From Aplysia californica (taxonomy: Eukaryota): 64,000 bases of DNA. Numbering within the stretch: position 1 is the first letter of the stretch; the number at the start of each line of letters is the position of its first letter. The DNA lies in contig NW_004797760.1 of assembly GCF_000002075.1 (NCBI RefSeq), forward strand, positions 401,993 to 465,992. Reading direction: 5' to 3'. The notes below the pieces were generated by a model that ran no database searches, was not told the origin of the DNA, and was given only the letters and a program-made list of their open reading frames with translations. Position numbers and translations under genes: made by a program. Shown one piece after another: positions 1 through 64,000 of the stretch.

Positions 1-12987: not shown

Positions 12988-14199
12988 GAGTTCTTATCTT
13001 CAAGTTAGATAATAATCGATGTTAAAGGAAAATCGGGACTTGTTTTTCTTGTTCTTTCACGTTCATTGTATGCATGCGTTCTTACCGTAGTCATTTCTCA
13101 ACTAGTGTCTGTTTTGTTGCTAACAAAGAGGTTTAAAAAGGGATGCTAACGGATAACCTGAAAATTCTAAGCTGCACCCCCCCCCCCCCCCACCTAAAAA
13201 ACCCCTACAACAATAATAGAAAAAATTAAAAATTTGAAAGTTGTATTTTCATCTTGGGAAGCATACAGTGCAAGCTGTGGATTGCACACGCTCAAAAACA
13301 ACAAACCGAAGATCTTTCGCTGTATATAGCCGGGTGCTCATTTTCATCTGGTTGAAATGAAGAAAATTCGAAGTGCCTTTCTCAAGGACACAGCGTCTAG
13401 TCCATGACCGGATTCGAACCCACGGCCTTACGGTTGCGAGTCTAAGATCTTGTCCACTAGGACTAGGCCACCGAAGCCAAGTACTCCCCTAACCCTGTTT
13501 GTTTGTTTTTTATTTTTAAAATTTTTATTATTTCTTTTGTTTGTTTGTTTGTTGTTGTTGTTGTTTTTTTTTGTTTTTTTTTGGGGGGGGGGGTGTATTA
13601 AGTGTTTTACGGTGCTCGCAACTGTATAAGGTCATATGAAAGCGCGGGACATGTAAAATATTTTCAGTTGGGAGAACATTTTGAATTTTGCTCGGGTGGC
13701 AGCCGAAGCCTACTCGTATCGATTTTGGACCACCAAGGGATCTTTGACATGCTTAACTTGCACAGGGGAACTCCAAGATTTTTCGCCCTTATCTGAGAAG
13801 GTTAAGGGTTAGATCTTTCCTACCATAAGATCAGGGGTGTCGCTGAAAAACAGCAGTAAGAAAGGGCCAAGGAAGGAGTAGCAGCAGAAAGGCTGCAGAA
13901 AGAGTCAGGAGCCCAGAGGAGTGGGCAAAGGAGGTGAAGGGAGGGGGCAGAAAATGGGAACGAAAGCAGACGACAGAACTTTGTTAGAAAACAGGAAAAG
14001 TGTCGAAAGGAGAACATTTTAGAGAAGTACATTTTCCGTCGCTGTCCGGATTTGAACCTGGGACCTATTGAATGAGAGGCGAATACTGTAACCTCGAGAG
14101 CCTCCTATAGGCCTACCTTGTGTGTCTAGCTTACGATAATTATTGTTTATATTGCTGCTCATTTATATTATGCATGTGATTGTAAGCATACTTGTGTGT

Positions 14200-14255
<56 letters not shown>

Positions 14256-17200
14256 CTGCGTGTGTCTATATGTGGGTGTATGCGTGTGTTCACTATGAAC
14301 AGGTTTTCTCTATTAGATATGGCATCTTTTTAATGTCACTCAGAATTCAATGATAGTGATAATTCAAAATAGCCCAACATTTACTTCTATTAGAGTCTCA
14401 CTCGTTTTAAAAAGATATCCATATCAAATTTACCTCCAGCACTAATACAATTTGTCATTTCCCATCATACTTTTTCCTGTCTTCCTTCCCCAAGATGAGA
14501 AAACGCTACATCAGGGCACTATAAATGTCACTTTTTATCTTTAACACTATTTAGCTGTCTCCAACCCTGCGCCCTCCCCCTCCTCTTTCTCCCTCNNNNN
14601 NNNNNNNNNNNNNNNNNNNNNNNNNNNNNNNNNNNNNNNNNNNNNNNNNNNNNNNNNNNNNNNNNNNNNNNNNNNNNNNNNNNNNNNNNNNNNNNGTGTG
14701 TGTGTGTGTGTGTGTGTACATGTGGTGGAACACCAAACCAATGTGCCAGGATCTGGACAATAAAAAACATAAAAGATAACAAAGCACAAGTACAAAGTAA
14801 ACAAAATACAAAACAAAAACAAAAACAAAAACAGCCCCAAACTTTGCCTGCACGTGAGACATTTAGGTCGTTTTACCCGAATTTAAAGGAAAACTTTGAA
14901 ACTAGATCTAGTGCTTGTCATGGATGTAAATGAAGACCTCAAAAACACATGCATACCTGCCCCCACCCCACCCCTCACCCCCTCCCCATTATTTTCCCTT
15001 TCACCCCCAATACCACCGGTTCTGTTTTCATTTGTTTTTGTTTTAAATTTTAAAATGTGTGACCTACAATTTACTCAAAGAAAAAAATACTAAGTCTATG
15101 GCGTCGGTGGACTAGTGGTTAGGCTCTCGGACTCGCAACCGTAAGGTCGTGGGTTCGAATCCCGTCAGGGGCCTGACGTTGTGTCCTTGGGAAAGGCACT
15201 TTGCACAAATTTNNNNNNNNNNNNNNNNNNNNNNNNNNNNNNNNNNNNNNNNNNNNNNNNNNNNNNNNNNNNNNNNNNNNNNNNNNNNNNNNNNNNNNNN
15301 NNNNNNNNNNNNGATAGTGTTTGAGCGCGTGAAATCCGCAGCTTGCACTATATGCTTCCGCGGAAGCTGAGAATGTTTCGGAGTGTTCTATGGTCTGCTG
15401 GGGTAATAATATAGTGTAAAGCGCATAGAGCTTGCTGTTGAGCGGGGATATGCGCTATACAAATGCTATTTATTATTATTATTATTACTGTAAGGCCTTC
15501 TTTAAACGTATCGCGCGGTCTCATTATTTTGATGAAATAATCCCACTGTGTCCTTTCCACACTCAGTCAGAGTATCGACGTCGATAGCCAGGAGCCGATC
15601 CATGTCCCTGCACCCTCCGCCTTATGTGTCCTTCAGCACGCTGTTACCAGACCGTATTCATTCATCTTTCGCAATTAATTGCCTGTCACATTGCACCCCC
15701 CCCCCTTTTTTTGGTTGTTGTTGTTGTTGTTGCTTTTCGCAGATGTTAAAGATACTTTTACAGTATCCTTGTTGTTTACCCAAACTTCAATTACGAATAG
15801 GAAAGGAGGTGAAAGGAGACAATTTTAGAGAAGAAAATTTTTCGGTCGCTACACGGATGCGAACCCGGGACCTTGGAATGAAAGGCGAACACCTTAATCT
15901 CTGGGCCACAGGAGCCCCCGTGTCTCTCATTGAAGAAATATAAACTCTGTGAACATAAGCTAAGATCATAGAAATAAAAGGAGGTAATTGTTCTGCGCTG
16001 GCAGGTATACCATGTAGGCTATTCATCAAACTACGAAGCATCTAGTGGTAGTGGAACGGTAGCACAGTCCTTCTCCGAACTTCTCGCGACTATCGTCATC
16101 AATTTCAGACTCTGAGACGGAGTCCACAACTGTTGTTTTCTTTGCCTTGGTTCTGGTGGGAACAGAAGGCCTTCCTGTTCCTTTTCCTTTTCCTTTTTTC
16201 CTTTTCTTCTTCTCCTCCTCCTCCTCTGTTATTCTTTGAGTGAATGTACTCAAAACTGGTCAAACTTTCGCCATACTGGCGTTTAACAGTTTTCCGGTTG
16301 GTTTTTTCTCTCTTGGCTTGTAACATAGGGGACATTTTTTAAATAAAAAAGTAAAAAGTCCTTTATGCTGGGCCTGGTTGCTGGTTCCACTGGGGTCACT
16401 GGCCTCAACGGTGCAGGTGTTATTGAGGTTGATGGCATCCCATTGTACCAGGCTGCACAGCTGCGATTGCATTCTGCATTGTCTCCTTGCTGTATGGCGC
16501 TCTCTTCTTTACATAATTCCTCAACATTCTGTAAAAAAAATAGTCAAAATTGTTATAAATTCATGCTCAACATTATCTGGGGGTAAATCCACCCACCAGG
16601 TGGGTGGAATTGCCCCAATGTAATAATGAAGTTTAATGGCCAACATTTTACTTGTAGGTTGCTATGAATGAACTAACAGGAGGTAAAATACTTAAGAGAA
16701 GATCATAACTTACAATCAATGCGAAGAAAGTATGGTTGTGAAAATCCACCCACCAAGTGGGTGGATTTACCCCAACTCTACTATGTAGATCCATGACCAT
16801 AACAGAAGAATTTTCTTCTATAATGGCTTTATTGGTGCATAAAATGAAGACAAATAAACACTTCATTGATTTTAAAAGATACTTTAGACTTTCATCCACC
16901 ATAAATACACAAGGTCTAGCATCAAAAAGTACGTTAGGTCTACTTACTTTGCTGATGCTTGAGGATGCTCTTTGAGAAGGCTGCTGTTCAACATCCACAG
17001 GTTCAAAAGTAGATGAAATAGGAAAAGGAAGTCCAGGGGATGTAACTCAATAATCATGAGTGGCAAAACTCTCCTCAAATGACTTGCGGAGTTTTGTCCC
17101 TTAAAATTGTCCAAAGTGGGTGGAATTACCCCGTGGGTGGAATTGCCCCGGTTCACCCTATTAGTAGGACAAAAAATGGTCACCCTTCTATTGCACACAC

Positions 17201-18521
17201 TCGGTTGTGACCAAAGACTTAAAGAGGGGGGGTTGGTTGTGACACAAGAGTCTTTTAATGTTATAAGTATTTCACAGACTCAACCAGAAGAAGTGATAGC
17301 AATAGTTTTTCTATGTCAGCTGTGTGCACCTGGGAGAGGTTGCAATACTGTATGTATGTCTTGGTGGAACTGGAATTACTAAATGAGGCCGATTCGTAGG
17401 AAAAGATGGTTACTGCCAGATAAAAATCGTTTAATCAGCACTCTTTAACAAAATCTCTTCTTTTGTGTTTGATGGTGGGAAAATGCAAGTTCTGTTAATA
17501 TTCATTGCAATGCTATGAGAGCAACCATGTTTCCATACTTAAAATTTGTGAGTAAAGTTTAAGTGTAAGGGTTTAACTTAACGCTACTATCAAAGCTAAT
17601 TAGCTTATTTAAAGGTGGGACCTCCGAATTTAATGCGTCTTCGATATGACCCCGCCAAATGGGTTGGGAGCCTTGAAAACTCCACAAAATGATCTGAATC
17701 GAGAGCACTCAGTCTGAGATTCCAATCCGGGCCATCCTCTCCGAAGTTCAGCATGATACCAACTAAGGTAACGGAGTGCCCCAGCATTTCAGCATGGGCA
17801 CTCATTTGTCATGAGAGTCCTATTGTAGCACTTGATGTATAAGTCCAAGTGAGATTAGCCCTAAGGTCAGCTGTCATTGAATTGATTTTATTCTATGTTC
17901 CCTTTCTTTTTTTTTTGTCAGAAGCTTTTTACACAGCTGTGCCAGACCAGTTTAAAAAAAATAGTTTTAGTAAGTATTTTACAGCACTTGCATCACAATA
18001 AGGTCATATTAGTGCAGAAGAAGATTAGAGGTGTTACAAGAGAGTAACAAACACAAAAAAAGAAGGAAGGGAGATAGAACGATAGAAGTTTGATAGGAAA
18101 AAAGAAGCAAACCATACCAGAGCACTCGCCAACCACCCACTGTGCCAGACTAGTGAGTTACAAATGAAGAAAGGTTGTATGAAAAAGCGGGTGACATCAC
18201 AAATTGGTATTCACGAGGTTATAAATTCTAACAGCTTGTACTTGTAGACTCACAACTGCATGTCTGTTCAAATGCTCATTGATTACATACTATTTTTGAC
18301 TTCCCATTCAACCAACAAGAGCAATAAACCATCAGTCAATGAGAAATTTACGAGACTACAAAACTACACGTACAAGCTTTTCAAATCGATATCATCATGA
18401 TTTCCAGTTTGTGACTACGCCTGACTCCCACTGAACCCTTCAGATTGAAGCTGTTGTTGGAAGAGAGCTGCACTTACCGTACTTGGTAAAGTAGGAACAA
18501 TAGAAAGAAATTTAAGTCCAT
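11713..18521 (-). CDS. Putative 5' coding exons of the sulfotransferase: 18478-18521 (MDLNFFLLFLLYQVR) and micro-exon 11713-11741 (FHKRIMTSVG)
   Basis: Both end in gtaagt, and the micro-exon has a tttcttgccag acceptor. Phases chain 2->1->0 into exons 8455-8498 and 5926-7044 with no stop and give a hydrophobic N-terminus, as expected of a Golgi type II enzyme. No homology support. Confidence 0.45.
12560..12950 (-). mobile_element. Short retroposon family B (~380 bp) with I/Nimb-like 3' stem-loop tail
   Basis: Homologous to 23288-23645 and 45493-45878. Ends in GCGCTCATATGACCTTATGCAGTTGCGAGCGCCGTAAAAC-like tail. Confidence 0.7.
13255..13478 (-). mobile_element. CORE-like SINE family 1, partial copy
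   Basis: Reverse complement of the head (GGATTCGAACCC on +) and core. Confidence 0.7.
13598..14105 (-). mobile_element. tRNA(Glu-like)-headed SINE family C carrying the same 3' tail as families A and B
   Basis: Head at about 14030-14105 matches heads at 15805-15920 (-) and 62342-62450 (+). Tail at 13600-13645 matches the shared tail. Confidence 0.55.
15100..15487 (+). mobile_element. CORE-like SINE family 1, near full length (contains an N gap)
   Basis: GGCGTCGGTGGACTAGTGGTTAGG A box, GGTTCGAATCCC B box, tail GCGCTATACAAAT...(TTA)n. Confidence 0.85.
15805..15920 (-). mobile_element. SINE family C head fragment
   Basis: On -: GGGGCTCCTGTGGCCCAGAGATTAAGG...CTTTCA...CCCGGGTTCGCATCC followed by family-specific body sequence. 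Confidence 0.6.
16030..17160 (-). mobile_element. DNA transposon remnant (possibly pogo-like), one terminus plus decayed C-terminal coding fragment
   Basis: Terminus AGGGTGAACCGGGGCAATTCCACCCACGGGGTAATTCCACCCAC on -, with repeated subterminal TCCACCCAC motifs (16587-16615, 16745-16772, 17116-17150). Lys/Glu-rich frameshifted fragment KRQYGESLT...EEEEKKKRKK. Confidence 0.45.
17960..18140 (-). mobile_element. Short retroposon family A (~180 bp), copy with TSD
   Basis: 5' end GTGGGTGGTTGGCG; shared 3' tail; flanking direct repeat TGTGCCAGAC(C/T)AGT. Confidence 0.8.
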
Positions 18522-19325
18522 TTAAACCGAAGTCTACGGGGCTGCTGGGTTTTCTGCAGTTTTGCTGGGTTTTCCTCGATTTAACCGGGTTTTTTTTGTT
18601 TTTGTTTTGTTTTGTTTGTTTTTTTCGGGGGNNNNNNNNNNNNNNNNNNNNNNNNNNNNNNNNNNNNNNNNNNNNNNNNNNNNNNNNNNNNNNNNNNNNN
18701 NNNNNNNNNNNNNNNNNNNNNNNNNNNNNNNACACACACATACACACACACTTTCTCTCTCACACACGCACACGTACACGCAAACATGCACGCGCACGCA
18801 AACATGCACACACACGCGCAGAAATGCACGCGCACACAAACCCACACAAACACACACGCATGAATGCATTATATCAATTATTCTCCCTTTTCACCATCGC
18901 CCCCTCGAACTTCGCCTTCACAATACCACAGAACCAATATAAGCTTCATTTGCTCCAGTAATCAATTCCTAGAGAAAAGAACCAATCAAGGGTTCAAATG
19001 AAATTTCATACAATTTCAAAGCTGGGATCATCGTACGACTTGGATAAAGAGCGCAACATGTTGAAGTGAGAGGCAACACGTACATCAACATATAAATGAA
19101 TACAAATGGGGAGGTAAGGAGGGGGGGGGGTTAGAGAAGTTGCTTCAATATAAAAAGAAAAAAAATCTGGGGTTTTACTTTCTTCGATTCAGCCGGGTTT
19201 TCAATTTAGAGAGGTTCATCATACATGTATAAATGAAAAAAAAAGGGGAGGGCTTTCATTTGGTATACATGTATGTACCATTGTTTTTGGAATTAAGCGT
19301 GTTCGATTTAAGAGGATTCCGTAGA

Positions 19326-20083
19326 CAGTCCGTGCCGGTCTTAAGCACGATGGAGTCACACACACGCGGAGAGGAAGGCAGAGATGCATACAGTTACAGC
19401 CTCGCGCGTGGACATAGGATCTAGCCTAGGGCAAAAATACTCACAGACAAAAAAAAAAATGCAAAGAGAGTCAGGGGGACGAGAAAAGGAGGCAGGCTGT
19501 GATTTCATCTTATTGCCCCGCGCTATCCGACAATCCTGATTTGGTACCACGCACGAGGAGGGATCAAAGACCGTNNNNNNNNNNNNNNNNNNNNNNNNNN
19601 NNNNNNNNNNNNNNNNNNNNNNNNNNNNNNNNNNNNNNNNNNNNNNNNNNNNNNNNNNNNNNNNNNNNNNNNNNNNNNNNNNNNNNNNNNNNNNNNNNNN
19701 NNNNNNNNNNNNNNNNNNNNNNNNNNNNNNNNNNNNNNNNNNNNNNNNNNNNNNGGAGATGGAGGCAGAGGTATGAATGTGGTACAGCGGGCAGTGGTAC
19801 GCACAGGCAATGTGTAGGCCTCGTGTGCTGTATCGTGACAGGCGGTCTAAATTAAGTTTTCATTTCCTATTCGACCACAAAACAAAACAAACAAATGAAA
19901 ACTACCAATCATGGCGGGTAAAAATAAGAGTGCACACTTAGGCCCACTTACAAAGGGAAATAGCACAGGAAACGTTCTATATGAAAATCTCTGGATTATA
20001 TCTACTTCACACTCAAGCACGTTTCGGCATTAAGCACGCTCATGCTTTCTCCCGATGACCGTGCTTAAAGCCGTCATGGACTG
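19326..20083. mobile_element. Tc1/mariner-type non-autonomous element (contains an N gap)
   Basis: Imperfect ~25-bp TIRs CAGTCCRTGMCGGYYTTAAGCACG; TA after the right end. Confidence 0.6.
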
Positions 20084-21608
20084 TATAATATAATTGGCCA
20101 GCTGTTCAAATTCAATTGTACTGCGCTCAAAATTTTGAATTGAAAAAAATATAGCAGTTTCTCAGTTCTGAACCTTTGGTATCAGTCAGTTGCATGCGCT
20201 CAAAAAATGATTTGTCCAAATTCAGAGTCTAAATATTGTTAAAAGCAAGAAAATATTCGTAGTGTAGGTGCAATTGTTAAAATTAAAAGAATGACACCGT
20301 ATTTTTCTCCGACTCTGAAAAAGATTTGCTGTCTGGTCTTAGAACATTTCAACAGCTCACAGATAGCATATAAAAAAAACACGTTTTTTTTCCGTCCCTA
20401 TTGACAGAATTTAGGTCACTTAGGAGGCAGGCATCAGCCATGTCTGTCAGGGCCAACCAGCACAAAGCTGAGAGGTATACAACAACCCAGCAGAAAGACC
20501 GAGATACTCAATTAAAATTCTCCCCACTCGTGTCTCCTGCTAGCAACAGTGAAGTTCTTAACTGTTACACCACAGACGCCAGTCCACTGTATATCAAAAT
20601 GAAGATAGATAAAAGAATTAAGAAAGAGATGATGTATAAATCAGGAAAAGAAATTGCACTGAACAGGTCTATTATTATTTTTTTCAAAAAGCGTCTGTTT
20701 ATGATGGGAGATAATACCAAATCAAAGATAAGAATTAAGATTGGCACAGGCGGAGCACTGTCAATCATTGATGTATTGTGGATTGGTACAGACAGAGTAA
20801 AGAAACAACATTTTTTCATGCTGTCTGAATATGACTATGACATGTCCTTTCACCCTGAGCACACAAATGGGAGCAAAACCAAATCATCATTGCAAAGAAA
20901 TGTGAAAATTTATTCATTTGTCTGCACATGACAAGGCAGAATATCAGCGAGCCCCTCTGGCAGTATGTTCAGTGTACATAACACAAAGACAAGTCTCACA
21001 TAGACCTTCCAATGCATTGACTCAATTACCATCCTGACATCTCCGACATATTTCTTAATCTAATACTTATAGTAAATCAGCACAGAGATATAAGGAAAAG
21101 GGAATACCTGAAATTGGTCATACATATAAAAAGTATTGCTAGTGTTAATGATTTTAAAATTGTAGTGCCCTCTAGTCGAAGATTAAACAAGAAACTCCAT
21201 CTCTCCCTCTCTTTCCATACCCTCCCCATGTCGCACTACTTACATACACACACCATTGAAAAACCCATATATATGTATAATAATAATAGCATAACTCTAA
21301 AGCAGGAACTGTAAATGAGAAGTTCATAACAGGTTTCAAGTTTATCTATTGCTATTGTTTTTAATTCGGCGTCATATAAAAGTCACCACGACTTAATTTC
21401 AAACCAGTTGCACTCTGCTGATAAAGAGATAATGCCTCAGCCTGCATATCATTCTGCCATTCTGCATTCACACATCAAATTGACACACACAAGACCAAAC
21501 ACACAGTATAAAATTTGCAAAGCAAAATGAATCACAAAGCCTAAGAGATACATACACACACACGCACACACACACAATATATATATATATAAATACAGCT
21601 AAGTACTT

Positions 21609-24600
21609 TTAACTCTCCTCCTCCATGTCTAGGTTGATGTTGTTGCCAAACTTGGCGTAGAGGGCAGTCTTCAGCTCACTCAAGGTGTCCTTGAAGCCTT
21701 CTGCCTTGGCCTTGAGGCCGTCTATTTCCTGCTGGCACAGCTCCTTGGCCTTCTCCAGCTCTGCCTGGGCCTCCTCCATCGTCATCTCCACCAGCACTTC
21801 GCCAATTTGATATGTACGTAGAGTTAAGAAACAACACCCTTGCTGGTTTATTCCAGTTCTAGTCTAAGGCTCAACTATTTGACTAATGAAANNNNNNNNN
21901 NNNNNNNNNNNNNNNNNNNNNNNNNNNNNNNNNNNNNNNNNNNNNNNNNNNNNNNNNNNNNNNNNNNNNNNNNNNNNNNNNNNNNNNNNNNNNNNNNNNN
22001 NNNNNNNNNNNNNNNNNNNNNNNNNNNNNNNNNNNNNNNNNNNNNNNNNNNNNNNNNNNNNNNNNNNNNNNNNNNNNNNNNNNNNNNNNNNNNNNNNNNN
22101 NNNNNNNNNNNNNNNNNNNNNNNNNNNNNNNNNNNNNNNNNNNNNNNNNNNNNNNNNNNNNNNNNNNNNNNNNNNNNNNNNNNNNNNNNNNNNNNNNNNN
22201 NNNNNNNNATACTTCTCCAAATATTCCTATTGCTAGGTCTATCTTAATACAATAATACATTCATAACAACAATGGGAAATTGAAAATTGTGGGGGTGAAA
22301 AAAACAAGTATGCAGAAGAATCATAAGATATTCCTGTGGGATGAGTTCTCTCAAATCTCATAAACCCAGTTTTCATTTTGCAAAGCCCTCCCTTGGGAAA
22401 GACCTACTTGTGCAATATTGCAAGAGCCCCGATAGATAACTACAGTGGAGTCCACTTATAACGAGTCCTGAAACAACGAGAAGTCTGTTATAAAGACACT
22501 ATTCTAAAAACCCCTTTTTTCTCCTTCTTTATCTTTGTAAATAAAATACTGCTATAGCGCAATCAGACAGTCACGGTTATAGCGGAATACTGCTGCTGCA
22601 CAGACCAATTAAACATTATTATAAAACCTTGCCAGTTGAGAAAGTTGTTGGTAATCCAGCGAAACAAAGAATGGGAGAGCCCACACGAATCAACAATGTA
22701 GGCCGGAGCGAATGAGTGGGGAGGGTGTGGCATGCACAGACAAGCAGAACGCATCGCGTGATAGGCCAGCCCAGTCTAGATTATCTAGGCATATCGTGCC
22801 TCTCACTTCTCTGGTGTGGGATGGAGAGGTCACAATGCTATGATATGGATGGAGTGAATGTGTGACGTGCGCAAGCAGACGCAATGCACCACAGTGTGTG
22901 GTGGGGTGGGGGATAACACAGCGGGCGAGTCAGCCTTGAGCCAGAGCCCCTTCTCCCTGAACGCCAAGGCCGATACGTCAACATTGCTAGTGTTAGAGAA
23001 AGAAACCTGATTCGATTTTTGATCAAGTAAGACGTTGAGATCATGTTGAAAAAATCATCATCAGGGGAAATACAAAAAGGAATAAACAGAACGCCAAACT
23101 CATAGATTAGGCCTACTTTACTATTTCCCTTGAATTTATTATTGGATCCCTTGTAACGAGAATTCTGCTATAGCGGACCTTTTGCACCGGTCCCCTCCCT
23201 CTCGTTATAACAGGATTCCAGTGTACATGATGCAGCACATTGTTTCCATCATTGTTCATTGACGGATATAAAGTTTTTATATATTATAGTAGAGGGTTCT
23301 ACGGTGTTCGCAACTGCATGAGGTCATATGAGCGCCAAGGGGTGGATGTCAACAGAGAAGTCTTCACAGGGAATCAGACTTAGACTGCTCACCTCTCTAG
23401 CACAAGGTCTGCTTAGACCATCAAGGCATCTCAAAATAGAAGGTCACAAGAGAGTGACAAACATGCAAAAGAAGTAGAGGGAAATGACAATAGTAAGGAT
23501 CAGGAAAGTAAAAGCAGCAGTTCCCTGTTGTAGATCAGGCACAGTTATGAGCGTGACATGAGTCAGCCCATTTACAATTCTACTATGCTTGAACGAGAAA
23601 TGTCCCCCCTTTGGGAATGGCCTAAAGACACTCAGTCAGCACCTGCTACTCTATATGGCCTATCTCAATGTGATATATAACAATTCAAACTGTGTTCTCA
23701 ACATGAAAGATAGTTGATAAATAAAACAGATCTGAACAAAATAGATGAATGCTATACATGTATAAGAAAGGATATGGTACACACTCGTCCCCTTCTGCCA
23801 TCATCAACTCATCTTCTGCATCCGTGAGGTTTTGAAGCTCTTTCTGAAATTGATAAGAGTGAGGAGTAAGGTGAAATACAAAGATAATCATAGCATTACG
23901 AACAAGTATTTCTTAAGCTTAACTTTTGAAAATGTATTCTATTCACACGACAAAACCAATGATATGTGACACAAACAAAAAAAGATACAAAAACTAAGAA
24001 ATTTCAAGCTTACAAGAATGGACATAAAACATATATCACATACTACATGAAGGACATAACATCATTAAAAATTCTCATTTTTTGTGAAATTAGGCTAAAA
24101 CACTTCTCTGCCTTGATAAAATGTACACCACTCCTACAATAGTGGGAACAGCACTGGCATAGCATCAAAGTGCCTTTTTTCAAATCACAACCAAATTAGA
24201 ACACTACAAAAGATCTTTTAGTTTAGTTTTAGTAGAGGTTTTACGGTGCTCGCAACTGCATTTAAGGTCATATATGAGCGCCAGAAGATTAGAGGTGTTA
24301 CAAGAGAGTAACAAAAAAAAAAAAAAGAAGGGGAGATAAGGACGATAGATGTTTCATAGGAAAGAAGAAGCAAACCACACCAGAGCACCCGCCAACCACC
24401 CACGCAAAAAGATCTTTATACAGTGAAATCCCATTATACCGCCTGTCTTGGGTTGAGCCTGAAGTTGGCCGTATAGCCGGGCTGGCGGTATAATGGGACA
24501 GCACTGACTGCCATCTTGACTAGTGAAAGAGACTAGAGACAAATTATTGTGGCAAGTATAACGAGGTTTGATTGTACAGGGCAAGAGACAAGAAACACAG

Positions 24601-26264
24601 GTCTGATATTTGTACGGGATACAATGTGAGAGATAAAGAAACGACATTAAAGACATTTATTCAGCCCCATCGACAGACTGATTAATCGCAAAAGTGTAAA
24701 GTGCGTAACAAAAAAAAACAACTTAAAAAAATTCTTCTCAGCATCCCCCCACGATGCTGACTGTGAGCCTGCCTATACAATGACAAAATGACTCAAACAG
24801 ACTACATTGTGGGCAAATGGGAAAAAATAAACAAAAATGTTATAGGGTCAGGAGTGCTAATTTCGTCATGTTCACTCGTACACTTTGGGCTTTGGGTTTG
24901 AATGAAGGATTTGCAAGGCTAAACACACAGTGTTTCAGAACAGAGTTTATGAACAAAATGTGGACAGTCGTTCCAATTTCGTTGTGGAAGTTCCCATTCC
25001 TTCATTTTTCTTGTTGCAATTTTGTCGCATGTGTGTGACTGAATAGAAATCCAAACTGGAGCTACTTTTGATGTTCTTGGAAGGGAAGTTTATGACACAC
25101 AATACCAAGAGATGTTTAAATTTGTTACCTCTTTTGCTGCTAGTTCTTCCTTTGAATCTGTAAGACGAGCATTGGTTCGAGCAAAGACATTAATCTTTTG
25201 CTGGTCTTCAAATGTGACCTGGGCATCACTCTGAAATCAAGCCAATCATATTTAAAGCCATAAAAATAGGAACTCGATTAAAAAAAAAAGGTTACTAACT
25301 AACTGTACTAACAGCATTACAGGTTATATTACACGATAGCTAAACATATATGTATAGTACCGGTAGAGACGGACCAGTGGCGGGGAGCTTTTTAAATTTC
25401 AGGAGGAAGACAGAGTGGGCAGTTCTTTTTTTATAATCCTTCAGGTCACTTGGAAGTTCAAATCTGAAGCACTAAATGTGACTTGTCTGTGGGTGGCCAC
25501 AACACTGAACTTAACTTTCGGCATTTTAATAAAAATTTCAATTTTTTTATGTAGATGGAGGTGGTTGGACAGTCTGTAGCTGAGACTGCAAATGATAAAA
25601 TTCATATTACTTAACTCATAATTTGAAAACTGTATCCTATCATATAGTGTAATAATATAGTTTTAAATGAATGTGTAACCCCTTTAACTACTTGTCTTTT
25701 AAGGCGGATATAATATATTCACTCACTGACTACAGGGCCTTTTCACCGGTCACTAGTGCTGAATACTGGCATTTTTGGGAGTATTTTAAAACACAACCAC
25801 AACTCTCAGTCTCAGTATTACTATTACCCTATTGGGATTTCTTTTTTTTTACACAGCAATGAGTAAAGTTACATCCAAGCTTAATCTAATATAAAAAAAC
25901 GTAAGTTATCCAAGTCTAATAATTTAATTTTTACGATGAAAAAAAAATTGGCATGGATTTGATTTTCTGAAAAACTTTCAGAGAAGTGACAGACATATAA
26001 AGAGTTTCACAACGACAACAAAATAAAAGTTCAAGGTATTCTATTTTGATTTGTATGCATGTGTGAGTGTCTGGTGAAAACACAGTGGAAACCATATATA
26101 ATAACAGGCCCGATAATAACAGGGATTTTTCAAATCCCGGACTTTTCCTACTCTTTGTCTCTATTAAAAGTTATCAGCAATAACAGGGCCTCATCTGAGC
26201 CCAATCAGATATAGCCAGGGACAAAGGCTTGTTAACAAAGAGTAAAAAGTAAAAGAGAAAAAGG

Positions 26265-26343
<79 letters not shown>

Positions 26344-27306
26344 TAACGCAGTGATGGAGCAAGCCCACGCACGTGTTATTGTCATGCGCAAGCCTGCCAC
26401 AAGGCCAAAACCACTGTTCATGGGTACTTGTGGCAAGGGAAACTACGTATGGACAAATAATAATAATAATAATAAATGACATTTATATAGGCGCTCAACC
26501 CCGAATAATGTACCCAGGCTCTGAGCGCTTTACAATACAGTACAACATACAACAGTAACATAAAACGTTGTGTTCTGACTAAAGAAAATTATTCTAAATA
26601 TTCATCTTATTAATTTAAAAACAGAAACAACTTCAGCTGACATAAAGAATGAACCAAAAGATTTGATCTCTCTCAAAGTACTTGGTAAAGCATTCCAGAT
26701 CTTGGGGCCTTGGTACTCAAATTCAAAAGCCCTTTCACCCATTGTTTTAAGTTTCATAGATGGTAAAACAAATTTCTTTTTGTCAGCTGATGACCTTAAA
26801 CAGCAAGTTGGAATGTACAGTTTTAACAGATTTGATAAATATGATGGTGCATTATCATTCAAACATTTGTGATATAGGGTGACCAACTAGTACACAATCC
26901 TTTTCTCAACAGGAAGCCAATGCAAAGTTCGCAAAAGAGGTTTAGCAGAGTCTCGCTTTTTTTCCCGTAAAAACTAAATACAGCTCGATTAGTCCACAAA
27001 TGCTTACTTCCCTTGCATTTCTGATTTAACAGGGATCTGATATAACAGGACTATACTTCATTTGAAATGCCCTCAAGACTGCTCGACTTTGGCAGTAGGC
27101 CACCTCTATTCTCACCCGGAGTGAGAATAGTGCAGGCGAGTCTTGTGGCTATTCTCACCCGGTGCGCGTTCACCAAATTTTGCGTTCACCCTAAACCACA
27201 GAATTCTACACTGTGATGACAGAAAAATTGTAGAATTCTGTGCCGTGAACAAACGTTCCATTACAATTGTAGCCTACTAAAAGCGTACAGTTTTGTCTGT
27301 GGGCAG

Positions 27307-27354
<48 letters not shown>

Positions 27355-28364
27355 TAGCGCGAGAATTTCCGGGCAAAACAAAATGGCGACCCGTGTAGTT
27401 CGGCTTGATTCGAAAAGTTAAATAGCCGTAGCATCTTTGTAGACAACCAAATTTATTTACTTTTGTGTTTTAACATCATTTTTTAACTTTGTTTTGGTCA
27501 ATTTGATCGTCCACACCGATAGACAGTATTCAGAAAGAGACAGAGAGAGAAAGAAGAGGGGAGGAGTTGATCTTGCGAGAACTTCCGGGCGGGTGAGAAT
27601 AGCCACTTTCTTGGCAGTAACCTAGATGTAGTTCGCATTTAGTCACCCCTAAAGCAAAAACTAAATCACCAAAATTTAACCCCAAAAAATCCTTCCACGC
27701 CATCCCCCCATTCACACCTTACACACACGTGCGCACGCGGGGGCCACTCCATTTGCAAATTATAACCCAAAAATCTTGAGAACGGAAACCATTTGGGAAA
27801 AATAGCGTTTAAGTTTATTTTTCCGAGCGTCTCGAGAAATAGAGCCGGCCTTTATATCATATTCAAAGTAAAATTAAAAAGGGAAATTCAATTGACAACC
27901 ATAAAATTCAACAAGGCAAGGTGGACTGGATTGAGTTGTGCCTGTGGCGATAGTTGGTTGACTCAGTCAGTCTAGTAAATATCTAGATTCTAGATCTAGG
28001 CCTAGAATCTAGATCTAGATCTAGATTAAATATAAAATATCTAGGAGGAGTAACGTTTCTGCCATGATCGAAAAGGTTCGATCGACTTCTATTGCACAGA
28101 TCAAAGCAACATGGACACTGAACAATGCAGTTTCATGTTCTGACTGATCTGTCTGGAGATCGGCTCATCAAGCTTCTTTCTCTTATTTTCACCCCTTTGT
28201 CGATGGGAGTACAAAATAAAATAACGCCCCTGTCCCTATCTGAATTTGATAAGATCTAGATCTAATTACAGGGAAAATAAGGCGTAGATTCTAACAACAT
28301 TTGTTCAGAAACGTGGTCAAGTAAATAAGTATCTGTAACTAACGTCTTTCATGGTGGTCGCCAT
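21609..28364 (-). CDS. PFDN4: Prefoldin subunit 4, 131 aa. Exons 28344-28364, 25129-25230, 23776-23843, 21609-21813
   Basis: Spliced product MATTMKD-SDAQVTFEDQQKINVFARTNARL...-KELQNLTDAEDELMMAEGDECVP-YQIGEVLVEMTMEEAQ...LYAKFGNNINLDMEEES matches PFDN4 hallmarks (VTFEDQQKIN, PYQIG, LYAKFG.NINL). Frames join correctly. Confidence 0.95.
22443..23223. mobile_element. Tigger/pogo-like MITE inside the U12 intron
   Basis: TA-flanked imperfect TIRs CAGTGGAGTCCACTTATAACGAG / CTCGTTATAACAGGATTCCAGTG. Confidence 0.7.
23288..23645 (-). mobile_element. Short retroposon family B copy
   Basis: Homologous to 12560-12950 and 45493-45878. Confidence 0.75.
24218..24402 (-). mobile_element. Short retroposon family A copy with TSD
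   Basis: Full-length family A sequence; flanking direct repeat AAAAGATCTTT. Confidence 0.85.
24421..24574. mobile_element. Small Tigger-like MITE
   Basis: TA-CAGTGAAATCCCATTATAC ... GTATAACGAGGTTTGATTG-TA imperfect TIRs. Confidence 0.55.
26457..26970 (-). mobile_element. CR1/L2-type LINE 3' fragment, apparently nested in a Tigger-like MITE (~26083-27060)
   Basis: LHWLPVEKRI...NAPSYLSNLL...GERAF..QGPKIWNALP..LR, followed by a 3' stem-loop GCGCTCAGAGC...GCGCCTATATAAAT and a (TTA)n tail. Confidence 0.8.
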
Positions 28365-28845
28365 CTTGGAGAATATTCCCCTGTGCCAGATTTATTCTAG
28401 GATTAAATCTAAACACTTGAGCAAATGAAAACTTACTAGGACTATCACAATTTTTTAACATTCTGGTTTAAAAGTCCCTCAAGATATGAATAAATATAAC
28501 GATTACATTCCCAATAGTTTACTTGCTCCAAGGTATAGAAGCAATAAAAAGATTTGCAAATTTCTATTACATTAAACAAATGTATGTTTATTTGGCAGCT
28601 CATTGAAGTAAACAATGCGACTTGCGTAAAGTGCGAAGGATGGAGTGAATTGGGGACTGCTGGCCATGCTGAAAAACTATGTTGTAGGCTAGAGCACGAA
28701 GTCTGGCGCAGTCAAAGTAACTTATGAATTACATCTAGAGAAACTCCAATTTATTTTTTCTCTTGACATTCGTCTGAAGAAGTCTGCATCTCTTACCTTT
28801 ATTTAAGTTCTTTGAGAGAACCGAGAGACACCCTCGTCAGTCACC
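28365..28845. promoter_or_regulatory. Probable bidirectional promoter between PFDN4 and NFS1
   Basis: Divergent ATGs are separated by only 481 bp. A YY1-type motif CAAGATGGCG overlaps the PFDN4 start codon. Confidence 0.7.
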
Positions 28846-31800
28846 ATGTTATCTAATATTTCAAGGTTGGGAAGGAAAACTTTGTCTGAAGCCACAAAAA
28901 TGGTCTCGACATCTAAGGCCCATTGTAAAGGGGTTCATACAAGAGGCCCCGTCTCTGCAGCATCTTCTGCTCCAGCACCAGCAGTAGAAGGTATGTTAAT
29001 ATTACTTTTAAAAAACCCAAGAAAACAGGTGTGAGTACTTGCATCTCTGTGTTTAGTCTTTAGATTAGAGATTCTAGACCGAATTTTATGTAAGAAATTA
29101 TGATGAAATACATGATAATTGTGGTCCAGGAAGGGTTGTACACCTCTCGCTATTAATTTCACTACTCCCTGTAATGCTATTATCTAGTGATGGTATGATA
29201 ATTGGAAAGCTGTTTAAGTGAGAAGATTTTGCTTGACCTTATAAAATAAGGCTGTCGTTATTCTCACGGCGTGAAAATAAAAATATAAAAAATATAATAT
29301 AATTTTTATTCTCAGGTGAGAATAATATCCATTTTATTCTCACCCGGGGTGAAAATAATATTATATTGTTATTCTCACCCCGAATAAAATGAATACTATT
29401 CTCTCACGACCCGGTCTGAGAATTCAATGGATTTTTTAGGTCTACCTGAACCTGGGTGTTGAGAACGGATGATAGAAAATAATTTGTGAATTGTAAGAGA
29501 GTGACCTGCCCCAGAGCGCTGGCCGATTATTCTAGGCTCCCGCGGGGATTGTTATTGTTTCATTTTTAAAAATCTTGAGTTGAGAGTCGAATATCTTCAC
29601 CAACACCCTAGACAAGTGTAAATATATTCTAAATTCAGAAAGGAATTCACTTGCCTAATTAGGCCTAGTATGTTTTTAAAATAAATAATAGCCTTAACTG
29701 AAAGCTGTTTGAAATAATGTTAGTAATAACTTGTCATTGTAACACAAAAAATATGTTTAATTGTTATCCCTAGCAGAACCCACGATTATTTTTAAGGAAC
29801 GCAGTGCCTTGACCCTAGGCATATTTTTTTTCTTAAGTTTGATTGGTTAAACTATTCAAGAGTAAAATTTTCCATTACGGAATCAATAAATTAATACTGT
29901 AGCAACAAAAGGTGACGTTATTTGCTCAAAAGATAAGGTTTTCCCCCAAATCGACGGTAGTCGCCTCCCACACTCGAGAGCTGGCCTGCCCGTTGGCGAT
30001 TTTAGTCGCCGCGCGCTCAGCGGAGTGAGAGAGGGAGACGAGTTTTGTCGCCTGGAGCGCTCAGTGACAGGAGTCATATGATGCCTGAAACGAAAAAACC
30101 GGGGGAGAATAGTAGGCTGTCGTTGTTCTCTAGTATCTATTTTATTCTCACCCCGGGTGAGAATAATCACTGTGTATAAATATAACTCATTGTGTGTACT
30201 TTTATTAGATAAAGGGGGGGAATAAAAGGACTTATGAATGATACTCTCTTTTTATCCGTAACGAGCGACCACCCCAACAAACATTATAAAAGGAGAGACT
30301 TAAACCTAGCCTCAACCCTAACTCTACCCAGTCCTCTGTTTCTCGTAATGGAGTTCTTGCCCTAAATGCAATACAGTTGAAACACGACATAAAAATAGCA
30401 ACTTATTGTCAAGGAGAAAAATGGCCATCTTAGTCTAGAGGTGCCAAACATATATATAGGCAAGATTGATCAAAATAAAGAAAACAAACAGGCATTCCCT
30501 TCTAAGGTCCTCTTGGAGATGGTCGCTGGCTCATGACTCAGACTACTTGCTGTAAAAAGTTATAAGGCCCATTAAAATTGTTTTTCTTTCTCTTGGAAGG
30601 AGGTTGGAAAGGGAGGTTTCATGGCTGCTGTGAGTATGTAAAAGTTATACGAATGAATGAGGAATACAAGTGTGCAGTGCAAATTAGGTAGATATCTAAA
30701 AAAAAAAAAGAAATGACATCTCTGTTAGATGAGGAAGACTAAGTGCCCTGGTAAATTAAGACATACTGGCAAACAAGCTACACTTATGTTGCAAGTTCAT
30801 GGTATATGTTGATGTCCGTTGCTATTGTTACGAACTGGGTAAACGGAGCAAGTACTCATTTCATTTTTATGGTTTGTGTATATGGTCAGAGTTGTGGGTG
30901 GGGCTTATAGGTTATGATGGATCTTATAATTATGCCTCCCTCACCAGCTTCTGTAAATTTGTTACGGACTGGTCAAATTGGGTTTACCGGTGGGAGGGGC
31001 CTACGCAACATGATCCGTTGATTCATTGTGGGGACTAACAATTAACAACAGATGAATGGATTATGATGGTTCACCCACAGCATCAGGGGCCTATATAATT
31101 AATGACAAAGAGTCAGCGATAAAAGATTTGCGTAGACATCTTAGGTTTTTGGGTAATTGGATACATTTATTATACACTGGCCCCGGCCGTGTTGGACAGG
31201 TTCTCATTTTACCCTGTGCTATTTATAGAAAAAATACAAAGGGGTAAATGGAAAGCGGCTGTTTGTACAGATGGCCATCATAGCAGGTTCGCCTGTACTT
31301 AATTTACAATTTTACTCTTGCACACTTCCCTCACCAGCAGCTGAAAATTTGTTACCTATTGGTCAACAGTAGGAGGGGGGGAACAACGCAACATGATCGG
31401 TTTGAGGGACTGCCTTAGCCTAACAACAATGACATGTGATTGGATTATGACGGCTCGCCCACAACGCCAGGGGCCAGTGCATAATTTATGACAAAACGTA
31501 ATGGAGTCATTAAGGTGGCCATCTAAGACAGGTTTTATTTAATTGTTAGGTGTGATAGGGGTTGTGTGTTAAAATATGATGGCCGCTTTGGACAGGTGGC
31601 CGTTTTACACAGTGAAATTATAAAGAAAAATGCAAAGGGGGGAATTGAAAGTGACCGTTTGTGCAGGTGGCTGTCTTATAGAGGTGGCCGTCATGGCAGG
31701 TTTGACTGTACAGTATATTGTTATACTGCACTTGAAATGTTTTTAGTGTTACGTCATGGTTATGATTTAAAAAATTTGATTCCACAGGAAAAGAGAAAAA

Positions 31801-34800
31801 CACACCTGCCACAGACATGAGACCTTTGTACCTGGATGCTCAAGCTACAACACCAATGGTAAGTTTAGTTGTTATCAACTGGAAGACGTTCAAAGTTAAC
31901 AAAGACTTCAAACTTTATTTTACTTGAAAATTAAATAATGTGACATTTGGTTGAAGATCATATATTTTGAATGCTATTGCTTCTGACAGCATGAAATTTT
32001 GTTTCATCGAGGATGGATTTTTTGCAAAAAATATGATTCTGCCTTTTTATTGCAGGAAAGACTAGCCAGTAAATAATGAATTATGGAGTTGATAGGGCAG
32101 TCAATTTCATTAACTTTTTCTAGGTACAAAACTGATTATTGTCATTTTCTGCAAGTTTTTTAAATGAAAAAGAGCACAAAGTGATTCTGGTTTTATTATA
32201 ACGGTACAGAATATTTCTTTTGAAAACAAGATTATACATCTTCAGTGACTCTTTTGAGACTGAATGGTCCTCGGTAGTGGTACAGCTCCTATATGTTATG
32301 AGAAGGCATTTTTAATACGGTTTTGTTTGGCAGCAGTGTATTTCTGTACAGAAGTTGATACTGACGTCTGCGATGTTGAGATATTAGGCTCTTAACCTTG
32401 GTATGCAAAAAACTTGAGTTTGATTTCCAAATTGGGAAGGTCTTTATTGAGGATCTCTGTCTCTTTGCTTAGATGATGTATCTCTCTCAGTCCGGGTTGG
32501 TCATAATAGGCAGAGTGACTCCTTAATGGTGTAAATTGTGTCGATAGAGGCATTAAACACTTACAATTACTCCTACAAAAAAATATTAAGAAAATTCTGT
32601 GAACTCTAGTTTGGAACTTCTTGTTGTCTTCTCAGGATCCCCGAGTTTTGGATGCGATGATGCCTTACATGATGAGCTTGTATGGAAACCCTCACTCAAG
32701 GACTCATGCATATGGCTGGGAGAGTGAATCGGCTGTTGAGAAAGCGAGAAAGGTATAGTTTTTTTTTAATCTTTGTTTTCTGTTTCCGAATCCATTTGCT
32801 AGCACTGCGACTCTTTCTCCTGAAGAGAGCTATTATATTTGTGTTTTGCGGTCTCCTATTTCTTTGTTTCTTTCTCCAGTCTTTATTCATATCCTGCTAA
32901 ATTGATATACACTACAGACTTTCTGTATTTATCAACTTATCTTGCTTTCTCAGATTTATCCTTGTTTTAACCTCTGTGCCTTCCTCTTTTCTTTTATAAT
33001 CTTAACAGTTCGTTTGTTCATTGTTTATTTATCTATTTTTTAAAAGGTTTTTGTTTCATCTTCTTTCTTTGCATGCCAGCGTGTCAATGAAACTGGAGAC
33101 GAAGGTATTTTTGCATTAGTTTAATGGTTTCAGGGTTTTAATTTTTCTTATTTTGATCCTCAGCAAGTGGCTGATATTATTGGTGCAGATTCAAGGGAGA
33201 TTATATTCACCAGTGGAGCAACTGAGTCCAACAATATCTCTGTGAAAGGTGTGGCAAGGTTTTACAAGAGCAAAAAGAACCATATCATCACCACTCAAAC
33301 GGTATGTTCAAGATGTTTCGATGCATTATCATGTCATTTTTCTTTGCTATTAGGCATATGATTATTTCTCTAGTTTTTCCTTTGTCTCTTTTTGGCAGGA
33401 TTCTTTTTAACCCGCCTCCTTGGGAAATTGATTTTTAAACAAATACTGAGGATACCGTTGCGTGTTCATGTTCTGTGACTTCAACTTTATTTTCCGTACA
33501 ATGTATTTTGTTGGCTGATATGACTCTTTATGAGCAATGACTTTTTTCTTTCTATATGATGTTTTGTTTGTACTTCTGTATGTCCAGTTTTGAATTAACA
33601 TGTATTAGCGAATTCTTAAGGACCTCAGTCATGTCATTGATGAAGGTGTAATTTACTGCTTTGAAAGTATTTAAGTTGGATAATCTTTCAAGTCATAAGT
33701 TTATTCCACGCTTTTTGGCAGCAAGTTTAGTTTGAAATAGTGATTGTTAGCATTTTCAGTTTTTAAAAAAATATGTTTTTAGCTACAATTATAAGCATAC
33801 CCACCAATCCTCCGAAATGTTCAGACAAGAATTCAGATTTTATATATTGAGAGTGCAGTTGCAGTACAGGCAGGCAGATATTTATGACGAATAAGGGGAA
33901 ACAAGACAACGCAAAAGTACACCATCTTATCAGCAGACATGCCGCCAACTTATAAGAATTAATAACTGGTAGAGTTATAGCGACTAGCACTTGGTTTGTG
34001 GCAATGCTTTTTCGCTTTTCTATCATCTTTGTAAATTTCACCTCCGTTTTTCACGACAGAGAGAAAAGAAATGCGTCATGTGAATTATATACTTTAGTCT
34101 TTTCTGTTTACAAATTTTTTTATTTGCATGCCATCGTCTTTCAGTTCACATAATGTCACTGTCAGTTCACCTAATGTCACTGTCAGTTCACATAATGTCA
34201 CTGTCAGTTCACATAATGTCACTGTCAGTTCACATAATGTCACTGTCAGTTCACATAATGTCACTGTCAGTTCACATAATGTCACTGTCAGTTCACATAA
34301 TGTCACTGTCAGTTCACCTAATGTCACTGTCAGTTCACCTAATGTCACTGTCAGTTCACATAATGTCACTGTCAGTTCACATAATGTCACTGTCAAGAGA
34401 AAAAATGAGTGACATCAAATTGTTTTTCTCACCCTGGAAGGTAGATTTAAACAGTTCATCAACTTTCTCTTATAACAAGAACAATAGCTAGTATGTTGGA
34501 ATCAAGTTTTAAAAGCATTTGAGAAATTATGTTTTTTCTTCCAATACTATTTTACAGGAGCATAAATGTGTACTGGACTCATGTCGTGCTTTGGAAGCTG
34601 AAGGGTTTGAGGTTACCTACCTTCCTGTCCAGGAGAATGGTATCATTGACTTAAAGGTGAAGCTTTGAGATACTGTAGGCCTGCTTGTTGCAAGTGCTAA
34701 ATCTTTAAATGCAAGGACAATTACTGGTTGCCTGTGACAGACCATATTGTGTATAGCATTTTTTTTATTTTTCTGTCAATGAATGTGGCACCAAAATTAT

Positions 34801-36862
34801 GAAAACTTATACTTTAACAAAAGCTTTTAGTACTTTTAGATAATTATCAGACAAGGCAGTCTCATAAATCCATCCGCTAAATACTAATACCATAGGCAAT
34901 GATACTTTGATTTCCACAGCACATCGGTTTAGAATGAACTTCAAAGGCATCTAAGAAAGGCAACCTCGTTTAGAAGCTTGAAAAGGTTGTAAGAACCTCA
35001 TTATTTTGTTAAGTTATTTATACATATGTATGCAAAGGTGTGTACATGTGTACAGAGAGTGTATGTGTGTGTGTGTCCATGATGGAGAGAGAGAGACCAA
35101 GTTTATATATATTCTTTATTCATGAATATGTGTTTTGTTCGGGAAATTTTGCTGCAAAGCGCATTGAGCATTTGAAGTTAAAATGTGCTACATAAATGCT
35201 ATCCATTAGTATTATTATTGTTAGAATTGTTATAGATTTCATTATTTTTATTACATCTGATGCACTGTCTTGTTGCTTTCTTCGTAATGATCTTATGAAA
35301 CTCTTCACCAAAAAAAACCCTCTTTTATTAATTACCATTATAATTCTTTTAATGAAAGGGAAAGGGGGAAATTTGTGCAAAGTGTAAAGGGTTTCTTTTT
35401 AGCACACCATGCATTGAAAATGTGTTCATCTATTCCATCGAACAAGTTCATTGATCATGTTACTAACGCAGAAGTCTTCTAAAGTGGAGATTTTATTAGT
35501 TTCAGGATTGCTTTAAAAGAGGAGACAGGGATTAATACTTGGCTTTTCTGTCCTCTTCAGGAGCTGGAAGCCAGTATGCGACCAGAGACTGTGCTTGTTT
35601 CGGTAATGACAGTCAGCAATGAGATTGGTGTCATACAGCCAATAAGTGAAATAGGTAAATCTGAGATTTTCTTCTCAATACCATCTCACTTTAAGAAAGT
35701 TTGTTTCATTGTGTTTACTCTATGTTATCCCTTAGTCATCAACTATGAGGACACTACTGACGACTTGGCAACCAGCTTCCTTCTCTTTCCCTCTCTTTTC
35801 TCAGAGCATTATTTTGTCATATGTGAGCTGGTCAGAGAAAATCATGAACTTGCCGCCTCTGGGCCATTTTGAGTTTTCTTGTTTTTTCCCCCTGAAAGCT
35901 GGAATCTTCCTGATTGTGCCCTTTCAATTTTTTTTTCAGTTATATTTTCTAGAAGCTGTGATATTGCATTTTGAAGTCGCAACATTTTAAACAGTAAGAA
36001 ATGAGAAAAAAAGCAGCATTATAAAGGACATTTTCTGCAGTTTTTGTGACAGACATAGGTCAACAAAGAATTGATTAAAAATATTTTAAAGGAATTAAAT
36101 GAATAACTCATTTGCCTGCACACATTATCTCTCTTTCTCCCATTGCTTAGGAATGTTTAAATGTTTATTTTTTTCTTTAACCGAGGAAATGACATCAATT
36201 TAAACTTTCCATTTATTTCGTTACAGTATTTACATTGATTCTTTGTTTGGTTCAGATCTTGAATAGCCTTAATTTAGTTAAGATGGACATTAAAATAAAA
36301 CAACTCTGTACTACCTGATGTTTAAGTGGGTTTGTACTATTTACATTGATTCTTTGTTTGGTTCAGATCTTGAATAGCCTTAATTTGGTAAGATGGACAT
36401 TAAAATAAAACAACTCTATACTACCCGATTTTTAAGTGCGTTTGTTGCTCTGCGTTCTTAACTATGAGAAAAAGAGACACAGAGAGAGTTTGTATGTATG
36501 TCTCCTTGTGTTGTTCATGTTGTTAGTGTAGTGCTTGGTCATTGTCCTCAGTGATCAGAAAGAAATCTTTCTTGAAATATTATAAGTTTTTCACCCCCTC
36601 ATGTCTTATCTTGCTTTCTTGATCAGGGGCTCTTTGTCGGTCAAGAAAAATTTTCTTCCACACGGATGCGGCACAGGCTGTTGGAAAAATCCCCTTGGAC
36701 GTGAACGCCATGAATATTGACCTCATGTCTATCAGTGGCCACAAAGTTTATGGTCCAAAAGGTACACATATAATAATAATAAAAATGTAGATAATTTCTA
36801 CAGCGCCCACTCTTGTGTGCACACTGCTCTAGGCGCTTTACATAAATGCATGAGCGAACAAT

Positions 36863-36923
<61 letters not shown>

Positions 36924-38569
36924 TACATACGCACACATGTACGCCAAACACATACGCGCGCACACATACACACACACACCTCTACTTGCTTATCACACGC
37001 GCATGCTTACACATTGTTACAAAATGAGCACATACAAATATATAATAAAGTAATATACACAATGCAATTCACAAAATACATAAATGGATACACAGTCATT
37101 TACATAACATTGTACTGAACATGGATCTACTGATATAAAAATGATGTCTTTAAATGTATCTTTAAAGATATTTTAAATTTAGACTCAGATGTTGTATGTC
37201 TCAAGGGTCGGGGAAGAGAGCTCCAAACTGATAGATAAAGGTGGGCAAATGATCTTTCAGCTAATTTTTTACCTCCTTTTCTAGGAACTCTTAAAAGATA
37301 CTGACTGCCTGATCTTAGTGATCTAGATGGAACATAAATCTAGATGAGATCACTAAGATATGAGGGAGCTTTGTTATTGACACATTTATGACATAATATT
37401 GCAATTTTATGACATTCTAGCTGACATGGGAAGCCCATTTCCCCCCTCTTTATTCACAGATTAAGAGCACCGCTATTTGACTGTCTGAAGTTATTGCTTT
37501 ATTTATTGTTGATTATTTCGTGTTCATGTGAAGTTGAGTATTAGCTTTTTTTTTGTGAAACAAGAAAAGGTTACTTGTAAAATGAATGTTATAATTGTAA
37601 GGAAACTGATCTCTGCCCTTATCTTTTATACTGAAAGGCCGCTCGTGTATGACGTCTTGTAGGTGAGACATTTTGCCATTGGATGTCTTTGAATGCATCG
37701 CCTTCTAGAAGTGACATGTCTCCTGTGAAAGTATTGCCTAATAAATACGCTGTAATTCGTCTGTCCCTGTTACCTATTGCCTCGTAGGTGTGGCAGTTCT
37801 TTCTCTTTGTAGGTGACCGTGCACTTTCATACTATTGTGCCTTTGGGTACATTATCTCAAATATGTGGGTAGTTGGTGCGTGCTCTGGTGTGGTTTGCTC
37901 CTTCTCTCCTATCAAACATCTGTTGTCCTTATCTCCCCTCCTTGTTTTTAATGTTTGTTACTCTCTTGTAACACCTCTAATCTTCTGGAGCTCATATGAC
38001 CTTATGCAGTTGCGAGCGTGGTAAAACCTCTACTAAAACAAACGAACATATTTCATATGTATGACATGTACATTGTATCCCTCTCAGCCAGGGTTGACCC
38101 TGACAGGCAGAGATGAAGCAGCCCATCTCCTACATGATCTTAATTGTGATAATGAGGGTTGAAAACATTTCCAATGACAATTGTATTACTTATTCTTCTA
38201 TGTCTGTGAATGTTTGCCTCCAAGGTGTGGGAGCCCTGTACGTCAGACGTCGACCTCGTGTGAGAGTGGAGGCTCTTCAGAGTGGTGGTGGGCAGGAAAG
38301 AGGCATGCGCAGTGGGACGGTGCCCACGCCTCTCGTGGTGGGAATGGGAGCTGCCTGCGCTCTGTCGCAAGAGGAGATGGAGGTTAGTCTGTGTAACATC
38401 ATTTTGAAATAATCCTGTGTCTAGCAGGCCATTGTTCTTTTTGTATGCTGAATGCCTCTGCTTCTGCTCATAACTGTAATTAGTGAACACTGCTGGAAAA
38501 TGCTCCCTTTGAGGAGGACACCAGAAGCCTCAAACACATGCACACACACAAACTCACACTTTATTTTAC

Positions 38570-38626
<57 letters not shown>

Positions 38627-41600
38627 TTCCATTTATAAAACATACACACATATATATATAGGCATGTTTATATGTTTTAACAGACAAAGCGACACTACAC
38701 ACTTAGCACGGGAACGAAACCTGCTCCTCCCCTCAACTTCCTAAGGATACCAGAGGAAGAAAAAAGGAAAAACTAAAAGTAACAGATGCAGCAAATTTTT
38801 TTTTCCTGATAAATATTGATGTTTGCTTTAAATTTGCCATCTTTTTCTGTCATAAATAATAATGTAAGTGGATGCTTTCTAACCTTTCTGAAGACTCCGC
38901 ATTTTCACGGCATTGTATCTCTACACTCCTCCAGTATGACTCGAAGAGGGTGGAAACTTTGTCCAAGCGACTGATTGATCAGATAATGGCAGAATGTCCA
39001 CAAGTGATCAGGAATGGTGATTCGAAACAGACATACCCCGGTAAAGGAACTGATATTGTCATATTATAAACTGACATATGTGAGGCGTGCTGACAAAGTG
39101 AGTTACTTCTCACAATCCACAAATGGAGATATTGACCAAAAATCGACACTTGGGTCAAATTTCTAGGTTTGTTATTGATGCAATATTCATAAAGTAGTAA
39201 ATGCCTTTTGCTATTTCATATTTACATTTTTATAAAAACTGCACCTCTAAGCATGATGTATCTATTTCCATAGAGCCCTAATCCGAGAAGTAACTCATTT
39301 AGTCAGCACACTCCACATATGATCTTTATTGGGATTCATTCATGTTTTGAAGTTATGTTTTCTATTCATACTCAAATTATAAATAAATTGCCGCTCAGAG
39401 GTATGAATGTAAGAATTTCTAATTTTTCTTGTACTGAGAACTTACTGCCCTGCTGTTCATGTGAGAATTGTTGGTTTCAAATTTCATATATCTCTTTAGA
39501 ATCTGGTTACATTTTTATTTTTAATTTTCAGTATTCATATATATGAAAACATTTTTGATCCTTTAAGAGGTATTACTGTTCTACTGAAATGAGTATTTGC
39601 TTTTGATTAAAAGTAAGAGATGAAGAGTTCTTGGATGTCGTTATGAACTGGGATGCTACTAGGTAAGTACATTGCTTGTCTGACAGACAGTTCGCTTTTT
39701 AAACTCTAGAATTTGAAAGGACTTCCGGCAGTGACATTTGCTACTAAGTGGTAATCTTCAGGGCAAATAAAGAATTCTTGGACAGTAGCATTTTTTAAAG
39801 ATATAAATCATCCCATTTTTTTTCACTCATGGATGATTTACTTTGTCTTGTGCGTTGCAGGGTGCGTTAATCTGTCTTTTGCCTATGTGGAAGGAGAAAG
39901 CTTGCTCATGGCTTTAAAGGATGTGGCGTTATCATCAGGGAGGTATGATGTTGTTGACTTCTCTGTGTGGTCGGTCATCTGACTGGACTTTATACGAAGC
40001 CTTCTCTTTGTATCTCTAAATGTGACAGTTATAATGCTGACTTGCCTTTTACTGTAATAATCATCATCATCGTCATCAAATATCAGATCTACAACAGACA
40101 TTGGCGATCATTGTTCGCCATTCTTTACCTCGCTCAGATTCTCTCCCCCCCCCAAAAAAAGGGGGGGGGGGGTATTTCTTTTTCTTTAAATACAAAAGGA
40201 CCTGCTAACAATAATTTTTGAAAGAAAGTCTTGTCAGCCACATATGATTCAAATTCTTTTTTTTCCCGCATGATTGTTTTCTTCTCATGCAAATTCTCTT
40301 AGGAAAACTGATACTGCCGTAGCTATTTAAATGTAATTTTCACAGGTTTTTTTTTAGCACTACCATTCCGTCTGTTGTTCTTGGGTGAAATTGGGAATAT
40401 TAAGACATAGTTCAGTATGACAGTACGCCATTATGTTTCTTTAATTTCATGTTTCTTTTTTTTTTCTCTTTCCAGTGCTTGCACTTCTGCATCATTAGAG
40501 CCTTCATATGTTCTCAGAGCTATTGGTGCGGATGAGGATTTGGCTCACTCTTCTATCAGGTAAGGTTTGCTTTTTTGATACCTTTTTACTTTTTCCTTAC
40601 TTCAGTGTATTGTGTACTGTTGGAGAGTAATGTTTGGCAAGCTCAGTTGATTACTTTTTCCTTACTTCAGTGTATTGTGTACTGTTGGAGAGTAATGTTT
40701 GGCAAGCTCAGTTGATAACTTTTTCCTTACTTCAGTGTATTGTGTACTGTTGGAGAGTAATGTTTGGCAAGCTCAGTTGATAACTTTTTCCTTACTTCAG
40801 TGTATTGTGTACTGTTGGAGAGTAATGTTTGGCAAGCTCAGTTGATAACTTTTTCCTTACTTCAGTGTATTGTGTACTGTTGGAGAGTAATGTTTGGCAA
40901 GCTTAGTTGATAACTTTGTTTGTGGGAAATCGTTCTCATAGCTCCCCACAGCAATCTACAGCAACTTTCATTATTGTCTGTTGTGGCATGCCATGGAACT
41001 TCAAAGAAGCTATATGCAGCTAGGTGCTAAAAACTGTGAGATCCGTCTGTTGTGGGTTTTTGGCGAAGGGTATCCGTTGCTTTTGGAATAAGACAAATAT
41101 AATGAAAATTTAATTTTTATCACGAGGCAGAGATACCCATTATGAATCAAATATTGTCAGCCGAATATGCATTCAGAGCCTGCTTTTTCTGCTCTGTCCA
41201 AAGTAAAAGTATCTTTTGGCAAATGTGATGTTTTGTTTTGATTAATTAGAGACATCTTTCAATTGCAGCTATAGAAATTGTTCTCTTTTTTTTTCCTCCT
41301 GCAATGCATAATGTAAGCTAACTCATATTGTGGCTGTCACCGTCTATGTTGTTATTAGGGGTGAGAATATCCTGAAGTGGAAACAAAATTTCCCTTTTGT
41401 ATACTTTAATGCTTTCAGAACTGATACAGCCCTAGAATTCAGACAGTATATTGACTTTAGTATGGATACTTTAAGATACAGATGAGCAAAAAAATAGCTT
41501 TGCCTCACCCTTGCAACTTCAACCTCTTCTCCGTCTGAGTTACAAGACTGACCTTACTTGTGCCTGTGTTTTGTACCTATAATCACTTATTTCAAAGGTC

Positions 41601-42280
41601 AAAAGGTGAATTGTTGATAAAAAGATATCTTTTTCAGTTGTCATTCATGTGTTATAAATATCGAACATTTGTACAGAATGTTATTTCGTATAGATGTAGT
41701 GGTGAGCATTATTATGATGTATTTTCTAATGTTTTAGGTTTGGCATTGGAAGGTTTACAACCGAGGAAGAAATTGACTTTACAGCCCAGAAATGTATCAC
41801 TCATGTGAAGAGACTGCGAGAGATGAGGTGAGGGAAGATTTTGTACATCAATGAAGTTGCTACTTACTGTTATTATGCAAACAAACTATTTGAAATTTGC
41901 ATTTTAAAAGATACTGCTTCATTTTATTCATGCCAGTACGGAAGAATTAATCATCCCCTTGATTTCACTTCAAAGAAAAAGGAACATGTTTTGTGAAAGC
42001 GGGTTTATTTTCCCGTGGGTTTCTCAACCCTTTGAACCTAAGTGTAAGGCTAGTATAGCATCCAGGGCATTAGAGCAGGGATGGGAATTTTGAAAACCTT
42101 TACAACAGTAGTATAAACTATCTGGTCCCGTTTTTAGCTTTCAGTTCAATATTTTTGCATTGATTTACTCGTAAATTTGCATTTTAGTTTTCACTTTTGT
42201 TTTATTTTTGTTTCAGTCCATTGTGGGAAATGGTTCAAGACGGCATTGACCTCAAGTCAATCAAGTGGACTCAGCACTAG
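28846..42280 (+). CDS. NFS1: Mitochondrial cysteine desulfurase, 460 aa. Exons 28846-28990, 31788-31858, 32636-32752, 33164-33301, 34558-34656, 35561-35654, 36627-36761, 38225-38382, 38935-39040, 39861-39942, 40476-40559, 41738-41827, 42217-42280
   Basis: All introns are GT-AG and in frame (1383 nt total). Motifs: [45 protein letters not shown] lysine in [27 protein letters not shown], catalytic Cys in SSGSACTS, C-terminal IKWTQH. Basic Ser-rich presequence. Confidence 0.97.
29255..30172. mobile_element. Unclassified non-autonomous repeat rich in TATTCTCAC(N)GTGAGAATA palindromes; related element at about 27090-27615
   Basis: Palindromic motif repeated at both ends and internally. Confidence 0.5.
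30955..31710. repeat. Diverged tandem duplication (~350-390 bp) ending in Tigger-like MITE termini
   Basis: CGCAACATGATC..TGGATTATGA..CCCACA..AGGGGCC..ATGACAAA occurs twice; both units end GCAGGTT...CTGTA. Confidence 0.6.
34141..34395. repeat. 21-bp minisatellite, ~12 copies
   Basis: Unit CAGTTCAC(A/C)TAATGTCACTGT. Confidence 0.95.
36225..36445. repeat. ~113-bp tandem duplication
   Basis: TATTTACATTGATTCTTTG...TTTAAGTG.GTTTGT occurs twice. Confidence 0.85.
36770..37415 (-). mobile_element. CR1/L2-type LINE 3' fragment with (CA)n in the 3' UTR
   Basis: Decayed [19 protein letters not shown]...RSFAH motifs on -; tail GCGCCTAGAGC...GGGCGCTGTAGAAAT...(TAT)n. Confidence 0.65.
37865..38042 (+). 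mobile_element. Short retroposon family A copy
   Basis: Starts GTGGGTAGTTGGTGCGTGCTCTGG and ends CCTCTACTAAAAC. Confidence 0.85.
39076..39320. mobile_element. MITE with ATATGTG termini
   Basis: TIRs ATATGTGAGGCGTGCTGACAAAGTGAGTTACTTCTC / GAGAAGTAACTCATTTAGTCAGCACACTCCACATAT. Confidence 0.75.
40588..40917. repeat. 65-bp tandem repeat, 5 copies
   Basis: Near-identical units start at 40588, 40653, 40718, 40783 and 40848. Confidence 0.95.
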
Positions 42281-42834
42281 GAAAAAGCAAGCTTCGTTTT
42301 TGTACATTAGTAAGCATAAGAGATTGATATTTATGCAGAAACCTTTGCTCTGTTCTTCAAAAAAATTTTTGTGTAGTATATATAGAGATAAGGTGATTCA
42401 TAATGACACAATGTTTGTCTGCAAGTATGAGGAATAAGAAGAGGATAGAGAGAAAGTGCATTGAATAGTGAAGAAGCTGTGGCTTCCCTGAGCATTCTCC
42501 GCCTACTAGCTTGGTGTGATCTGAGATGGGTTGTTATTGCTGCAGTGTAACGCCCATGTAGTCAAAGTCTCAGGGGGGTCATTTTGAAGGTCACCTTCAC
42601 CAGGTTGAGGAGAACTTGATGAGAAATGATGAGGAAAATAATTCAAACCCTGCTGGGAATTGAACCTCAAACTTCTAGGTAGCAGGTCATGTTCATGACT
42701 GAATGGGCTGCAGCAGCAGGATTCAACAGTTTATTTAGTATGGTCAGAGTTGAGTATGGGTGGACAGTTGGAGAGATTTCTTTTACTGGATATTCAATAT
42801 ATTCAACAAAGCAGATATTATCATTACTGTACTC

Positions 42835-43076
42835 CAAAGACCCTCGACAAGCATCATCAGGCAGGCTTTAACGTGGAACCCACAAGGAAAGCTTAAGAAG
42901 GGAAGACCAAAGATGACATGGAGGCGAGCGGTACAAGCGGAAATTGAAAAAGCGGGGACATCATGGAAACAGATAGAAAAGGATGCTCAGGACAGGCTTC
43001 ACTGGAGTAATGTTGTTGATGGCCTGTGCTCCACTGGGAGTTAAAAAGGGCAAGACTGGGAGTTAAAAAGGGCAAG
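42835..43076 (+). mobile_element. RTE-type LINE 3' fragment in the probable NFS1 3' UTR
   Basis: RQALTWNPQGKLKKGRPKMTWRR...AQDR..W...VDGLCSTGS*, followed by duplicated ACTGGGAGTTAAAAAGGGCAAG. Confidence 0.8.
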
Positions 43077-43790
43077 AGAGAGACTCCAAAGACTGAGAGT
43101 GCTGTACATGTAACAATGGGATACAATGATGTATTTGTGTGGCCCTCCTCTGAACGATCTTTTTGATGGCTGCTTGTCAGGCAAGAGATGATCCTATGTT
43201 CTATGTTGATAAAACAGCCATGTGCAATCACCTGCTCTATGAGATGAGTATCTTACAGTCGGTTGTTCCCTGAGTTCTAGCAGGGGTAAGAGAACGAGAA
43301 GAAGAGAATGGCTGTAATTTCTCAATTGATGGATGTGACTACCTTAATAGTTGGGCCCAAGTCAGTGGATGTACTCCCATAATGCCCATAAGTCTGTCTC
43401 AAGATCTACTTCACCTGCCAACTATTTATCCTTGCTTCCGCTGTAACACTTTGCGGGCATTTCTCTTTTTCTATGAAACTCCTTATAGGGGTACAAAATG
43501 CTCATGTCTTCAGAAAATGTTTCTGCCTCAACTATTTATCCTTGCTTCCGCTGGTCACTCATTGAATGTTCTCATTATTAATTGACGAATTCTGGCCTCA
43601 AAGTCTTTATTTCTTCAAGGATTTTCCTTGATGAAGACACATATGAGTCTAAAAGTATCAAATGATAGGGTGATGACATTTGTCAAGAAATTTTTGTGGA
43701 AAATCCTGGCTTTCCGTTTTTAACCTGAGGATTTTTGAGAACCTTGTTTTGTTCATCATGCAAGAAAGAAGAACAGGAGAGCTAAATGTA

Positions 43791-44224
43791 ATATGTGGCC
43801 ACGACGTGGCGGAATCAGGCTCTCGTCAAAATAATCAAAGTTAAGAAACTGGCATTGTTCCGCAGATTTGAGAAATTATATCGAATTTTTGCTTTTTGGC
43901 TCAACACCTTTCATGAGAACTCATTTCTGTGTGGATTTGACTGAAAAACGTGGATTGAAGGCACAAAAAATGAAAATTTTCAGCTACCACAGACTCAAAC
44001 TAAGGAAATAACTAACATTTGGCAGCCCTTTTCTCACTAATTTTACCTCTGAAACCAGGTGACCCCAACATCCTTCATTTGCAAATATCTCGATTTGTAT
44101 TCAAGATAAATGGATATTTTTTTCATTCAAATAAAGACAAGTAAACAAGCTTTAAGATGATACCAATAACTCTACATGCCCAAAAATTGACGAGAGCCTG
44201 ATTCCACCACGTCGTGCCACATAT
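43791..44224. mobile_element. MITE with long TIRs, copy 2
   Basis: ~38-bp TIR ATATGTGG(C)CACGACGTGGYGGAATCAGGCTCTCGTCAA; homologous to 7613-8039. Confidence 0.85.
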
Positions 44225-44847
44225 TAATACCTGAAGGAAAATTGGTTAGACTATGACATGATAAGTAGCGAACAGAATATAATGAATCATTTGAAACTGT
44301 ACCTTTTATTGCTTGCAGTTGCTATGCGGGCCCCTATTAGATCAAACCCAAGTTTCAATTAGTAAATATAATTATATTTTCCTTTCTTCAACAGTTATTG
44401 ACTTCCTGTCATTTCTTACTTGAATGGCTGGAATCTTTTGATGGGGATATCTCTCCAAAGTAGATGTTTGCATTTTAAGAAGCTGAAAATGAAATACTGA
44501 AGTGAAAATTTGTCGTTCTGACTCTATTTGAAATGTCGCAATGATGTGAAAAGCTTTGTGATGTGTTGAGTTTATGTCTTGTAGCCAAGGTACTTTGAAA
44601 ATCTATCAAGATGTTTGCTCTTGGCATTCTTGTACAGGTCTGACAGTTTTCTATTGTTATGTGAACAGAAATTGATGTAGGCCTCATATTTCGCCCTGTT
44701 TTTTAAATTCAAATAAAGACTCATACTCATAATCTTGTAGATTGGTAGCTTATTTTTTAAGTGTATACATCAGATTTTGATTTTGACTGTATAATATTTG
44801 TTCGAAATGCTCACTTACTTTAGTAGCAGTGAATCTGTTGCTAATTG

Positions 44848-45195
44848 TGGCATTGGTAGTCTAGCGTTTTGCGTACTGGACTCGTAATCGTGAGTTTGCG
44901 GGTTCAAGGAATCGAGCCTCAGACATAATGTTGTGCCCTTCGGAAAGGCACTTAACACAAATTTTCCTCACTCCACCCAGGTGGGAATGGGTACCCGGTC
45001 ATAGACAGCGAAAGATCCTGTCAGTATGTTAGTGTTTAATGCCTTTAAAATGGCAGCTTGCACTGTATGCTTCCCAGGAAGTTGAGATTGTTTCAGAATG
45101 CTATCAGGTCTGCCGGGGTGATAATATAGATTGTAGAAGCGCATAAAGCTTGCTGTTGAGCGGGAGTTTGCGCTATACAAATACTCTATATATTA
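44848..45195 (+). mobile_element. CORE-like SINE family 1 copy
   Basis: Head, core and tail all align with the other copies. Confidence 0.8.
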
Positions 45196-45492
45196 TTCAT
45201 TGGGAAAGGTTATAAAAGCACAAATGTAAAATAATCTTTGTATGTTTTCAGAAAATAAAATTTAAAAGGATATGTTTTCAAAATGGATGAAGTTCTTTGA
45301 AAGTCTTTTTTTTTTATATTGTCTTAAACAGGCCAACGGTTGACAGGAAAACACTGGCTTTAAGTGTCAGTGTAAAGAGAACAGAATCTCCTCTGTTTAA
45401 ATTTAGTTCAAATTGTTGTTAATTGGGTCTTTGCTTGTTCATTTTCTCTTTTTTTGACTTCATCTTTCTAACTCTATTACACCCTGAGATAT

Positions 45493-45878
45493 TGCTACTT
45501 ACTGAAGTGTCTTTAGGCCATTCCCAAAGGGGAGACATTAACATTTCGAGTTCTTTTGCACAGTAGATTGTAAATGGACTGATTCATCAATGTCACACTC
45601 ATAACAGTGCCTGGACTGCAACAGGGAACTGCTGTTATTTCTTTCCTAGTCCTTTCTATCATCATTTTTCCTCCTCTTCTTTTGTATGTTTGTCACATTT
45701 TTGTGACTCGCTATTTCCCAGAGTGCCTTGATAGTCGAAGCAGACTTTGTGCTGTAGAAGCTAAAGAGGTGAGCAGAGTAAGTCTGATTCCCTGTAAGGA
45801 CTTCTCTATTGACATCCACCCCTTGGCGCTCATATGACCTTATGCAGTTGCAAGCGCCATAAAACCTCAACTAAAACT
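45493..45878 (+). mobile_element. Short retroposon family B copy with TSD
   Basis: Flanked by ACCCT(G/C)AGATAT; shared 3' tail. Confidence 0.75.
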
Positions 45879-46621
45879 TTTTAAAAACCCTCAGATATGC
45901 CTTTCTTTGTTGGATTATTCTTGAAATACGTGCTGTACTTACGAAATAATATTCTGAAGTTTTTGAGCTGGTTACCCCTCAACACTCATGCTTCAGCCAC
46001 CAAGTTCTCTTGTTGCACTACAGTATTGATCTGTGTCATTTACGGAAAGTCAGTACAATAATGCCTGCATTTTACCTTGCTGCAACACATAATGATAATG
46101 TGAGGAATAATGAAAATAGATTTCTATAAGGTGCAGTCTACATACTACATGAGAGTGCCAATCACTTGTGTTTGAAAAAAACAACAACCCCAAAACAAAC
46201 CATTTTAAACACTGCCAGTATCACTGTTTCTTATAATCCTCTTTTCAGTCATTCTTTGATATATATAATATTATATATTTTTTCTTGGAAAACTTCACAT
46301 GTGTTATGTACTGTTTGCATTGCAGAAGGAGACTTTGAAGTTGTAAGGGGTCTTCTCTTCTTTGAATCAGAAATGACTTTTGGACCTGTTTCTCCCATTC
46401 TATTGACTGACCTGTATGAAATGACATAAGGGAGGGGGTGAATTTCAAACTGATACATGTTTTTAAAAATGTGTTTTACAATGTCATCAACAAAGTTTAG
46501 ATCACTTCAGAAGTGGGCTTCGGCCCTGCTTGTCAGGTCCAACTCAGGCTGAGAGGGATACAAAGTTCCTGTAGAAAGACCACAATACCGGTACTCAGTA
46601 AAAATTCTTCCCACAGGGAAA

Positions 46622-46940
46622 TTTTAGTTTTAGTAAGTGTTTTACGGCACTTGCAACTCAATAAGGTCATATATAAGTGCTGAAGATTAGAGGTGTTACA
46701 AGAGAGTAACAAACACAAAAAAGAAGGAAGGGAGATCAAGACGATAGATGTTTGATAGGAAAGAAGTTAGTTTCAGTAAGTATTTTACGGTACTTGCAAC
46801 ACAATAAGGTCATATAAGTGCCGAAGATTAGAGGTGTTATAAGAAAGTAACAAACACAAAAAAGGAGGGGAGATAAAGATGATAGATCATGTTTGAAAGG
46901 AAAGAAGTAAACCACACCAGAGCATCCGCCGACCACCCAC
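46622..46940 (-). mobile_element. Family A tandem dimer (full copy plus 5'-truncated copy)
   Basis: Two adjacent copies inside one CCACAGGG direct repeat. Confidence 0.8.
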
Positions 46941-47847
46941 TCCACAGGGGAATAAAACTCAGGTTTTCTGCTTGCGGCAGAGAAATGCCTTACAGGGGCA
47001 CCACAGACAGGGGCACCACAGATACGGGCATTAATACATTTTTTTATCTTGGAACTTTTGGCATCATTCACACCGTATTTATTACCAAGCGAGTCGTGAT
47101 TGGGAATAACCACCGATTGTCCCCATCAGAGCTTTCTTGAACTTTAATTGTTCTTCGGGTTTTCAAAGCTCTCTCTAACTCCATCCTTTTCGTTTAGATT
47201 TAGTCCTACTATAATTGAAGGTGGGTTTTTTTATTGGAATTAGACACGGGCTGAGTAATGTAAGTGCTGCCAAATTTTTGGGTTTTTTTTGTTTTGTTTC
47301 AGTACGAGCTTTATGGAGCTCGCAACTACAACCCATGAATAAAAATTATTTCACAGTGGAGCTTATCTACTTTACTCAGTGATGTGGAAAACGTCTGGTC
47401 ATTTTATAATTATAAAGCCCCAGTACTTTTGGAGTTAACATTAACTGCTTGAATAAGAAAAGCAATGAAGACATATACCTTGGGTACACCTGCCTTTGTG
47501 CGAAACATTAGTTTCAATGCAGTTACCCTTCAAGAACCTACACCGACAAATGAGACTTATCAGGGGAAGGAATGAAAAGTAAAAGATTCATTACCAGTTC
47601 AGAACAGTCCGAGAGCTGACACTGTTCTCACTATTCTCCATCGACAAAATCATTTTGAATTCTTTCACTCTCACACGTACGAATATGAACAGGCTTGCTG
47701 TTTTAACTCCTCAAAGGCAACGTTTCGGCACCCTTAGAACCATCATACACAAATCAGAAACACGAGCTTGTATATTTCATAGTATGCACACTCTTGCATG
47801 TCTTTTAAAGTTTCAAATTTAAAGAAAAAAAATCGAAAACTTTTTTT

Positions 47848-48018
47848 TTGGTAAGAGTTTTACGACACTTGCAACACAATAAGGTCATATAAGTGCCGAA
47901 GATTAGAGGTGTTACAAGGGAGTAACAAACACAAAAAAGAAGCAGGAGAGATAAAGACGATAGACGTTTGATAGGAAAGAAGAAGCAAACCACACCAGAG
48001 CACCCGCCAACCATCCAT
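47848..48018 (-). mobile_element. Short retroposon family A copy
   Basis: Family A sequence flanked by AAAACTTTTTT. Confidence 0.8.
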
Positions 48019-48361
48019 TAAAAACTTTTTTGAAAAACCAAGTTATGGCCCAAAACAGTGCGCCTTCATATATTGTTGGATGATCAGAATGCTCGTCTTC
48101 AATGAGTTTTAAAAAATTACAGAGCAACCTTTTTACAGTACTACTGCTCTGAAACTTAGAGATGAATAGGCTATTCAGAGACAACATTTAGAACACATCT
48201 CTTTTGTTATAAACTTTAGGGCAACAAATATAGTCCTAATCCTGTTAAATATTTCAGACCTAGTCAAAATCACAAAATGGACTAGGAAACAAATCAGACT
48301 ACGGTTCGACAAGACAAGAAAACACAAACAGAATGACAAGTTTAGAAAAGTCAAAGGCAAA

Positions 48362-48475
48362 ACGCTGACGCTACAAGAGAAGCTATACGGGCCGACAGAT
48401 GAACTGAGCAGGACGGCCCAATTTATGACAGATACCAGACTTCAACTTCAAGTGTGATGCGATCGAGAAGAAGAA
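48362..48475 (+). mobile_element. Non-LTR retrotransposon extreme 3' end
   Basis: TLTLQEKLYGPTDELSRTAQFM followed by a (GAA)n tail; flanked by the direct repeat AAAGGCAAAACG (TSD). Confidence 0.6.
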
Positions 48476-49134
48476 AGGCAAAACGAATAATAAAAGAAGA
48501 CATATATTATTTTTTATTTGAGGAATTGCTGAAGACATGATTCAAAGTGATCATACAATATTAGAGTTCCAGCACGTTTCATCACAAAAACCTCCAGAGC
48601 ACACACAATATTCTAATGACAATGACAGATACCTCATCATACATAGCTAATCACATACAGCCTCACGGCATTCACACTGACAAGAGTATGACAAAGAAAA
48701 ACAAATGTTCAAAGTGACAAAGAAACATTATTATAGCATAACTAAAGTTGACTATGCTATAATAATGACAAATATAATACTATACACATTAAAAATAGCC
48801 TTTTTCATGATTCCTATTTAACACTTTATATTGTCAAAGTGCTACAACAATGGGTCAAGTGTGAACTTACCCAAAGTCAAACTGATCCACCATGGCTTTA
48901 TTTATGATAACCCATTATATGTCATAATATAATGATGTAAATGTGCCAGCGAATTATCAAATCATAAAGAAAAACCTATTATTATGACCAAAATCTGGAA
49001 AAGACATGCACTTCAGCGTACACCCCCCCCCCCCCCTCAATTCATCCGAACTATTGAACATGCCTTTGCCATAGCACTTTGACGAAAAATAAAGGCTGTA
49101 AAAAGGGGAGTGTGAAATAAATTATGCTAAATGA

Positions 49135-49199
<65 letters not shown>

Positions 49200-49621
49200 G
49201 GACTCCACTGCTTTACCCTGGCAGAAGTTTCATCTCTTTACTACGTATGATGATATAACAAATCAAATAATGTTACTGTTTGATGAAAATTTTAAAACAA
49301 GAAGATTAATTTTACATCGCAAATATTAAAATCTGGTTAGTTCTGAATTTAAACTCCTCTGATTCAAAAGATCCAAGAGCATTAAAAATCAAACCATTAA
49401 TCTGCAGAGAAGGCTGGTTTAACAACAACAAAAAAGAACGTTCGCAGCATCCTCAGTATCTGGCCTGATGCAAAGGTGAAAAAAAGTGGACTTTGAATGT
49501 AGGGTTGTGAAGAAGTAAGGCGCCGTGACATCTGGTATTTCTTCACAAGACAAAGGAGAAATGAAACCCACACAGTCTCCTTTTGGGTGACTGGGGGGGG
49601 GGGGGGGGGGGCGCCACTGGA

Positions 49622-49710
49622 TGTCCCACTACTTCTTTACTCTTGTCCCACTACTTCTTTACTCTTGTCCCACTACTTCTTTACTCTTGTCCCACTACTT
49701 CTTTACTCTT
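49622..49710. repeat. 22-bp minisatellite, 4 copies
   Basis: Unit TGTCCCACTACTTCTTTACTCT. Confidence 0.9.
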
Positions 49711-52383
49711 CACATTTGTTTCTGTCTTCTTTCTATTTTTCTTCCTCCAGGCACGAATAATACAGAATGTTTTATTATTCTTCGTCCAGGCACGAATAAT
49801 ACAGAATGTTTGTTACCGTGTCTATGAGTACACAAGTAAATAACCAGATTTGCTTCTTTTCAATGCTTCCCGGTAGCTTGCGCAGGTTACAGAGTTGTCA
49901 AGCAGTGTGAAAAACCATGGCTAAACATGCCTTAATCCACGAACACTCTGCATCCTTTAATAAATATTGAATCATAATCATACCATAGGCACAGAAAGCT
50001 TCACAAACTGCTACAATTTTGGAAGCACCATAAATATTTTTTATTTTAAATTTATTAATCGACAACTGAACCAATCTGAAAGATAAAATTTATATAGAGA
50101 CAGGACTTGTTAAACTGTTATACCTTCAATACAACTTTCGTCTCCATGATTGTACCAGCACTCTGAAATGAATGTCATTTCCAAGATAGATGCTTTATTA
50201 ACATAAAATTTAAACTAATATATATTGTAATTTGAAAATAAAAGTACAAGCCATACTGAAAATTCAAGTTCTAATTACAACAGTCTGTCAAACCATTAGA
50301 AAAACAGTTTTCATAATCCTGAAAGTTTTAAACGAAAAGACTCCCAAAAAGTAAACAACAATAAAACATAAAATTATAAAAGCCAAGAATTCAGCATAAT
50401 TTTAGAACAACATTTTATTTTAACAAAGATTCCAATATGCCCTTTTCATATCAAACCAAATAAATTACAGATACAACAAAAGTAGAATTGGACAACACCT
50501 TTCTTAGACTTAGTATGGTACTTTCCCCATGTTCTTTTTGAAATTACACCATGAGAGAATATGAACACAACCTGTATGTTGATAAAACCAGACTAAGACT
50601 GGTAATGACATTTTGTTCTAGAGAACATGGGCAGGGAGAACATTAGAGGGAAGGGTAGTCCCTGTGCAGTGCGACTTAAAGTATTGTTAAAGAAACATTC
50701 TTGGGGGAGGGTGGGGGTGGAAGAAGAGTCAACTATGTTTGAGCTAGATTCACATCTATTTCTTCACTTGTGATTGTGAAACGTAATCTTCAGGTCACTT
50801 TGCTCAGCACTCGGTGGAAAGGAAAAAGAAGAGACAGAGAATCAGAGAGACTGATTATAAGAGGACTGCAGAAATGACACAGGTCTGATCTTTATCACAT
50901 TCACATCAATGGGACTGGAAGACCGGAAAGAAAAAGAAAAGTTGTGGATAACTCACAATAGGTAATCATAAATAGTCCCAATAACTTTGGGGAGAGTGAA
51001 GGCTCACTGATAATGCCGGAAAGTCTTGATCGGTGTTGTAAAATATTTTTTTAAAAATCAAATAAAATAAATGTTGTAGGCTTCATTTTTGCATCTTAAC
51101 TTTCAGCGACAACCGTACATATATTTAAAAGTTAACTTCCCTAACTTGTTGGTATTGCACGACCGAAGCCAGGATGCTCCAAAAATCCTACAGGATGTGG
51201 AATGAGTAGTTCATGGGGGGGTGGGGGTCTTGAGAAAAAATCCTAGACAGAGAACTTGCGGGACCATGCAGATCTGATGCTGATTTATCTAAATTAGTTC
51301 AGAATGGCAGTTGTAGGTCTTTCCCCCAACCCCCCCACCTCCCCCGCAAACTTTTGTGAGCATACTTTTTTTTGCGGTCAATTGTGCGTCAGGTGTCACT
51401 TCAACATGCACTGTTCTAACAATGAACACATTTCTCCCAATGACACAGCGTTTGAAGCGTTTCCCACAATGTTTGACAAAAGTAGAAGATCCATAGGTCT
51501 TTTTATGTTACTTCCCTGATACATTTCTACTATATCAACAGCATTTCCAACAGAACTGTACTAATGCCCCAGCCTTTTGAACAGTGTAGCGATACTAGTA
51601 AGCCGATCGGACAATAAAAATAATTATGAGAAAATTCGAAGAAAAATGGATGATCAAAGGAAGAATTATTGTACTTTAATTATTTTTATTTTTGAAGAAG
51701 AAACGAGAACTTTCATTCTTTTTCTTCTTCAAGTGCCAGATCTGAAACAGACATTGGCAAATTTTGTTTGCCATTTATTTCTCTGCTCAGAAGCACATTA
51801 TCTCACAATCTGATCTGGACCACCCCCCCCTCCAAAAAATTTTTTTTTTTTAAATTGAGTGCACTTTTGCTATTATCCTTTCATTACATCTAGGCATTAT
51901 AGACCCACAGGAAAATTTGTCATCACTCTGACAAAAATAAATAAGGACGTCAACAGCAAACCGGCAAAGAATAACATTAAAAAAAAAAAAAAAGAAGTTC
52001 TACAAAGTCTACTCAAGGACAAAATGCTCAACATCATGTCTGTTGTAGTCATACTTTTAAAAACGCAGAAAAAGTCACTAAAATTCCATATGTAAAAGAC
52101 TTGTAATAAAGGTAAACGGACAGAGTCGGTCCACTTTTTTTTCTGTCTGTTGTAAAATCCAAGTTACCAGAGTGGGCCACTGTGAGGCGGACACCATCAT
52201 AAGCTCTCATACAAGTCAGTGAGCTCCACACATCTAGCAAAAACTTCTACTCATCTTAGACTTCTTTCACATCTACACCACCATACAGAGCAGAAAAGAT
52301 GACCACATACACCATATACCAACACAACAATTCTGTAAAAGACAAAAACAAACAACACCAGGAAGAGCTATGGGACTGCATCC

Positions 52384-55300
52384 TCATCTGACTATTTGTT
52401 GTCGTTTCATCTTCCTTTCCATCTTCTTCTGCTTCTTTTCATCCACTTGCTCTTCTTGTGGGGGTGAGAAAAACCAGGGCCCAAGTATATTCACCCAAAG
52501 CATGTAAAAAGCTCTTCCAGGAACCTGAAAAAGACAAACACAATGGGTAGGTTATGAATGTCGATGGTTTAGTGGTTAAGCTCTCGGACTCGCAACCGTT
52601 ACGTCGTGGGTTCGAATCCCGTCAGGGGCCCGACATTGTGTCCTTGGGAAAGGCACTTTGCACAAATTTTCCTCACTTCACCCAGGTGGAAATGGGTACC
52701 CGGCTATAGACAGTGAACGATCTTGTCAGTTTGATAGTGTTTGAGCGCGTGAAATCCGCAGCTTGCACTGTACGCTTCCGTGGAAGCCGAGTATGTTTCT
52801 GAGTGTTCTCAGAGGGTCTGCTGGGGTAACAATAGTTGTAAAGTGCATAGAGCATGCTCTTGAGCATGGACATGCGCTATATAAATGCATTTTAAAAACA
52901 CTTCCGCCCCGCCACCATACAAAACTTTTTATACAGTGGAGTCCATATAAACTGAACACAGTGTTAATATGAAATCAGCGGTAATCTGAAAGGAAATTAA
53001 ATTCCCTTTTTTTGTCCTACTATTTGAGCAACCTCTCACTCTAAACCAAAAACTTGCCAAAGAAAATTTGGTGGTCCCCCAGATTTCAGTTTAAACAGAC
53101 TCCAGAAAGATATGAAGCTTTTCTCCATGTCAGGGGAAAAAAACATCAACATATGAAAACCAGAAATTCAGTGTACATTCTGTATCAACATTATTCAGCC
53201 GTTTTTGTTTTTTTTACTTTCAGAAAGGAGGAAAATGACCCGATTATCTTTAAAAAAAGTAATAATAGAAGAAATTGTTTTGCATGAAAACTGTGGGGGA
53301 AGCAGAAATAATACACTAATGTTTTATTACATTAATTAATGATGGAGGTGTTACCATAGCCTCCAAAAGCTCAATCATGATCAAATCTGGCATATTATCT
53401 ATCCTTCATTGATGGGTCAAGTATCCAAAGTCAAAAACAAAAGACAAGAACTTTTGACCGAAATGGGAATGTTCTGAGAGAGGAGCTAAGGATCCTGTTG
53501 TACCATCCCTACAGCATTTCTCTTGTTCAGAGCAGTAAAGCATCAACGTTTAAAAAAAAAAAGAGTAACTCAGTTTGTTTTTTTAGTTTTAGTAGAGGTT
53601 TTACGGCGCTCGCAACTGCATAAGGTCATATGAGCGCCAGAAGATTAGAGGTGTTACAAGAGAGTAACAAACATAAAAAAGAAGAAGGGGAGATAAGGAC
53701 GATAGATGTTTGATAGGAAAGAAGAAGCAAACCACACCAGAGCACCCGCCAACCACCCACAGAGTAACTCAAAATCCGCATTAGTCTTGGGACAGTACCG
53801 TAACAATACAAACTATACTTCCCTATAACTGGATCCACACTATAAATCCATTTAAAAAAACCCAAAACAAAACAGAATACAAAGAGCCCAGTTCCAACAA
53901 GTGTCACGACTCAACATTACTATACAGTAAATTACAGCACAGTAAACAGCAAAGCACACTACTCCTCCACTGGGACACCTTTATAGAACCAAGCAGTCCA
54001 TACAGGTGTCTTCAGTTCAACTCACTACACAAGTCAGTACAAAAATTACATTTCTTATCAAAATATAGCACAACTCACCAACAGCAATAACAACCAGAAG
54101 TAGTTGGACATCAGTGTTGCAACTTGAACCATAGATGTAAGGAGTATGAGATCTTTGATGTGTCTGTAGAGAGAAACAGATTTTTAAAAAAAAGAAGCAA
54201 AACTTAAAATCTTAATTCAAGTAACACTAACATGAGGGGAAAAAAACAAACATGACAGGTCTCTTGAGGGATCTTATTTCAAGCCTGAGCACTTTTGGCG
54301 ATAGGGAAGGCTGATGATAATGAAAAATCTAGAACAAAGATGTTAAAACTCCACAAACATGCCCAATAAGTAGATTAAAAATAAATATATCATACTTCAT
54401 TCTCCATAAGGCTCTTATTGTGAAATGTTTAAATAAAATAAAAAATAAACATCTTATATATGGTCGCCTCTAATGACAAGCGGGCTACCCCAGATTTCGG
54501 GGGTTTCCAGAAATCTTGACCGACACCAAAAGTGGGCATTACCCTACCAATAGGAGAAGTTTGGTTTCATTGTTGTGTGTATTTGTTTGGTTATAGAGAA
54601 AATTCTCCTTGTCTTTTAAAGAAACTAAACAAGGGGCAAAAAACTTTACCTGCGATTTTCTCAAAACTGCATTTTTTTAGATAGCCCCCTTGTGCTTAGA
54701 AGCAGGCCATCTGAAATTCTCTGATTGTAAATAACCAAAGCAAGGATTCATGAACAGCAAATATTAAATTAAGGCCTGATCAAAAGTAAAGCATGTGAAC
54801 TTAGAGAGGGGGGGGGGGGGATCACCACAATGTACATTGAGACTTCACTTGAAAAGAGGGAGTTAAGAACATGCCACAAACACACGGTGCTCACTCAGCC
54901 ATTCCTGCCTCCATGTTGAGATCCACCCCAGGGTCAATCAACTGTCCTTCATGGTATGTGGCTCGGGACATGCTGGCCATGAATTGGTACGTAGCCAGGT
55001 AGATGACGGAACACAGAACACACATGATCTGAAAAGAAGCAATAAATCTGAATTAAGCTACATATCTATTATTTTTCACAGGCATCATTTTACACAAAAT
55101 ATAAGCTGCAGCAATTGTTGGGCTAAAAATCACAAAAAATACATAAGAATATAAGTTTAAAGGAAAAGGAAAGAAACCAACAAGCAAGTGGGCTTTGCAC
55201 TGAGCGCAGCTGAATCAAGTTAGTCTTTTTTGAAAAGGCTAATTTACGTTGTATGGGAAAACACCAATTTATGATGTGCGTGAAATCACCAACTTTTAAC

Positions 55301-58300
55301 TGAATGCCTTGCTCATGTGGTGATAAGACCTGATCTTCATTCTCTACCCAAGACATAAAAGGTAGAGGAATATCATTCGGTAGCTACAAGACCACATGTA
55401 TGTGCCATCATTCGTATCTGTTCCTTGTGTCCATTATTATTATTTCCCTTATTTGTCAATCGTATTCATCTGCTTTATTTCTGTCCCGTTTCTGTCCCAG
55501 TCATGCATCGTCTGACGTATGTCTTCATTGTGCTTGATTATTAAAAGTCTACGTCAAGTCACAAAGAGTGTTGACATTTATCTATGAAGACATAAGAGAT
55601 ACATCATGACCACCATCCCTTGCCCTGCCCCGGGCTGCGGCGTGGAGTGGCCTGCATCTACGCCGACCGAGGTGTTGACACGCCTCATTGACATCCACGC
55701 CACCACAGCCCATGCAACACGAGCGAATGCACCGACTGCGGCAGCCAAGGCTGAGAAAGTGCGACGCCCTGTCGTGTCTGCATCCGGAACGAGCGAGGCG
55801 TGGTCATACTTCACCCAACGGTGGGCCGACTACAAACAAGCGACTCGCCTCACTGGTGCAGACATCGTCTTCCAGCTTCTCGAGTGCTGCGATGAATCGC
55901 TACGAAAGGATCTCACTAGGACATTCGGCGCCCTAGCCTCCAGCGGAGAGGACACTGTCTTAAAGAACATCAAGAGCCTGGCGGTGCGCCAGGAAAACAT
56001 CATGGTAGCACGGGTACAGCTACATCAAATGAAGCAAGACCGGGACGAGCCTGTCAGAGCCTTCGCCGCCCGCCTCAGGGGCCAGGCTGGGGTTTGCAAC
56101 TTCAAGATAAAATGCCCTAGGTGCCCTCCAGATGTCCACGAACCCAGCGTGGACTATAGCGATATGATGATTCGTGACGTCCTCATCCGAGGTCTAATTG
56201 ATGAGGAGATCCGACTCGACATCTTAGGTGAGTCAAAGCAGGACATGTCCCTCGAGGATGCACTCTGCTACGTGGAGGCGAAGGAGAGTGGCAAGAGGTC
56301 AGCCAGTCGCCTCGTTGAAAGCTGCTCCTACACCACGGCAGCGGCCACAAGCTCCTACAAGCGCAGTGAGAAGCTCGGCACACAGGGCAACTTGTTCCAA
56401 AGTAAGGGCCAAGCGTTCCCCTGCAATTACTGCGGAAAACTGGACCATGGGAATGGTAGACAGGAACGTATGAAGAAGTGTCCGGCATTTGGTAAAAGAT
56501 GCACCAGGTGTGGCCTATCCAATCATTTCGCCAACTTCTGCCGACAGTCGTCACGGAATCGCAACCCCTCCAATGCCCTGGATGACTCTGCTGCCGCCTT
56601 TGACAGTCTATGCGGTGCAGATTCCGCCACACCAGTGTCTAATGCGCACTCTGTATCCCTAGACCATCATGTATACAACGAGTTTTGCAGGGCATGGGAG
56701 AAGCGAGCATCCGACCCTCAGCCTTTTGTGAATGTCACCGTCCAGGCAGTGCCTTCAGATGCCCAATCTCTCGGCTTCCCGCCATCTCTGAGAGGCAGCA
56801 CCTCTCCCGTCAAGTACCAAGCTATGGCAGACACTGGGTGCCAGTCGTGCCTGGCGGGCGTAGCACTCTTGACTAGGATGAGCCTCACCCGCCGCCATCT
56901 CCTCCCTGTCAACATGAAGATGACAGCTGCGAATCGTGGGGCCATTGACATCATCGGAGCCCTTCCCCTTCGTATTTCTGGTACATCTCCGTCCAACACC
57001 AAGCTGGTGACTCACCAGATGGTGTACTTCACCACATCCACTGGTCGGGTGTTCCTAAGCAAGCAAGCCTGTGTGGCTTTGGGAATAATCCCTCCTAGCT
57101 TTCCGACCATTGGCGCCACCAGTGCAGCAATCAATTCGAAGGACAAGCCGGCTTGCGGGTGCTCACACCGCCAACCACCTCCGCCACCACCAACCTCCCT
57201 CCCGCTTCCTGCCACAGAAGAGAACAGAGAGGGCTTGGAGCAGTGGCTCCTAGATCACTACAGGTCCAGTACCTTCAACGTGTGCGAACATCAACCTCTA
57301 CCGATGATGTCTGGCCCTCCCATCCACCTCATGGTGGACCCTGACGCCCGTCCCGTGGCCCACCACACCCCCATTCCTGTCCCAGTCCATTGGCAAGACG
57401 AGGTCAAAGCCGGCCTAGATCAAGATGTGCGACTGGGGGTCATCGAGCCTGTCCCCGTCGGCACCCCAGTCACCTGGTGCCACAAGATGGTGATCTGTCC
57501 GAAGAAGTCGGGTAAACCAAGGCGCACGGTTGACCTCCAACCGCTTAACCGACATGCAACGCGGGAGACACATCACACTCAGTCTCCCTTCCACCAGGCC
57601 CGCAAAGTGCCACCCCACACGAGGAAATCGGTTTTTGACGCGTGGAATGGCTACCATAGCATCGCTCTTGCTGAAGAGGATAGACATTTGACGACGTTTA
57701 TCACCCCATGGGGTCGTTATCGCTATCTCGTGGCCCCCCAAGGCTACATATCATCCGGGGATGGATACAGCCGCCGCTTCGATGAGATTGTCGCCGACTT
57801 CCCCCACAAAACCAAATGCATTGACGACACCCTTATGTGGTCAAACTCTATTGAGGAAGCCTTTTTTCAGACCATCAAGTGGCTTGACCTATGTGGCACC
57901 AATGGCATCATACTCAACCCATCCAAGTTTCAATTCGCCAAAACTACGGTTGAGTTTGCAGGTTTCGAAATAACTCCCTCTACCGTGCGCCCATGTGCCC
58001 GCTACCTGGAGGCCATTCGACATTTCCCCACACCTCGGAACATCACCGACGTCAGGAGCTGGTTCGGTCTCATCAATCAGGTATCCTATGCCTTCGCTTC
58101 CGCCGAACGCATGCTCCCATTCCGGGAAGCCCTGAAGCCGGGGAAACGCCTCGAATGGACAGAGGAGCTCGACCGTCTGTTTGAATGGTCAAAGGAGGCC
58201 ATCATCAACGAAATCCACCAAGGGGTTGAAATATTTGACAAGAAGAAACCAACTTGCCTAGCCACCGACTGGAGCAAGGATGGCATAGGCTTCTGGCTCT

Positions 58301-61300
58301 TCCAGAAACATTGTACATGTCTTTCGGAAAAGCCATTTTGCTGCAAAACTGGCTGGAAGATCACCCTGGTCGGTGGTCGATTCACATCAGGAGCCGAGTC
58401 CCGCTATGCGCCCATAGAAGGTGAAGCCCTGGCTGTGGTTGATGCACTAGACAAAGCACGCCATTTCACCTTGGGTTGTTCCGACCTGATCGTGGCGGTG
58501 GACCACAAACCTCTTTTGAAGACGTTTGGGGACCGGTGTCTCGACGATATCCCCAATCCCCGCCTCAGGAACCTCAAGGAGAAGTCCCTTAGATATCGTT
58601 TCCGCATCGTCCACATCCCCGGTCTACGCCATGCTGCAGCAGATGCCGTCTCCCGCAGACCAGTAGGCAGCCCTAACACTCTCAGACTCCCTGATGATGC
58701 CGCTCCCATTCTGCTCCTTGATGACCCTCCCTTGACACTTGAACTGCCACACGACTTTCTTTCTGCCATCCGCACCCAGGAACTGGATGACACCAACCAG
58801 GTATGCTCCAAACCTGACCTCGCTCCAACTGAGGTGATCAAGTCAGTGACTTGGGACGAGATTCGACTTGCAACATCCAGCGACTCTACAATGACTGCTT
58901 TGAGTAACACTATTGAGGATGGGTTCCCTGAAGACAGGGCTTCTCTGTCCCCTGATCTTCGCCCATACCATCAATTCCGGGAGTTCCTCACGACATTTGA
59001 TGGTGTCATCCTGTACCACGACCGGGTAGTCATCCCCCCGTCGCTCCGTGAGCGAGTCCTCCAGTCCTTACACTCTGCTCACCAGGGCTACCTAGTTGCA
59101 GTCGACAGGTACAGTAACTGGCCTATCGTTGAAGAAGCCTCCCATGGGTCTGCCGGCCTCGTTGCCGCGTTGCGTCGCATCTTCGTCACGTATGGCATCA
59201 GTGATGAACTGACATCGGACGGAGGCCCAGAGTTCACGTCCCTGGCAACCTCAACCTTCCTTCGCAACTGGGGTGTCCACCACAGGGTCTCTTCAGTCGC
59301 CTTTCCCCACTCTAATTGTCGCGCTGAAGTTGGAGTAAAGACAGTGAAACGGTTGATCACTGACAACACGGGTGCACAAGGATCTTTAAACACTGACAAG
59401 TTCCAGCGCGCAATGCTGCAATACAGGAACACTCCTGATCGTGACACCCACCTATCCCCAGCGATGTGTATCTTTGGACATCCAATACGGGACTTCATCC
59501 CCATCCACCCAGGGAAGTATCAGCCTCACAGTACCTGGCGTGAAACCCTTCTGTCGCGAGAGGATGCACTGAGGAACCGGCACATGCGCACCGCTGAGCG
59601 CCTCTCTGAGCACACTCGCATCTTACCTCCACTCGTCGTCGGTGACTGTGTGCGCATACAGAACCAAACGGGAACCCACCCGACCAAATGGGACAAGACG
59701 GGCATTGTAGTCGAAGTACGTCAATTTGACCAGTACGTCGTTCGAGTGGATGGCTCTGGCCGCGTCACTCTTCGGAACAGAAAGTTCCTCCGCAACTACA
59801 TGCCAGTGGTCCCACGCTCACCACTGACAATGATCCCGGGTGGCACCTCACCACCACAGCCGGTGCCTCAGAATGTTCACACCCCCGGGCATGCCAAGCC
59901 CAGCGTGACCTCGCTGCCCTCTCCTTGCCCGGATCTACCACAACCAGCTGACGTTCCGGACCCCCCAGCACATGATCCATCGATGCCCAGTGTCCCCGAA
60001 TCCAGGCAAGAACTAGCACCTGATCCACGCCCTGCTGTCGAGACGGTGGTTCCACAACCTCAGGCTCAAGCCACCCCGCGTGCTCTACGTTCGCTCCAGC
60101 CGCACAACGCCCCTGGCATACAAGAGCAAGATGCTCCCATAGGCGTGAGCACGCCTCCAGGCGGCCCTCGGCGATCGGCGAGACTGTTGGCCAGACAGAG
60201 CCCCAAGTCAATTGACTCTAAATCTTATTCTGATTCAGATCATTGATCAATCATTTATTCCTTGTTGTATCACCATTATTTCTTGACATTTCATCAGTCT
60301 TTTCTGTTCTACTCCAAAGACTTGGGGGGCGTAGAGGAATATCATTCGGTAGCTACAAGACCACATGTATGTGCCATCATTCGTATCTGTTCCTTGTGTC
60401 CATTATTATTATTTCCCTTATTTGTCAATCGTATTCATCTGCTTTATTTCTGTCCCGTTTCTGTCCCAGTCATGCATCGTCTGACGTATGTCTTCATTGT
60501 GCTTGATTATTAAAAGTCTACGTCAAGTCACAAAGAGTGTTGACATTTATCTAAAAGGATTAATATTCCAATAAATAAATCATCTAAAGGTGAGAGGATT
60601 CCAACAAACGTAACGATCAAATAAAAACTGTCCTCCATCGAGGTGAGGTTTCCTTCATCCACTATTGTTTATGTATGCATTTGCTAGTTAAAAATATTAA
60701 AATAGTAACTTACCGCTGAAGTTGTTGTAAAATAGTCCCAAAACAGGAAATAGTACACAGTGTAGTAAAGGACCTAAAAGACAAAAAAAAAGACAGCTTG
60801 AATTGAATACATAATCAAGAAAAAATGGACACAATAACAAACGACCATCAACAGTAATCAATCAGTGAGTCATCTCTGAGTAACAACTAAAATCTACAGC
60901 AAACCAAGTGAAGTATTTTTGTGACCATTACCAATGCCTGTTTTATGTACATGATATGATATATGAAGTCACAGACTAACAAAGTAATTTTATTTTCAAC
61001 TTCAATGGCTAAACTTTCAGACCGAAACTTCTAAACTAAACTTGCACAAAATCTCTCTCCCCTCTCGTCTTAAGGAGCTCAAAACTTTTTTTTTCTCACT
61101 CTAGCCCTTACTCTCCATAACTACCACCATTATCCATAAACAACCCCAAAACTTTTTCAGACCGGACCAAACCCCATCTCCTGGAGGCCACTGTTTTGGA
61201 TAGAAACTGAGCCATTTCGAGCTAAACTATGAGTCAAAAAGAAAAGCCATACAAAGCTGTCCTAATTTGAGAACAAATAACCGAAACGAAATCAACCAAA

Positions 61301-63275
61301 TAACAGAGTTCTGGATTGAGTTTTTCAGTGATGATAGAGCTTTGTCCACCTTAGACCATTCATTTGGAAACTGACCACCTTTAAAATACTCAATGGTTTA
61401 TTCATTCACTGACACTGTGTCTATAGTATAGTAGGTTTCCCTTTAAGTGGATCATAAATTTGCTGACGTGATTAAATGAGTTAACAACATATGTAATATA
61501 TATATATATACACGTGACATACACAAACTTACATTTGCGGCGGCAATAACTTTTATATAAAAGCTGAGGGTACTCTTGTTTTCCTCAGCAATCTGTTTCT
61601 TGCCTTTTGTCCCTTGTTTTCCTTTCGGCTAATAAAGAAAAAAAAATCAAAAATGTTTTTTCTTATTACACGTACATAGAAGCATAAAGCCTGCTTGAAA
61701 ATTACAGGTGATTTATCAGAGGAGGAATCTAAAACAGAGAACAAAATTTACACAGGTACAGGAACAAAAAAATGGTGGTGCTACTAAACGTAAAACAAGC
61801 CAACAAGTATGTTTTTGTAGTTTGCATCTGCTTACAACTCATTATATTTATGGGGAGGAAACTTACTTTTACAAAAAGAAATATTTTTATTTTACTGTAA
61901 CAGTTACAAACCTTTGAACTGAACCATACATATTATTATTGTATGTTACACCATTACTTTCTTCTGACTCTGACTGTAACCAAAGCAGGCTACATGGTAT
62001 CTATATATAGGCCCTTAGTGATTTGGAAATGACTTTCAATGTTTTAATTGTGTAACAGAGAGCAAAAAAAAAGTCCGGAAGTTACAAAGGCTTGATTTGA
62101 GAAAATGGGGAATTATAGTGAAAATGGCATTTTTGGGGAAAATTGACTTTAAGGATGTCACCTCATCAACCATTTTCCTCATCCTCACAGATTATTTTAC
62201 GCCATGCGAGAATCTAAAAATTATGTTTTTGAAACCTTTTATCTAAAACAAAACAAGCAGGTTCATTCAGTAACATGACAAAATAACTTTGAATTTTAAC
62301 AATTATTCAACAGTCTGTTTCGGGGGGGGGGGGGGGGGGGGGGGGCACTCTCATGATCTAGAGGTTACGGTGTACGCCTCTCATACAATTTAGGTCTTAG
62401 GTTCGAAACCTGACGGTGATGGAAAATCTCTAAATTTTTCTCCTTTCACTTTTTTTCCCACTAGATCTAGATCTAGTCTCGAAAAGTGCTTACCATTCCT
62501 GTTGAACTGGGTTACTTAGGCGTACATTACAGAGTGTGGCATTGAGGAAAATACAAATGTAAACTTTATCACGTTTTATCATGTGTGTGCTGTAAATCCT
62601 TTATTTTTTTACCCGCTATCATGCTAATTAATATCAAAGGAAACATGTTGCAACTTTTCCGCAGTGACTTTTAATGAAGACAGTGTCAATTGCCACAGAG
62701 TGATGTGATGACAATTGACGCCTTGCCTTGTAGAAATTGGAGCTCTTTTACGTTAGTGAGTGTGTGCTCGGTGTTCTGCATTCGTGAACTTCCACTTACA
62801 TACGCCTCTCTCTCTCTGTATGTGTCTCTCTGTCTCTCTCTAACCACCATCCCCCAGGTGCCGGATTTATGTCCCCCGATATATATATATATAAGTGTAT
62901 TTCGCCACCTCGCCTTCCGCCCGGTCCCATCAGTCAGGCCCCTCCCTGGGCTCTGGCTCACGCATGAGCACCGAGCATCATCCATGTTATGACTTGGTCC
63001 CATCTGCAGCTCAAGTGAGTGTGCATCAGTCTGCTTGGCCTTGAGTTTGTGTGCGTTTGTGGCCTACTTCTACTTTTAGAATCGCCTGTGGTGGTTCTAC
63101 ACCGAAGAAGCTTAGGCTGGCCTACGTCTCCAGCCTAGCCTACGTCTCATTCAAAACACGCCAAGATGAAATCGACAAAAAAGCATTCCAATTAAATTAC
63201 AATAATGAATTAACGTTTGCACAGTGGTTATTGCAGAACAACAATAACTCATGGAAAAGCTAGACTTACAGGCAT
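52384..63275 (-). CDS. TMEM208: Transmembrane protein 208 (SND2, SRP-independent ER targeting), 173 aa. Exons 63270-63275, 61533-61628, 60714-60773, 54895-55028, 54079-54163, 52384-52524
   Basis: [26 protein letters not shown]...[12 protein letters not shown]...-...[27 protein letters not shown]...[18 protein letters not shown]...[13 protein letters not shown]. All introns GT-AG and in frame. The 6-nt first coding exon is the least certain. Confidence 0.93.
52560..52890 (+). mobile_element. CORE-like SINE family 1, full-length copy
   Basis: A box TGGTTTAGTGG, B box GGTTCGAATCCC, core and GCGCTATATAAAT tail. Confidence 0.85.
52933..53105. mobile_element. Small Tigger-like MITE
   Basis: TA-CAGTGGAGTCCATATAAACTGAA ... 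TTCAGTTTAAACAGACTCCA imperfect TIRs. Confidence 0.55.
53580..53760 (-). mobile_element. Short retroposon family A, well-preserved copy with 11-bp TSD
   Basis: Flanked by AGAGTAACTCA on both sides. Confidence 0.9.
55363..55584 (+). repeat. 5' LTR (222 bp, TAGA...TCTA)
   Basis: Matches 60332-60553 base for base; ATTAAA at 55540-55545. Confidence 0.95.
55606..60246 (+). CDS. Single Gag-Pol polyprotein, 1546 aa, with internally deleted integrase
   Basis: Two CCHC knuckles (CNYCGKLDH...[15 protein letters not shown]), protease ADTG, RT DAWNGY and CIDD, RNase H TDWS...EGEALA...DHKPL, integrase SDGGPEF...RAE, Pro-rich tail. Confidence 0.95.
60332..60553 (+). repeat. 3' LTR (222 bp)
   Basis: Identical to the 5' LTR; preceded by AAAGACTTGGGGGGCG. 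Confidence 0.95.
62342..62450 (+). mobile_element. SINE family C head fragment
   Basis: TGATCTAGAGG A-like box, GGTTCGAAACC B box, then CTCTAAATTTTTCTCCTTTCAC as in 15805-15920. Confidence 0.55.
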
Positions 63276-64000
63276 TGTGTTCAAGTCTTGTTTTGTTTTG
63301 TTTTCAAAACACCGGTAGACAGGCAAACAGCTGTCTCGCTCAATCAAGGCAGTGCAGTGTAGTTGATTCGGCACAATCGTAAGCAAACCACAACACACTC
63401 TTGTCAGTTCCGTGCACTCTGTGGTACAAGAGTTATCTATCTTTAAGAACAAGAAAGCTCTTTGGCTAGTGAAAGTGAAAGCAGAAATATTGGTTCGGAA
63501 AGTTATTATATTATTTCATATAATTCTATTTTATTTTCAAAATTAAACAAGTATTTTTTAAAATTATAAATTAAATCCACTCTTTTTCTTGATTTTTAAG
63601 GATTTTTTTGGTGAAATATCATTATTTTTAGTCAATGTGAAATGTATTTCTAGATCGATTTGAAACTGCGTCGAATCCGGCTTTTTTGTTTTCACATTGC
63701 CCTTTCACCTTTTGTTTCTGTTTGACAACACAACACGTCAAAGCCGCTGTCACGGTCCAACCAAAATAACGTGTGCTGTAGAGAAGCAACAGTACATTGA
63801 CAAGAGAAGTGGACCCTGCAATTGAATCAAAATATTATGCTATTCAGGCACAGTTTAAGAATGTGAAACAATTTTCATGATGATGATGTACACACAATTT
63901 TAATTTTCTCAAAACAGACCCAGTGACCACGTAACGGATGCAATGAAACTTGCAAGTGACTACTACACTTAAAATCTAGACCTAGACTTAGACTACAATC

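Follow-up and report, generated by a model that had tools for sequence, protein, structure and literature searches.

Covarying LTR and primer-site segments point to self-priming in a lineage of marine-invertebrate Gypsy retrotransposons

How does an LTR retrotransposon begin reverse transcription when the bases behind its 5' LTR do not have the form of a tRNA-type primer-binding site? The question is raised by an element in the 64,000-nt stretch of Aplysia californica DNA that was analyzed here (hereafter, the window), for which the original prediction proposed that a segment of the element's own LTR acts as the primer. To our knowledge, fission-yeast elements are the only ones in which self-primed reverse transcription has been demonstrated. 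Two reports (PMC5341516 and PMC4600332, citing Levin 1995-1998) establish its existence in Tf1, Tf2 and Tj1, and beyond fission yeast it has been inferred for chromoviral relatives and one plant Copia lineage (PMC6317226).

The element, a recently inserted LTR retrotransposon, extends from 55363 to 60553. Its 222-bp LTRs are identical, the 5 bp AAAGG are duplicated at the target site, and a single gag-pol ORF runs for 1546 codons. Its parts, all on the forward strand, are as follows.

55358..55362 (+): 5' target-site duplication AAAGG, identical to 60554-60558
55363..55584 (+): 5' LTR, 222 bp, termini TAGAG...TCTA, 100% identical to the 3' LTR
55498..55501 (+): initiator-like CAGT with A at 55499, a possible alternative transcription start
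55518..55528 (+): arm 1, candidate self-primer segment inside the LTR, ending in CAT, exact complement of 55584-55594
55540..55545 (+): poly(A) signal ATTAAA, located in the loop that separates the arms
55584..55594 (+): arm 2, candidate primer-binding site, made of the last LTR base and the first 10 internal bases
55606..60246 (+): gag-pol, single ORF of 1546 codons without stops or frameshifts
56500..56541 (+): Gag CCHC zinc knuckle, a pattern match at residues 299-312
57502..57972 (+): reverse transcriptase (RT), matched by Pfam RVT_1, motifs DAWNGYH and C-I-D-D; best solved relative, Ty3 RT
58156..58533 (+): RNase H, Pfam RT_RNaseH / RT_RNaseH_2
59092..59298 (+): integrase catalytic core, matching part of the Pfam rve profile
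60316..60329 (+): AAAGACTTGGGGGG, resembling a polypurine tract and separated from the 3' LTR by two bases
60332..60553 (+): 3' LTR
60554..60558 (+): 3' target-site duplication AAAGG

The direct repeat itself measures 223 nt at 100% identity, and the LTRs were trimmed to 222 nt by target-duplication analysis. By inspection, a 5-bp duplication together with TA..TA LTR termini was also seen in about 15 related loci, and the G-run ahead of the LTR is likewise present in relatives of the window element. The order of coding domains (RVT_1, RT_RNaseH and rve, with a D-T-G motif upstream) fits the Ty3/Gypsy pol order of protease, RT, RNase H and integrase, and the best matches among solved structures were Ty3 Gag-Pol (E 1e-34) and Ty3 RT (E 5e-32), with caulimovirus and foamy-virus enzymes behind them; the element is of the Ty3/Gypsy type. 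The RT motifs highlighted in the original prediction, DAWNGY and CIDD, are located at residues 678 and 738 of the window ORF and are conserved in relatives. When compared to five relatives, the ORF has an in-frame deletion of 67 codons that hits the integrase; Integrase_H2C2, found in 27 of 27 relatives, is missing from the window copy. Since part of the integrase is gone, this copy was probably mobilized by the proteins of intact copies. No Rfam family matched within the window.

The segments TATGTCTTCAT (55518-55528) and ATGAAGACATA (55584-55594) are exact 11-nt reverse complements, the latter taking the final base of the 5' LTR as its first, and ATTAAA does lie just downstream of the first arm, both as the original prediction had described. 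Its reading of the junction also held: the bases directly 3' of the 5' LTR are TGAAGACATA, not TGG, and no TGG occurs in the window element between the 5' LTR and the ORF, a gap of only 21 nt. Over both strands of the entire window, chance would produce this 11-mer 0.06 times. In the predicted fold of 55518-55612, the 11-bp stem is the closing helix (-21.4 kcal/mol, z = -2.0); for this single window sequence the z-score is modest. One additional match to the 11-mer was noted at 47465-47475, in sequence that is otherwise without similarity to the element and unrelated to it. A PBS-like 9-mer in the 5' flank (55350-55358) was also considered and is treated as a chance occurrence, since 203 of 500 shuffles scored as well as the local alignment of flank and LTR.

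The original prediction had suggested looking for co-variation of the binding site and the LTR segment in related families. An exact complement of 11-18 nt, between a segment inside the LTR and the bases from the last LTR base on, was present in 58 of the 87 related loci that we collected, with 47 distinct arm pairs among them and loops of 36-87 nt. No recorded protein is identical to the window polyprotein; its nearest relatives are gastropod sequences (Batillaria, Elysia, Aplysia and Plakobranchus). When only loci with both LTRs are counted, 22 of 27 have the 11-18 nt complement by our first criterion, and the five exceptions (one-mismatch, N-containing or mis-bounded cases) contain the repeat too. 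As controls we took 1620 windows of 30 nt inside 27 related elements and searched each against the element's own LTRs; most of them gave a longest complement of 5-7 nt, and 3 of the 1620 gave one of at least 10 nt.

Pairs were counted with the two arms taken separately and anchored at the junction. A MAFFT alignment of 25 R-U5-PBS regions, in which the 3' arm and the end of U5 aligned and the 5' arms were shifted, was not used for these counts. All four Watson-Crick pair types were seen at helix positions 3-11 of the 47 arm pairs. Shuffling of partners left 73% pairing at position 3 and 25-47% at positions 4-11, and beyond position 15 the observed pairing was at background level. Compensatory changes separate close relatives (L004 and L018, L010 and L011, L064 and L068). 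The end of the helix coincides with the LTR/internal boundary in every family, the point from which minus-strand synthesis has to begin. TGG directly follows the LTR in 0 of 47 families, and no TGG 10-mer common to the families was found within +1..+150.

Tf1-type self-priming is, at a probability of roughly 0.85, the best explanation for the window element and its relatives, because complementary arms recur in 58 of 87 loci as 47 pairs with compensatory differences and control windows almost never attain 10 nt. The interpretation originally offered for one element thus gains support from the covariation and from the helix end at the LTR boundary. We infer from comparative sequence data that the LTR segment is present in the RNA, where it is cleaved and extended. 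The segment 55518-55528, which would lie toward the transcript's 5' end, would fold back on the primer-binding site 55584-55594 at the U5 edge. The element's own RNase H presumably would cut at the 3' end of the duplex, after a conserved CA or CAT, and the released 3'-OH would be extended through U5 and R. Note that the helix takes in the last LTR base and that cleavage after CA or after CAT would be compatible with it. The plus strand would later copy the primer, so that the binding site would be rewritten from the primer in each cycle. Such recopying would explain why the arms are perfectly complementary and still drift between families, and arms that drift together in this manner would give rise to dozens of family-specific primer and site pairs.

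Where the transcript might begin bears on the form of the primer. In about 8-11 families, belonging to more than one subclade, an initiator-like CAGT has its A on the first paired base or at most 2 bases away from it. No such motif occurs at the arm edge in the window element and its nearest relatives. The only CAGT in the window element has its A at 55499, 19 nt upstream of the duplex. From this motif to the 3' end of the primer segment is 30 nt, and L087 and L026 likewise show a spacing of 29-30 nt. Because the nearest initiator-like motif is 19 nt upstream, the primer of the window element may differ from that of Tf1 in having a 5' tail that stays unpaired. A canonical poly(A) signal lies within the loop in only 24 of 47 families, which makes the limits of R and U5 uncertain. 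TATA boxes upstream of the primer segment are essentially lacking (3 matches in 41 families, with no preferred position). The related-element contigs that we retrieved had no poly(A) tail; the Logan contigs are k-mer-circularized collapses of LTRs and not transcripts.

Could the pairing have another origin? A lone 11-mer match in one element of AT-rich DNA is only moderately improbable, and the window does hold the unrelated copy at 47465-47475. Chance is nevertheless refuted by the recurrence of the match at the same position, with different sequences, in 58 loci, by the covariation and by the control windows, and its probability is negligible. Priming by a host molecule, with an LTR match that is incidental to the binding of a tRNA, a tRNA half (e.g., Sec or mitochondrial Trp) or some other small RNA of the host, has precedent in the internal or half-tRNA priming known in other elements, Copia lineages among them (PMC6317226). 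A search for tRNA genes was negative in the window and yielded a single doubtful call among 37 loci. The sequence after the LTR differs across the 47 families yet always fits its own LTR, with no TGG starts and no common TGG 10-mer, and we consider a host primer very unlikely. tRNAs are conserved, and under tRNA priming a common site would therefore be expected, such as the TGGCGC with which the sites of all tRNA-type relatives begin. It is also improbable that the helix has a purely structural role in the RNA (e.g., in hiding the 5' poly(A) signal, in packaging or in dimerization) while priming takes another route. In the window element, as in 24 of 47 families, the helix does enclose the signal, and because the RNA lacks the second arm at its 3' end, only the copy of the signal at that end would be exposed; hiding the 5' signal may be an attractive additional role. 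A purely structural function fits poorly with a helix that in every family stops on the nucleotide of the LTR/internal boundary, a position fixed by a primer's 3' end, with the absence of any other primer site between LTR and ORF (21 nt in the window), and with the roughly one-half of families that have no canonical signal in the loop.

Self-priming could be real and still not independent, the lineage being an offshoot of Tf1/sushi chromoviruses that lost its chromodomain. Tf1 likewise has one ORF and an 11-nt primer, and no named Tf1/sushi protein is included among the references of our neighbor-joining (NJ) tree, which were nine Gypsy proteins, the chromodomain proteins being too short and left out. 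Homology searches returned none of the named Tf1, Tf2 or sushi proteins, and the lineage was compared with the sampled Gypsy proteins instead. Such descent is unlikely on several grounds. The absence of a chromodomain, already part of the original prediction, extends to the lineage (PF00385 in 0 of 28 members at E<=0.1), and the domain was recorded in two distant Gypsy matches, P0324 and P0325. Lineage pol sequences are at least 44% identical to each other and 23-27% identical to the other Gypsy proteins sampled, including chromodomain-bearing P0324, which matched in part and at 24%; the match to P0325 was short, at 137 residues. The lineage was set apart from the nine other Gypsy references in 200 of 200 NJ bootstraps, gap-rich alignment columns having been dropped before the distance trees were built. 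A C-[IV]-D-D RT box is a trait of the lineage, as are the TA..TA LTR termini of the window's subclade. Finally, some members inside the lineage have tRNA-type sites.

These members (L044, L047, L053 and L078/L080) have TG..CA LTRs followed by TGGCGC, versus the TA..TA termini and TGAAGACATA of the window element, and their LTRs contain no complement of at least 11 nt. A tRNA presumably serves as primer at their TGGCGC sites. Across the polyprotein their identity is 39-50%, and they agree with their self-complementary relatives in size and in the order of domains; they branch near the base of the lineage in an outgroup-rooted tree. Because relatives that appear to be tRNA-primed branch there, an origin of self-priming separate from that of Tf1/sushi is plausible. 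We lean, by a small measure, toward the fuller proposal that self-priming arose independently of Tf1/sushi in a large uncharacterized marine-invertebrate Gypsy lineage whose basal members kept the use of tRNA. We found no earlier description of the lineage in the literature searched, and its RT motif strings were absent from the papers searched and from the supplements of the mollusc Gypsy (MolGy) paper; the relatives retrieved carried no names that would identify a clade. The mechanism is known; the lineage appears to be new.

The comparison with established systems reveals both shared and distinct features. Tf1, Tf2, Tj1 and the Tf1/sushi group resemble the lineage in having no tRNA site and a binding site at the edge of the 5' LTR that is complementary to an LTR segment (R in Tf1). 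Tf1 and the window element share a duplex of about 11 nt and a single gag-pol ORF, and several families may also be Tf1-like in that the paired segment begins at a likely transcription start; in the window, the likely start may instead be 19 nt upstream of the duplex. The putatively self-priming lineage differs from Tf1/sushi in its lack of a chromodomain, its marine-invertebrate hosts, its C-[IV]-D-D RT box, a duplex of 11-18 nt that includes the last LTR base, and the TA..TA termini of the window's subclade. For the Tcn1 chromoviruses of plants and fungi and the plant Ty1/Copia TAR lineage (Houba, Osr-1), self-priming was likewise predicted from LTR-PBS complementarity alone, which would place the mechanism in more than one lineage; these belong to another superfamily or branch and to other hosts, and none is an animal non-chromoviral Gypsy element (PMC6317226).

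If self-priming and a separate ancestry hold for the lineage described here, it would be a second lineage with this solution, abundant and found in animals, and tRNA-independent priming would be a trait that evolves repeatedly. More than 40 natural covarying primer and site pairs would define rules of duplex length, with a minimum of 11 bp and rarely more than 15. In annotation pipelines that demand a match to tRNA, such elements will be mis-scored or their primer site overlooked. Elements of this kind would also evade host silencing by 3' tRNA fragments aimed at tRNA primer sites (PMC7472051). In Tf2, inclusion of the primer in the RNA depends on which transcription start is used; if start choice governs primer inclusion here as well, an initiator at the arm edge would be a natural switch of activity (PMC5341516).

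Among Gypsy elements of similar hosts, the Mag lineage, Steamer-like elements and the 16 MolGy mollusc clades share with the lineage a size of about 5 kb, LTRs of 136-340 bp and a single gag-pol ORF (PMC6238403, PMC11046912). The MolGy paper mentions primer sites 0 times. Unlike our lineage, the Steamer-like MchSLE1 has a reported tRNA-Asn site (PMC11046912), and Mag C has reported LTR termini of the TG..CA type (PMC3601003), versus TA..TA in the window's subclade. Troyka is another LTR element of aquatic animals with non-canonical LTR termini; it has CG..CG termini and 3-bp duplications, whereas the window element has TA..TA termini and a duplication of 5 bp (PMC12440569).

The window element is bounded by a direct repeat of 223 nt (55362-55584 versus 60331-60553) with 100% identity, and comparison of its flanks with those of relatives sets the LTR proper at 222 nt, starting with TAGAG and ending with TCTA. 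A 5-bp target duplication, AAAGG, lies on both sides. The sequence directly 3' of the 5' LTR is TGAAGACATA, not TGG, as the original prediction had stated, and the 21 nt from the LTR to the ATG at 55606 contain no TGG. Its central claim, an exact 11-nt complement between the LTR end and an LTR segment just upstream of the ATTAAA signal, was borne out by a direct sequence check. The features of the element are as follows:

55363-55584, forward strand: 5' LTR, 222 nt, identical to the 3' LTR
55518-55528, forward strand: arm 1, candidate self-primer TATGTCTTCAT, exact reverse complement of 55584-55594
55540-55545, forward strand: ATTAAA, 11 nt downstream of arm 1
55584-55594, forward strand: arm 2, putative primer-binding site ATGAAGACATA, its first base being the last LTR base
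55606-60246, forward strand: gag-pol ORF, single, 1546 codons, no stop or frameshift
2 bases before the 3' LTR: polypurine-like tract, G-rich
60332-60553, forward strand: 3' LTR, 222 nt, identical to the 5' LTR

Chance predicts 0.06 occurrences of the 11-mer in the window. A fourth exact copy occurs at 47465-47475 on the minus strand, in surroundings without other similarity to the element. In the 5' flank, 4 nt upstream of the LTR, 55350-55358 reads AAGACATAA, a 9-mer that recurs in the primer-binding region at 55587-55595. We attribute this match to chance, although its position is curious, since the local alignment of flank and LTR scores no better than 203 of 500 shuffles.

Relatives of the window polyprotein number in the thousands, and none on record is identical to it. 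The nearest named relatives (79-85% identity) are gastropod proteins from Batillaria, Elysia and Aplysia; Plakobranchus is represented by a fragment. Our comparison set of loci (labelled L with a number) comprised 7 from a protein look-up and 80 from one metagenome scan, their identity to the window protein ranging from 32 to 85%. The first three relatives each have 11-14 nt, counted from the last LTR base, that exactly complement the LTR interior, with a different sequence each time. Among the 27 loci with both LTRs, 22 have an exact complement of 11-18 nt at the LTR end; in 1620 control windows of 30 nt, drawn inside the same 27 elements and scored against their LTRs, the best complement mostly measured 5-7 nt, and only three windows attained at least 10 nt. 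The five exceptions (a single mismatch in one copy, an N within the site of another, misplaced LTR ends in three) all carry the repeat once it is searched for independently of LTR calls. When exact inverted repeats were sought without restriction (arms of at least 11 nt, spacing 15-170), 58 of the 87 loci showed the same structure, most of the others being incomplete in that region.

These loci provide 47 distinct arm pairs, separated by loops of 36-87 nt. Arm 1 ends in CAT, rarely in another trinucleotide ending in AT, and arm 2 starts with ATG or AT at the last LTR base. Counted from the junction, helix positions 1 and 2 are fixed, whereas positions 3-11 display all four Watson-Crick pair types. 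Pairing at positions 1-11 is 100% by ascertainment, so that the informative evidence is the variety of pair types, the fixed place at the LTR boundary and the control windows. When partners are swapped between families, pairing falls to 73% at position 3 and to 25-47% at positions 4-11; observed pairing at positions 12, 13, 14 and 15 is 70, 72, 63 and 54%, reaching background from position 16. Compensatory double changes separate even close relatives (L004 versus L018, L010 versus L011, L064 versus L068). The covariation for which the original prediction proposed a test in related families is present.

A second inverted repeat, exact over 13 nt and enclosing a loop of 24 nt, is found some 2.2-2.3 kb inside the polyprotein ORF of several loci (L034 2478-2527; L035, L050, L060 and L077 5187-5236; L055 5881-5930; L075 5130-5179) and is absent from the window copy. 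It is common to two families, with compensatory differences between them, and may represent an RNA hairpin.

Recurrence, covariation and controls together lend strong comparative support to the self-priming interpretation originally proposed, and on this sequence evidence we assign a probability of about 0.85 to the post-LTR site being a self-primer site. By analogy with Tf1 and Tf2, whose mechanism is summarised in PMC5341516 and PMC4600332, the LTR segment of the transcript would pair with the site at the LTR end, the RNase H of the element would cut at the end of the duplex, and the 3' end of the primer would be extended through U5 and R. We infer that in each cycle the plus strand would recopy the site from the primer. 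Such recopying is proposed as the reason why the arms stay perfectly matched while drifting, and it fits the exact arms in 47 otherwise dissimilar pairs.

A conserved host tRNA binding the site cannot explain these patterns, since the sites change from family to family and each nevertheless matches the LTR of its own element. TGG directly follows the LTR in none of the 47 families, and no TGG-initiated 10-mer within 150 nt is common to three or more of them. In the predicted fold of 55518-55612 the 11-bp stem is the closing helix. The helix ends at the very nucleotide that defines the LTR boundary, where the 3' end of a primer must sit, and this coincidence favours priming over a merely structural hairpin. 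The poly(A) signal lies inside the helix loop in the window and in 24 of 47 families, so masking of the 5' copy of this signal is a possible extra role of the helix and not a replacement for priming. A short U5 block, some 20-25 nt before the LTR 3' end (window ~55560-55570), contains several columns with at least 70% conservation among 25 otherwise very dissimilar families; it may act as a downstream element for poly(A) addition or be recognised by integrase or RT. In L001, a close relative of the window element, about 22 A residues (2475-2496) immediately follow the primer-binding site before the ORF, either through misassembly or as a genuine insertion.

TATA boxes are essentially absent upstream of the primer segment (3 hits in 41 families, at no preferred position). 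TCAGT-type initiators of metazoan promoters start transcription at the A. Of 46 families, 23 have A as their first paired base; 8 families show exactly C|AGT at the edge, and 19 have an initiator-like motif no more than 4 nt from it. Distances from the A of CAGT to the primer 3' end peak at 15, equal to the 15-nt arms, and in L054, from a second subclade, both distance and arm measure 13. This equality supports the view that in such families the primer would be the very 5' end of the RNA. In the window copy the only CAGT (55498-55501) sits 30 nt before the primer 3' end, a spacing shared with L087 and L026 (29-30 nt), so that either 55518 or 55499 is a candidate start of R. A transcription start upstream of 55518 would still include the primer segment in the RNA.

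LTRs of the window subclade start with TA(G) and end with TA, not the usual TG..CA, and are flanked by 5-bp duplications. The TA..TA termini occur in the window (55363-55367/55580-55584) and in L002-L004, L019, L031, L035, L036, L048, L050, L051, L055, L057, L060 and L073, while the second self-complementary subclade (L054, L064-L068) retains TG at the LTR 5' end. Adjoining the element of L073, an ARAGORN tRNA call with anticodon CTA ('Pyl'; 1026-1101, minus strand) is likely a pseudo-tRNA or SINE-type sequence. The lineage is distinct from Troyka, whose termini are CG..CG and whose duplications measure 3 bp (PMC12440569).

Searches of 28 lineage members detected no chromodomain, in agreement with the original prediction; precomputed annotation places one in two distant Gypsy matches. 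Identity of pol to the window is 44-100% inside the lineage. Against 11 other Gypsy proteins returned by our searches (one chromodomain-bearing; the named Tf1, Tf2 and sushi-ichi not among them), the figure is 23-27% in ten cases, and the eleventh gave 32% over a short match of 137 residues. Distance trees, built after removal of gap-rich columns, separated the lineage from nine of these proteins in 200 of 200 neighbor-joining bootstraps. With respect to the proteins sampled, a position outside the chromoviruses is supported. Some lineage members (L044, L047, L053, L078/L080) have LTRs with TG..CA ends, after which TGGCGC... forms a canonical tRNA-type site. These stand apart from the self-complementary elements in the midpoint-rooted tree and near the base of the outgroup-rooted tree, where internal order is weak (20-42 of 200 bootstraps). 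The simplest reading is that tRNA priming was ancestral and self-priming derived, which would make the latter independent of Tf1/sushi; on the proteins sampled here, an independent origin is likely.

In the full-text literature searched, which leaves most subscription journals outside its coverage, self-priming has been shown or proposed only for Tf1/Tf2/Tj1, for Tf1/sushi elements of fungi and vertebrates, for Tcn1 and for the TAR lineage of plant Copia elements, and we found no report of it there in an invertebrate non-chromoviral Gypsy group. Steamer-like mollusc elements are reported with a tRNA site (PMC11046912), and the paper defining 16 mollusc-specific Gypsy clades did not examine primer sites. 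The mechanism is already known, and the novelty lies in its occurrence throughout a large lineage of animal elements that is distinctive in its RT and LTR ends.

The uninterrupted window ORF, also foreseen, encodes a CCHC knuckle, a D-T-G protease motif, RVT_1, RNase H and an integrase core, and its nearest solved structures are Ty3 Gag-Pol and Ty3 RT. The RT motifs DAWNGY and CIDD named in the original prediction are present and conserved across 28 lineage sequences: D, G and Y of D-A-W-N-G-Y-H are invariant in all 28, and in 21 the X-X-D-D box begins with C. The window integrase lacks one in-frame stretch of 67 codons relative to five relatives, and the Pfam integrase zinc-binding domain, found in 27 of 27 relatives scanned, was not detected in it. 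The window copy is young, as its LTRs are identical and its target duplication intact; together with the integrase deletion, the identical LTRs indicate a recently inserted, probably non-autonomous copy, probably moved by proteins of intact copies. Two lineage polyproteins in the protein alignment bear a SAM domain (best E 1e-5), which is unusual among Gypsy elements.

Elsewhere, the window contains an ORF that is probably an exon or gene of a host carbohydrate sulfotransferase:

5929-6918, minus strand: ORF of 330 codons, Sulfotransfer_2 domain, E 1e-29

Six N runs lie between 8683 and 22208, and there are several mini- and microsatellites. A dispersed, partly tandem repeat family of about 100-141 nt occupies 46624-46942, 47846-48017 and 53640-53759, its copies sharing 65-94% identity with one another.
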